Positions 1-52,551 of a DNA stretch of 52,551 bases are shown here, piece after piece. The stretch's first letter is position 1, and the number at the start of each line of letters is the position of its first letter. The stretch is taken from assembly GCA_044222065.1 (NCBI GenBank), contig JBGAOA010000027.1:1-52551 (forward strand), written 5' to 3'. The DNA comes from Candidatus Eiseniibacteriota bacterium. Lineage in GTDB: Bacteria > Eisenbacteria > RBG-16-71-46. The translations under genes and the position numbers were made by a program. Below the pieces are notes generated by a model that did not search any database, was not told where the DNA came from, and was given only the letters and a program-made list of their open reading frames with translations.

Positions 1-990
1 GGCTCGCCGACGGCGCCGCCCGCGAGCAGCGCTCCGCCGGCCGCGAACGACACGACGGTGAAGCTGCTCGAGGACTTCACCGCGCGGCAGATCTTCCCCG
101 CGGACAACTGGTGGAACCTCGACGTGTCGGCCGCGCCCGTGGACGCGAACTCGCAGGCCTTCATCGACTGGATCAGCGGCCGCACGCCGGCGAACCCGAC
201 GGCGACGCGCAACGCGCATCCCGACTTCGGCCCTCCGCCCTACGGCATTCCGTACGTCGGCGTGAGCGGCGCGCAAGCGCTCTCCGCCGTGACGTTCTCG
301 CCGTACGGCAGCCAGAGCGATGGCGGCGCGAGCGGGCGGCCCGCGGGCTACCCGATTCCCACGATCGCGCGCACGACCGCGAACTACGTCGAGGGCGGCA
401 TCGCCGGCGGCGGGACGAGCGGCGACCGCCACCTGCTGATCATCGACCGCGATCACGACCTGCTGTTCGAAACGTGGGCGACGCGCTGGAACGGATCGCA
501 GTCGCGTTGGGAGGCGGGCTCGGGCGCCGTGTTCGATCTCGCGAGCAACGCGCGGCGCCCCGACGGCTGGACGAGCGCCGACGCGGCGGGGCTCGCGATC
601 TTCCCGGGCCTCGTGCGCTACGACGAGGTCGCGGCCCCCGGCGCGATCACGCACGCGTTCCGCGTCACGGTGCGCGCGACGAACGGCTACGTGTGGCCCG
701 CCTCGCACGAGGCGGGGAGCACGAGCGGCGCGCCGCCGATGGGCCTGCGGCTCCGCATGAAGGCGTCGAAGGTCCTGACGGGCTACCCGGCCGGCGTCCA
801 GAAGATCTTCCAGGCGATGAAGACCTACGGCCTCATCGTCGCGGACAACGGCACCGACCTGTACGTGTCGGGCACGATGGACGGGCGCTGGGACAACGAC
901 GTCCTGAACCCCGCCTTCCACGGGCTCACCGCGGACGACTTCGAGGTCGTCCAGCTCGGCTGGGGCGCGCCGCCCGCGGCGCAGCGCTGA
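1..990 (+). CDS. 5'-partial conserved exported hypothetical protein
   Basis: Frame is open from base 1 (GSPTAPPASS linker) with strong GC3 bias. Motifs PYGIPY, GDRH, SADAAGL and YGLIVADNG resemble a widespread uncharacterised secreted family. Confidence 0.8.
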   Translation, partial: GSPTAPPASSAPPAANDTTVKLLEDFTARQIFPADNWWNLDVSAAPVDANSQAFIDWISGRTPANPTATRNAHPDFGPPPYGIPYVGVSGAQALSAVTFSPYGSQSDGGASGRPAGYPIPTIARTTANYVEGGIAGGGTSGDRHLLIIDRDHDLLFETWATRWNGSQSRWEAGSGAVFDLASNARRPDGWTSADAAGLAIFPGLVRYDEVAAPGAITHAFRVTVRATNGYVWPASHEAGSTSGAPPMGLRLRMKASKVLTGYPAGVQKIFQAMKTYGLIVADNGTDLYVSGTMDGRWDNDVLNPAFHGLTADDFEVVQLGWGAPPAAQR

Positions 991-1171
991 GCGAGCGGCC
1001 GGCGTGTGATCCGCGCCGGCGATCGGGGTTCACTCCGGCGACGTCCCGCAACCGCGACGCGGCCGCCCGCGTAGGCTCGGCACTCCGCCGCCCTTGCGCT
1101 CGATCCGCAGAGGTCCGAATCTCCGCGCGCCGAACCCGACCCGCGACCGCATTCCATCCGAGGAGCCGACC

Positions 1172-2062
1172 ATGACCCGCACGCGTTCCGTCGTTCTTTC
1201 GCTCGCGCTCGCCGCCGCGTTCGCCGCGGGCGCCGCACTCCCCGCGCACGCGGGCTGGGGCGACGCCATCAAGGCCGCGAAGGACAAGGCCACGAAAGCC
1301 GTCACGAAGAAGGCGGGCGGCGAGGCCGCGACCGCCGCCGGTGGCGGAGGCAAGGTCGAGTTCGACGACGTGCTGCTCGAACTGACGGACGCGCGACTCG
1401 AGCAGGTGATCACCGGGTTCAAGGCCGGCGCGGTCGAGGGCAAGAGCCGCGCGGCGCTCGTCGCGAAGCACCAGAAGACGGTCGAAGCGTCGGACGCCCT
1501 CAGCGCGAAGTACAGCAGCGCGATCCAGGACGCCGACTCGAAGCGCAGCGAGGCCGAGTCCTGCTGGCACGAGGTCATCCACAAGCGCACGAAGGCGCGC
1601 GAGGACGAGATGTCGCAGAAGATGCAGTCCGACCCGGCCATGCGCGCGAAGATGATGGATCTCGCGATGCAGATGGGGAAGGCGCAGGCCGCCGGCGACA
1701 ACGCGACCGTCGCGAAGCTGCAGCAGCAGATGATGGACATGTCCGGCCCGACGAAGGCGGACACGGCGGCCGCGCAGGCGAAGTGCGGCGCGCTCCCGCC
1801 GCGTCACCCGAAGGCGGCGGAACTCGAAGCGCTGCAGGAGCAGTCGCACGACGAGGAAACCGACCTGCGCGGCCTCGACAACAAGATGCTCATGAACCAG
1901 TCGAAGAGCAGCGGACTCACCATGGCGCAGTTCGCGATGGCGCGCGAGCGCATCGAGATGTACCTCGCGGGCGGCAAGAACCCGAGCGGCTTCACGCCGA
2001 ACGAGCTCTCTTCGCTCGGTTCGCACCGCGACGCGCTGCAGGCGGCTCTCGCGGGCTCGTGA
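1172..2062 (+). CDS. secreted alpha-helical hypothetical protein
   Basis: AGGAG at 1161-1165 precedes the ATG. Signal peptide ends AHA; the body is Lys/Ala/Met-rich and helical. Confidence 0.85.
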   Translation: MTRTRSVVLSLALAAAFAAGAALPAHAGWGDAIKAAKDKATKAVTKKAGGEAATAAGGGGKVEFDDVLLELTDARLEQVITGFKAGAVEGKSRAALVAKHQKTVEASDALSAKYSSAIQDADSKRSEAESCWHEVIHKRTKAREDEMSQKMQSDPAMRAKMMDLAMQMGKAQAAGDNATVAKLQQQMMDMSGPTKADTAAAQAKCGALPPRHPKAAELEALQEQSHDEETDLRGLDNKMLMNQSKSSGLTMAQFAMARERIEMYLAGGKNPSGFTPNELSSLGSHRDALQAALAGS

Positions 2063-3006
2063 GCCCCGGCGTCCGCATCGCGCTCGCCTGCGCACTGGCG
2101 CCGCTCGTCCTCGCGACGGGCGGCGCCGGTCGCGTCTTCGGCGCCGACGCGCCGCCGGTCACGACGCTCGCCGTCGAAGTGCGCGGCGGGTGGCGCGAGT
2201 GGTGGCGCTCCGATCGGCCGCCCGCACAGTGGCTCGGCGAGAACCCCGAAGTCTCCGCGGCGCTCCGCTGGAAGCGCGCGGCGCCCGGCGTGTGGTGGGC
2301 GACGATGCGGATCGCGGCCGCGGGCCCCGCGTGGCGCACGAAGGTCGTCGTCGTGGACGTCGAACCGGAGTTCGTGCGTTTCGACCTCGACTTCGACCTG
2401 ACGCCCGAAGACGCGAAGCCGCGCTGGACGATCGAGCGCGCGCCGAAGGACGCGCTCGTCGCGTTCAACGCCGGACAGTTCCTCCACACGATGCCGTGGG
2501 GCTGGGTCGTCACCGACGGACGCACGCGGCTCGCGCCCGGCACGGGCCCGCTGTCGTGCGCGGTCGCCTTCGACGCCTCGGGGGCGATGCGCTGGATCGG
2601 AGGCGACTCGCTCGCGGCTCCGCCGTCGGGGATCGTCACCGCGTTCCAGTCGTACCCGACTTTGCTCGAGCGAGACGGCATCGTGCCCGAGGCCTTGCGC
2701 GCTCCGGGCGGCGGCGTGAACCTGCGGCACCGCGACGCGCGCCTCGCGCTCGGGCAGATGCGCGACGGCCGGCTGCGCATCGTGCTGACGCGCTTCGACG
2801 CTGTCGGGGATGCGGGCGGCGCGGTGCCGATCGGGCCGACGACCCCCGAGATGGCCGCCCTCATGGGGGCGCTGGGCGCGGCGCGCGCCGTGATGCTCGA
2901 CGGCGGGATCTCGTCGCAGCTCCTGCTGCGCGAGTCCGGCGGCCGCACGCGCCGCTGGGCCGGCCACCGGAAGGTGCCGCTCGCGCTGGTCGTCCGGCCG
3001 CGCTGA
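2059..3006 (+). CDS. phosphodiester glycosidase (NAGPA-like) family protein
   Basis: GTGA overlap with the upstream stop; signal peptide; motifs FNAG, RLALG and AVMLDGGISSQL. Confidence 0.75.
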   Translation: MSPGVRIALACALAPLVLATGGAGRVFGADAPPVTTLAVEVRGGWREWWRSDRPPAQWLGENPEVSAALRWKRAAPGVWWATMRIAAAGPAWRTKVVVVDVEPEFVRFDLDFDLTPEDAKPRWTIERAPKDALVAFNAGQFLHTMPWGWVVTDGRTRLAPGTGPLSCAVAFDASGAMRWIGGDSLAAPPSGIVTAFQSYPTLLERDGIVPEALRAPGGGVNLRHRDARLALGQMRDGRLRIVLTRFDAVGDAGGAVPIGPTTPEMAALMGALGAARAVMLDGGISSQLLLRESGGRTRRWAGHRKVPLALVVRPR

Positions 3007-3124
3007 CCGCGCATCCCGCGCCGCGGCCGCGCGCCGGGCAATGCTAGAGTGATCGCGCCCGCGGACCGCTCGCGGGCCCGTTCAATCCGCCCGCACCCGC
3101 ACCTCGCTCCCGGAGTCTCCGCCG

Positions 3125-5848
3125 ATGCGCCGTCACCCGTTCGCGCCACTCAGCCTCGCCCTGCTCGCCGTCGCCTTCGCCGCGGCGGGCGCCGTCGCCG
3201 AACCTTTCCAGTTCCCGATGCCGAACGGCGAGACCGAATCGCGCGACGCGCGCGACGTCGCGCCGTACCTCGCGGCCTGGAAGGCGCGCGTCGCCGGGCG
3301 CGCCGCGGCCGCGCACCAGCCGATGACGGCGAACCAGCAGCAGTACGACGTGCGGTGGCACGACCTGAACCTCACGTTCACGACCGGCACGAATCAGGTC
3401 TCGGGCACGGTGCGCACGAAGGGCACGGTCGTCGCGGGGCCGATCTCGGTCGTCGAACTGGACCTGTACGCGAACATGGTCGTGGACGGCGCGACGTCGG
3501 CGGGCGGCGCGACGACGACCTCGCGCGCCGGCAACCTGCTCACGGTGAACCTCGAGCGCGCGTACAACACGGGCGAGACGTTCGACATCACCGTGACGTA
3601 CCACGGCGCGCCGTCGGGCAGCGGCTACTTCGGGTTCTCGTCGGTGCAGGCGCGCACGCTCATCTGGAGCCTCTCCGAGGCCTACGGCGCGCGCACCTGG
3701 TGGCCGTGCAAGGACGCGCCCGAGGACAAGGCCGATTCGGTGGACGTGCACTTCACGGTGCCGAGCTCGATGACGGCGGTCTCGAACGGCACGCTCACGG
3801 GCACGACGAACAACGGCGCGACGATCACGTACCACTGGAAGGAGCGCTACCCGATCGCGACCTACCTCGTCTCGATCGCCGCGTACGCCTATTCGATCGT
3901 GGACGACTGGTACAAGCCGACGCCGACCGACTCGATGCTCATCCGCTTCCACATCGTGCCCGAATCGGTCGGGAACGCCGCGACGGTGGACGCGAAGGTG
4001 AAGGACATGATCGCGGCCTACGCCTCGCGCATGGGCGAGTACCCGTTCCTCGCCGAGAAGTACGGGCACGCCGAGTTCCCGTTCTCGGGCGGCATGGAGC
4101 ACCAGACGTGCACGAGCCTCGGCGTCTACAACGAGTCGGTCATCGCGCACGAGCTGATGCACCAGTGGTGGGGCGACCTCGTGACGTGCCGCGACTTCGC
4201 GCACATCTGGCTCAACGAGGGCTTCGCGACCTACGGCGAGGCGCTGTGGCAGGAGGCGATCGGCGGCATGAGCGCCTACCACGCCGACATGAACTTCAAC
4301 CGCTACCTCGGCGCCGGCACGGTCTGGGTGCCCGACCCGTTGAACGAGTCGCGCGTGTTCGACTCGAACCTGTCGTACAACAAGGGCTCGTGGGTGCTGC
4401 ACATGCTGCGGCACGTGCTCGGCGACGACACGTTCTTCGAGGCGCTGCGCCACTACCGCGACGTGTGGGGCTACAAGAGCGCGACGACCGAGGACTTCCG
4501 CGACGCCGTCGAGGCGGTCGCCGGGCGCGATCTCGACGCGTTCTTCCAGCAGTGGGTCTACGGCGAGTACTACCCGACCTACCAGTACAGCTGGACGAGC
4601 GCGCCGTCGGGCGGCGGCTACGACGTGACGCTCACGCTCCAGCAGATCCAGGCCTGGCAGCTCTTCAACATGCCCGTGGACGTCACGATCACGACCGCGT
4701 CGTCCGAGACAACGTTCGTCGTGCCGGACTCGCTCGCCTCGCAGACGTTCGTGCTGCACGTCGCGGCGTCGCCGACCGGCGTTCAGATCGACAAGGACGG
4801 CTGGATCTTGAAGAGCGTGAAGACCGTCGTGTCGAACCCGTCGTTCGAGCGCTCGGTACTGCTCGTGAACGGCGTGGACTGGTCGAACTACGGCACCGAG
4901 ATCACGAGCGCGTACACGGACAAGGCGTTCTGGGGCAACTACGCGGTCGACTTCTGGGACAACTTCGACACGCCGGCCGGCGGCTACCCCGCGACGCTGC
5001 CGGCGCCGCTCGGCCACGGCGCCGTGCCCGGCGACGTGCTCGGGCACTACCGCAACGTCATCTGGATCGGGAACAACTTCAACGGCGACCTCGCGTCGTG
5101 GCAGGACACGCCGGCGCTCTCGTACCTGCAGGCGGGCGGGAACCTGTTCCTGCTCACGCGCCAGGGCGAGAGCTTCCTCGACACGCCCCTGCGCCAGTAC
5201 CTCGGCATCAACTGGGCGAGCACCGGCGTGACGCTCAACGACTGCATCACGACGCGGCCCGGACTGACGAACATCGGCCGCATCAGCACGCAGAGCCTGT
5301 GCGCCGTGTTCGACACGAACCGCACGACGCCCGAGAGCCAGCTGCTGTGGCGCGTGAGCCTCGGCTTCACGCCGTCGCGCGGCATCGGCGCGATCCGCAT
5401 TCCGCCGAACGGCGCGGGGTTCCGCCCGCACGGCGGGCGCTTCGCGTTCCTGTCGGGCCGGCCGTATCGCTGGGACCACACGCTGCTCAAGAACAACATC
5501 CAGACGATCCTCGGCTCGTGGTTCCTCGAGCCCGTAAACCTGCTCGCGGCGGACTCCGGCGAACTCGCGGCGCGGCTGTCGTTCGAAGCGGTCGCGCCGA
5601 ATCCGTCGAGCCGTGGCGCCGCGCTGCGGTTCTCGCTGCCGCGCGCGGGACGCGCCCGGCTCGTCGTGCTCGATGTCGCCGGACGCGCCGTCCGCACGCT
5701 CGTGGACGGCTCGATGTCCGCGGGTCCGCACGAGGCGGACTGGGACGGCCGCGACGGCGCGGGCGCGCTCGCCGCGCCGGGCCTCTACTTCGCGCGCCTC
5801 GACGCCGACGGCGAGCACGCCGTGAGGCGCATCGTGCGCGTGCGGTGA
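3125..5848 (+). CDS. secreted M1 family Zn aminopeptidase with C-terminal FlgD-Ig domain
   Basis: GGMEH, HELMHQWWG and NEGFA motifs plus YNKG. C-terminus APNPS...LDVAGRAVRTL...WDGRD...PGLYFARL. Confidence 0.93.
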   Translation: MRRHPFAPLSLALLAVAFAAAGAVAEPFQFPMPNGETESRDARDVAPYLAAWKARVAGRAAAAHQPMTANQQQYDVRWHDLNLTFTTGTNQVSGTVRTKGTVVAGPISVVELDLYANMVVDGATSAGGATTTSRAGNLLTVNLERAYNTGETFDITVTYHGAPSGSGYFGFSSVQARTLIWSLSEAYGARTWWPCKDAPEDKADSVDVHFTVPSSMTAVSNGTLTGTTNNGATITYHWKERYPIATYLVSIAAYAYSIVDDWYKPTPTDSMLIRFHIVPESVGNAATVDAKVKDMIAAYASRMGEYPFLAEKYGHAEFPFSGGMEHQTCTSLGVYNESVIAHELMHQWWGDLVTCRDFAHIWLNEGFATYGEALWQEAIGGMSAYHADMNFNRYLGAGTVWVPDPLNESRVFDSNLSYNKGSWVLHMLRHVLGDDTFFEALRHYRDVWGYKSATTEDFRDAVEAVAGRDLDAFFQQWVYGEYYPTYQYSWTSAPSGGGYDVTLTLQQIQAWQLFNMPVDVTITTASSETTFVVPDSLASQTFVLHVAASPTGVQIDKDGWILKSVKTVVSNPSFERSVLLVNGVDWSNYGTEITSAYTDKAFWGNYAVDFWDNFDTPAGGYPATLPAPLGHGAVPGDVLGHYRNVIWIGNNFNGDLASWQDTPALSYLQAGGNLFLLTRQGESFLDTPLRQYLGINWASTGVTLNDCITTRPGLTNIGRISTQSLCAVFDTNRTTPESQLLWRVSLGFTPSRGIGAIRIPPNGAGFRPHGGRFAFLSGRPYRWDHTLLKNNIQTILGSWFLEPVNLLAADSGELAARLSFEAVAPNPSSRGAALRFSLPRAGRARLVVLDVAGRAVRTLVDGSMSAGPHEADWDGRDGAGALAAPGLYFARLDADGEHAVRRIVRVR

Positions 5849-5880
5849 TTCGGAGCACGACCCCTCGCGCTGCGAAAGGA

Positions 5881-5914
5881 CGACGGGCCGGCGCTCGGAA
5901 GCGCCGGCCCGTCG
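5881..5914. terminator. hairpin between convergent genes, probable bidirectional terminator
   Basis: Perfect 15-bp stem CGACGGGCCGGCGCT / AGCGCCGGCCCGTCG with a 4-nt loop. Confidence 0.7.
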
Positions 5915-5934
5915 CGTTGGAGGGGCGGTTCGGC

Positions 5935-6231
5935 CTAACCCGCGCCGGGGGCGTGTCCCTCGATCGTTCCCGAGATCGTCAGCCAGTCGGCCCAACTCTC
6001 CAGGGCGCGCATCTCGCCGGCGGGAACGTCGGCGGTCAGCGCTTCGAACGGCCGGCGCATCGTTTCGAGGATCAGGGCCCACGTCAGGCGGAGCAGCTCG
6101 TGGAGGCCGGACAGGACCGAGCGGGCATCCATGAGACCGCCCGCCGGGCCGCCGTCCTGAACGAGGGAGCCACCGCCGATCACGCCCGGCGGCAACGCCC
6201 GCAATGCCTCGATGCTCGGTCGAGTGATCAT
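5935..6231 (-). CDS. small hypothetical protein with ESWADWL motif
   Basis: Starts 5 nt after the upstream stop and shares a motif with the neighbouring ORF. Confidence 0.5.
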   Translation of the reverse strand: MITRPSIEALRALPPGVIGGGSLVQDGGPAGGLMDARSVLSGLHELLRLTWALILETMRRPFEALTADVPAGEMRALESWADWLTISGTIEGHAPGAG

Positions 6232-6236
6232 TGTTT

Positions 6237-6617
6237 CTAGTCCTTCGTCGTCTCGTGCGAGTGGACCGCCGCACGCCGGGGTTCGAGGTGGCCGTGATCG
6301 AAAGCATCGTGGGCGAGCGCCACGTCGTGATCCGCCGCGGGTTCACGCGTCTCGCCGTTCGTGTGCGCCCGGTGGTCGAGGGTCTCGTGGAACTCGGTCG
6401 CGGTCTCGTGCCGGTGCGAGTCGTGGTGATCCGGATGGTGATCCGCATCTTCGCCGCGCGCGTCGGCCCCGGAGCCCGAGGCGACGAGCCAGTCCGCCCA
6501 GGCCTCCACGAAGTTCAGGGCCGCGCGCTCGCGCCGGCCGGCCGGGGACTCGTTGATTCCAGATTCAGAGAGACGTCCGTCCTGGGCGTCCGCCGGGTTC
6601 TTTCGTTCGAAGGTCAT
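6237..6617 (-). CDS. His-rich small hypothetical protein
   Basis: GGGAGG RBS upstream of the ATG; EAWADWL motif; 15 His in the C-terminal half. Confidence 0.65.
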   Translation of the reverse strand: MTFERKNPADAQDGRLSESGINESPAGRRERAALNFVEAWADWLVASGSGADARGEDADHHPDHHDSHRHETATEFHETLDHRAHTNGETREPAADHDVALAHDAFDHGHLEPRRAAVHSHETTKD

Positions 6618-6780
6618 TGTCATCCTCCCGCGTCTGCGGAGTGTGGGTTCGGGGGGGCGGCCTCGCTCCCCTTGGTCGCGCTGCACCGAGCCGCTTCCAG
6701 GCGGCCTCAATGCATCCCGCGCGAACCGCGCACAGCGCGAAGGAACGTCATGAGCGAGGTGAGTCGGATCGTGGGCGGAG

Positions 6781-7506
6781 TCACTCGTGCGCCTCGTCGT
6801 TCGGCGAGGCCTCGAAGAAGAACTTCCACACGCCGACCGCGTGGATCGCGCGCAGCGCCTCGTGGCGGCGACGGTCGTCGCGGTAGCGGTGCGTGCAGTC
6901 GAACGCGATGCCCTCGAGGACCGACTTCGATACCTCCTGGGCCGCGCGGTTCAGGTGGTGCTTGTAGGCGCGCTCGTTGCTCACGAGCACGAAGGTCGTG
7001 TCGTCGGGAATGCCGAAGCCCTGCCAGTCGATCCGCTGCCCGACGTGCTCCTCGAGGTGGTGCTGGAGCGCCGCACGGCGCGGAAGCGTGAGCGCGCGGA
7101 ACGCGGAGCACATGTAGGGATGCAGCACCGGCATGTGGCGCGAGCGCAGCTCGTGGAGCGACGGAACCGCGCGATTCGCGGCCGCCGCCGACTCGATCGC
7201 GGGGAGGGCCCCGGCCTCGTGAGGGACCGGGCCGGCGTGCTGACCGAGGGCGTGCAGCGATTCCTCGACGTGCTGCGGCGTCACCGCGCTCGAATCGGCG
7301 TGGTGCGCCTCGCCGTGCGCCGCCGTCTCGTGCGCGTGCGGCTCGGCGGTGTGGCCGCCCTCGCCGTGCGCGCCGGCCGGCGCGTGGAGCGCGTCGTGGG
7401 GGTTCGTGACCCCGGACTCGGCGGTGGTCGGCGGGCGCAGGGGAGCGCCGGGATCCTGGCCGTGGTGTCGGTGCGTCGTTCCGGTCGAAGCGCCTCGGTT
7501 CTTCAT
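6781..7506 (-). CDS. hypothetical protein with His-rich N-terminus and globular C-terminal domain
   Basis: GGGAGG RBS (7513-7518) and ATG at 7506; coding-like codon usage. Confidence 0.75.
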   Translation of the reverse strand: MKNRGASTGTTHRHHGQDPGAPLRPPTTAESGVTNPHDALHAPAGAHGEGGHTAEPHAHETAAHGEAHHADSSAVTPQHVEESLHALGQHAGPVPHEAGALPAIESAAAANRAVPSLHELRSRHMPVLHPYMCSAFRALTLPRRAALQHHLEEHVGQRIDWQGFGIPDDTTFVLVSNERAYKHHLNRAAQEVSKSVLEGIAFDCTHRYRDDRRRHEALRAIHAVGVWKFFFEASPNDEAHE

Positions 7507-7705
7507 GAAGAACCTCCCTGAATCGCCGCGGCAAGCGGCGGGTGAACGGGTGCCGGGGTCTGGGGCCCCGGCGGGATGCGCGCATTCTCCGCGATCCGAT
7601 GCGCGATTCCGTGTGGCGCACTTGAAAAGTCCGCGCGCCGCCCCCACGCGGTCGCGTGCTACCGTGTCCGCCGCTCGCGCCGTCGCACTCCGGAGGCCGC
7701 CGCCC

Positions 7706-8158
7706 GTGTCGTCCACGCCCAACCTGATTCCCCGCACGCTCGCCATCGCGCACGCGCTGGTCGGGCTCGCGATCGCGGCGCTCACGCTGCTCGCGTTCGT
7801 GTGGCCGATGGCGCGCGCGTCGTACTCGTTCTCGGCGCTGCTGTTCATGGGGCCGCCAACGGCGCTCGGGCTCGCGCTCGCCGTCTGGTTCGTCGTCGTC
7901 GCCGGACGCGTGTGGTTCGAGCGGCCGGGCGCCGCGAAGCAGCTTCGTCTCACCGATGCCGGGCTGCTTCTGATCGCCGTGCTGCTCGTGCTGCTCGGCC
8001 GCTTCTGGATCGGCGCCGCGACGGAGAGCGCGGCCCACGGGGGCGGACTGCTCGGCGGACTCGGTTATCTTCCGCTCGCCGCCGGGGTCGCGCTCGGCGG
8101 ATTCGCGCTCGTCGCGCTGCTCCTGTCCTTCGGTCTCTCGCGCCCGCCGGGGCGGTGA
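7706..8158 (+). CDS. small 4-TM membrane protein
   Basis: GGAGG near 7692 precedes a GTG; four hydrophobic segments. Confidence 0.7.
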   Translation: MSSTPNLIPRTLAIAHALVGLAIAALTLLAFVWPMARASYSFSALLFMGPPTALGLALAVWFVVVAGRVWFERPGAAKQLRLTDAGLLLIAVLLVLLGRFWIGAATESAAHGGGLLGGLGYLPLAAGVALGGFALVALLLSFGLSRPPGR

Positions 8159-8201
8159 GCGGCCGGCCGGTGCGGGGCGCCGCGCGAGCGGGGGAGAGCG
8201 A

Positions 8202-11200
8202 ATGAAGCACCGCTTCGCAGGCCGCTACCAGTTCCTGCGCCGACTCGGCAGCGGCGGAATGGGCGTGGTCTACCTCGCCTACGACGTCACGACGCGCAGC
8301 CAGTGCGCGGTGAAGCGCCTGCCGGCGCGCGCCGTCGAAGGCGGCGCCGCCGCGCTGCGCCGCGAATTCGAAGCGCTCGCGCGCCTGAGGCATCCGGCGA
8401 TCGTCGGCGTGCGCGAATTCGCCGTCACGCCCGAGGGCGAGCCCTATCTCGTGCTCGAATTCGTGCCCGGGCTCTCGGCCGACGCCGTCGTCGCGCGCGG
8501 GGACTGGCGCCGCGTCGCCGAAGTCGGCATCGAGATGGCGCACGGTCTCGAGGCGCTGCACGCCGCGGGCGTCGTGCACGGCGACCTGAAGCCGACGAAC
8601 GTCATCGTTGTCGCCGACACCGACCCCGCGGCGCGCTTCGCGAGCGTGCGACTGCTCGACTTCGGGCTCGCCGCGCTGCTCGGGGGCGCGGGCGAGACGC
8701 ATCGCGGCACGGCGGGATACGCGGCGCCCGAGATGGTCCTCGGCGAACCGCCGACGCCGGCCTCGGATCTCTACGGGCTCGGCGCGACGATGTGCGCGCT
8801 GCTGCTCGGCGAGCCGCCCTTCCCGGGAGCGGACGCGGCCGCGCGGCTGCGCGCGCAGCGGGAGGGGCCGCCGGAACGCCACCGGCTCGAGGGCTTCGGA
8901 GCGCCCGAGCCGTTCCTCGACCTGGTGCTCGCGCTGCTCGCTCCTTCGGCGTCCGACCGGCCCGAGAGCGCGCGGGCCGCGCGGCTCGAGATCGAACGCG
9001 TCGTCCCCGGATCGCGCCGCGATCTCGGCGAGCGGTTCGGCGCCGCGGTCGTGGTCGGGCGCGACCGCGACCTCGTCCGCCTCGAGGCGCGGCTCGCGCT
9101 CGCGCCGCGGGCGCCTCGCCTCGCGCTCGTCCGCGGTGAGGCCGGCGTCGGCAAGACCGCGTTCCTCGGCGCGCTCGTCGCCCGCGCGATCCTCGCCGGA
9201 CGCGCGACGCTGTCGCTCTCGTGCCAGGCCTCCTCCGAGCGCGGCGCCGTCGCACGCGCCGTCGCGCGTCTGTTGTACGACCGCGTTCCGGCCGAGAAGC
9301 GCGCATCGGCCGACGCCGGAGTCGCGCTGCTCGATCCGGCGGCGCCGCTCGACGACGCGGCGCTCGAGCCCGCCGTGCACGCAACGATGCGGTGGGCGGG
9401 CGCGGCGCTCGACGTCCGCGGCCTGCTCGTCACGCTCGACGATGCCGAGGCGCTCGACCCGTGGAGCGGCGCGTGGCTCCGGCGGCTGTTGCTGCAGGCG
9501 AAGCCGCCGGCGATCCGGTGGGTGCTGGCCGCACGCGGCGAAGCGGCCACCGAAGCCGACGTGCTGCTCGACGCCGGCCGCGGCATCGGGGTGACGCTCG
9601 ACGTGCTCGCGCCCGCCGAGGTCGAAGCGCTCGTCGGCGCCCGGCTCCACGCGCCGCCGCCGCGCGAGTTGCTCGAGTTCCTCGCGCGCCACGCTGCGGG
9701 ACATCCCGGGTTCACGGTCGAACTGCTGCGCGCCGCGGCGCGCGCCGGCGCGATCGTCGAGACCGAGGCCGGGATCACCGTGCACGCGGCGCGGCTCTCG
9801 GAAGTCGGCGGCGCGGGCGACTTCGAGCAACGGCTCCTCGAGCGACTCGATGCGCTCGACCCGTCCGGCCGCGCGACCGTCGACGCGCTCGCGCTCGCGG
9901 GCGAAGCGCTCGCTCCGGAGGCGCTGCGCGCGCTCGAGCCGCGCGCCGACGACGCGCTGCCCTCGCTCGTCGCGAACGGTCTCGTGACGCGGGCGGCGAG
10001 CGGCGTGCTGCTGCTCCGCGGGGCGACCGTGGCCGAGTGGCTGCGCGAGCGAATCGCGCCCGACCGCGCGGCGGCGCTCCACCGCGTGCGGCTCGAGGCG
10101 CCGGGGATCGCGGCGACTCATCGCGTCCGCCACGCGCTCGCGCTCGGCGAGACCGCGCTGGCGCTCGAGGCGGCCGAAGCCGCCTTCGCGCTCGATCCGG
10201 ACGGCCCTCTGGCGCTCACGGCCGCTGCCGCGGCCCGGTCCGCCGACGCGTCGCTCGCCGCGCGCTGGTACGTCCGCGCCGCCCAGTCGTTCCGCGCTCG
10301 CGGGCGCTACGACAAGGTGCGCGATCCGATCGAGCACGCACTGGCGCTCGACCCCGCGGCTCCGTCGCGCGCGAGCCTCTGGGTGCTGCTGTCGACGTCC
10401 GCGCTTCGCGTCGGCGACCTCGAGGGCGTGCTCGACGTCGTGCGTCGCGCCGAATCCGAGGCGCTCCCCGCCTCGGCGCACGCGCAGCTGCTCGTCAATC
10501 GCGCGTCCGCGCTTCAGAGTCTCGGCCGTGGTGATGCCGGGTCGGTGGACTCGAACCGTGCGATGGGCCTCGCCGAGGAGTCGAAGGACCCGGTGGCGAT
10601 CGGGCTCGCGAGCGAGCGGCTGAGCTACGAGCATCTCGAGCGCGGTGCGCTCGATGCGGCCGAGCGCCTGCAGCGGCGCATGGCCGAGGCCTACCTCTCG
10701 ATTCGCGATCCGTTCGGCATGGCCGCCGCCCTGTCGCTCGAGTCACGCATCGCCCAGTCGCGCGGGCGCACGGACGAAGCCGAGCGCCTGCTCGTCGAGG
10801 CGATTGGGCTCGTGCGGACGACGCCGAACCGCCTCGCGCTCGGCACGCGGCTTCGACAGCTCGGGGAGCTGCGCGTGAACACCGGCCGCTGGGGGGCGGC
10901 GGACGAACCGGAGCTCGAGGCGCTGCGCATCGCGCTCGAAGACCGCTTCGACACCGAGGCGGCGATCCTGAGCGGACACCTCGCGGTGAGCGACGGGCTG
11001 CGCGGCCGCGGCCGCCGCGCACGCCGTCGCGCGCGCGCGGCCCTGCGGCTTTCGGCGCGCGCCGCTCCGGGCAACCTCGGCTACGCGCGCCGCGCGCTCG
11101 CGCAGGCCGAGCGCGTGCTCGGCCGCCGGGCCGCGGCGCTGCGCGCGGCGTCGCGCGCGCTCGCCGATCCCACGCCGGCGTGGCCCGAGGAGCGCCAGTG

Positions 11201-13274
11201 GGAGTGGCTCGAGCTGGGCCGGGCGCAATTCGCGCGCGAGGCGTGGGGCGACGCGCGCGAGGCGTTCGAGCGCGCGCGGCCGGAAGGCGCAGTGCTCGGC
11301 CCGACGATCGTCGCGATCGCTCGCGTGTTCTCCTCGCGCGTGCGCCTGCGGCAGCGCGACGCACTCGGCGCGCGCGCGGAACTCGATGCGGCGCGCGCCG
11401 TGCTCGAGCACGTGCGCTCGCCGTATGCCGAGGCCTTCGCGCTCCTCGCGGAAGCCGAGATCGCGTTCGCGGACAACCGCCCGGCGGCCGCGTTCGAGAA
11501 CGGCCGCCTCGCGATGGCGGCGTTCGAGTCCCTGCCCGCTCCGTGGGAGCGCGCGCGCGCGGCGCTCGACCTCGCGAAGCTCGCGCCGAACGTGCCGGGG
11601 CTCTCCGAGGCCGTGGTCGAGTGGCTCGAGTCGGCCGCGCGCGGCTTCGAGCGGGTCGGCGACCGGCGCAGCCGCGTCGAGGCGCTCGCTCGCTCGCTCG
11701 AATGGCTGCGCCGCTCGGGGCAGCCGTCGGCCTCGGCGCGCGACACGGGGCTGCTCGAGCGCGTGAGCTGGCTGCTGCACTCGCTCACGGACCTCGGGGA
11801 ACTCCTGCGCCGCTCGATGCGCGCCGTCGTCGAACAGCTCGACGCCGAGCGCGGCGTGCTGCTGCTCGTGGATCGAGACACCGGCCAGCTCGAGCCCATG
11901 GCGGAGTTCGGCGCCGTCGAGGCCGCCATGCGCAGCGAGGCGACGACGTACAGCCGCCAGATCGTGCGCGACGTGGCGCACACCGGGGGCAGCCTGCTCA
12001 TCACCGACGCGCCGTCCGATCCGCGCGCCGCGTCCGAGAGCATCGCGAGCCTGCGGCTCCGCTCGATCCTCGCGGTGCCGATGTTCCTCGGCGGCCGCAC
12101 GGTCGGCGCGGTGTACCTGGACGACTCGCGCCGCGCGCACGCGTTCGGCGAATCCGATCGCGGTCTGCTCGAGGGTTTCGCCCAGCTCATGGCCGTCGCG
12201 ATCGAAAAGAGCCGCGGCCACGAGGAGGTGCGGCGCGAGAACGAGATGCTCGAGGGCGAAAACCGCTCGCTACGCGCCGAGATCAACGCGCGAGTGCGCG
12301 TGAAGGGCGTGATCGGCACGAGCGACGCGATGCAGAAGGTGCTGTCGCTCGTCGAACACGCGGCGCGCACGAACGCGACCGTGCTCATCACCGGGGAAAT
12401 GGGAACGGGGAAGGACCTGATCGCGCGCACTCTGCACCACCAGGGCAAGCGCCGCCGCGGGCCCTTCGTGTACGTGAACTGCGGCGCGATCCCCGAGGCG
12501 CTGCTCGAGAGCGAGCTGTTCGGCATCCTGTCGAACGTCGCGACCGGCGTCACGGCGCGTGTCGGCAAGTTCGTCCAGGCGGACGGCGGAACGCTGTTCC
12601 TGGACGAGATCGGCACGATGCCGCCGAAGCAGCAGGTCGCGCTGCTCGCGGCGATCTCGAACCGCGAGATCACGCCGGTGGGCGGCCAGCGCCCGATCGC
12701 CGTGGACGTTCGCATCATCGCGGCGACGAACAGCGACCTGCGCCAGCTCGTGGACCGGGGACTGTTCCGCCAGGATCTGTTCTACCGCCTCAACGTGATC
12801 GAGATCGCGCTGCCGCCGCTGCGCGAGCGCAAGGGCGACGTTCCGGCGCTCGTCGAGCACTTCGTTCGGCACTTCGAGAAGCAGCAGGATCGCGAGAATC
12901 TCGTCCTCTCTCCGGACTTCCTCGCCGTGATGATGCACAGCGACTGGCCCGGGAACGTGCGCGAGCTGCAGAACTACATCGAGCGCACGATCGCGATGTC
13001 GCCGGGCGAGGTGCTGCGTCCCGAGCCGCCGCCGCGCGATCTCGAGCAACGGAGCAGCAGCCTGCGGTTCGACGCGAAGCGCCGGCTGCTCGAGGCGCTC
13101 TCCGAAGTCGAGCGCCGGATGATCCAGCGGGCGCTCGATCACGCCGACGGGAATCAGAGCCGCGCGGCCCGCGAGCTCGGCATCGCCGAGCAGACGCTGC
13201 GATACCGAATGAAGAAGCTCGGGATCGGAACGTCGCGCGAAAAACGGCGAATTCGCAACAAACTGCGAATCTAG
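8202..13274 (+). CDS. Ser/Thr kinase - STAND-type ATPase - TPR-like - GAF - sigma54 AAA+ activator - Fis HTH fusion
   Basis: Kinase: LGSGGMG, HGDLKPTN, DFG, YAAPE. ATPase: GEAGVGKT, LDDAE, GHP. GAF: LRSILAVPM. AAA+: GEMGTGKD, ESELFG, LFLDE, RQDLFYRLN, WPGNVREL. HTH: GNQSRAARELGI. Confidence 0.93.
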   Translation: MKHRFAGRYQFLRRLGSGGMGVVYLAYDVTTRSQCAVKRLPARAVEGGAAALRREFEALARLRHPAIVGVREFAVTPEGEPYLVLEFVPGLSADAVVARGDWRRVAEVGIEMAHGLEALHAAGVVHGDLKPTNVIVVADTDPAARFASVRLLDFGLAALLGGAGETHRGTAGYAAPEMVLGEPPTPASDLYGLGATMCALLLGEPPFPGADAAARLRAQREGPPERHRLEGFGAPEPFLDLVLALLAPSASDRPESARAARLEIERVVPGSRRDLGERFGAAVVVGRDRDLVRLEARLALAPRAPRLALVRGEAGVGKTAFLGALVARAILAGRATLSLSCQASSERGAVARAVARLLYDRVPAEKRASADAGVALLDPAAPLDDAALEPAVHATMRWAGAALDVRGLLVTLDDAEALDPWSGAWLRRLLLQAKPPAIRWVLAARGEAATEADVLLDAGRGIGVTLDVLAPAEVEALVGARLHAPPPRELLEFLARHAAGHPGFTVELLRAAARAGAIVETEAGITVHAARLSEVGGAGDFEQRLLERLDALDPSGRATVDALALAGEALAPEALRALEPRADDALPSLVANGLVTRAASGVLLLRGATVAEWLRERIAPDRAAALHRVRLEAPGIAATHRVRHALALGETALALEAAEAAFALDPDGPLALTAAAAARSADASLAARWYVRAAQSFRARGRYDKVRDPIEHALALDPAAPSRASLWVLLSTSALRVGDLEGVLDVVRRAESEALPASAHAQLLVNRASALQSLGRGDAGSVDSNRAMGLAEESKDPVAIGLASERLSYEHLERGALDAAERLQRRMAEAYLSIRDPFGMAAALSLESRIAQSRGRTDEAERLLVEAIGLVRTTPNRLALGTRLRQLGELRVNTGRWGAADEPELEALRIALEDRFDTEAAILSGHLAVSDGLRGRGRRARRRARAALRLSARAAPGNLGYARRALAQAERVLGRRAAALRAASRALADPTPAWPEERQWEWLELGRAQFAREAWGDAREAFERARPEGAVLGPTIVAIARVFSSRVRLRQRDALGARAELDAARAVLEHVRSPYAEAFALLAEAEIAFADNRPAAAFENGRLAMAAFESLPAPWERARAALDLAKLAPNVPGLSEAVVEWLESAARGFERVGDRRSRVEALARSLEWLRRSGQPSASARDTGLLERVSWLLHSLTDLGELLRRSMRAVVEQLDAERGVLLLVDRDTGQLEPMAEFGAVEAAMRSEATTYSRQIVRDVAHTGGSLLITDAPSDPRAASESIASLRLRSILAVPMFLGGRTVGAVYLDDSRRAHAFGESDRGLLEGFAQLMAVAIEKSRGHEEVRRENEMLEGENRSLRAEINARVRVKGVIGTSDAMQKVLSLVEHAARTNATVLITGEMGTGKDLIARTLHHQGKRRRGPFVYVNCGAIPEALLESELFGILSNVATGVTARVGKFVQADGGTLFLDEIGTMPPKQQVALLAAISNREITPVGGQRPIAVDVRIIAATNSDLRQLVDRGLFRQDLFYRLNVIEIALPPLRERKGDVPALVEHFVRHFEKQQDRENLVLSPDFLAVMMHSDWPGNVRELQNYIERTIAMSPGEVLRPEPPPRDLEQRSSSLRFDAKRRLLEALSEVERRMIQRALDHADGNQSRAARELGIAEQTLRYRMKKLGIGTSREKRRIRNKLRI

Positions 13275-13340
13275 GCTTTTCTAGAGCCCCTGCCCGAATT
13301 AGGCTGTGCGCGTGACTTCCGCGCGCAGATTTTTGCGAAT
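13236..13340 (+). promoter_or_regulatory. candidate upstream activating sequences (CGCA-N6-TGCG)
   Basis: ATTCGCA-acaaac-TGCGAAT at 13251-13270 and CGCA-gatttt-TGCGAAT at 13324-13340, plus a degenerate copy at 13236-13252. Confidence 0.55.
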
Positions 13341-13437
13341 TCTCGGGTCAGAGCCCCCGCCGAACTGCCGGCCTGTTCGCGCCGCAATGGACTGCGCCGC
13401 AGACCGTTACGCGCCAGTGCCTGCCTCCGTCTCCCAG

Positions 13438-13452
13438 CGGCACATTCCTCGC
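13438..13452 (+). promoter_or_regulatory. sigma54 -24/-12 promoter
   Basis: CGGCAC-ATTCC-TCGC gives GG-N10-GC and resembles the consensus TGGCAC-N5-TTGC. It lies about 50 nt upstream of an ATG with a GGAG RBS. Confidence 0.65.
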
Positions 13453-13504
13453 CCTGCAAGGTGCACAGCCCTTGATGTTCACCCTTCGCAGAGTGGAGTG
13501 CGCC

Positions 13505-13789
13505 ATGAACCGTCGCCGCAGCGGAATCACCCTCGCCCTCGCCGTCCTCGCCCTCGCGGCCCTGGGATTGGCCTCGAATTCTCAGGCTCAAGGGGGTCAG
13601 CCGAACTCGACCGGCGGCACCCGCGCCATTCAGGCCCCCGTCCTGACTCCCGCGCCGATTTCCACCGGCTGGAGCCTGCCGAGCTGGGCGAGCGTCCAGA
13701 ACTTCAGGGTGTGGAATGGCGCCACGCTGGCCAAGTCTCCGGCGTTCGCTGCGAAGTCGCGATCGCAGGATCGCCGCTTCACGCGCTGA
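13505..13789 (+). CDS. small secreted protein or peptide precursor (94 aa)
   Basis: GGAG RBS; signal peptide MNRRRSGITLALAVLALAALGLASNSQA. Confidence 0.75.
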   Translation: MNRRRSGITLALAVLALAALGLASNSQAQGGQPNSTGGTRAIQAPVLTPAPISTGWSLPSWASVQNFRVWNGATLAKSPAFAAKSRSQDRRFTR

Positions 13790-14347
13790 GTGACTCGACG
13801 AATGCCCCCCTCGTTCGTCGATTCGGCGTCACCCGCACCGTTCGGACCGAAAGAACGCCCCGCGCTCGCCGCGCTCCAGCGGCGCGGGCTCGTCAACGCG
13901 CTCGTCGTCGGTGGAGACGAATCGGCTCGACTGGACATCGTCGAACGTTTCCACCGCGCGAGCGCGGTGTCGTCCGGGCCGATCGTGCGACTCGACTGTT
14001 CGCACGAGGAAGACCGGCTCATCGCCGCGATGCACTCCTGGCTCGGTCTCTCGAGCGCAGGGCCCGGCGGCAATTCCCTGTGGCCCGCGGTGCACGGAAC
14101 GCTGTTCCTCGACGACGTGCTCGCGCTCTCGCTCGAATCCCAGCGCCTGCTCGAAACCTGTCTCGAACGGCGCCAGGACGGCTCGATCACAACCGGGATG
14201 TTCGGCCGGCTGATCGCTGGCTGCCCGGTCGATCCGGCGCACGCCGTCCAGTACGGACACTTCTCGGCGGCGCTGCTCGACAGTCTCGACAAGGCGCGGG
14301 TGACGCTCGGAGCCGTATCCGGGCGGCGCACCGCGCACCTCCCATGA
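13790..14347 (+). CDS. degenerate stand-alone sigma54-activator AAA+-like protein
   Basis: GTLFLDDVLALSLESQRLL, RLIAG and GHFSAALLDSL resemble a bEBP core. There is no Walker A lysine, GAFTGA or HTH. Start could be 13802. Confidence 0.7.
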   Translation: MTRRMPPSFVDSASPAPFGPKERPALAALQRRGLVNALVVGGDESARLDIVERFHRASAVSSGPIVRLDCSHEEDRLIAAMHSWLGLSSAGPGGNSLWPAVHGTLFLDDVLALSLESQRLLETCLERRQDGSITTGMFGRLIAGCPVDPAHAVQYGHFSAALLDSLDKARVTLGAVSGRRTAHLP

Positions 14348-14426
14348 AGCGTTCTCCCCCATCACGACCTTCGCGGCCCGAGTGCCTGCGACCCCACGCC
14401 CCGAGGCGGGCGTGGACCGGAGGAAC

Positions 14427-15809
14427 ATGTCCACCCTGATCTGCATCGACGGCGACTCCGAGCGACTCGCTTCGCTGGAGGACGCGCTGCGCTCCTTCGG
14501 CCACGAGACGACCGCCGTGCGCGAGTTGCGCGAGGCGTACTACCTGCTCGAACGACACCGCGCGGACATGGTCCTCGCCGATCTCGATGCGCTCGCGCCC
14601 GAGGCCGATGTGGCGATCGAGCGAATGCAGGCGCTCGATCCGGACCTTCCGGTCGTCCTGATCGTCGAGCCGGGACGCGGCCGCGAGTTCCTGACCCGAG
14701 AAGGCGTGGATCGGATCGAGCGGCCCGCTTCGGCGGACGCCCTGCGGTTCGTGATCGAACACGCCTTGCGCACCGCGCGGTTGAGGCGCGAGAACCGCGA
14801 CTACCGCGAGCGGCTCGCGCGACTCGAGTCCGCGCCGGCCGTCGTCGGGCGCAGCCCCGCGCTGCTCGAGGCGCTCGCAACGCTCGACGCCGTGGCGCCG
14901 ACGCCCGTTCCCGTCCTCATCGAGGGCGAGTGGGGCACGGGGAAGACCCTGTTCGCGCGCGCCCTGCACGCGCGCAGCGCCCGTGCCGGAGGTCCGTTCG
15001 TCGAGTTGTCGTGCGCCGCGCACTCGAGCACCCAGCTCGAGCGCGAGCTGTTCGGCTACGAACGCGGCGCGTTTGCCGGCGCCGCGGAGCGCCGTATCGG
15101 CGCGCTCGAACGCGCCCACGGCGGGACGCTGCTGATCTCCGAAATCCCCGAATTGCGCCTCGATCAGCAGGCGCGGCTGCTGCGCGCGCTGCGCGACCAG
15201 GAGTTCGAGCGCCTCGGCGGCGACTACACGATTCGCGCCGACGTGCGCGTCGTCGCGACGACGAGCCTCAGTCTGCCGGTCGAGGTGTCGGCCGGCGGCT
15301 TCCGCGGCGACCTGTACGAGCACTTCCAGTCCGCGACGATCCACCTGCCGCCGCTGCGCGAGCGCCCCGAAGACGTGGAGCGGCTGGCGCGTCACTTCGC
15401 TGCGAAGACCGCGGGGCAGGTCGGCGTGCGCGAGCCCGAGCTGCTGCCCGAGACGCTCGCCGCGCTGGCACGGCACGACTGGCCCGGAAACGTGCGCGAA
15501 CTCGAGAGCGCGATCGCGCGCGCGGTCTCGCTATCGCGCGCGGCGACGCTCGCGCCGGGGGACGTGCTGCCGTTTCGCTCCGACGCGGCGGTGATGGCGC
15601 ACGTGCGCCCGCCGCTCTCGACCGTGTCGGCCGGACCGTCCGCCGCGGATGCATTCAACCTCGAGAGCATCCGCTGGGCGACGATCCAGCGCGCGCTGCG
15701 CGCGACGCAGGGGAACCGCGTGAAGGCGGCGAAACTGCTCGGCATCACCGACCGCACGCTGCGCAACCTGCTCAACCGCCCGAGGAACCGCGCGCGGCAC
15801 TCGGGGTGA
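14427..15809 (+). CDS. NtrC-like sigma54 regulator (REC-AAA+-HTH) with atypical motifs
   Basis: GGAGG RBS; receiver-like N-terminus; GEWGTGKT, GAFAGA, LLISE, WPGNVREL and GNRVKAAKLLGI. Confidence 0.9.
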   Translation: MSTLICIDGDSERLASLEDALRSFGHETTAVRELREAYYLLERHRADMVLADLDALAPEADVAIERMQALDPDLPVVLIVEPGRGREFLTREGVDRIERPASADALRFVIEHALRTARLRRENRDYRERLARLESAPAVVGRSPALLEALATLDAVAPTPVPVLIEGEWGTGKTLFARALHARSARAGGPFVELSCAAHSSTQLERELFGYERGAFAGAAERRIGALERAHGGTLLISEIPELRLDQQARLLRALRDQEFERLGGDYTIRADVRVVATTSLSLPVEVSAGGFRGDLYEHFQSATIHLPPLRERPEDVERLARHFAAKTAGQVGVREPELLPETLAALARHDWPGNVRELESAIARAVSLSRAATLAPGDVLPFRSDAAVMAHVRPPLSTVSAGPSAADAFNLESIRWATIQRALRATQGNRVKAAKLLGITDRTLRNLLNRPRNRARHSG

Positions 15810-15905
15810 GGGGGGGCGGAGCATCGTCCCACGGAGGCGAGGGAAGCCTCGGGGGCATAGAGGAGTCGGCTCGGACGGTGGGACCAGAAACAGGAGGTGC
15901 GCAAC

Positions 15906-16892
15906 GTGCATGCTCGCTCGAAGCAGTCGTCACGCTGGCTGTGGGTGGCGGTCCGATCGCTCGCCGCGCTCTTCGCGAGTTTCGTCGTCACCGGCGTCAT
16001 GGCCGACGGCTCGTTCGCGTACCGAACTCCCTGCAATTGCACGCAGTCCGATTGCGAATGCTGCTGGCAGCGCGGTGGCGCCTGCTGGGGCATCTGTGTG
16101 CCGTGGGGTCATTGCCACTGCACGGTGCCGGCAGATGCCAACGCCGTCATGGCCGCAGTCCCCGCGCCGCCCGGGGCGCTCATGGACACGACGTTCAGGG
16201 TCCTGCGGGTCGGCCCGGTCAATTCGGATTTCGGTGTCACCACTCGACTCGAGGGCGGCGCTTCGAGCTGTCCGAGCCCGGGCGATTCGACTCAGTTCGG
16301 CTTCATCCTCTCGAATCCGGATTCCGGGGGTGCGCTCGGGCTGGGCGCGCGTATCACGGCGACGGCCTTCGCGGCGATCGGAGGAGTCGACAGCACCCTG
16401 TTCGTGACGACGACGACCTCCAAGGTCGGCGCCGGGCGCTACGAAGTACTCACGCAGAGCCCACCGAGCGGCGCTTCTGCGCTCGTCGTCCAGGTCTACT
16501 GGGGCGGGGGATCTTCGGGATCGACCCTGATCGCGAATGGCGGGCTCCTGTCCTGCACGGATTGGCCGTCCGTCGTCCACACTCGCCGCGGAGTCGAACT
16601 CGAATTCTCGAGCGACACGACGACGCTTCGAACCGCTTCCGGGGCGACGTTCGTGGGTGACCGCGTGCTCATCAGCGTTCCGGACTTCGCGACGGCGCGA
16701 CGGCTCGTTCGCGCGGATCTCGAGGGGCGAAACTTGGACTCGTTCCTGATCGTCGACGCGCGCTTCGACTCCGCAACGGCGCCGTCAACGACGAGAGCGA
16801 GTCGATGGGCGCTGGTGGCCGGCCTTCTCGCCGTGGGCGTCGTCTACACGCTGGGCCGCACCGTGCGGCCGCGAACGCGACCGTCGGTCTAG
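15906..16892 (+). CDS. exported protein with Cys-rich N-terminal module and C-terminal membrane anchor
   Basis: AGGAGG RBS; signal peptide; 9 Cys in 30 aa; C-terminal hydrophobic helix followed by a basic tail. Confidence 0.8.
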   Translation: MHARSKQSSRWLWVAVRSLAALFASFVVTGVMADGSFAYRTPCNCTQSDCECCWQRGGACWGICVPWGHCHCTVPADANAVMAAVPAPPGALMDTTFRVLRVGPVNSDFGVTTRLEGGASSCPSPGDSTQFGFILSNPDSGGALGLGARITATAFAAIGGVDSTLFVTTTTSKVGAGRYEVLTQSPPSGASALVVQVYWGGGSSGSTLIANGGLLSCTDWPSVVHTRRGVELEFSSDTTTLRTASGATFVGDRVLISVPDFATARRLVRADLEGRNLDSFLIVDARFDSATAPSTTRASRWALVAGLLAVGVVYTLGRTVRPRTRPSV

Positions 16893-16920
16893 GCTTCAAG
16901 TCCGCCGCAGTCGCTCCAAG

Positions 16921-17614
16921 GCGCCGCCCGGTGCGGGCCCGCTATCGGCCGTCGTCTACTGCGAGCTTGCCGACACGCTGGATCTAGCGATCTCCGCGAA
17001 CGACATCCATCTCTCGACGGACTCCCCGCAGCCCGGCGACTCCCCTGACGGTCTACGCCACGGTGCACAACAACAGCTCGAAGGCGGCGGTGGGCGTCGC
17101 GGTGGAGATTCGCGATCTCCGGACCGGTGCGCTTCTGGGCGTTAGAACGGTCGATCTGGCGGCCGCAAGCACCGCCACCGTTCAGGTCCCGTGGGTCACG
17201 GTGGCGCCGGATTCGCACGAAGTGCAGGTTCACGTGAGTCCGCACGCCTTGGATGAGAGCAACTTCGCGAACAACACGGCCTCACGTGTGATCGTACTCG
17301 GCTCGCTCGTGGGCGTGGATCGAGAAGGGGCGCCCTCTCGGCTTCGTTTCGATCCGCCGTTCCCCAACCCAACGTCGCGGGGCGTGGCCTTCTCCTTCGC
17401 CGTGCCGCAGGAATGCGCAGGGGCACTGGATGTCTACGACATCCTCGGTCGTCACGTGCGAGGCTGGCGCTGGGAGAACCTCACACCGGGGAGCCACTCC
17501 GTGGAATGGAACGGACGCGACTTGTCGGGTCATCGGCTCAGCCCGGGCGTCTACCTTTGCCGGCTCAAGGTCGGCGAGGAGCCACTCCGGCGGAGGGTCA
17601 TCCTGCAGCAGTAG
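16921..17614 (+). pseudogene. 5'-truncated, frameshifted CARDB + FlgD-Ig remnant of a secreted protein
   Basis: DLAISANDIHLSTDSPQPGDS (from 16981) continues as LTVYATVHN only after skipping one C at 17042-17045. DESNFANN and PNP...WNGRD motifs are present. No start codon or signal peptide. Confidence 0.8.
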
Positions 17615-17637
17615 ATTCGCCGTGCGGCGAGGTGCCA

Positions 17638-18057
17638 ATGACGTTCTTCCGAAGGACATGCGTCGCAGCACTCCTGTTCGGACTTGTGTCAACATCGGTC
17701 TGGTGGCCGCTTTTCGACTGGACGATTGCCCGCAGGCAGTTGTTGCTCACGATCTTGCTGACTCCGGTCGTGTGGTGGCTGGTGGTTGGACGGGTGCCCA
17801 GGCCACGCCTTTGGCGGGGCGCGCTTGGCGGCGCATTGGCAGGCCTCGTGTCTCAGACCGCCGACCTCGTCCGCGACGTCTTTGGAGTCGTGTCTCGACG
17901 CGGGACGATTCACGGAGTGGAGGGCTTCGCGGCGATGGCGGTGCTCGCCACTCTTCTACTTACCGGCTTCTTGGCGACGGCCGGGGGGGCCCTGGTGGGC
18001 CTCATCGCCCTCGGCGTTCAGCGAGCCATCGACGGCGACGTCACCATTTCCTGGTGA
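17638..18057 (+). CDS. small multi-TM membrane protein ending DGDVTISW
   Basis: GAGG RBS; about four hydrophobic segments; a paralogous remnant lies downstream. Confidence 0.8.
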   Translation: MTFFRRTCVAALLFGLVSTSVWWPLFDWTIARRQLLLTILLTPVVWWLVVGRVPRPRLWRGALGGALAGLVSQTADLVRDVFGVVSRRGTIHGVEGFAAMAVLATLLLTGFLATAGGALVGLIALGVQRAIDGDVTISW

Positions 18058-18192
18058 AGCTGGCGTTCGCCCGCTCTCGGTCTTCTGCTCATCGGATTCT
18101 GGCGCGGCGGAAGCGTTGCGGCGTTGCAGCAGACTCTCGGACATGCGAGCGCTATCACGATGCAGCCGTACGTTCGGCCAGGCGATGACGCG

Positions 18193-18525
18193 ATGAGACC
18201 GGAAGCGCGCCGCCTTCGCGAGAGGTGGCACGGCATGCCGACGAAGGTGAAGGCTGTTGGCCTGGCGCTGGTCGTCGCCGCGGCGCACTGGGTGCTTGCG
18301 GTCATGGCCTTCTTCTCAGTACTCGCGGGGGAAGTCGGCGGACACCCACCTTGGTGGGCGGACGTGCTCGGACGAGTGTGGTTTCAACTGGGGTTCCCGG
18401 CCACCTTCATCATCGGAAGATGGACGCCAAGCCTGATGGAGTTGGCGAACGGAGCGACGATGGCAATCACTGCGGGATCGAGTCTGCTCTGGGGCGTGAC
18501 GATCACCGCGCTCTGGCTCTGGTAG
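18193..18525 (+). CDS. small membrane protein
   Basis: Hydrophobic segments; start position uncertain. Confidence 0.6.
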   Translation: MRPEARRLRERWHGMPTKVKAVGLALVVAAAHWVLAVMAFFSVLAGEVGGHPPWWADVLGRVWFQLGFPATFIIGRWTPSLMELANGATMAITAGSSLLWGVTITALWLW

Positions 18526-18581
18526 CGTTCACGCCGTCGGTCGTCCAAAGCGGAGCGTTCCGCGCGAAAGGGTGGATTCCG

Positions 18582-18662
18582 ATGAAGGCGACAATCCTGT
18601 GCGCCGTGGTCGCAGGAGTGACCTTCGCGCTTGCCGGGACATCGCCTGCGTCCGAGGAGTGA
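18582..18662 (+). pseudogene. signal-peptide-only gene stub
   Basis: MKATILCAVVAGVTFALAGTSPASEE followed by a stop. Confidence 0.5.
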
Positions 18663-18686
18663 GTTTCTGAAGCGGAGCACCCAATC

Positions 18687-18890
18687 GGGACCCCGAACAG
18701 CATCACGATCGTCGTCGCACTTGTTTCGGACCGCGAGTCGTCTCGTGGAGAGGGTGGGCTCGTTACGCTGGCCGTGCTCGCCCTCATCGTGCTGATCGGC
18801 TTCTGGTCAACGGTCTTCGGAGCACTCGTTGGCCTCATCGCGCTCTCCGTTCAGCGCATCATTGACGGCGATGTCACGATCTCCTGGTGA
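18687..18890 (+). pseudogene. 5'-truncated paralog of the 17638-18057 gene
   Basis: Ungapped alignment over the last 67 aa, ending GALVGLIALSVQRIIDGDVTISW versus GALVGLIALGVQRAIDGDVTISW. No start codon. Confidence 0.85.
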
Positions 18891-18991
18891 GCTTCCCCGA
18901 CTATGCGGCCGCGCTCCTCGATTGAGCTCGAAGCACGCGCGTTCGCAACGGCGTCGGCGCAATGCACTCGACCTCCGCTGATTCGTCACGC

Positions 18992-20725
18992 GTGAATCAC
19001 ATCCGTCCTCGCGACGCGAGCGCGCCGCCCGAGGCGCGCGTCGTCGCGTTGATCGTGCCTCTCGTCCTCGCCCTGCTGTTCCTCGGCGCGCTGTCGTACG
19101 GCCCGCACTTCCGGCTGCCGTTCCTGGCCGACGACTACGTCTTCCTCGATCGCGTCATCCACTCGAACTTCGCCGGCCTGTGGTCGCGGACGAACACGGA
19201 CTTCGGCTGGTACCGACCGTGGTCGCGCGAGCTCCATTTCTGGTGCATCGAGCGGATCGCGGGTCTCGAGCCGGCGGCCTTCCGCGTCGTCGGGCTGCTG
19301 CTCTGGACGGCGAGCCTCTTGCTGTACGCCGCACTCCTCGCGCGCGTGGTGCCGCGCCGCGCGGCGATCTTCGCGACGCTCGGCGCGAGCGCGCAGGCCT
19401 TGTGGGGCACGCCGATCGTCTGGATTTCGGGCAGTCAGGACCTGTGGATGCTGCTGTTCTCCATGCTCGCGCTGCTCGCCGTCGTGTCGGGGCGGAACCG
19501 GCTCGCGCTTCTGCCGGCGGCGCTCGCGCTGCTCAGCAAGGAGACGGCAGGCGTGCTCCCGATCCTGGCATTCGGGGCCGAGGTGTTCGTGCGCCGCACG
19601 CCCGCGCGCGAGGCGCTTCGGCGGACGGCACCTCTCATCCTGCTCGTCGTCGCGTGGGTGGTTCTTCACCCAACGCTGCTCGACCGCCTGTTCGGGCCGG
19701 AGTATTCAGGACGCGTCGAGGTGGCGACTCGCCCACGATGGCCCGTCGTGCTGACGAAGTCGATCCTCTCGCTCGCAAGCCTCGAGCGCCTCCCCGCGCC
19801 GGAGGGGCTCGACCTCGCCCGCGCGCTGGCGATCGGGGCCTCCGCGCTCGTGATCGCGCTGGTCGCAGCGCTCGCCGCTCGCGATCGAACGCCCGCGCCC
19901 GGAGAAGCTCGCGCGGCGTCGTTCGGAATCCTCTGGACCTTCGCCGGCGAGCTGCCGTCGTTCCTGCCCTCGATCGGCTGGCACGCGTACTACGCCTGCC
20001 TCGGAACACTCGGCGCGTGGTTGCTTCTCGGCCTCGGGCTTGCACGACTCCCGCGCGCGGCGCCGATTGCGCTCGCGCTCGCCGTGTTCCTGCGTGGCGC
20101 CAATGCCGCGACTCCGGCGTCGGACTGGGGAAGCGTGTGGTACCACGAGCGTGCCGGCCGGATCCTCGCGGACATCCGGAAGGAGTTGCTCTACCGACAT
20201 CCGGTCCTGCCGCCGTACTCGCGAGTCTATTTCGGTCACGTGCCGAACAACATCGGGCTCGTGGCCGGTCAGAGCCCGGCGCTTCGCGTGTGGTATCGCG
20301 ACTCGACGCTTCGCGCGGGGTTCTACTCGTATTATCGCGCTCGCGATCCGCGGGCGCCGATGGGCCGCGACTACTTCTTCGTGTTCGATTCCGTGCGCGT
20401 ACTCACCGAGGTCGTCGCGGGCCCCGAGGACATCCCGGAAGCGCGAGCACTGAACCCGAACTGGGGCCGCGACCACGAGAACCTCGCGGCATTGCTCATC
20501 GGAGCGGGCGAGGCGCGGCCGGCCGCGGTCGAGTACGAGAAGCTCTCCGAGGCGTATCCGACACGCCCCGACTTCGCACTTTATGCGGCGGCCGCGTTTG
20601 TGGCGTGCGGGGACTCCGCGCGCGCTCGTCCGCTCCGCTCTGCGGCCGCGCACGCCTACGGCGATTCAGCGGCGGCCGCACTCATCGGCGATCTGCTCGC
20701 CTCGTTGCCGCGCGCGGCCCCGTAG
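18992..20725 (+). CDS. GT-C-like polytopic membrane glycosyltransferase
   Basis: PFLADDY motif in the first loop, WYRP and LLSKE motifs, many TM segments and a TPR-like tail. Confidence 0.75.
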   Translation: MNHIRPRDASAPPEARVVALIVPLVLALLFLGALSYGPHFRLPFLADDYVFLDRVIHSNFAGLWSRTNTDFGWYRPWSRELHFWCIERIAGLEPAAFRVVGLLLWTASLLLYAALLARVVPRRAAIFATLGASAQALWGTPIVWISGSQDLWMLLFSMLALLAVVSGRNRLALLPAALALLSKETAGVLPILAFGAEVFVRRTPAREALRRTAPLILLVVAWVVLHPTLLDRLFGPEYSGRVEVATRPRWPVVLTKSILSLASLERLPAPEGLDLARALAIGASALVIALVAALAARDRTPAPGEARAASFGILWTFAGELPSFLPSIGWHAYYACLGTLGAWLLLGLGLARLPRAAPIALALAVFLRGANAATPASDWGSVWYHERAGRILADIRKELLYRHPVLPPYSRVYFGHVPNNIGLVAGQSPALRVWYRDSTLRAGFYSYYRARDPRAPMGRDYFFVFDSVRVLTEVVAGPEDIPEARALNPNWGRDHENLAALLIGAGEARPAAVEYEKLSEAYPTRPDFALYAAAAFVACGDSARARPLRSAAAHAYGDSAAAALIGDLLASLPRAAP

Positions 20726-20768
20726 CGAGGCGCCGTAGCCGCAGCGCTCGTCCCGCCCCGGCTCGCAC

Positions 20769-21488
20769 TCAGCGCACCCGCTTCTCCGCCTTGCCGCTCG
20801 CGATCGCCTCGCGCGCGAGTCGTTCCAGCGCGACACGCGCCTTCGCGCTCTCCCTCTGCTGCATCTCACCGAGCCGCGACTGCTCGCGGCCGAGCGCTTC
20901 CTGCTCGGCGGAGAGCGGTTCCATCTGCCGCGCGAGCGACCCGATCTCGTTCGACAGCGCGTCGAGTTCGTCCTCGATGCGCCGCCTCTCGGCGCGAAGC
21001 GCGCTCTCGTCGCCGTCGCCTTCGGCGCGACGGCGCTCGAGCAGAGCGAGTCTGCGGCTCAATCGCCCCTGCTTCGCGCCGAGCTGTCCCTGCTTCGCCC
21101 CGAACGCGCCCTGCTTCGCTCCGAGCGCGCCCTGGCGCGCGCCGAGCTGGCCCTGCTTCTCGCCGAGCCGCGAGACGGGATCGAGCGCGACGTGCGCGCG
21201 CTCGATCAGCGCCGCGTCGCGCACGACGTACTGCGCGCCGCGGTAGCGGAACCACAGCAGGTCGCCGTCCTCGTCGTCGCGCAGGCGTCCGAGCGCCTTC
21301 CAGTCCGAGGCGTCCGCGGAGCCGCTGAACGTCTGGTGGTCCTCGCCGAGCAACGCGTACGCGAATTCGTTCGAGTCGCCGTAGCCGAACGAATGCCCGG
21401 CGCGCGCGAGCGCGGGCGTGACGAACAGCAGCAGCGCCGCGAGCGACGCGAAGGCGGGGGCGTAACGCGGACGGGCCGAAGCAATCAC
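20769..21488 (-). CDS. secreted coiled-coil protein
   Basis: GGAGGAGG RBS and GTG start; signal peptide; YVVRD motif followed by a long heptad coiled coil. Confidence 0.8.
   Translation of the reverse strand: MIASARPRYAPAFASLAALLLFVTPALARAGHSFGYGDSNEFAYALLGEDHQTFSGSADASDWKALGRLRDDEDGDLLWFRYRGAQYVVRDAALIERAHVALDPVSRLGEKQGQLGARQGALGAKQGAFGAKQGQLGAKQGRLSRRLALLERRRAEGDGDESALRAERRRIEDELDALSNEIGSLARQMEPLSAEQEALGREQSRLGEMQQRESAKARVALERLAREAIASGKAEKRVR
21067..21171 (-). repeat. five imperfect 21-bp in-frame tandem repeats
   Basis: They encode LGEKQGQ, LGARQGA, LGAKQGA, FGAKQGQ and LGAKQGR. Confidence 0.85.
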
Positions 21489-21532
21489 GGAAACCTCCTC
21501 CAGGAGCGCCGGGCAGGCGTCGTTGCCCCTCT

Positions 21533-21559
21533 GACACGAACACGCCGCCCGAAGGTTGG
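21533..21559 (-). promoter_or_regulatory. possible ECF-type promoter
   Basis: AAC-N16-CGT (ccAACc...CGTgtc) upstream of the 21488 start. Confidence 0.35.
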
Positions 21560-21721
21560 AAGCGGCCGCCCGTGCGTGGAATTACCGCGCCGGTCTCGCG
21601 TCTCGCGCGCGCCGGTAGCGGCCTTCGTTAGCTTTCCCGGACCGCCAACCCCGCGGCGCGCGCCGCGCCACGCTTCCCGTGGCCCGGACCGGGCGCCCCG
21701 TCTCAGAAGGAGTGAGGACTC

Positions 21722-24451
21722 ATGCCGCTTCGTCACACGCTCAAGATCTCGGCGCTCTCGTTCGCGATGCTCGCGGTGTTCGCCGCGGCCGCGATCGCCG
21801 CGCCCGCCCCGCCGAAGGGCGGCAAGGGCGCCCCGCCCGCCGACGCCGCCGGCGACAAGGACAAGCCCTACGGCGAATGGAAGAAGCTCACGAAGGACAC
21901 CGACGTCGCGAAGGGCTTCTTCACGACCTACCGCAAGCGCGAGAACCTGTACCTCGAGATCCGTGCGGACCAGTTCGAGAAGCCGTTCCTCGGCATCTTC
22001 AGTTTCGCGAGCGGCATCGGCTCGAACTTCGTGCTCGGCGGCCTGCCGCTGAACGACCGGCTGCTCGAGTTCCAGCGCGCCGGCGACCGCGTGCTCGTGA
22101 TCGAGAAGAACATCCGCTTCCGCGCGCCCCAGGGCTCCGCGATCGAGAAGGCGGTCGAGCTGTCGTACGGAAACTCCGTGATCGCCTCGCTCAAGGTCGA
22201 GAGCGTGAACGACTCGACCAAGGCGGTGCTCGTGGACTTCGCGAAGTTCCTCGTCAGCGACGTGAGCGACCTCGCCGAGGGCCTGAAGGGCGCGCTCGAC
22301 AAGTCCGTGCGCTTCGACCCCGAGCGCTCGACCGTCACGACCACGAAGATGTTCCCCGAGAACTTCGAGGCCGAGGCGCTGCTCACCTACTCGCCGAACG
22401 ACCGCACGAACTTCGGGCTCGAAGGCGTGTCCGACGACCGGTTCATCCCGATCAAGGTGCACTACTCGTTCTCGAAACTGCCCGACGTGCCGATGCAGCC
22501 GCGCCTCGCCGACGAGCGCGTCGGCTACTTCCTCACCGTGCACAAGGACTTCAGCCGCGACACCGACGAGAACTTCTGGGTGCGCTTCGTGGACCGCTGG
22601 CGGCTCGAGAAGAAGGACCCGACGGCGGCGCTGTCCGAACCCGTGAAGCCGATCGTCTACTACATCGACCGCACGGTGCCGGCCGAGTACCGGCCGTGGG
22701 TGAAGGAAGCCGTCGAGAAGTGGCAGAAGGCGTTCGAGGCCGCGGGCTTCAAGAACGCGATCCTCGCGAAGGACGCGCCCGACGACTCGACGTGGGACGC
22801 CGAGGACGTGCGCTACAGCACGCTGCGCTGGATCACGTCCACGCAGCCGTCGTTCGGCGCCATCGGACCCTCGCGCGTGGACCCGCGCACGGGCGAGATC
22901 CTCGACGCCGACATCCTGTTCGAAGCGTCCATGTTCCAGAACGGCCGCAACGCCTACCGTCGCTACTCGGGGCCGGACCAGATCGCGGAGCAGGCGCTGC
23001 CCGAGACGCGGCTCCGCTCGCTGCCGTCGTGGCTCGCGCTCGAGGACGCGTGCGAGGTCGGCGCCGTCGGCGCCGACGGGCTCGCGCTGCAGCAGATGGC
23101 GATGCTCGTGGACGGCTCGATGCCGCCGGGAAGCCCGGTGCCGACCGAGTACCTGCACGACTTCGTCGTGTGGGTCGTCATGCACGAGGTCGGGCACACG
23201 CTCGGCCTGCGTCACAACTTCCGCAGCAGCACGTCCACGCCCTACGACAAGCTGAACGACAAGGCCTGGATCGCCGAGCACGGGATGTACTCCTCCGTGA
23301 TGGAGTACCCGACGCCGAACATCTCGCTCGACCGCACGAAGCAGGGCTACTACTGGACTCAAGGCGCCGGCACCGAGGACCTGTTCCGGATCCGCTACGC
23401 GTACACGCCGTCGGGCGAGAAGGACCCGTGGAAGGACTACGGGGTCGTTCAGAGAATCGCGCAGGAGAACCTCGCGCCCGGCAACGAGTACTCGAGCGAC
23501 GACGACACCTACCTGCCGACCTCGCCGGACCCGCGCAGCAACATCTACGACCTCGGCGACGATCCGCTGCGCTTCGCGAAGGACCGCACCGCGTACCTCT
23601 CGAGCCTGTGGCGCAATCCGAACTTCGAGGACCGCATCCTCGGCGCCGACGGCAGCTACCCGGTGCTGCGTCGCGCGCTCGACACCGCGTTCGGCCAGTA
23701 CGGCATCGCGCTCGGGTTCGGCGTGAAGTACCTCGGCGGCTCCGAGATCACGCGCGTTCGCAAGGGCCAGCCGGGCGAGCGCACGCCGGTCGCGCCGATT
23801 CCGGCGTCGAAGCAGCGCGAGGCGCTCGACTTCCTCGCGCAGCGCGCGTTCGCGGCCGACGCGTTCGCCGTGAATCCCGTGCTGCTCACGAAGCTCGCGT
23901 CCGACCGCTGGGCGCACTGGGGGATGAACTTCGCCTCGCGCGCCGACTACGACCTCGCGGGCACGGCGTTCGCGATCCAGAACGCGCTGCTCAACGGCCT
24001 CACGTCGCCGTTCCTGCTCGCGCGCATGCGCGAGACCGAGTCGCGCAACGCCGGCGCGCTGACGCTCGCCGAGTATTTCGACGGCCTCACGAAGGCGCTG
24101 TGGGGCGAGGTCGGCGGCGGCGTCGCGAGCGCGGCGGCGTTCCGCGCGCTCAACGGTCCGAACACGCGCCGCGAAGCGCAGCGCGCGTTCGTGGACAAAC
24201 TCGCGAACATGGTCGTGTCGCCGTCGCCGATCGCGCCGGACGACGCACGTGCCCTCGCGCGTCTCGCGCTCACGCGCATCGACGCGCGCTGCGCGCGCGT
24301 GCTCGCGGGCGAGGCGCCGATGGGCGACAACGTTCGCGCGCACCTCATGGAGACGCGGGCGCGCGTGAAGCGCGCGCTCGAAGCGGGACGCGAGGCCGAC
24401 GCGGCGCCGGCGCGCGGACCGGGAGGGCCGTTCGCGACGCCGTCGAACTGA
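21722..24451 (+). CDS. secreted EcxA-like Zn metalloprotease (DUF5117/DUF4953 type)
   Basis: Motifs PRLADERVGYF, DPRTGEILDAD, HEVGHTLGLRHNF and the Met-turn SSVMEY; signal peptide. Confidence 0.92.
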   Translation: MPLRHTLKISALSFAMLAVFAAAAIAAPAPPKGGKGAPPADAAGDKDKPYGEWKKLTKDTDVAKGFFTTYRKRENLYLEIRADQFEKPFLGIFSFASGIGSNFVLGGLPLNDRLLEFQRAGDRVLVIEKNIRFRAPQGSAIEKAVELSYGNSVIASLKVESVNDSTKAVLVDFAKFLVSDVSDLAEGLKGALDKSVRFDPERSTVTTTKMFPENFEAEALLTYSPNDRTNFGLEGVSDDRFIPIKVHYSFSKLPDVPMQPRLADERVGYFLTVHKDFSRDTDENFWVRFVDRWRLEKKDPTAALSEPVKPIVYYIDRTVPAEYRPWVKEAVEKWQKAFEAAGFKNAILAKDAPDDSTWDAEDVRYSTLRWITSTQPSFGAIGPSRVDPRTGEILDADILFEASMFQNGRNAYRRYSGPDQIAEQALPETRLRSLPSWLALEDACEVGAVGADGLALQQMAMLVDGSMPPGSPVPTEYLHDFVVWVVMHEVGHTLGLRHNFRSSTSTPYDKLNDKAWIAEHGMYSSVMEYPTPNISLDRTKQGYYWTQGAGTEDLFRIRYAYTPSGEKDPWKDYGVVQRIAQENLAPGNEYSSDDDTYLPTSPDPRSNIYDLGDDPLRFAKDRTAYLSSLWRNPNFEDRILGADGSYPVLRRALDTAFGQYGIALGFGVKYLGGSEITRVRKGQPGERTPVAPIPASKQREALDFLAQRAFAADAFAVNPVLLTKLASDRWAHWGMNFASRADYDLAGTAFAIQNALLNGLTSPFLLARMRETESRNAGALTLAEYFDGLTKALWGEVGGGVASAAAFRALNGPNTRREAQRAFVDKLANMVVSPSPIAPDDARALARLALTRIDARCARVLAGEAPMGDNVRAHLMETRARVKRALEAGREADAAPARGPGGPFATPSN

Positions 24452-24503
24452 TCGCGCGGCCGCGGCAGGCCGCGGCTCGAACGACGTCGGATCGTGTCGT
24501 ACG

Positions 24504-24546
24504 TCCGGGGCGGGCTCGAATCGAGAGCCCGCCCCGGAACGTTTTT
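24504..24546 (+). terminator. intrinsic terminator
   Basis: 14-bp stem TCCGGGGCGGGCTC / GAGCCCGCCCCGGA followed by acGTTTTT. Confidence 0.75.
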
Positions 24547-24746
24547 CCGCAAACACGGGCGTCGTGAGGTAGCGACGGCCGCGCGCGAGCGAGGCGCCGG
24601 GGGAAAGTGAGCGCGCGCGACGATTCCGTGCTCGATCGAGATCGCGTCCCGCCTATGCTCGCCGCTCGCCGTTCCGGCGCCGCGCTCCGCCCGCGACTCC
24701 CGCGGGCGCGATTCCGTGGCGCATCCCCGCGCCTCGGAGGCCGCCG

Positions 24747-25595
24747 ATGATCCGCCGCATTCCGCTCCTCGCGCTCTGCGCTCCGCTGTTCGCCTCGCTC
24801 CTCGCGCCCGCCGCCTCGCTCGCGATGCCCGACGGATTCGACGTCTCGGTGTTCGCCGCGCATTCGAACGACCGCATCAACGCGCAGATTCGCGGCGTGG
24901 ACCGCGAAGAGACCGCGAGCGGGCTCGCGCTCGGCCTGCGCCTCGAGATGGCGCCCGTCTCGCTCGAGAACGAGGGGTGGCAGGTGCGCTTGTACGGCGC
25001 GGCGCTGCTCTCGAAGCGCACGTTCCTCGTGGACAGCCTCACCGGGAAGATCGCCGAGGACGAGGACGTCACGAAGCGGCTCACCGACGCCGATGCGGGC
25101 GAGTTCTACTTCGGCGGCCGTCTCATGCGGTTCTTCGGCCCGGTCGAGAGCGCCGGCAAGGGCGGGGAGTGGACGGCGGCGCGCTACGCCGCGTACGTGC
25201 GTCTCGAAACGGGCGGCATCAGCGTGTCGGACTCGATCGGCGACTTGATCGACAACCGCTTCTTCGGCGCCGGCCTCGAGTTCAACCGTCACCCGTTCAC
25301 GGGCACGTTCATCGAGGCGGGCTTCGGGAAGACGGACCTGTTCCCGCGCGGCCAGCGCACGGGCCGCTACAAGATCCGGATGGGGATCGAGTACACGCTC
25401 ACGAAGAACGAGGACATGAAGAAGGAGCACACGTACCCGGTCTCGGGCGTGTTCGTGCACGTGCGCGTGGACGGCAGCGCCAAGAACGACGCCGCCGACG
25501 GCGTGCGCGTGACGACCGGCGTGCGCCTCAACGCCTGGGAGACGCTCGGCAAGGTCGGCGGGCTGCTCGGCTTCGACGACAACAGCGCGAAGTAG
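24747..25595 (+). CDS. exported hypothetical protein, possibly a beta-barrel
   Basis: GGAGG RBS, signal peptide and alternating amphipathic strands. Confidence 0.8.
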   Translation: MIRRIPLLALCAPLFASLLAPAASLAMPDGFDVSVFAAHSNDRINAQIRGVDREETASGLALGLRLEMAPVSLENEGWQVRLYGAALLSKRTFLVDSLTGKIAEDEDVTKRLTDADAGEFYFGGRLMRFFGPVESAGKGGEWTAARYAAYVRLETGGISVSDSIGDLIDNRFFGAGLEFNRHPFTGTFIEAGFGKTDLFPRGQRTGRYKIRMGIEYTLTKNEDMKKEHTYPVSGVFVHVRVDGSAKNDAADGVRVTTGVRLNAWETLGKVGGLLGFDDNSAK

Positions 25596-25801
25596 AAGCG
25601 TGTGTCCGCGCCTCGGGCGGCGCGCCCCCCGCGCGGCGCGCGCCCGCGGCGTGCGTGCTCGGCGGGGCGCAGCGGGGGCGCGGCGTTTGCGCCGCCCCCC
25701 GCGCCTCGGGCAAAATCCCCGCCCGCAACGAGCAGTGGGAGTGGCCTCGAGAGGCGCGCTTCCCCCTCCCGATCCACCCGCATCACTGAGGAGCACTCCC
25801 G

Positions 25802-26359
25802 ATGATCTCCGCGACCCAGATGAAGGTCGGCAATCTGATCATGCACAACGGCAAGCCGCACCGCGTGACGGTCGTGGTGCACCGCACGCCCGGCAACCTG
25901 CGAGGCTTCGTGCAGGCGACGCTCGTCAACATCGAGAACGGCTCCAAGAACGAGCACCGGTTCTCGTCGGAAGACAAGGTCGAACGCGCCGTGCTCGACG
26001 AGCACAAGCTGCAGTTCACCTACCGCGCCGGCGACGAGTTCAACTTCATGAACACCGAGAACTACGAGATGGTCGCGCTCGGCAAGGACGTGCTCGGCGA
26101 GGCCGTCGGCTACCTGCTCGAGAGCATGGTCATCACCGCGATGTACTTCGACGGCAAGGTCGTCGGCATCGAGGTCCCGATGTTCGTCGAGATGACCGTC
26201 AAGGAGACGACGCCGAACATCCGCGGCGCCGCGGTGCAGAACACGTCGAAGCCCGCGATCCTCGAGACCGGCATCGAAGTGAAGGTGCCGCCGTACATCG
26301 AAGAGGGCAATCGCGTGAAGATCGACACGCGCACCGGCGAGTTCGTCGAGCGGCTGTAG
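25802..26359 (+). CDS. efp: elongation factor P
   Basis: HRTPGNLRGFV, FMNTENYE, KPAILETG and VPPYIEEG..KIDTRTGEFVER; GAGGAG RBS. Confidence 0.97.
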   Translation: MISATQMKVGNLIMHNGKPHRVTVVVHRTPGNLRGFVQATLVNIENGSKNEHRFSSEDKVERAVLDEHKLQFTYRAGDEFNFMNTENYEMVALGKDVLGEAVGYLLESMVITAMYFDGKVVGIEVPMFVEMTVKETTPNIRGAAVQNTSKPAILETGIEVKVPPYIEEGNRVKIDTRTGEFVERL

Positions 26360-26439
26360 CCGCGGCGCGCGAACGACGGAGCTTTGCACGGGGCGCTGCT
26401 CGACGCGGCGCCCCGACGCGTTTCCGGAGGATCCGAATC

Positions 26440-27135
26440 CTGACCGCGCCCGACCCGCAGCCCGTTCGCGACGCCATCGCCGCCGACCCCGCGCTCGCGA
26501 CGCTTCTCGCCGAGGCGCGCGCGCGCGCGGACGCGGCCGATCGCGCGCACGACGCGGCGCACCTGCTGCGCGTCGCGGAGTGGACGCTGCGGCTCGATCC
26601 GGCTCTCGAGCCACGGCTCGCGATCGCGGCCGCGCTGCTGCACGACGCCGTGCACGTTCCGAAGGACCACCCGGACCGCGCGCGGGCGAGCGAGCGCTCG
26701 GCGGAGTTCGCGCGCACGCGCCTCGCCGCGCTCGGCTTCGGGCCCGCGGCCGTGGAAGACGCCGTCGAGGCGATCCGCGACCACGCGTTCAGCCGCGGCG
26801 CGACGCCGGCAACCGCGCTCGGCCGCGCCCTCCAGGACGCCGACCGGCTCGACGCGCTCGGCGCGTTCGGGCTCTACCGCGTGATCGCGACCGGCGTCGC
26901 GATGGGCGGTGCGCTCTACGACGCGGACGATCCGTGGGCGGAGCGGCGCCCGCTCGACGACCGCGCGTACTCGGTGGACCACTTCTTCACGAAGCTCCTC
27001 CGCCTGCCGGCGACGATGCGGACGGAGCGTGGCCGCGCCGAGGCGCTGCGCCGCGCCGACACGTTGCGCGACTTCCTGCGCGCTCTCGGCCGCGAGATCG
27101 GCCGGCCCGTGCCCGAGGAGAAGCTGCGGGGCTGA
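26440..27135 (+). CDS. HD-domain phosphohydrolase (YedJ-like), non-canonical start
   Basis: Motifs AHDAAHLLRV, LLHD, QDADRLDALGA and HFFTKLL. GGAGG at 26426 is followed by in-frame ATC and CTG. Confidence 0.85.
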   Translation: MTAPDPQPVRDAIAADPALATLLAEARARADAADRAHDAAHLLRVAEWTLRLDPALEPRLAIAAALLHDAVHVPKDHPDRARASERSAEFARTRLAALGFGPAAVEDAVEAIRDHAFSRGATPATALGRALQDADRLDALGAFGLYRVIATGVAMGGALYDADDPWAERRPLDDRAYSVDHFFTKLLRLPATMRTERGRAEALRRADTLRDFLRALGREIGRPVPEEKLRG

Positions 27136-27272
27136 CTTCGGTTCCTCGGCACGTTTCAGAAACGCGGCGACGTCGATCTTCGTGACGAATCGGGCGCGCA
27201 CCCGTTCACACCATTGGACGGCCGCGCGGAGTTCGACCCGAAGCCTCTCTGTGAGGCGCGTGCGGAGGACGC

Positions 27273-28124
27273 ATGAACACCTCGCCCGACACCCTTCTTG
27301 CTTCGCTCCTCGGTGGCGTGACGCACGGAATCGGCGAAACGGTGCCGCGAGTCCTGCGTCATTGGAGGGGCCGGCTCGTTCACGGCCGATCGAAGGCGCC
27401 GCTTCCCGAAGCGAAGAGCCCGCACTACTCCGAGCCGGACTTCGACTCCATCGAGGGCGCGCCGGACTGGTATCCGGTCCTTCGGTCCTACTCGAACGAC
27501 GGCCAGCACAAGGTCGTGCTCGACCTGGGTCCGCACTTCCTTCCCCTCGCGCCGCCGGGAGTCGTTCGCCTCGTTCTCTACAACATGCTCTCCGCCTCCG
27601 CGTGGCGTTGCGGAGACTACGAGCAGGCCTACCGCTTCGCGTCCGCCGGACTCCGCGGATGCAAGCACCCGATTCTCCGGCTCCGGCTGCTCTCGAATCT
27701 CGCGATCGCCCACAACCGGCGCGGCAACCGGGACCAGGCCGAGGCCGCGCTGCTGACGATCCTGAAGGCGGATGATCGGCACATGCTTGCGCTCTACAAC
27801 CTGCTCTGCATCGCCGCGAAGTACGAAGACACGGCGGCGTATTCGACGTGGGGTGGGCGCCTCGCGCGCGCCTACGAGTCGGCGTGCGCGGATCCGAAGT
27901 CCTTCCTCGGGAACTCGATCCTGTCGGACCCGGCGCTGGAGGCCTTTCGCAACCACGCCAGCTTCGCCGAATCGTTCCCCGCGCTCGCCGCGGAACGTGT
28001 GCGGGAGATGACGGGGCACGAGCGCTCCGGATTCACGAAGCACAAGCCGTTCATCGTGGCGATCGCGCTCGCGGCGCTGCTCGTTCTCGCGGGCGCTGCG
28101 GGCGCCGACATGTCGAACAGCTGA
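27273..28124 (+). CDS. TPR-like hypothetical protein with hydrophobic C-terminus
   Basis: GGAGG RBS; TPR-like segments GDYEQAY, SNLAIAH and ALYNL. Confidence 0.75.
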   Translation: MNTSPDTLLASLLGGVTHGIGETVPRVLRHWRGRLVHGRSKAPLPEAKSPHYSEPDFDSIEGAPDWYPVLRSYSNDGQHKVVLDLGPHFLPLAPPGVVRLVLYNMLSASAWRCGDYEQAYRFASAGLRGCKHPILRLRLLSNLAIAHNRRGNRDQAEAALLTILKADDRHMLALYNLLCIAAKYEDTAAYSTWGGRLARAYESACADPKSFLGNSILSDPALEAFRNHASFAESFPALAAERVREMTGHERSGFTKHKPFIVAIALAALLVLAGAAGADMSNS

Positions 28125-28176
28125 CGCGAATCGACCGCGAACGCGCGACGGGCGTTCCGAACGGGCGCCCGCCCGC

Positions 28177-29820
28177 TCAGAACATCGACGCTTCGAGCTT
28201 CACGTCGGCGCGCGCCCACGCGCGCTTGAAGCGCTCGGCGACCGCCGCGGCTTCCTTCGTGCGGCCCTGCATCTCGAGCGCGCGCTGCAGTCCGAACAAC
28301 GACCAGCCGTTCTCGGGGTGGCGCAGCAGATCCTCGCGGTAGACGGTCTCGGCCTCGTGCGAGCGGCCGGCGACGAGCAGCTCCGCTCCGAGACGCTGGC
28401 GCACGGGCGAGTACCACGTCGGCGGCTCGTCGTAGTGCAGGCTGTCCTCGGCGGCGACGGCCGCCTTGAACGCCGCGATCGCCTCCTGCCGCCGCGTGCG
28501 CCGCCCCGCGATCTCGCCTTCGAGCGCGTGCACCGCGACGCGCAGCAGCGGCGCCGCGTAGTTGATGCTGATCATCATGTCGGCGGGAATGCCCGTGGCC
28601 GCCCGCCGCAGCGCCGCGAGGTGCGAGGCCGCGCCCGCCTCGTCCTGTCCGACGGCGGCGGCGAGACCCTGCGCGTAGTGCCACATCGCGCGCGAATACA
28701 CCTGCTCCTCGGGCGGCGCCTTCGTCGCCAGCAGCGCCTTCCACTTTCCGAAACGCAGCAGCGTCAGGAACTCGTACGTCGAGACGAACTGGATCATCGG
28801 CATCTGCGCGAGCACCGAGTCCGGGACGTTGCCGGCCATCTTGCGCGCCGCCGCGAGCGACTCGGCGCTGCGGCCCTCCATCATCGCGCAGAACCACACG
28901 AACTGGATGTTGTGGTTGTAGTACATGAGCGGGTAGAGGCCCTGCGGCTTCTGCTCGGCGATGTACTTCTCGTCCACCGCCATCGCGATCTGGTTGCGGC
29001 GCACCGCGTCGTCGTAGCGCCCGGTGCGCGCGTAGATGTGCGACGGCATGTGCACGAGGTGCCCCGCGCCCGGCACGAGGGCCTCGAGCCGCTTCGCCGC
29101 CGCGTTCGCGCGCTCCGGGTGCGGCGAGGCCTCGACGGCGTGGATGTAGAAGTGGTTCGCGCCCGGATGATCCGGCGCGAGCTTCATCGCGGTCTCGAGC
29201 GCCGCGAGCGCCTCGAGCGTTCCGGGATTCGGCTTGCCGTCGTCGCGCCACTGGTTCCACGGGTTCAAGTCGAGCAGCGATTCGCCGAAGAGCGCCCACG
29301 CGTCCGCGTCCTTCGGGTGCTTCTTCGCGAGCGCGCGCATCGCGTTCGCGTAGGCCGAGTCGAGTTCGGCGCGCGTCGAGCCCTTCGCGGCGTAGCGCGT
29401 CGCGAGTGCCGCGATCCACTCGCGCTCGAGCGCGCCCGCGTCGGCGGCGAGCGCCTGCGCCTTGCCGATCGCATCGAGCGCTTCGGCGCCCATCGCGTCG
29501 TCCATCGGCAGGTTGATGTTCGGCCCGTTCGCGTAGGCGACGCCCCACCACGCCATCGCGCAGCGCGGATCGAGCCGGGCCGCCTCGCGGAACGCGCGGA
29601 TCGCCTCGGCGTGATTGAAGCCGTAGCAGAGCACGAGGCCCTGGTCGAAGTAGCGCTGCGCTTCGGGCGACGCGGTCGTGATCGCACGATGCCACGAGCC
29701 GAGGTCGCCGTAGAGCGGCGGCGCGTCGGCGGGCGCGTCCGCGGCGGGCGGCATGGAGTGGTCGGCGAACGCCGGCGCTGCGGCGAGCGCGACGAGGCAC
29801 GCGAGGGCGAGTCGGCGCAT
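28177..29820 (-). CDS. secreted TPR-repeat protein (conserved family)
   Basis: GGAGG RBS; signal peptide; motifs AQRYFDQGL..YGFNH, HPGANHFYIHAVE, HLVHMPSHIY and ENGWSLFGL. Confidence 0.9.
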   Translation of the reverse strand: MRRLALACLVALAAAPAFADHSMPPAADAPADAPPLYGDLGSWHRAITTASPEAQRYFDQGLVLCYGFNHAEAIRAFREAARLDPRCAMAWWGVAYANGPNINLPMDDAMGAEALDAIGKAQALAADAGALEREWIAALATRYAAKGSTRAELDSAYANAMRALAKKHPKDADAWALFGESLLDLNPWNQWRDDGKPNPGTLEALAALETAMKLAPDHPGANHFYIHAVEASPHPERANAAAKRLEALVPGAGHLVHMPSHIYARTGRYDDAVRRNQIAMAVDEKYIAEQKPQGLYPLMYYNHNIQFVWFCAMMEGRSAESLAAARKMAGNVPDSVLAQMPMIQFVSTYEFLTLLRFGKWKALLATKAPPEEQVYSRAMWHYAQGLAAAVGQDEAGAASHLAALRRAATGIPADMMISINYAAPLLRVAVHALEGEIAGRRTRRQEAIAAFKAAVAAEDSLHYDEPPTWYSPVRQRLGAELLVAGRSHEAETVYREDLLRHPENGWSLFGLQRALEMQGRTKEAAAVAERFKRAWARADVKLEASMF

Positions 29821-29858
29821 GACACCTCCGAGGCGGGCGAGCGAGCGGAACGCGGAGA

Positions 29859-31742
29859 TCAGCGCGGCAGTCTCACACGGAAGGCGGCGAGCCGGAAGCC
29901 GGATTCGTCGGCCGAGTCGGCCTCGCACGTCGCGTCGGCGGCGAGGAGCAGGCGCGCGAGCGTCTCGCGATCCGCCCACGTCTCGTCGGAATACGAGCGA
30001 TTCCACGCGGGCGAGCGCCGTCCGGCGAGCGCGACGAGCACGAGCCGCCCGGGGGTCGCCGCGGCGCGCAGCCGCGCGTCCACGAGCGAGTCCGCGGCGC
30101 CCTTCTCGAGCCACGGCGCGCGCTTCGGCAGCGACTCGAGCGGCAGCGACGGCCGCGTCTGCGCCGCGCGCCACGACAACAGTCCGGGGTTGAGCGGGTT
30201 CGAGTAGCCGAAGAACACGGGCGGCATGGTTTCGGCGGCCGCGCGCTCGATCGCGAAGTCCGCGGCGCGGAGCACCGTGGCGTCGGTGCGATAGAGCGCG
30301 CGACGCGCCGCCACGTCGCGCGGATCGGGGCGCACGCCGAGCGCGAGCGCGAACCCTGCCACCAACAGCGCCGTCCACGCGAGGGGCGCGAGGCCGCGCG
30401 GCGCTCGTTCGCACGCCGCCTCGCACAGCTCGACCGCAGCGCGCGCCGCGTTCACCCACGCGAGCCACGCGGTCGTGAAGAAGAAGCGCGGATCGTGGTA
30501 GCGATGGAGCCACGTGAGCACGAACGCCGCGACGAACGCGAGCCACAGGAGCCGCCGCGCCCGGCCGAGCGGACCGTTCACGAACGGCGGCAGGAACGCG
30601 AGCGCGAGCGCGAGCGCGCCGAGCCAGCCCCACGGCGCGTGGTGCTCCATGAACGCGCGCGGGTAGTAGAAGAGGCCGTCGAGCGTGAACGGCGACGGGC
30701 CGCTCGCGCGGTTGCCCGCGAACTCGACGAGCGCGCGCACGCGGTTCGGGTAGGGCAGGAGCAGCCACGCGACCACCGGCACGCCGCCCCAGAGGAGCGC
30801 CGTCCGCGTCGGGGCCGCGAGCGTGCGCCAGCGCGCGCGCCACGCCGCCGGGTTCCGCCGCCACGCGACCGCGAGCCACGCGAGCACGACGACGAGCAGC
30901 GCGTAGGCGCCGTTGCCCGGCGAGCGCATCGAGACGCGGCGGCCGGCGATCTCGACGACGCCTCCGCCCGTGAGCGCGATCGCGGCGAGCGCGATCGCCC
31001 ACACCAGCACGAGGAACGGCATTGGCTTGAGCCAGCCGCCGGCGCGCACCCATGCGAGTGCCGCGTCCCACGCGCGCCGGCGCGCCGCGGGCGCGGCGCG
31101 GAGGACGGCGTCGAGCGCGAGCGCCGCGAACCACATCAGCGCGTAGTTGTACTTGAACAGGAACAGCGCCGCGGCCGCGAGCCCGCACGCGATCGCCGGC
31201 CCGCGCGCGCCGCCGTCGCCGGACTCGCGCGCGTTCGAGAGCCGCGCGGCCGTGAACGCCGCGAGCGCGACGAGCGCCATGCCGGGCGCTTCCAGCATGC
31301 CGAGCCGCGCGAACGCGCGCAGGTCGGACGACGCGAGCGCGAGCGATGCCGCGAGGAGCCCGATCCAGGCGCCGCGCGTGCGCGAGAGCGCGAAGCCGGT
31401 CGCGAGCGCGAGGCCGACGATCGCGACGAACGCCGCGAGCGAGAGCCGCGCGGGCGTCTCGAAGCCGTCGCCGAGCGCGAGGAAGAAGGGTGCCGCGAGC
31501 AGCGAGTGGAGCGGCGGCCAGACGACCTGCGCGTTCACGGCGCGCAGCAGCCCTAAGACGTCGAAACCGCGGAGCGCGCGCGCGACTTCGAGTCCCGCGA
31601 ACCCCTGCGCGGCCTCGTCCCACAGCGGCACGCCGCCCGCCGGGCGCAGCGTCGAGCCCGCGAACGCGGCCACGACGCCGAGCGCCGCGCCGAGCGCGAC
31701 CGCGGCGCGCACGAGCCGCAGCGGCGCGCGCCCGTCCTGCAC
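29859..31742 (-). CDS. GT-C (GT39/ArnT-like) membrane glycosyltransferase
   Basis: PLWDEA, WPPLHS, MLE and LFKYNY motifs; many TM segments. Confidence 0.75.
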   Translation of the reverse strand: MQDGRAPLRLVRAAVALGAALGVVAAFAGSTLRPAGGVPLWDEAAQGFAGLEVARALRGFDVLGLLRAVNAQVVWPPLHSLLAAPFFLALGDGFETPARLSLAAFVAIVGLALATGFALSRTRGAWIGLLAASLALASSDLRAFARLGMLEAPGMALVALAAFTAARLSNARESGDGGARGPAIACGLAAAALFLFKYNYALMWFAALALDAVLRAAPAARRRAWDAALAWVRAGGWLKPMPFLVLVWAIALAAIALTGGGVVEIAGRRVSMRSPGNGAYALLVVVLAWLAVAWRRNPAAWRARWRTLAAPTRTALLWGGVPVVAWLLLPYPNRVRALVEFAGNRASGPSPFTLDGLFYYPRAFMEHHAPWGWLGALALALAFLPPFVNGPLGRARRLLWLAFVAAFVLTWLHRYHDPRFFFTTAWLAWVNAARAAVELCEAACERAPRGLAPLAWTALLVAGFALALGVRPDPRDVAARRALYRTDATVLRAADFAIERAAAETMPPVFFGYSNPLNPGLLSWRAAQTRPSLPLESLPKRAPWLEKGAADSLVDARLRAAATPGRLVLVALAGRRSPAWNRSYSDETWADRETLARLLLAADATCEADSADESGFRLAAFRVRLPR

Positions 31743-31746
31743 GGCG

Positions 31747-33039
31747 TTACTCGCCGACGCGGACGAGCTGGAAGAACTCCTCGTTCGTCTTCGTGCGCCC
31801 CAGGCGGTCCACGAGCTTCACCATGGCCTCCTGCGGCGGCATCTGGACGAGCACGCGGCGCAGCATCTGGTAGGTGCCGAGCTGCGCCGCCGGGATGAGC
31901 TTCTCTTCCTTGCGCGTGCCGCTCTTCGCGATGTCGATCGCCGGGTAGATGCGGCGTTCGGCGAGTTCGCGCGACAGGAAGATCTCGCTGTTCCCGGTGC
32001 CCTTGAACTCCTCGAAGATCACCTGGTCCATGCGCGAGCCCGTGTCCACGAGCGCGGTGCCGATGATCGTGAGCGAGCCGCCGTTCTCGATCTTGCGCGC
32101 CGAGCCGAAGATCTGCCGCGGCGACTGCATCGCGTTCGTGTCGAGGCCGCCCGACATCGTGCGGCCGCTGCCGTCGGCGTTGTTGTTGTAGGCGCGCGCG
32201 AGGCGCGTGATCGAATCGAGCAGCAGCAGCACGTCCTTGCCTTCGATCACCTTGGTCGCCACGACCTGCATGGCGTGCTCCGTCGTCTCGATGTGCTCTG
32301 CGATGCTCATGTCGCTCGAGGCGGCGATCACGTTCGCGGGCGTGTTGCGCTTGAAGTCGGTCACTTCCTCGGGCCGCTCGTCCACGAGCAGCGCGTAGAT
32401 CTCGACGTCCGGGTGGTTCGCCGCGACCGAGGCCGCGATCGCCTGCAGGATGCGCGTCTTGCCCGCCTTGGGCGGCGACACGATCAGGCAGCGCTGGCCG
32501 CGTCCGATCGGAGCGATCAGGTCGAGCGCGCGGCCGGTGATGCGGTCGCCGTACGGCGGCTCGCCCTGGCCGGGCCCGAGCTCGAGCACGAGACGCTCGG
32601 TGGGATCGAGCGCCGCGCCGACCTGCTGGAGATGCTTCAGGATCTCGAGTCCGCCGCTGCGGCCTTCGCCGCCGCGACCCGGGCGCCCGCGTCCGCGGCG
32701 CCTCATCTGGTTGCGCCCGCCGCCGCCCTGATCGGGGCGCGGGCCGCCCTGGCCGTTGTAAGGCTGCGGGGCGGTGTTGTTGATCGGCCGCGGGCCGCGG
32801 CCGCGACGACGGCGCCGGCGTCGGTTGCCCATTCCTGCGGGGCCGCCCATTCCGGGCTGGCCGCCCGAGCCCTGGGAGCCGCCGTTCGACGGTTCCGAGG
32901 ACGAGTCCATCGGGGCGTCCGAGTAGGACTCGGGTTGCGGAGCGAAGCCGGGATCGGCGGGCGTGTAGTCGGACGGTGCGGCGCTCGCCCCGGGCTCTCC
33001 GGGACGCATACCGCGCGGACGGCGACGGCGAGGTCTCAT
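31747..33039 (-). CDS. rho: Rho-family transcription termination ATPase lacking the OB RNA-binding domain
   Basis: PIGRGQR, SPPKAGKT, DERPEEVTD, LLDSITRLARAYN, IFEEFKGTGN and SGTRKEE. Confidence 0.93.
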   Translation of the reverse strand: MRPRRRRPRGMRPGEPGASAAPSDYTPADPGFAPQPESYSDAPMDSSSEPSNGGSQGSGGQPGMGGPAGMGNRRRRRRRGRGPRPINNTAPQPYNGQGGPRPDQGGGGRNQMRRRGRGRPGRGGEGRSGGLEILKHLQQVGAALDPTERLVLELGPGQGEPPYGDRITGRALDLIAPIGRGQRCLIVSPPKAGKTRILQAIAASVAANHPDVEIYALLVDERPEEVTDFKRNTPANVIAASSDMSIAEHIETTEHAMQVVATKVIEGKDVLLLLDSITRLARAYNNNADGSGRTMSGGLDTNAMQSPRQIFGSARKIENGGSLTIIGTALVDTGSRMDQVIFEEFKGTGNSEIFLSRELAERRIYPAIDIAKSGTRKEEKLIPAAQLGTYQMLRRVLVQMPPQEAMVKLVDRLGRTKTNEEFFQLVRVGE

Positions 33040-33494
33040 GAAGGGTTCCTGTACGAGCGCGATCGTGCGGGCGTCCGGATGGACGCGAGCGCGATGGCGC
33101 GCATGACTTCGTCGAATGCGTGCGCCGCATTCGCGGCAATCACGCGGCACGGCCCGCCGCGCGATGGGTTCGACTCGAAGCACTCCTCGAAGTTCGCCGC
33201 GACCGCGCCGTTCGGGGCGCAGGGCGACGACATCGATCGCTGGTTGCTCACCGGCGCGCCGACGTCACGCGCTGCAGTGGGACGCACCGTCTCGTGGTCG
33301 GACGCGACGTCCGTCCGGGATCCCCGTCGCGGCCGTATCGGCTCGTTCGACGCTCCCATCCGCACGGCCGGACGCACGAAGGTCCGACAGCGAGGCGAGA
33401 GGGGAACACGCGGGAGGATTTGTTCCTCGGAGTCCGCGGGCGCGCCTACGCGCGACTTCCGCTCACGACTCCGTCACTCACGGTGTGCGGCAGC

Positions 33495-33523
33495 ATTATC
33501 GGCGGGCACCCGGCGAAAGTCCA
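33495..33523 (-). promoter_or_regulatory. sigma70-like promoter upstream of rho
   Basis: TGGACT-N17-GATAAT on the minus strand. Confidence 0.5.
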
Positions 33524-33562
33524 GTGTCGAATCGCGGCCGGCGCGCCACGGGGTGAAATGCC

Positions 33563-35392
33563 TCAGCGCGCCGCGGCCGGCCGGCGGGCGAAGAGCGAGT
33601 CCGGGACCACGTACGGATAGCGCCCGACGAAGCCGCGCACGAGTCGCGCCTGGGCGCTGCGCGGCGGGTAGGAGCGCAGCATCGCGATCGCGCGCTCGAA
33701 GTCGTCGCGGATGCGGAGCCGCGCCGACTGCCCCGCGAGCCCGAGCCAGCCGATGGGCTGATCCGGCGCCCGCTCGGTCAGCAGCCCGAAGGCGCGGTGC
33801 GACGACTCGACGTCGCCCACGCGCAGCGCCGCGAGCCCCCACAAGATGAGGAGCCGCGGGTGCGGCGCGAGCGCGGCCGCGCGCGCCGCCGCGTCCGCCG
33901 CGCGCGGCCAGTCGCCGATGCGGAACGAGTGCGTGGCGAGGAAGTCCCACGTCATCGCCTGCGTGGCCGCGGGCCGCGCGGGCGGTCCGTTCACGTAGGC
34001 GCGCACTCGCGCGAGCCCGGCGGCGGTCGAGTGGTTGAGTGCGAGCCACTGGAGCGCCGGCACGAGCGCCGCGGCGATCAGCGCGGGAGCGAGCCGGCGC
34101 GGCACGGCGCCGCGCTCGATCGCGCGCGCGAGCGCGTACGCCGAGAGCAGCGCGAGCGCGACACCCGCGAACGCGAACACGTCCCAGTCGCGGAACACGC
34201 CCTGCTGCGGCATCACGAACACGAAGATCGGCGCGCACGCCGCGGCGAGCGTGCCGAACACGGCCCGCGCGCCGTCGTCGTCCGCCGCTCCGCCGGACGC
34301 GTCGCGCGGCGCGAAGGCGAGCGCGGCCGCGACGATCGCCCACGGCGCGAGCGCGAACACGATGTTCGCGACGTCGGCGGCGTGGACGAGCCGCTCGAAC
34401 GCGGGCGAAGGCGCCCCGGCCGTGGACCACGCGGGCCCGAGGTGGTGCGCGACGTCGAACGTCGCGACGAGCCTCGCGATGCGCGCGCCCGCGAGCGCAA
34501 GCGCGGCCGAAGCGAGCGCCGGCCCCGCGAGCCAGCGCCGGTTCGCGCGCTCACCCGCGTGCGCGCGCCACCCGCGCACCCACGCGACCGCGGCGAGCGG
34601 CAGGAGCACGACGCCGGAGCGATGGACGAACAACGCGAGCGCGACCGCGAGTCCCAGCGTGACGTGTCCGCGCCACTCACGGGCGACGCGCAGCGCCGCG
34701 TAGGCCGCGATCGCGACGAGCACGCACATCTCGCCCGAGGCCTTGCCGAGGCCGGTGAAGATCGTCGCGTAGCCGCCGCCGATCGCGCCCGTCACGAAGC
34801 ACCACGCCGCGGCGCCCCGCAGCGCGAGTGCGCGCGCCGTCCGCGCGGCGATCCACGCGAGCGCGGCCGCGTTCAGCGCGCCGAGCGCGCGCGAGTACGG
34901 CCCCGCGCGGTCCGGCGAATCGAGCGCGAGCCACTCGGGCAGCGCGCGGTGCAGGAACACGTCGAGCGGCATCGCCTGGAAGAAGCTGCCCGCCGAGATC
35001 ACGTCGCTGCCGGGCGAGCCCTGGCGCATCACGAAGTCGCCGACGAACCACAGCCGGTCGTCGAGCAGGAGGACCGCGGCCCCGCAGGCGAGCGCCGCGA
35101 GCCACGGCGGCGGCGGCGCGAGCCGCTCGGGCGGCCGCGCGAGCGCCTCTCCGAGCGCGGGCACGAGCAGCAGCGCGAGCGCGAGCGTCGGCAGCAGGCC
35201 GAGCGCCGCGGGCAGGAACGCGTGCGGCGTGAAACCCCACGCCCACATCGAGGGCCCGAGCCCGAACGCGATCCGCGCCGCGACCGAGACGAGCAGCGCG
35301 GCGAGCACGAGCGCACCGGCCGCTGGCGGAGTCGAGCCGTCGTGCGCGCCCGCGATCGCCCTGCGCGGAGACGCGCTGCGTTCGGCGCTCAT
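33563..35392 (-). CDS. polytopic membrane protein with C-terminal TPR, possibly GT-C-like
   Basis: Many TM segments; WFVGD and RDWD motifs; TPR-like tail. Confidence 0.75.
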   Translation of the reverse strand: MSAERSASPRRAIAGAHDGSTPPAAGALVLAALLVSVAARIAFGLGPSMWAWGFTPHAFLPAALGLLPTLALALLLVPALGEALARPPERLAPPPPWLAALACGAAVLLLDDRLWFVGDFVMRQGSPGSDVISAGSFFQAMPLDVFLHRALPEWLALDSPDRAGPYSRALGALNAAALAWIAARTARALALRGAAAWCFVTGAIGGGYATIFTGLGKASGEMCVLVAIAAYAALRVAREWRGHVTLGLAVALALFVHRSGVVLLPLAAVAWVRGWRAHAGERANRRWLAGPALASAALALAGARIARLVATFDVAHHLGPAWSTAGAPSPAFERLVHAADVANIVFALAPWAIVAAALAFAPRDASGGAADDDGARAVFGTLAAACAPIFVFVMPQQGVFRDWDVFAFAGVALALLSAYALARAIERGAVPRRLAPALIAAALVPALQWLALNHSTAAGLARVRAYVNGPPARPAATQAMTWDFLATHSFRIGDWPRAADAAARAAALAPHPRLLILWGLAALRVGDVESSHRAFGLLTERAPDQPIGWLGLAGQSARLRIRDDFERAIAMLRSYPPRSAQARLVRGFVGRYPYVVPDSLFARRPAAAR

Positions 35393-35423
35393 GCCGGCGG
35401 TCGCGGCGCCGCGGCGTCGCGCG

Positions 35424-35966
35424 TCAGCCGCCCCACTCGCGATCGCGCACGCCCGCCTTCGCGTTCGCCGCGCGCGCCATGACGAACAGCAGGTCGGCGA
35501 GGCGATTCAGGTAGGCGACGAGCCGCGGCTCGACCGCTTCGCCGTGACGCAGCGCCACGACGCGGCGCTCGGCGCGCCGGCACACGGTGCGCGCGCGGTG
35601 GAGTTCGGCCGCGAGCGGCGAGCCGCCCGGCACGATGAAGCGCGTCAGCTCGGGCAGCTCGCGGTCGAGCCGGTCGATCGCGTGCTCGATCGCGGCGACG
35701 TCGGCGTCCGAAACACGGCGCAGCTTCTCGAGCGCCTTCGGATTCTCGGCCGCGAGTTCCGCCCCGATCGAGAACAGCTGCGACTGGATCGCGTCGAGGT
35801 CGCCGGCGAACCAGCGCTCCGCGTCGTGCGTGAGCGCGACCCCGAGCGTGGCGTTCAGCTCGTCCACGGCCCCGTAGGCCTCGACGCGCGGATCGCTCTT
35901 CGCGACCCGCCGGGCGCCGATCAGGCCCGTCGTGCCGTCGTCCCCGGTGCGCGTGTAGATCTTCAT
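35424..35966 (-). CDS. pduO: ATP:cob(I)alamin adenosyltransferase, PduO type
   Basis: MKIYTRTGDDGTT, AYGAVDELN, RTVCRRAER and YLNRLADLLF. Confidence 0.95.
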   Translation of the reverse strand: MKIYTRTGDDGTTGLIGARRVAKSDPRVEAYGAVDELNATLGVALTHDAERWFAGDLDAIQSQLFSIGAELAAENPKALEKLRRVSDADVAAIEHAIDRLDRELPELTRFIVPGGSPLAAELHRARTVCRRAERRVVALRHGEAVEPRLVAYLNRLADLLFVMARAANAKAGVRDREWGG

Positions 35967-36140
35967 GGGGCGGGAATGTAGCGGAACGGCGCGGCCGCCG
36001 CCGGGCCCGCGCCCGGCCGGCCGCGAGCGGCGCCCGCGAGTTTCGCGCCCCCGACGCTTGCCTCCGCCGCGTCCGCGCGCCAGAATGCCCGGCCCTTGCG
36101 CACCCTGCGGTGCGCACGCCACCCGCACCCCGAAAGCCCG

Positions 36141-38873
36141 ATGCCCGTTCGAGACCAGCTCCCGGCAGTGCTCCGCGGCGAAGCCGCGACGGATCTGACG
36201 CCCGCCTCCCGCGCCCACCTCGAAGCGATCGCTCACGAAGCGATGCTCGAGAAGTCGCTCCCCGCACTTCGCGACGAATGCGCGAACCGGCTCAAGCAGC
36301 CGCACGCGTCGCGCTCGATCGAATACCTGCTCTCGGCCGCCTGTGCGCTCAACGGCGAAGTCGAGCGCGCTTACCAGACGCTGCTGTCGCTCGGCGATCA
36401 CCTCGGCGCCGAGAAGCAGTGGGAGGCGCTCGCGGCGATCGCCGAGCGCGCGCTCGCGCTCGAAGAGACCGGCGCCGCGGCGCGCCTGCTCGTGCGCGCG
36501 CACGAAGGCCTCGCGAAGGATCCCGACCGCATCGAGGCGCTGCACCGCGCGTGGATGATCCTGCCCGACGACCTCGACCTCGGGCTGCTGCTGTCGGTGC
36601 GTTACGGCGAGGCGGGCGAGGGCGAACAGCGCCGCGCGCTGCTCGCCGAGCTGCTGCCGCGCTTCGCGCACGAGGCGCGCTGGCCGGGCATGGAGGAGTG
36701 CGCGCTCGAGTTCGTCGAGCACGACGACCTCGAAGGGCTGAAGCGCCTGCTGCAGCTCCTGCCGCAGGTCGCGGCGAAGGGCGCCGTGGCGGAGGCGAAG
36801 ACGCTGCTCGACATCGCCGCGCCGCCGCTCGCCAAGGCGGGCCAGCTCGGCGTCGCGCACGACGCGATCCGCGCCGCGATCGGCGCGGTGCTCGAGAAGA
36901 GCGGCGCGAAGGCCGTCGAGGGCTGGCGCAAGGCCGCGACCGAGGCCGTGCGCCAGGGGCCGGGCCGCGAAGTGCCGAACGTCGAGGACGTCATCACGCA
37001 GTCGGGGCTCGGCGACAAGGAGAAGCCGCTCGCCGAGGGCCTCGCCCAGTTCGACGTGATCGCCGCGCTCGCGCCGGGCCGCGCCGTGTACCACAGCTCG
37101 TTCGGCGCCGGCCGCGTGCTGTCGAACGACGGCGAGAACGTGTTCATCGACTTCGCGAAGTCGCGCAACCACCGCATGCCGTACGCGGCCGCGGTGCGCT
37201 CGCTGTCGGGGCTGCGCGAGGACGACCTGCGGCTGCTGCGCGTCACGGACCCCGCGCTGCTCGCGAAGATGGTCGCGGGCGAGCACGCCACCGTGATCGT
37301 GCGCGCGCTCGTCGCGCTCGGCGGCGGCGCCGACGCGATCCGGCTCAAGCAGTTCCTCGTCGGCTTCGAGCTCGTGCCGCCGAAGGACTGGACGGCGTTC
37401 TGGCGCAAGGCGAAGGGCGCGATCGAGAAGGATGCGCGCGTGGATTCGTCGCGCGCGTTCGAGCAGCACTACCGCATCGCGCCCGAGGACGCCTCGGGCG
37501 TCGCCGGCGACGCGCCGCTGCCGGCACTGCAGGCGCGCAAGCCGGTGAAGACGAATCTCATGGCCGTGCGGAAGTTCCTCGACCAGCACCCGACGCTCGA
37601 GAAGGCGGTCGCTCAGCGGTTCGGCCGCTACTTCCAGCGCGCGATGCTCGAGGAAGAAGGCGATCCGGTGGATCGCGCGCGCGCGGGCCTCACGGTCGCG
37701 CGTTGGTATCCCGAGCGCGCCGACGAGTGGCTCGAGACGCTTCAGCAGCTGTGGGAGCAGGGGCTGTCGGTGACGGATCTCGCGACCGAGGACGAGCAGA
37801 TCGCTCTGCTCGAAGCGGCGCACCGCACCGGCGCCGAGAGCGACGCGATCCTGTCGGCGCTCGACTCGCGCTTCCCGGCGGTGCGCGACGAGGCGAACCG
37901 CTTCCGCGCGCAGCTCGACGCGAGCGGCAGCGCCGACCTGCGCCGCACGCTGCTCCGCCACGCGCCGCGCTACCCGCAGGCGGCGCTGCGGCTCATCGAA
38001 GAGGAGCTGGGCGACCACGTGAAGCGCGCGCGCGGCGGCGAGCCCGCGCCGCCCACGGCGTGGGAGCTGTTCATCGCCTCGCTGTCGCTCGTCGAGGAGA
38101 AACCCAAGGCGTCGCTGGCCGAGAAGGTGATGCGCTGGCTCGAATCCGGCGGCGAGTTCGACGCCGCGTTCGAAGGCTCCGAGATCTCGGACGACACGCG
38201 CCTCAAGGTGCGCGTGATGCTGCGCCAGTGGCGCTCGAGCGACCGCTACTTCTTTCCGGCCATCGAGGCGGCGGAGCGGCTCGGGTTCGCCGAGGACGTC
38301 GAGATCGTGCGCGAACAGCGCGCCGCCAAGTCCGAAAAGCTGTTCGCGGGCGTCGGCGAGGCGGTCGAGGACGTCGAGCTGCCCGTGATGACGCGCGCGA
38401 CGTGGGAGCACCTCCAGCAGGAGCTGGAGCGGCTCCAGTACGAGCTCAAGAACGTCATCCCGAAGACGATCCAGAAGGCGCGCGAGCTCGGCGACCTGCG
38501 CGAGAACGCCGAGTACCACTCGGCGAAGCAGAAGCAGGCGAACGTCGCGCGCCTCGTGGCGCGGCTCCAGAACAAGCTCGTGCGCGCCAAGTTCGTCGAA
38601 GAGATGGAGTGGCAGGACGGCGTCGCGGGTGTGGGCACCGAGGTGACGCTCGAGAGCGACGCCGAAGTGACGAGCTATTGGATCCTCGGCGAGGGCGAGC
38701 ATCATCACGGCGAGCACGTGATCTCGTTCCAGACGCCGGTGGGCCGCGCGCTCGCGGGCAAGGGAATCGGCGACGAGGTCGAACTCGGCGAAGGCGCGAA
38801 CCGGCGCCGCTATCGCGTCGTGTCGATCGAGCGCAAGCTGCCGGTGCCCGCGTCGCAGAAGAGCGGCGCGTAG
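36141..38873 (+). CDS. greA: long-form GreA/GreB transcription elongation factor
   Basis: C-terminal ARELGDLRENAEYHSAK and ISFQTPVGRAL; about 750-aa N-terminal extension. Confidence 0.9.
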   Translation: MPVRDQLPAVLRGEAATDLTPASRAHLEAIAHEAMLEKSLPALRDECANRLKQPHASRSIEYLLSAACALNGEVERAYQTLLSLGDHLGAEKQWEALAAIAERALALEETGAAARLLVRAHEGLAKDPDRIEALHRAWMILPDDLDLGLLLSVRYGEAGEGEQRRALLAELLPRFAHEARWPGMEECALEFVEHDDLEGLKRLLQLLPQVAAKGAVAEAKTLLDIAAPPLAKAGQLGVAHDAIRAAIGAVLEKSGAKAVEGWRKAATEAVRQGPGREVPNVEDVITQSGLGDKEKPLAEGLAQFDVIAALAPGRAVYHSSFGAGRVLSNDGENVFIDFAKSRNHRMPYAAAVRSLSGLREDDLRLLRVTDPALLAKMVAGEHATVIVRALVALGGGADAIRLKQFLVGFELVPPKDWTAFWRKAKGAIEKDARVDSSRAFEQHYRIAPEDASGVAGDAPLPALQARKPVKTNLMAVRKFLDQHPTLEKAVAQRFGRYFQRAMLEEEGDPVDRARAGLTVARWYPERADEWLETLQQLWEQGLSVTDLATEDEQIALLEAAHRTGAESDAILSALDSRFPAVRDEANRFRAQLDASGSADLRRTLLRHAPRYPQAALRLIEEELGDHVKRARGGEPAPPTAWELFIASLSLVEEKPKASLAEKVMRWLESGGEFDAAFEGSEISDDTRLKVRVMLRQWRSSDRYFFPAIEAAERLGFAEDVEIVREQRAAKSEKLFAGVGEAVEDVELPVMTRATWEHLQQELERLQYELKNVIPKTIQKARELGDLRENAEYHSAKQKQANVARLVARLQNKLVRAKFVEEMEWQDGVAGVGTEVTLESDAEVTSYWILGEGEHHHGEHVISFQTPVGRALAGKGIGDEVELGEGANRRRYRVVSIERKLPVPASQKSGA

Positions 38874-39050
38874 CACGACTGCGCGCGCGCGCCGCGCGCA
38901 TTCGCACGAGCGCGCCGAAACGACGCGCGCACGCGCGCGCACGCGGGACGAATTGCGCCGCGCATTCGCACGCGAGATTCGTCACGCTGAATGATCGTTG
39001 CGCGTGATTTCTCGCGACGCGAAGTTTCTCGCGTGGCACGAAAAGTTCGT

Positions 39051-39079
39051 TTGTCGCGCGCCGCGTTTTCGCCTATCGT
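39051..39079 (+). promoter_or_regulatory. sigma70-like promoter
   Basis: TTGTCG-N17-TATCGT. Confidence 0.45.
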
Positions 39080-39167
39080 GCCGCTCACGATTTTGAGTAC
39101 AGCGCGCGCGCCGAACTTCACGCCTGGTTCGCTCCTCGACGCCGCGTCGTCATACCGCCGGGACTAC

Positions 39168-39360
39168 GGGACCCGTCACCGGCGGCGCTGCCGAGGTGGG
39201 CGGCGAAGACACGAAGTTTGGCCGCAACAGACAGAGGCTGGTCGTAAGGCCGTCTTTGCGTTGGGGTGGAAAGGGAATTCCCGCCGCCCACCGGTCGTGC
39301 TGCGCGTCCGCGACACCAAAACTCGCGGACCTTCCGAGGGAACGGAACGACAGAAATGTC
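39168..39360 (+). ncRNA. putative structured 5' leader or riboswitch-like RNA
   Basis: 11-bp long-range helix, nested helices, two GNRA-capped hairpins and an alternative pairing. Confidence 0.45.
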
Positions 39361-40042
39361 TCTGGGTGCACGCGCGCAGAGTTCGAGCCTCGTCGTGGAC
39401 GAGGCGCTGCGCGAGGTTCTCGCGCTCGGAATGCTCGAAGCCGAAGGCCTGAGCGGCCAGCCGCTCGGGCCTGATTTCTTGGCCGAGCGCGACGCCGTCA
39501 CGGCGCGCCTCGCGAGCGCCTTCGGCGGCCGCGCCCCCGCAGACATTCCGGGCGTGGCCGAGACGCGACGGCTCTTCCACGCGCTCGGCATGGACCCCAC
39601 GAAGACGCGGCCGAGCAGCGAGGCGCTGCTGCGCCGCGTGCTGCAGGCCAAGGGGCTGCCCTCGGTGTCGCCCGCGGTGGACGTGTGCAACCTGTGCTCG
39701 CTCGAGCAGCAGTTGCCGCTCGGGCTCTACGACCGCGATCGCGTGCGCGGCGACCTGCGCGCGCGCAAAGGGGCCGCGGGCGAAGGCTACGCGGGCATCC
39801 GCAAGGGCGTCGTGAACCTCGACGGGCGGCTGCTCCTCGCCGACGACTCGGGGCCGTTCGGCGCGCCGACCTCGGATTCCGCGCGCACCGCGGTCACCGA
39901 CGAGACCCGCAACCTGATCGTCGTCGTGTTCTGCCCCGTGGAGCGCGGCGGCGACGAACTGTCCGTCGCGCTCGAACAGATCGCCGCGCGCCTGTCGCAA
40001 TACTGCGGCGCGCACGTCGCCGCGGTCCGCGTCATCCACTGA
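39356..40042 (+). CDS. stand-alone B3/4 (PheRS beta editing-like) domain protein
   Basis: GMDPTKTRPSSEALLRR, VDVCNLCSL..LPLGLYD and GPFGAPTSDS. Confidence 0.9.
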   Translation: MSLGARAQSSSLVVDEALREVLALGMLEAEGLSGQPLGPDFLAERDAVTARLASAFGGRAPADIPGVAETRRLFHALGMDPTKTRPSSEALLRRVLQAKGLPSVSPAVDVCNLCSLEQQLPLGLYDRDRVRGDLRARKGAAGEGYAGIRKGVVNLDGRLLLADDSGPFGAPTSDSARTAVTDETRNLIVVVFCPVERGGDELSVALEQIAARLSQYCGAHVAAVRVIH

Positions 40043-40177
40043 CGCGACACGGCGTCCACCACGCGGTTCTTGACCCGCGTTGCGGCGATCCGTAGCGTGC
40101 CCCGACCTTCGAACTCGAAGGACTCATCACACCGGCCCGCGACGCCCACCCCGCGCGCCTCAATCCAGGAGACACGC

Positions 40178-40720
40178 ATGAAACGCAGCGCGTTGTTCGC
40201 GGCTGTCGCGCTGGTGCTGCTGCCCGCGATGGCGCAGGCGGGGAGCATCGGCATCGGCGGGTACGGCGGCATGAGCATCCCGATCGTCCAGGACGACAAC
40301 GGCAACGGCCCCGTGTTCGGCGCCCGCGCGCCGGTGGCGCTGAACAAGCTGCTCACGGTCGAGCCGTACTTCGCCTCGACGTCCGCGGGCGACGCCGAGC
40401 TGGAGATCGGCGGCATCAACTACACGCGCGACGGGCTCGACGCGACCGGCTTCGGCGCGAACGTGATGCTGACGTTCGGCGACCGCGTGAAGTTCTACCC
40501 GTTCGGCGGCTACGGCTCCTCGACGCTCACGCGCGACGGCTCCGCGGACGTGACGATGACCGGCTTCAACTACGGCATCGGGCTCGGCATCTCGCCGATC
40601 GAGAAGCTGACGATCCATCTGCGCGGCGAGGGCAACACGTACTCGAAGGACGACGCGGGCCGCACGTTCGGCATCGTGACCGTCGGCGTGTCGTACGACC
40701 TCTTTCCCATTCTCCAGTAG
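40178..40720 (+). CDS. OmpA-like 8-stranded outer-membrane beta-barrel
   Basis: AGGAG RBS, signal peptide, YPFGGYG, FNYGIG and terminal VGVSYDLF. Confidence 0.88.
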   Translation: MKRSALFAAVALVLLPAMAQAGSIGIGGYGGMSIPIVQDDNGNGPVFGARAPVALNKLLTVEPYFASTSAGDAELEIGGINYTRDGLDATGFGANVMLTFGDRVKFYPFGGYGSSTLTRDGSADVTMTGFNYGIGLGISPIEKLTIHLRGEGNTYSKDDAGRTFGIVTVGVSYDLFPILQ

Positions 40721-40732
40721 GAGGGCGTGACC

Positions 40733-41293
40733 ATGAAGCGCTTCGCGAAGATCGCCGCCCTCCTCGCCGTCGCCGCGGTGCTGGCCGGAACGACGGGCTG
40801 TTTCAAGGTGCTCAAGCTGTTCTCGGTCGCGACCGGGAACCTGTCGGCGGTGAACGGCCCGACTTCGGCGGGCAAGTACATCGTGCTCGCGGACGAGAGC
40901 AGCGATTACGCCGACAACAAGGACAAGCTCAAGACGATCGACGAGTACGGGCTGCTCGGCACGATCAAGAACAACCTCGCGGCGCCGGTGACCGCCGAGG
41001 TGTGGATCGTCGAGAACCCGGCCGGCAGCGCGCTGCTCGGCGACAAGACCGCGGTGCAGAACGCGGGCGGCAAGAAGCTCCTGACGATGAATCTCGCGGC
41101 GAACGAGACGAAGCAGATCACGTGGGGCAATTCGTGGTTCGCGCTGTTCACGCCGGCCAACGATCCGGTCGTCGACGAGTTGTTGGGCGACGCGACGTTC
41201 ACGATCTACGTGTTCGGCAGCACCGCGACGTACGACATCGACGTGACGAACGCCGTGTTCTACGTGTCGGCGTACATCGGGAACCTGTTCTAG
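40733..41293 (+). CDS. lipoprotein
   Basis: Lipobox-like LAGTTGC; GGAGG RBS. Confidence 0.85.
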   Translation: MKRFAKIAALLAVAAVLAGTTGCFKVLKLFSVATGNLSAVNGPTSAGKYIVLADESSDYADNKDKLKTIDEYGLLGTIKNNLAAPVTAEVWIVENPAGSALLGDKTAVQNAGGKKLLTMNLAANETKQITWGNSWFALFTPANDPVVDELLGDATFTIYVFGSTATYDIDVTNAVFYVSAYIGNLF

Positions 41294-41317
41294 CCGCGAG
41301 CACGCGACGAAACGACG

Positions 41318-41352
41318 ACGGCCGCTCCGCAAGGGGCGGCCGTTTCGCTTTC
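41318..41352 (+). terminator. intrinsic terminator
   Basis: ACGGCCGCTCC-GCAA-GGGGCGGCCGT followed by TTCGCTTT. Confidence 0.75.
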
Positions 41353-43051
41353 GGCGGTCCTTGCCGAACGCGCGCTGCGTGATCTTCACGCCGGGCGGAC
41401 TCTGGCGGCGCTTGTACTCGGCGCGGTCCACCATGCGCACGACGCGCTCGACGGTCGCGAGGTCGAAGCCGTCCGCGGCGATCTCCTTCGGCGAGCGGTC
41501 TTCCTCGACGTAGCGCTGCAGGATCGGATCGAGCACTTCGTAGGGCGGCAGCGAGTCCTGGTCGGTCTGGTTGTCGCGCAGTTCGGCGCTCGGCGCGCGC
41601 GTCAGCGTGCCCTCGGGGATCACCGCGCCGCGCTCGTTGCGGTAACGCGCGAGCTCGTAGACGAACGTCTTGTACACGTCGCGAATCACGGCGAAGCCGC
41701 CGGCCATGTCGCCGTACAGCGTGCTGTAGCCCACCGACAGCTCGCTCTTGTTCCCGGTCGTCAGCACGAGCCAGCCGAATTTGTTTGAGAGCGCCATCAG
41801 GTAGTTGCCGCGGATGCGCGCCTGCAGGTTCTCCTCGGTGATGTCGGCGGCCTTCCCGCTGAACGCGGGCTCGAGCGCGCGCAGGTAGCTCTCGAACACG
41901 CCTTCGATCGGAACCGAGTAGAAGCGCAGGCCGAGCGCGCGCGCGAGCGCTTCGGCGTCGGCCTTGGAGGCGCCCGACGTGTAGCGCGACGGCATCGCGA
42001 CGCCGACCACGTGATCGGGGCCGAGCGCATCGGCGGCGACCGCGGCCGTGAGCGCCGAGTCGAGTCCGCCCGAGAGTCCGAGCACGACGGTGTCGAAGCC
42101 GTTCTTGATCACGTAGTCGCGCGTGCCGGTGACGAGCGCGTCGTACACCTCGGCGACGAGCGGGCGCTCGGGCACCGGGGCGCGCGCGGCGAGCGCGGGC
42201 TTGGGTGCCACGGACGCGATCGGCGGCAGCTCGATGCGCGCGGTCGGGAAGCCGTTGTCGAGCGCGCGGCCCTTCCGAAGCCGCGGATCGTGCAGCCGCT
42301 GGTTGAACACCTCGTCCAGGTCGAGGTCGGCGACGATCAGTTCCTCGACGAACGGCGCGCCCTCGGCGAGCACCGCGCCCTTCTCGTCGAGCACGAGGCT
42401 CGAGCCGTCGTACACGACTTCGTCCTGCCCGCCGACCAGGTTCACGTAGCACAGCACGACGAGGTTGTCCGACGCGCGCGTCTCGAGCATGCGCCGGCGT
42501 GCCTGACCCTTGCCCGCGTGGTACGGCGAGGCCGAGATGTTCAGCAGCACCTCGGCGCCGCCGCGGATCACCTGCTCCTCCATGACGGGGCCGCCCGGGT
42601 ACCAGATGTCCTCGCACACGTTCACGCCGATCACCGTGCGGTCGCGCACGAACACGGGGTTGCTCGTCGCCGGCATGAAGTAGCGGTTCTCGTCGAACAC
42701 GCCGTAGTTCGGCAGGTAGCGCTTGCGGTAGGAACCGGCCCACGCGCCGTCGTGCAGCACGGCGGCGATGTTGTACAGGTCCACGTCGCGCTCGATCGAG
42801 CCGACGACGGCGGTCAGGCCCTTCGTGTGCGACAGCAGGTCGCGCGTGCGCGCGATCGCGCGCTCGATGAACGACGGCTTCAGGAGCAGGTCCTCGGGCG
42901 GGTAACCCATGATCGCCATCTCGGGGAAGGCGACCAAGTCCACGGCCTGCTCGCGGGCGCGCGCGAGGAACGCGACGATCTTCTCGAAGTTGCCGTCGAG
43001 ATCGCCGACGGTGGCGTTGATCTGGGCGAGTCCGATCCGCAGGGGGCGCAT
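41351..43051 (-). CDS. nadE: glutamine-dependent NAD+ synthetase; homology ends at ~41351 with no stop until 40160
   Basis: Nitrilase-type triad (FPE, RKRYLPNY, CEDIW); GLSGGLDS, ENLQARIRG, TGNKSE, PSAEL and EYKRRQ. Confidence 0.95.
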
Positions 43052-43163
43052 GGGCGACGGATTCTTGTCGCAGCCGCTCCGGGGCGCAAGCCGGACCTGG
43101 ACAGGGCGTTCGGTCGCCCGGGCCCCGCGCCCACCCGGCTCCGCCTGCGGCAATGCGTCAAAT

Positions 43164-43205
43164 CGTGGGGGAGTCCGTCGGGATTTCTCGCCTCTTCGGG
43201 TGAAG
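43164..43205 (+). promoter_or_regulatory. conserved upstream motif, copy 1
   Basis: CGTGGGGGAGTCCGTC-N18-GGGTGAAG. Confidence 0.55.
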
Positions 43206-43234
43206 GCCGATTCGACGGCCGCAAGGAGGACCCA

Positions 43235-43795
43235 ATGAACCCGACCCGAATGCTCACGCTCGCGCTCCTGCCGATCCTCGCCGCCCCACTGCTCGCCGGA
43301 TGCGGCACGAGCCCGACCGCCCCACAGATCACGGCGGTCCAGGACACCGCCTCGTCCGTGATCCACACGCCCACGAAGTTGATTCTGCAGCAGATCGTGC
43401 TGCGGAAGTTCCCCGCGACGACGACCTCCGGAGACGACTGGGACTCGTCGCTGATCGTGAACGCCCGCAAGCCGGATCTCTACGTGGAGCTCCGGCAGGA
43501 GGGCTACACGCCGATCTACTCCTCCGACGTCCGCGAGAACGCGACCGCCGGGAACACGTACCGCTTCACCGAGGGCTACGGAACGCCGAACCTCCCGCTC
43601 GACGTGCCCTACGGATCGGCGTACCGCGTGTACGTCTGGGATCGCGACGTCGGCGGCGACAACGACCGGCTCGGCTGGATCACGCTGAATTTGCCGGCCG
43701 CCTATCCGCGGAACAACTCGTTCGAGGTGGACCACACGTACCGCGATTCGGCCGGACGCATCGAGGTCGAGATCATCGGGCAGTGGTCGTACTGA
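43235..43795 (+). CDS. lipoprotein with C2-like domain, paralog 1
   Basis: AAGGAGG RBS; LAGC lipobox; DWD..PDLYV and VWDRDVGGDNDRLG. Confidence 0.88.
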   Translation: MNPTRMLTLALLPILAAPLLAGCGTSPTAPQITAVQDTASSVIHTPTKLILQQIVLRKFPATTTSGDDWDSSLIVNARKPDLYVELRQEGYTPIYSSDVRENATAGNTYRFTEGYGTPNLPLDVPYGSAYRVYVWDRDVGGDNDRLGWITLNLPAAYPRNNSFEVDHTYRDSAGRIEVEIIGQWSY

Positions 43796-43888
43796 GGCGG
43801 GACGTCGTCTCGCGGCACGCGCCGAGCCCCTCGGCGCGTGCCGCCGAGGTCGCCCACGGCACCCGGAACGAGCCCGTGCCGCAAGTCC

Positions 43889-43930
43889 CGTGAGGGAATC
43901 CGTCCGGTTCCGGCGCTTCCAGGGGTGAAG
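43889..43930 (+). promoter_or_regulatory. conserved upstream motif, copy 2
   Basis: CGTGAGGGAATCCGTC-N18-GGGTGAAG, with the same spacing as copy 1. Confidence 0.55.
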
Positions 43931-43957
43931 CCCAGTTCACTACCGAAGGAGGACCCC

Positions 43958-44515
43958 ATGAACTCGAAGCGCATTCTCCCGCCCGCGTTCCTGACGATCG
44001 CCGCCGCCGCTCTGCTCGCCGGCTGCGGCAAGAGCCCCACGGCGCCCGAGGCGGCGGCGCTCCCGCCCGCGCCCGTGATCCACACGCCGTCGCGATTCCT
44101 GCTCCAGGAAATCGTGCTCCGGAAGTTCCCGGCGAAGACCCAGTCCGGCGAAGATTGGGACTACTCGCTCATCGCGAGCGCTCGCAGGCCGGACATCTAC
44201 GTGTACGTCCATCGAACCGGCCAACTGCCGCTCTACGAGTCGGACGAACGCACCGACGCGACGTCCGGCAACGTGTATCACTTCACTCGCGGCTACGGCA
44301 CCCAGGACCTTCCCACGTACGTGCCGTATACCAACGCCTACCGCATCTACGTGATGGACAGCGACGTCGGAGGCGACCACGACACGATCGGCTGGATCAC
44401 GCTCAACCTTCCCGCGATCTACCCGAACGACAACTCGTACGAGGTGGACCACGTGTTCAAGGACTCAGGCAATCGCATCGAGGTCGAGGTGAAGGGCAAG
44501 TGGGACTACGAGTGA
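43958..44515 (+). CDS. lipoprotein with C2-like domain, paralog 2
   Basis: AAGGAGG RBS; LAGC lipobox; DWD..PDIYV and VMDSDVGGDHDTIG. Confidence 0.88.
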   Translation: MNSKRILPPAFLTIAAAALLAGCGKSPTAPEAAALPPAPVIHTPSRFLLQEIVLRKFPAKTQSGEDWDYSLIASARRPDIYVYVHRTGQLPLYESDERTDATSGNVYHFTRGYGTQDLPTYVPYTNAYRIYVMDSDVGGDHDTIGWITLNLPAIYPNDNSYEVDHVFKDSGNRIEVEVKGKWDYE

Positions 44516-44672
44516 GCGAGATCCGCGACCGCGCGGGCCGGCCCGGGCCCGCGCGGCCGCCGGTCGGCAACCCGGGATGGACGGCGCCGCGCGATGTGAC
44601 TAAGTTCGCGCGACCGACGCCCCGCCCGGCTCTGATTCCGATCCGGGCCTCCCATTCGAGGAGTCCGCTCGC

Positions 44673-45242
44673 ATGGCCGACTCGCCTCACGGCACCGTCA
44701 CGAGGCTGCTCCGGGAGAGCCGCGAGGGGGACGAGCGCGCGCTCGATCGCGTCGTGCCCCTCGTCTACGACGAACTGCACCGGCTGGCCGAGCGGCAGAT
44801 GCGGGGGGAGAACGTGGCGCACACGCTCCAGCCCACGGCGCTGATCCACGAGGCGTACGCGCGTCTCGCCGGCACCGATCTCGACTGGAACGACCGCGCG
44901 CACTTCCTCGCCGTCGCGTCGCGAGTCATGCGGCGCGTGCTCGTGGACCACGCGCGCTCGGCGGGGCGCCAGAAGCGCGGCGGCGGCCGCGAGCGCGTGA
45001 CGCTCACCGACGCGATCGCGGCGGAATCGGGCGACTTCGACGTGCTCGACCTCGACGACGCGCTATCGCGGCTCGGCGCGCTCGACGAGCGCAAGGCAAA
45101 GGTCGTCGAGTTGTGCTACTTCGCGGGGCTCACGTACGACGAGATCGCGTCGGCGCTCGGGATCTCCGCGACGACCGTCCATCGCGAGCTGGCGTTTTCG
45201 AAGGCCTGGCTCCGGAGCCAGCTGGCCCCGCCATCGGAATAG
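44673..45242 (+). CDS. ECF sigma factor, kinase-associated (TIGR02999-like)
   Basis: VYDELHRLA, HTLQPTALIHEAY, MRRVLVDHAR..KRGG and YFAGLT. Confidence 0.93.
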   Translation: MADSPHGTVTRLLRESREGDERALDRVVPLVYDELHRLAERQMRGENVAHTLQPTALIHEAYARLAGTDLDWNDRAHFLAVASRVMRRVLVDHARSAGRQKRGGGRERVTLTDAIAAESGDFDVLDLDDALSRLGALDERKAKVVELCYFAGLTYDEIASALGISATTVHRELAFSKAWLRSQLAPPSE

Positions 45243-45279
45243 TCCGCCCGCGTGGGCGGCGCACGAGGGAGGCGACACC

Positions 45280-47811
45280 ATGGGCTCTCCGTCCTGGGAG
45301 CGACTGCAGGAACTCTTCCACCGCGCGAGCGAACTGCCTCCCGCCGAACGTCCGGCGTTCCTCGATCGCGAGTGCGGCGAAGACGCCGGCCTGCGCGCGG
45401 CGGTCGAAAAGTTGCTCGCGGCGGACGCGCCCGGCACGCCCTCGTTCGGCGGCGTGGTGGCCGACGCCGCGCGCGAATTCGTCGACACCGCCACGGTCGA
45501 GACACCGGGCGCCGAGATCGGGCCGTTCCGGGTGCTGCGGCACCTCGCGTCGGGCGGCATGGGCGAGGTCTATCTCGCCGAGCAGGAGGTTCCCGTCCGC
45601 CGCCGAGTCGCGCTCAAGACCATCAAGCGCGGCATGGACACGACCGAGATTCTCCGCCGCTTCGAATCCGAGCGGCATGCGCTCGCGCGCATGAACCACC
45701 CGAACATCGCGCGGGTGATCGACGCCGGCCGGACGTCCGACGGCCGGCCGTACTTCGCAATGGACTACGTGGACGGCCCTTCGATCACCGAGTACTGCGA
45801 CCGGAAGCGGCTCACGACGGACGAGCGTCTGCGGCTGATCCTGCAGGTCTGCGCCGGGATCCAGCACGCCCACCAGCAGGGCCTCCTCCACCGCGACATA
45901 AAGCCCTCGAACGTGCTCGTCGAGGAGGTCGACGGTCGGGCGGTGCCGAAGCTGATCGACTTCGGCATCGCGAAGGCGCTCGGCGACGATGCCGATCACG
46001 CGACGATGCTCACCGAAGTCGGGCACGTCATCGGCACGCCGGCCTACATGAGCCCCGAGCAGGCGGGCCTCGGTGTTTCCGACGTGGACACCCGCACGGA
46101 CGTCTACTCGCTCGGCGCGCTGCTCTACGAAGTGCTCGTCGGCGCGCCGCCGCTCGAGGCCGGCGCACGCGGGCTCGCGGCGGAGGAACTGCTCCGACGG
46201 CGTATCCGCGAGGAGGAGCCGCCGCGTCCGAGCGCGCGCGTGACGATGTCGTCCGACCGCTCGCGCACGATCGCCGACGCGCGGAGGACGACGTCCGCGA
46301 CCTTGTCGCGCACGCTGCGCGGCGACCTCGACTGGATCGTGCTCAAGGCGCTCGAGAAGGAGCCCGACCGGCGCTATCGCACGCCCGCCGACCTCGCGGC
46401 GGACGTCGGCCGCTACTTCGCGAACGAACCGGTCGTCGCCGGGCCGCCGTCGCGGCTCTATCGCATCCGCAAGTTCGCGCGCCGACATCGCGCGGCGGTC
46501 GTGAGCGCGTCGCTCGTCACGCTCGCGCTCGTCGCCGGCATCATCGGCACGAGCCGCGGGCTCGTGGAGGCGCGGCGCTCCGAGGAGCGAGCCAGCCAGG
46601 AGGCGGCCGCCGCGAACGCGGTCGCGAGCTTCATGAAGAACCTTTTCCTGGATCTCGATCCGTCGCGCTCGAACGGCCGCACGCCCGACGTGAAGGAGAT
46701 CCTGTCGCGCGGCGCGCGGCGCATCCGCACCGAACTGAGCGCGCAGCCGCAGGTGCGCGCGCGCCTGCTCGGTTCCATCGGCGACGTCTACCGCGGGATC
46801 GGCGTGTACGACTCGGCGCGCGGCCTGTCGGTCGAGGAGCGGGAAATCCTGCAGGGGCTCGGCGACACGCTCGGCCTGGAGTGGGCGGACGCGCTCCAGC
46901 GGCAGGGCAGCGTGCACCTGCAGGTCGGGTCGGCCGACTCGGCGCGCGCCGCGTTCCGGCGCGAGCTGGAGATCCGTGAGGCGCAGAAGCAGCCGGACGA
47001 CTACAAGATCGCGAACACGCTGCGGCAGCTCGCGGGCATCGAACTCCGCGAGCACCACTTCCGCGAAGCGCAGCCGCTCTACGAGCGCGAGCTCGCGCTG
47101 CGGGAGAAGGCGGTACCGCGCAACGACGAGCTGGTCATTCAGACGGCGGCGAACCTCGGCATTTCGTTCATCCAGCAGGGCGACTTCGCGCGCGCTCGTC
47201 CGCCGCTCGAGCGGGCGTACGCCTACTACGTCGCCCTGCCCGGGCCCCCGTCCATGAACATCGGGATTGCGAGCGGTCTGCTCGGCTCGCTGTTCATGGC
47301 GCAGGGGGTACAGGACTCGGCGGAGGTCATGTTCCGGAAGTCCTACGACGTGCTCGCGCCCATGCTCGGCCCCGACCACATGGACATCGCCCACACGTGC
47401 ATCGACATCGCGTCGGCGATGGTGGAGCAGGGCAAGGCCGATTCCGCGGAAGTGTGGTGCCTCAAGGCCCGGAGCACGTTCGCGCGCTCGATGAGTGACG
47501 ACGCGGGCGGCGTCGGGCTCGCGGACGGGCTGCTCGGCGAAATCTATCGGCGACAGGGGAAGCTGAAGCTGGCGCGCGAGACGCTCGAGCGCAGCCTCGT
47601 CGCCGAGGAGAAGGCGTGGGGCCTGAAGGACGAACGCCTCGCGAACACGCTCGTGACCTACGCCGCGTGCCTGAAGGATCTCGGCGCGAAGGCCGAGGCC
47701 CTGCGGGCCTCGCAGCGGGCGCTCGACGTGTTCGTGGAGCTGCTGCCCGAAGGGCACACCATGCGAACGCGCGCGCAGACGCTGGTCGACGAACTCGGCG
47801 CGGCGCGCTGA
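45280..47811 (+). CDS. membrane Ser/Thr protein kinase with extracytoplasmic TPRs
   Basis: GGMGEVY, VALK, HRDIKPSN, DFG and GTPAYMSPE; one TM segment; TPR region. Confidence 0.95.
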   Translation: MGSPSWERLQELFHRASELPPAERPAFLDRECGEDAGLRAAVEKLLAADAPGTPSFGGVVADAAREFVDTATVETPGAEIGPFRVLRHLASGGMGEVYLAEQEVPVRRRVALKTIKRGMDTTEILRRFESERHALARMNHPNIARVIDAGRTSDGRPYFAMDYVDGPSITEYCDRKRLTTDERLRLILQVCAGIQHAHQQGLLHRDIKPSNVLVEEVDGRAVPKLIDFGIAKALGDDADHATMLTEVGHVIGTPAYMSPEQAGLGVSDVDTRTDVYSLGALLYEVLVGAPPLEAGARGLAAEELLRRRIREEEPPRPSARVTMSSDRSRTIADARRTTSATLSRTLRGDLDWIVLKALEKEPDRRYRTPADLAADVGRYFANEPVVAGPPSRLYRIRKFARRHRAAVVSASLVTLALVAGIIGTSRGLVEARRSEERASQEAAAANAVASFMKNLFLDLDPSRSNGRTPDVKEILSRGARRIRTELSAQPQVRARLLGSIGDVYRGIGVYDSARGLSVEEREILQGLGDTLGLEWADALQRQGSVHLQVGSADSARAAFRRELEIREAQKQPDDYKIANTLRQLAGIELREHHFREAQPLYERELALREKAVPRNDELVIQTAANLGISFIQQGDFARARPPLERAYAYYVALPGPPSMNIGIASGLLGSLFMAQGVQDSAEVMFRKSYDVLAPMLGPDHMDIAHTCIDIASAMVEQGKADSAEVWCLKARSTFARSMSDDAGGVGLADGLLGEIYRRQGKLKLARETLERSLVAEEKAWGLKDERLANTLVTYAACLKDLGAKAEALRASQRALDVFVELLPEGHTMRTRAQTLVDELGAAR

Positions 47812-47878
47812 CGTCGTGCTCGCTCGGGTCCGCCCCTGTGCGCTCCCGGGTGACGCGAGTGGAGCGCGCGTCCGCGCC

Positions 47879-47912
47879 AAACGAAAGCGCCCGGCTCTGT
47901 GGCCGGGCTCTC
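47879..47912 (-). terminator. intrinsic terminator
   Basis: GCCCGGC/GCCGGGC stem followed by GCTTTCGTTT on the minus strand. Confidence 0.65.
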
Positions 47913-48151
47913 CCGTTCCTTCGCGAACGCGGTGCCCGCGTTCGCCGGTCAAGAGGAAAGGCGCCGCACCCGGGTCTTCAGGTCCCTTGGCGTCGCACTT
48001 TCGACCTCGCGGGCTCAGGGGGCTCTCGGCCCCGGTCTTTACTGAGCGTCGCGCGGCTCTCGACACATCACCGGACGGCTCTCGGCCGCCCTTCGGCGAC
48101 CAATGGCTGCAAGAGCCGTTCCGCGCGGCGCCGAGCGCTCGGACGCCGCGC
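47879..48151 (-). ncRNA. putative ~270-nt structured non-coding RNA
   Basis: Contiguous helices between a sigma70-like promoter and a terminator; no credible ORF. Confidence 0.45.
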
Positions 48152-48156
48152 AAATG

Positions 48157-48186
48157 ATTGTGATGGCGCGGCTGGAGCGGTCTCAA
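48157..48186 (-). promoter_or_regulatory. sigma70-like promoter
   Basis: TTGAGA-N18-CACAAT on the minus strand. Confidence 0.45.
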
Positions 48187-48331
48187 GCGGAATCTGCGCG
48201 TTCACCCCGCGGCGGGCGATTTGTAGCCTCCCGGCTACACCCGCGCGAAATTCCCGACCGCCCGGGCGGGGTGCACGGTCCGGGGCGCCCGGCGACTCCC
48301 GGGGGCCGCGGCTCGGGCGCGCGGTCCGCGC

Positions 48332-49834
48332 TCAGCCCTCGGCCGGGGGCCGCGGTGAGGCGGACGGCATCAGGCCCGCGAGCACGGCCGCGGCGAGTGC
48401 CGTGACGGCCATGACCGCGAAGGCGTCGTGCGTCGCGCGCGCGAAGGCCTCGCGGCCCGCGGCATCGAGCGTGCCCGAGGCGAGCGCGCCGCCGCCGTGG
48501 GCGGCGTAGCGGCTCGCGACGATCGCGGCCGTGGCCGCGGCGCCGGCCGAGATGCCGAGGTTGCGCATCGTCGCCTGGAGTCCCGAGGCGAGGCCGAGCT
48601 GCGCGTGCGGCACGCTCGAGAGCACGGCGCTCGTGTTCGGCACGGTGAAGATGCCGAGCCCGACGCCGACGAGCGCCATGCCGCCGAGCAGGTGCCACGG
48701 TTGCGGCGTCACGCCCACGTGCATGAGCACCGCGAAGCCCGCGGCGGCGAGCGCGAGGCCCGTCACGCCGAGCGGCCGCGAGCCGACGCGATCCGAGCCG
48801 CGCCCGGCGAGCGGCGCGATGAACAGCGCCGCGAGCGGCAGCACCGCGAGCCAGCGGCCGCTCCTGCCCGCGTCGAAGCCGAGCACGTCCTCGAGGTAGA
48901 GCGGCAGGTGGAACCCGATCGCGATCGAGATCGCCTGGCCGAGGAACGTGAGCGTCGCCGCGATCCCGAGCCGGCCGCGCAGGAGCCGCACCGGCAGCAG
49001 CGGATTCGGCGAGCGCGCCTCGCGCGCCGCGAACGCGACGAGCAGCGCGAGGGCGAGCGCGAACGCGGGCCACACCGTCGTGTGCGTCCAGCCGAGCGCG
49101 GGCCCGCGGGACAGCCCGACGAGCGCGAGCACGAGCGAGCCGAACCACAGCGCGGCGCCCGCCGCGTCCACCGGGGTGCGCGCCGCGGCCGGCCGGTCTT
49201 CGGGAATGCGCGCGCGCACTTCGCGCAGCGCGAGCAGGCCGAGCGGCAGGTTGATCAGGAAGATCCAGCGCCACGACAGCGAGGCCACGATGAGACCGCC
49301 GAGGGGCGGCCCGAGCGCGAGCCCGACGCCGACGAGCGCGCCGAACGCGCCGAGCGCCTTGCCGCGCTCTTCCGGCGGGAAGTTGCCGACCAAGAGCGCC
49401 GAGCTGTTCGACGTCATCATCGCCGCGCCGACGCCCTGGAGCGCGCGCGCCGCGACGAGCGTCGCGAGCGACGGCGACACGGCGCACAGCGCCGAGGCGG
49501 CCGTGAACGCGCCGAGCCCGGTCGCGTAGACGCGCCGCCGGCCGAGCGCGTCCGCGAGCCGGCCGAACGCGAGCAGCAGGCCCGTGATCGTGGCGACGTA
49601 GGCGAGCACGACCCACTCGATCGAGGTGATGGGCTTGCCGAACGCGCGCGACAGCGTCGGCAGCGCGATGTTCACGATGCTGATGTCGAGCGTCGCCATC
49701 ACGGTGCCGAGCGCGAGCGCGGGGAACACCCGCCAGCGCGGATAGGCGCCGTTCGATCCAACGGACGCGGCGGCCCCGCGCCAAGAGGAGCCGCCGCGCG
49801 AATCGGTCTCGGAGGTCGTACGCGGCGCGCTCAT
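48332..49834 (-). CDS. MFS drug/H+ antiporter (DHA2, EmrB/QacA-like)
   Basis: LDISIVNIALP, GRLADALGRRR, RALQGVG and WRWIFLINLPLG. Confidence 0.92.
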   Translation of the reverse strand: MSAPRTTSETDSRGGSSWRGAAASVGSNGAYPRWRVFPALALGTVMATLDISIVNIALPTLSRAFGKPITSIEWVVLAYVATITGLLLAFGRLADALGRRRVYATGLGAFTAASALCAVSPSLATLVAARALQGVGAAMMTSNSSALLVGNFPPEERGKALGAFGALVGVGLALGPPLGGLIVASLSWRWIFLINLPLGLLALREVRARIPEDRPAAARTPVDAAGAALWFGSLVLALVGLSRGPALGWTHTTVWPAFALALALLVAFAAREARSPNPLLPVRLLRGRLGIAATLTFLGQAISIAIGFHLPLYLEDVLGFDAGRSGRWLAVLPLAALFIAPLAGRGSDRVGSRPLGVTGLALAAAGFAVLMHVGVTPQPWHLLGGMALVGVGLGIFTVPNTSAVLSSVPHAQLGLASGLQATMRNLGISAGAAATAAIVASRYAAHGGGALASGTLDAAGREAFARATHDAFAVMAVTALAAAVLAGLMPSASPRPPAEG

Positions 49835-49977
49835 GGCGGCCCGCAGGATAGCCCAGCGTTCGCGGAGCGAGGAATCCTCCCCCCGCGGCGGGAATTTCGT
49901 TGACGCCGTGCGACGGGAGTCTCGAAAATCTTCCGCCACCCCCACCGGCCACGACCCTCCTTCCCCCGGAGTCGCTC

Positions 49978-50586
49978 ATGATCCGCACCCGCCGCACACT
50001 CGCGTTGTTCGCCGTCGCCCTCGCCTTCGCCGCGCCGCAGGCCTGTGCCGCGGTGATCGTCTTCACCTCGCAGGCGGCGTTTCAGGCGGCGGCGCCGCTC
50101 GCGACGCTCGCGACGGACCTCGAATCGAAGCCCGTCGGCGTGACGGGAGACTTCTCGCTCGGCGGGCTCGCGTTCTCGTCGGCGCTCGGCAACATGTTCA
50201 TCATCGGCCCGACGCTGCCGGGGACGACGGCTCCGCTGCCGACGAGCCACATGCTGGCGGCGAACGGGCAGGAGGACATCGTCATCACGCTTCCCGGAGC
50301 GGGCAGTCCGGTCTTCGGCTTCGCCCTGCTGACGAACCGCTTCGCGCCGCACACCGCGACGCTGCTCGACGCGTCGGACGCGGCGTTCTTCACGTACTCG
50401 ACCACGCAGCCCGTGAACAGCGTCGGCTTCGTGGGGTTCATCTCGGACACGCCCATCCGCAAGCTGCACTGGGTGGCGAACCACGGCGAGATCGAGAACA
50501 CCGCGCTCGACGATTTCTACGTCGGCCCGCTGCCGACGCCCGCGCGCGCGAGCACCTGGGGCCGCATCAAGTCGCTGTACCGTTGA
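49978..50586 (+). CDS. secreted protein with C-terminal TWGxxKxxY motif
   Basis: GGAG RBS, signal peptide, and C-terminus TPARASTWGRIKSLYR. Confidence 0.85.
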   Translation: MIRTRRTLALFAVALAFAAPQACAAVIVFTSQAAFQAAAPLATLATDLESKPVGVTGDFSLGGLAFSSALGNMFIIGPTLPGTTAPLPTSHMLAANGQEDIVITLPGAGSPVFGFALLTNRFAPHTATLLDASDAAFFTYSTTQPVNSVGFVGFISDTPIRKLHWVANHGEIENTALDDFYVGPLPTPARASTWGRIKSLYR

Positions 50587-50601
50587 TCGCGAGAGGATCG
50601 T

Positions 50602-50637
50602 CGGGCCCGTGCGCGCGCGCACGGGCCCGTTCGTTTC
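50602..50637 (+). terminator. perfect palindrome, probable terminator between convergent genes
   Basis: 28-bp palindrome CGGGCCCGTGCGCGCGCGCACGGGCCCG followed by TTCGTTTC. Confidence 0.7.
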
Positions 50638-51949
50638 AACGTTCCCGCACCCAGCGAATGATCTCGGGCAGGTTCGGCGTCTTGCCGTACATGAGCAGCC
50701 CGGTGCGGAAGATCTTCGCGGACACGCGCAGCGCCAGCAGCGACGTGACGAGCAGCAGCGCGAGGGAGAGGGCGATCTGCCACGGCGGGATGACGGCGCC
50801 GCGCGCGAACATGCGCAGCGTCATGGCCGTCGGCGCCGTCGGCGGGAACAGCGACATCCCGACCGCGAGCGGCGACTGCGGGTTCCCGATGAGCGTCGGC
50901 AGCATGTAGAACGGGATGAAGTTCATGAACGTGAACGTGAGCGCGAACTGGTTCGCCTCGCGCAGGTTGTTCGTCATCGCTCCGATGCCGGTCATGAGAC
51001 TCGCGTAGAACAGGTAGCCGAGCGCGAAGTACCCGATCATGATCGCGATCCGCGCGGGCGGCACCGAGATCGGAATCGCGAACATCGCCGGCCCCGACGC
51101 GACCGCCCCCATCGCGAGCCAGCCGAGCACGAGCGTGAGCCCCGCGCTGCCGAGCCCGATGAGCTTGCCGACCACGAGGTCCTCGGGCGACACGGCGCAG
51201 AGCATGGACTCGAGGATGCGCGACTCCTTCTCTTCGCTCACGCCCTGCAGCAGGTACTGCCCGCCGATCACGATCGTGAGGCCGAGCAGCAGCGCCGAGA
51301 ACATCGGCAGCAGGAACTCGGTGAACTCCGAGGTCGCCTCCTTGAGCGCCCACGTTCCGTCCTCGGCCTTGCGGTACACCTGCGCGCCGCGCGAGGCGCC
51401 GAGCGCGCGCTCGATGATGAGCGAATCGGTGCGGCCGGTGAGGAGCGCGCGCGACAGCCAGCGCGTGACGGGCCGCTCGGACGTCTCGTCGTTGAACATG
51501 TTCTCGGACGCGACGTAGCGGCGCACCCGGCCGCGCTCGAGGTAGTCGGCCGGCACGATCACGACCTGCCGCACCTCGCCGCGATCGAGCGCGTCTAGCG
51601 CCGACGCCTGGTCGTCGAAGAACTCGATCTTCGTCGTCGTCGTGCTCGGCACCGCGGGCGCTGGCGAGGCCGTGCGGCTGCGGCGGCCGATCCGCACCTC
51701 CTCCGAGAAGCTCGACACGATCTCGCGCGGTGCGTTCGCGAGCAGGCCGGACGAATCGACGACGGCGAGCGCCTTGAAGCCCTTGAGCGCCTTCACGGCC
51801 TCGTCCACCTGCGGCTTGATCATGATGAACATGAGGAACGCGTAGAACGCCGGCGTCAGCACGAGCGTGAGCAGGAAGGCCTTGCGCTTGACGGTCGAGA
51901 CGTATTCCCGCCGCGCGATGGTCATCGCGCGCTTCCAGTCGAGCGTCAT
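50636..51949 (-). CDS. ABC-2 type permease (NatB/YhaP-like)
   Basis: IARREY..VKRKAF, VSEEKESRILE and KIFRTGLLMYGK; ATGA overlap with the ATPase gene. Confidence 0.92.
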   Translation of the reverse strand: MTLDWKRAMTIARREYVSTVKRKAFLLTLVLTPAFYAFLMFIMIKPQVDEAVKALKGFKALAVVDSSGLLANAPREIVSSFSEEVRIGRRSRTASPAPAVPSTTTTKIEFFDDQASALDALDRGEVRQVVIVPADYLERGRVRRYVASENMFNDETSERPVTRWLSRALLTGRTDSLIIERALGASRGAQVYRKAEDGTWALKEATSEFTEFLLPMFSALLLGLTIVIGGQYLLQGVSEEKESRILESMLCAVSPEDLVVGKLIGLGSAGLTLVLGWLAMGAVASGPAMFAIPISVPPARIAIMIGYFALGYLFYASLMTGIGAMTNNLREANQFALTFTFMNFIPFYMLPTLIGNPQSPLAVGMSLFPPTAPTAMTLRMFARGAVIPPWQIALSLALLLVTSLLALRVSAKIFRTGLLMYGKTPNLPEIIRWVRER

Positions 51950-52551
51950 CGCGCACCTCCCGTCGCCGGCAGTTCGTCCACGGTCGGCGGCCCGCTCTGC
52001 CCGTGGTCGAGTCCCAGACCCTCGTTCACGACTTTCACGAAGATGTCCTCGAGCGGCAGGATCGCGTGCGCGACCGACTCGAACTCGACGCCGCGGTCGA
52101 GGAGCCCGCGCAGCACTTCGCGCATGCCGGCCCCGGGCGCGAGCGACAGCACGGTCTCGGCGCCGTTCAGGGTGCGCTTCGTGACGCCCGGGATACCGTC
52201 CGGCACGTCGCCGCCGCGCACGACGAGCGAGTGGTCGGAGTGGCGCTTGCGGATCTCGCCGACCGGCCCGTAGAGCACCATGTGCCCGCGATTGATCATG
52301 AGCGCGCGGTCGCACAGCTCTTCCACGCGGTTCATCTGGTGCGTCGAGAGCAGCACGGTCGCGCCCGCGCGCCGCCGTTCCTGCAGCACGTCCTCGAGCA
52401 GCTGCACGTTGAGCGGATCGAGTCCGCTGAACGGCTCGTCGAGGATCATGAGCCGCGGCGATCCGATGAGCGCGGTGCAGAGCTGCACCTTCTGCTGCAT
52501 GCCCTTGCTGAGCGCCTGCACCGGCTTCCCGATCCAGTCGCCGAGCCCGAC
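51946..52551 (-). CDS. ABC transporter ATP-binding protein (NatA/YhaQ-like), 5'-partial
   Basis: LSKGMQQK, ILDEPFSGLDP, LSTH and LEDIF. Confidence 0.93.
   Translation of the reverse strand, partial: VGLGDWIGKPVQALSKGMQQKVQLCTALIGSPRLMILDEPFSGLDPLNVQLLEDVLQERRRAGATVLLSTHQMNRVEELCDRALMINRGHMVLYGPVGEIRKRHSDHSLVVRGGDVPDGIPGVTKRTLNGAETVLSLAPGAGMREVLRGLLDRGVEFESVAHAILPLEDIFVKVVNEGLGLDHGQSGPPTVDELPATGGAR

Follow-up and report, generated by a model that had tools for sequence, protein, structure and literature searches.

Positions 47879 to 48186 of a contig from a Candidatus Eisenbacteria genome raise the question of whether a stretch between two protein-coding genes encodes an RNA in its own right and, if it does, what kind of RNA that would be. 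The genome is a 4.2-Mb MAG that is 94% complete, and the 52,551-nt stretch of it that was analysed as a whole is referred to here as the window. An initial annotation, made by reading the sequence, had proposed an undescribed structured RNA of about 270 nt on the minus strand. Every element that it listed is present in the sequence where it was placed, and its core proposal, a structured RNA not described before that has a promoter and a terminator of its own, is supported by the lack of any Rfam match, by homologs, by covariation and by contigs from RNA libraries. The minus-strand segment 48151-47879 is a separate gene for an ncRNA of ~273 nt, with its own conserved sigma-70-type promoter and intrinsic terminator. 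As an explanation of the locus overall, we consider it highly probable that this independent gene represents a non-Rfam family confined to a single family of Candidatus Eisenbacteria; a role in trans is a separate claim that is graded separately below. The gene, its signals and its neighbours are as follows.

48332..49945, minus strand: MFS transporter gene, upstream of the RNA and co-oriented with it (Pfam MFS_1, E 8e-58)
48181..48186, minus strand: -35 hexamer TTGAGA (promoter scan)
48157..48162, minus strand: -10 hexamer CACAAT (promoter scan)
47879..48151, minus strand: RNA of ~273 nt, with a predicted start at ~48151 and its end at the T tract at 47879
47879..47917, minus strand: P8, intrinsic terminator with U tail (terminator scan, extended by AACGGGA / UUUCGUU pairing)
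45280..47811, plus strand: Ser/Thr kinase-TPR gene, convergent (Pfam)
44673-45242: ECF sigma gene (Pfam)
~41400..43110 (approximate), minus strand: nadE, glutamine-dependent NAD synthetase (tblastn 41654-43108; Pfam CN_hydrolase and NAD_synthase)

We scanned positions 47500-48600 for promoters and recovered the annotated TTGAGA-18-CACAAT arrangement on the minus strand (48186..48157), a single site where 0.0 were expected from shuffled sequences. The start of the RNA was placed by prediction 6-7 nt past the -10 hexamer, and both of its ends are predicted positions. Likewise, a terminator scan located the annotated GCCCGGC...GCCGGGC hairpin with its T tail at 47908..47889, and three terminator-like sites were seen compared with 0.3 expected.

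The 274 nt from 48152 to 47879 have a predicted folding energy of -156.1 kcal/mol, compared with -130.9 ± 5.3 kcal/mol for shuffled sequences (z = -4.73), and 0 of 200 shuffles fold equally well. As had been annotated, the MFE structure includes a 5' hairpin (48151-48123), a GGUCGCC-GAAG-GGCGGCC helix, a multibranch domain, a 10-bp hairpin (47945-47923) and the terminator. The repeats are likewise present on the minus strand, with CGAGAGCC occurring three times in 64 nt (48084-48077, 48062-48055 and 48028-48021) and AAGACC(C)GG twice (48039-48031 and 47978-47970). Both strands of the entire window hold 11 copies of CGAGAGCC compared with 8.9 expected, indicating that the clustering of this motif, and not its total, is the non-random part.

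A search for homologs by blastn gave partial matches in 17 of 61 relatives, mostly to the 3' part of the RNA. Because blastn recovered so few relatives, covariance models were used instead. The first of these, R1, contains only four hairpins and was built from 12 full-length homologs (alignment A1). It detects the RNA in 85 of the 89 genomes of the family, representing all 28 genera (28/28) and 42 of 44 high-quality genomes, and it matches the window at 47879-48152 with a score of 163.3 bits. The match is nearly always single and full-length, and the surplus matches correspond to the palindromic terminator on the other strand. In the four family genomes with no match, whose assemblies are 65-92% complete, nadE was likewise not detected, suggesting that the locus is probably unassembled there.

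A fuller covariance model, R2, which contains 97 pairs, was run on 151 genomes from the phylum. Apart from the window genome, 59 family members were included, and the RNA was identified in 57 of them; the window copy fits the model over its full length (133.7 bits, 47879-48154). Nothing convincing was found outside the family, where 91 genomes from the 16 other families of the phylum yielded one weak match of 138 nt. With laxer filters, 13 genomes from two sister families gave only weak R2 matches (E 0.006-0.26), which we regard as noise: the core motifs are missing from them, and no nadE, MFS or ABC-2 gene lies close by. When R2 was applied unfiltered to the regions upstream of nadE in five sister-family genomes, the best match (E 0.016) was at a site that also has no core motifs. 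A pattern scan for the core motifs across one genome per species yielded at least 119 loci. Among the 80 pattern loci listed, 22 are full-length members, all on Eisenbacteria-type contigs, and the other 58, from many phyla, match the pattern alone and are at chance level; a calculation for 17 fixed bases in 596 Gb predicts ~200 matches by chance.

The signals that flank the RNA are conserved along with it. A promoter of the form NTGNNN-17/18-(G/C)ACAAT occurs at an equal distance in 54 of 62 homologs, its -10 hexamer reading GACAAT in 32 of these and CACAAT in 22, and in 52 of the 54 it lies 3-5 nt ahead of the aligned start. At the other end, the P8 helix is 94-95% paired in the homolog alignments, with an almost invariant sequence followed by an invariant U tail. 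Read on the plus strand, P8 again has the form of a terminator, and covariance-model matches on the reverse strand are found at 47853-47918, where the palindrome lies. P8 probably terminates the convergent gene as well.

Comparison of the homologs reveals the layout of the family. The RNA begins with a 5' three-way junction in which P1 closes P2 (a long hairpin, tip GGAAYG) and P3 (loop C(N)GNGA). This is followed by a three-way core junction, closed by P4 (CAAGAG/CUCUUG) and holding the P5 and P6 arms, and then by hairpin P7 and terminator P8. The corresponding features of the window copy, apart from P8, are listed below.

48064..48151, minus strand: 5' domain, in the family a P1/P2/P3 three-way junction (homolog MFE folds and R2 alignment), atypical in the window
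48109..48122, minus strand: P2 tip, conserved GGAACGG at 48122-48116 and invariant CUUGC at 48113-48109 (invariant columns G31 G32 ... T41 T42 G43 C44)
48073..48091, minus strand: P3 hairpin, GGGCGGC-CGAGA-GCCGUCC, with a C(N)GNGA-type loop (R2 alignment)
48057..48063, minus strand: P4 5' strand, UCGAGAG (CAAGAG in most homologs), pairing with 47955-47949
48005..48056, minus strand: P5 arm, a long helix with the bulge GUAAAGA at 48042-48036 and P5b, GGGGC-CGAGA-GCCCC, at 48033-48019 (helix covariation)
47956..48003, minus strand: P6 arm, family apical loop GGC-A(C/A)CAAG(C)-GCC (helices and loop census)
47949..47955, minus strand: P4 3' strand, CUCUUGA, pairing with the P4 5' strand
47923..47945, minus strand: P7 hairpin, 10 bp, loop GCA (MFE and alignments)

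Several unpaired elements of this layout are shared widely. In the loop census, the P3 loop is of the C-N-G-N-G-A type in ~46 of 62 homologs, and 30 of 62 have CGAGA as the P5b loop, most of the others having a related C(N)GNGA form. The P5 bulge, (A/C)GUAAAG, is nearly invariant across the 62 homologs. The P6 loop of the window copy is a variant, GGGACCUGAAGACC.

We evaluated covariation on A3, a MAFFT alignment of 62 distinct homologs made from sequence only, onto which base-pair probabilities averaged over 61 of the 62 sequences were projected (one sequence with N bases was omitted). The nested consensus consists of 100 pairs in 12 helices. Of the cells in these pairs, 76.9% are paired, compared with 40-48% when the partners are slid by 1-3 columns. 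Changes on both sides occur in 69 pairs and 532 cells, compared with 200-290 cells for slid partners. The covariation score is 0.230, whereas the controls do not exceed 0.106, and none of the observed values is attained in 500 shuffles (0 of 500); these controls, slid partners and shuffles, ignore kinship. Alignment A5, which is fitted to the model and leans toward structure, gives 81.9% paired cells, 682 double-change cells compared with 184-232 for slid partners, and a score of 0.301. The annotated pairs rank first in an all-against-all scan of columns, and the same scan yielded no convincing pseudoknot or tertiary contact by covariation.

The best independent test of the structure is P4. 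This long-range helix appears in the unconstrained MFE structure of 55 of the 62 sequences, which uses no alignment information. It is 84-89% paired and has AU-to-GC swaps at four positions, such as AU 36 / GC 17 and UA 17 / GC 22. P3 is 80-84% paired with both-sided changes in eight of nine pairs, P5b is 94-99% paired with UA, CG and GC swaps, and P7 is 79% paired with 9-11 pairs that change on both sides. P1 and P2 are the weakest helices, at 48-66% paired in the alignments, because the 5' domain is variable in sequence and length. Two other candidate pairings were rejected. A long-range CUUG/CAAG pairing between a P2 strand and the P6 loop, suggested by RNAalifold on 12 sequences, has variants that are uncompensated when A3 is inspected by eye, and the pair is absent from the column scan. 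P4, which covaries, was also preferred to a pairing between the 5' CUUGC and the central CAAGAG.

The homologs also separate those annotated helices that belong to the family from those that do not. GCUCAG/CUGAGC, GGGGC-CGAGA-GCCCC and the hairpin at 47945-47923 are conserved, whereas the 5' hairpin, the GAAG hairpin and GCCGCGC/GUGCGGC are not. The conserved hairpin of the 5' half is GGGCGGC-CGAGA-GCCGUCC (48091-48073) and not the GAAG hairpin, and the strong 5' hairpin at 48151-48123 is peculiar to the window genome and competes with the family pairing of P1 and P2. The annotation had held that a structure no better than that of shuffled sequences, or a lack of homologs and covariation, would speak against its proposal; we found a structure that exceeds its shuffles and homologs whose helices covary.

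No catalogued RNA accounts for the locus. The Rfam search proposed in the annotation was carried out with Rfam 15 and gave 0 matches at gathering thresholds in the whole window. At E <= 10, the region 47700-48450 gave nine weak matches, the best of which (E 0.21) covers the terminator hairpin only, and at E <= 0.5 there were 0 matches in 20 homologous loci (65 kb). ARAGORN found no tRNA or tmRNA in the window. The annotation had argued that the RNA is not tmRNA, SRP RNA or RNase P RNA, and in agreement with this the genes for those three RNAs and for 6S RNA are found elsewhere in the genome above cut-offs, namely 6S (RF00013, 63.9 bits) on contig C26, RNase P on C120, SRP on C80 and tmRNA on C98. 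Searches of full-text literature on Eisenbacteria ncRNAs or sRNAs, and on nadE together with structured RNAs, supplements excluded, found no mention of this RNA. One passage of a published article mentions in passing an M23 motif once reported upstream of nadE (PMC5737381). The RNA is a new class that matches no catalogued family.

It is scarcely credible that the locus is instead a small mRNA or a known RNA (6S, SRP, RNase P, tmRNA or a riboswitch) that has diverged past recognition, and this reading is largely refuted. Open frames do occur on both strands of this GC-rich DNA, and the 9-codon ORF that had been annotated exists and ends at a conserved TAA. However, an ATG in frame with this TAA is found in only 14 of 62 homologs, and there is no conserved reading frame among the 62. 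The homologs are between 260 and 293 nt long, and their length steps are not multiples of three. Pfam gives no match for any overlapping ORF, and the helices show a compensatory substitution pattern. A diverged known RNA is likewise opposed by the presence of the four housekeeping RNAs elsewhere, above Rfam thresholds, and by the empty Rfam search of the 20 homologous loci.

Sequences from the RNA gene are also present in RNA libraries. The 18 RNA runs listed contain 0.19-0.47 of the words sampled from a 601-nt stretch, of which the RNA makes up 0.46. Contigs from four RNA runs, belonging to four studies, cover 47924-48138 (depth 12), 47850-48123 (depth 7.5), 47860-48132 (depth 3.2) and 47910-48118 (depth 2.7), and a further RNA-run contig covers 47783-47933 (depth 2.5). 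In the region examined in the four runs (47500-48600), no RNA-library contig was found at 47500-47758 or 48166-48600, and none spans the promoter. Two contigs extend 19-29 nt beyond the T tract, perhaps because they take in part of the kinase transcript, whose 3' end converges on the RNA. Since the contigs are unstranded assemblies, they establish only the presence of the RNA stretch in RNA libraries, and DNA carry-over is formally possible. The metatranscriptome coverage by which the annotation had proposed to check the gene was obtained in four studies on the RNA and not on its flanks, but without strand, ends or level.

The neighbors of the RNA offer a first indication of what it might do. 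In tblastn searches, nadE was located on the RNA strand and downstream of the RNA in 44 of the 48 loci with at least 640 nt of downstream sequence, and it often begins within ~130 nt of the RNA terminator. Longest flanking ORFs combined with Pfam had badly undercounted nadE in this GC-rich DNA, and tblastn corrected the count. On the upstream side, 43 of 51 loci have a co-oriented gene for an MFS or ABC-2 permease. The nadE linkage may reflect a functional tie to NAD synthesis or merely inherited gene order.

This linkage makes it worth testing whether the RNA is a cis-acting leader of nadE, i.e., a riboswitch or attenuator that would sense, for example, an NAD-related metabolite and in which P8 would decide run-on into nadE. 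A terminator closes the RNA, and many of its unpaired nucleotides are invariant, as in an aptamer; sister-family genomes also have a terminator-bearing non-coding stretch before nadE, although its sequence is unrelated. Between the RNA terminator and the nadE ATG, however, 39 of 47 loci have a promoter-like element, TTGCnn-17/18-CAnAnT, which in 32 cases ends 9 nt before the ATG, so that nadE looks separately transcribed and leaderless. Moreover, the RNA persists away from nadE. In the window, nadE is ~4.8 kb downstream, with the ECF-sigma/kinase module and ~2 kb more intervening. The convergent kinase gene directly follows the RNA, which is nonetheless intact and present in RNA libraries. It is in the window genome only that the kinase-TPR and ECF sigma genes separate the RNA from nadE, and the RNA is also retained with no nadE nearby at four other loci (L056, L097, L099 and L100). 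Inspection by eye identified no conserved antiterminator pairing, the column-pair scan yields no alternative pairs, and none of the riboswitch models, those for NAD+ included, gives a match. That nadE has a separate promoter and that the RNA persists away from nadE indicate that the RNA is not the leader of nadE, and we judge that reading highly improbable.

A broader tie to NAD synthesis was also considered. The RNA could be a ligand-sensing or catalytic folded RNA that acts on an adjacent nadE unit or in trans. It might, for example, bind a metabolite of the NAD pathway, with regulated read-through or interference at the nadE promoter; alternatively, it might act in trans on the nadE mRNA or enzyme. 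The linkage in 44 of 48 loci, the aptamer-like invariant nucleotides at the junctions and the two GNRA-type loops permit such a role. The separate nadE promoter and the survival of the RNA elsewhere oppose a simple cis switch, yet they leave room for a role that is local or in trans. We consider this tie to NAD synthesis quite unlikely; were it correct, the RNA would represent a new metabolite-linked class unrelated to both known NAD+ riboswitch classes.

The anatomy of the RNA points more generally to a molecule that acts through its fold. Two junction domains, two GNRA-type loops and several invariant unpaired motifs are typical of ribozymes, riboswitch aptamers and RNP RNAs, but not of sRNAs that pair linearly with their targets. 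Judged by its anatomy alone, the RNA may act in trans as a compactly folded molecule, a proposal that we favor tentatively and at somewhat under even chances. In such a molecule, the two GNRA-like loops would dock into helices, and the invariant unpaired nucleotides (the P2 tip, the CUUGC strand, the GUAAAGA bulge and the P6 loop) would together offer a binding surface, or a pocket, to a protein or small ligand. Two observations weigh against our explanation of the locus as a whole: P1 and P2 are only 48-66% paired and the 5' domain of the window copy departs from the consensus, and the frequent nadE linkage (44/48) could mean a cis or local role.

Two other trans-acting roles were weighed against this proposal. 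As a base-pairing regulatory sRNA, the RNA would use the P2 tip, the GUAAAGA bulge and the P6 loop as seeds for mRNAs, with the remainder serving as a scaffold. It is a stand-alone gene with a promoter and terminator, its short invariant unpaired motifs are located in loops, and it is lineage-specific, as most sRNAs are. Nevertheless, it is far larger and more structured than a typical sRNA, with 12 helices conserved by covariation, and Hfq was not found in the 94%-complete window genome. A crude, unrestricted duplex prediction against nadE 5' ends gave a mean z of ~0, which is uninformative. Overall, this RNA would seem closer to the orphan 'large structured' RNAs of bacteria than to an sRNA that acts by linear base pairing, and the sRNA reading is unlikely.

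The annotation's repeats bear on the second role, a protein sponge, which the annotation had offered beside a ribozyme as an example of function. In a sponge of the CsrB/RsmZ kind, recurrent loops would sequester an RNA-binding protein, CsrA for instance. Two hairpins do carry one and the same type of loop, C(N)GNGA, and known sponges likewise expose a repeated motif in hairpin loops. Two of the CGAGAGCC copies correspond to the similar loops of P3 and P5b, each with its 3' stem. The window genome has a csrA gene, and the P2 tip usually has GGA in its loop. CsrA sites need GGA, however, and known sponges carry many more sites. This RNA has just two repeated loops, both without GGA, and by our own count in the tip census 10 of 62 homologs have GGU or GGC at the P2 tip. 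The third CGAGAGCC copy is a paired P4 strand and reads CAAGAG in most relatives. In addition, the GNRA-type loop motif more often makes RNA-RNA contacts. For these reasons a sponge is very unlikely, and the tentative proposal of a compactly folded trans-acting RNA is the one that we carry forward.

Large, intricately folded bacterial RNAs are rare, and RNase P, tmRNA, 6S RNA, riboswitches, OLE and raiA have each opened an area of biology. The RNA described here is a well-supported new class, with 12 helices that show compensatory changes, a near-universal occurrence in its family and a presence in RNA libraries. It belongs to a phylum without a cultured member, in which, to our knowledge, nothing is known about RNA-based regulation. 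The narrow range of the RNA restricts its general impact. As a defined molecule of ~273 nt it is suited to in vitro work, for which the nadE neighborhood supplies a first hypothesis, and it can enter Rfam and the annotation pipelines for Eisenbacteria MAGs.

Among known systems, 6S RNA is likewise a stand-alone RNA of a few hundred nt that is near-universal in its clade and recovered from RNA libraries, but the Eisenbacteria RNA is built of junctions and hairpins and not of a rod with a central bubble. The NAD+ riboswitches comprise class I, the nadA motif, and class II, the pnuC motif. Like them, the Eisenbacteria RNA adjoins a gene of NAD biosynthesis and has an intrinsic terminator at its end; unlike them, it is ~three times larger, matches neither model, is followed after its terminator by a promoter for nadE and persists without an adjacent nadE. 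OLE, ROOL, GOLLD and HEARO are orphan large structured bacterial ncRNAs that emerged from comparative genomics, and RNAs of this kind are named after a neighboring gene. The raiA motif RNA is a further example (PMC10861870). The Eisenbacteria RNA has no sequence or structure match in Rfam 15, which sets it apart from these five, as does its confinement to one family of one uncultured phylum, and it is smaller than OLE, ROOL and GOLLD. Like all five, it is a stand-alone gene whose product has many covarying helices, invariant unpaired nucleotides and GNRA-type loops.

In the window, the RNA and nadE (the glutamine-dependent NAD synthetase gene) are separated by an ECF sigma factor gene, a Ser/Thr kinase-TPR gene and approximately 1.4 kb without Pfam matches, an arrangement of the gap that is found only in the window's genome. 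It looks as though window positions 43240-47811 represent an insertion in an otherwise conserved ABC2-MFS-RNA-nadE block. The two genes that lie between the RNA and nadE are as follows.

44673-45242, plus strand, ECF sigma factor gene
45280-47811, plus strand, Ser/Thr kinase-TPR gene

The RNA's terminator reads as one in the plus-strand direction too (window 47853-47918), approximately 40 nt past the stop codon of the kinase gene. It is probably a bidirectional terminator common to the two convergent units, the RNA and the kinase gene, and an RNA-library contig at 47783-47933 agrees with this reading. A near-identical terminator sequence (GCCCGG..CCGGGCGCTTTCGTTT) was also observed at other loci in related genomes (L014 on contig C23 of genome G025, and L013 and L019 in genome G022). 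Therefore, part of the sequence conservation of the terminator may reflect a clade-wide terminator consensus and not be specific to the RNA.

Among 47 loci examined 3' of the RNA (L032-L115), 39 carry a conserved promoter-like element ahead of the family's nadE. In the window, this element lies as follows.

~43080-43110, promoter-like element of nadE, motif TTGCnn-17/18-CAnAnT

In 32 of these 39 loci, 9 nt separate the end of the -10 from the ATG, and no Shine-Dalgarno sequence is visible. A -10 ending this close to the start codon implies that the family's nadE mRNA would be leaderless or almost so.

Two genomes contain two full-length copies of the RNA each, namely G032 (contigs C14 and C5) and G110 (C237 and C491). 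Both copies in G032 have an MFS gene on one side and a nadE on the other; identity to the query is only 49% for the second of these nadE genes. The doubling reflects either duplication of the block or a bin that contains a second strain. Five RNA-bearing contigs (L068, L079, L080, L088 and L190) belong by GTDB to the window's family, although their public record titles name Saccharimonadaceae, Methylomirabilota, Verrucomicrobiia, Limnocylindria or Acidiferrales; the MAGs in question have probably been mislabelled.

Two further observations concern sister families. In genome G048, from one such family, L116:1430-1700 consists of tandem units of approximately 93 nt, each with a long hairpin, and ends in a terminator; this array is unrelated to the ~273-nt RNA. 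In sister family f3, the region 5' of nadE contains, in two genomes, a non-coding stretch that carries a terminator and is distinct from the RNA.

L124:2990-3330, minus strand, non-coding stretch upstream of nadE
L125:1040-1450, plus strand, non-coding stretch upstream of nadE

Neither stretch matched Rfam or R2, the covariance model of the RNA. They have in common a block like CCAGGGAAGGCC..GCCACGGA, a Shine-Dalgarno sequence is present at nadE of both loci, and the stretch is possibly another nadE-associated RNA.
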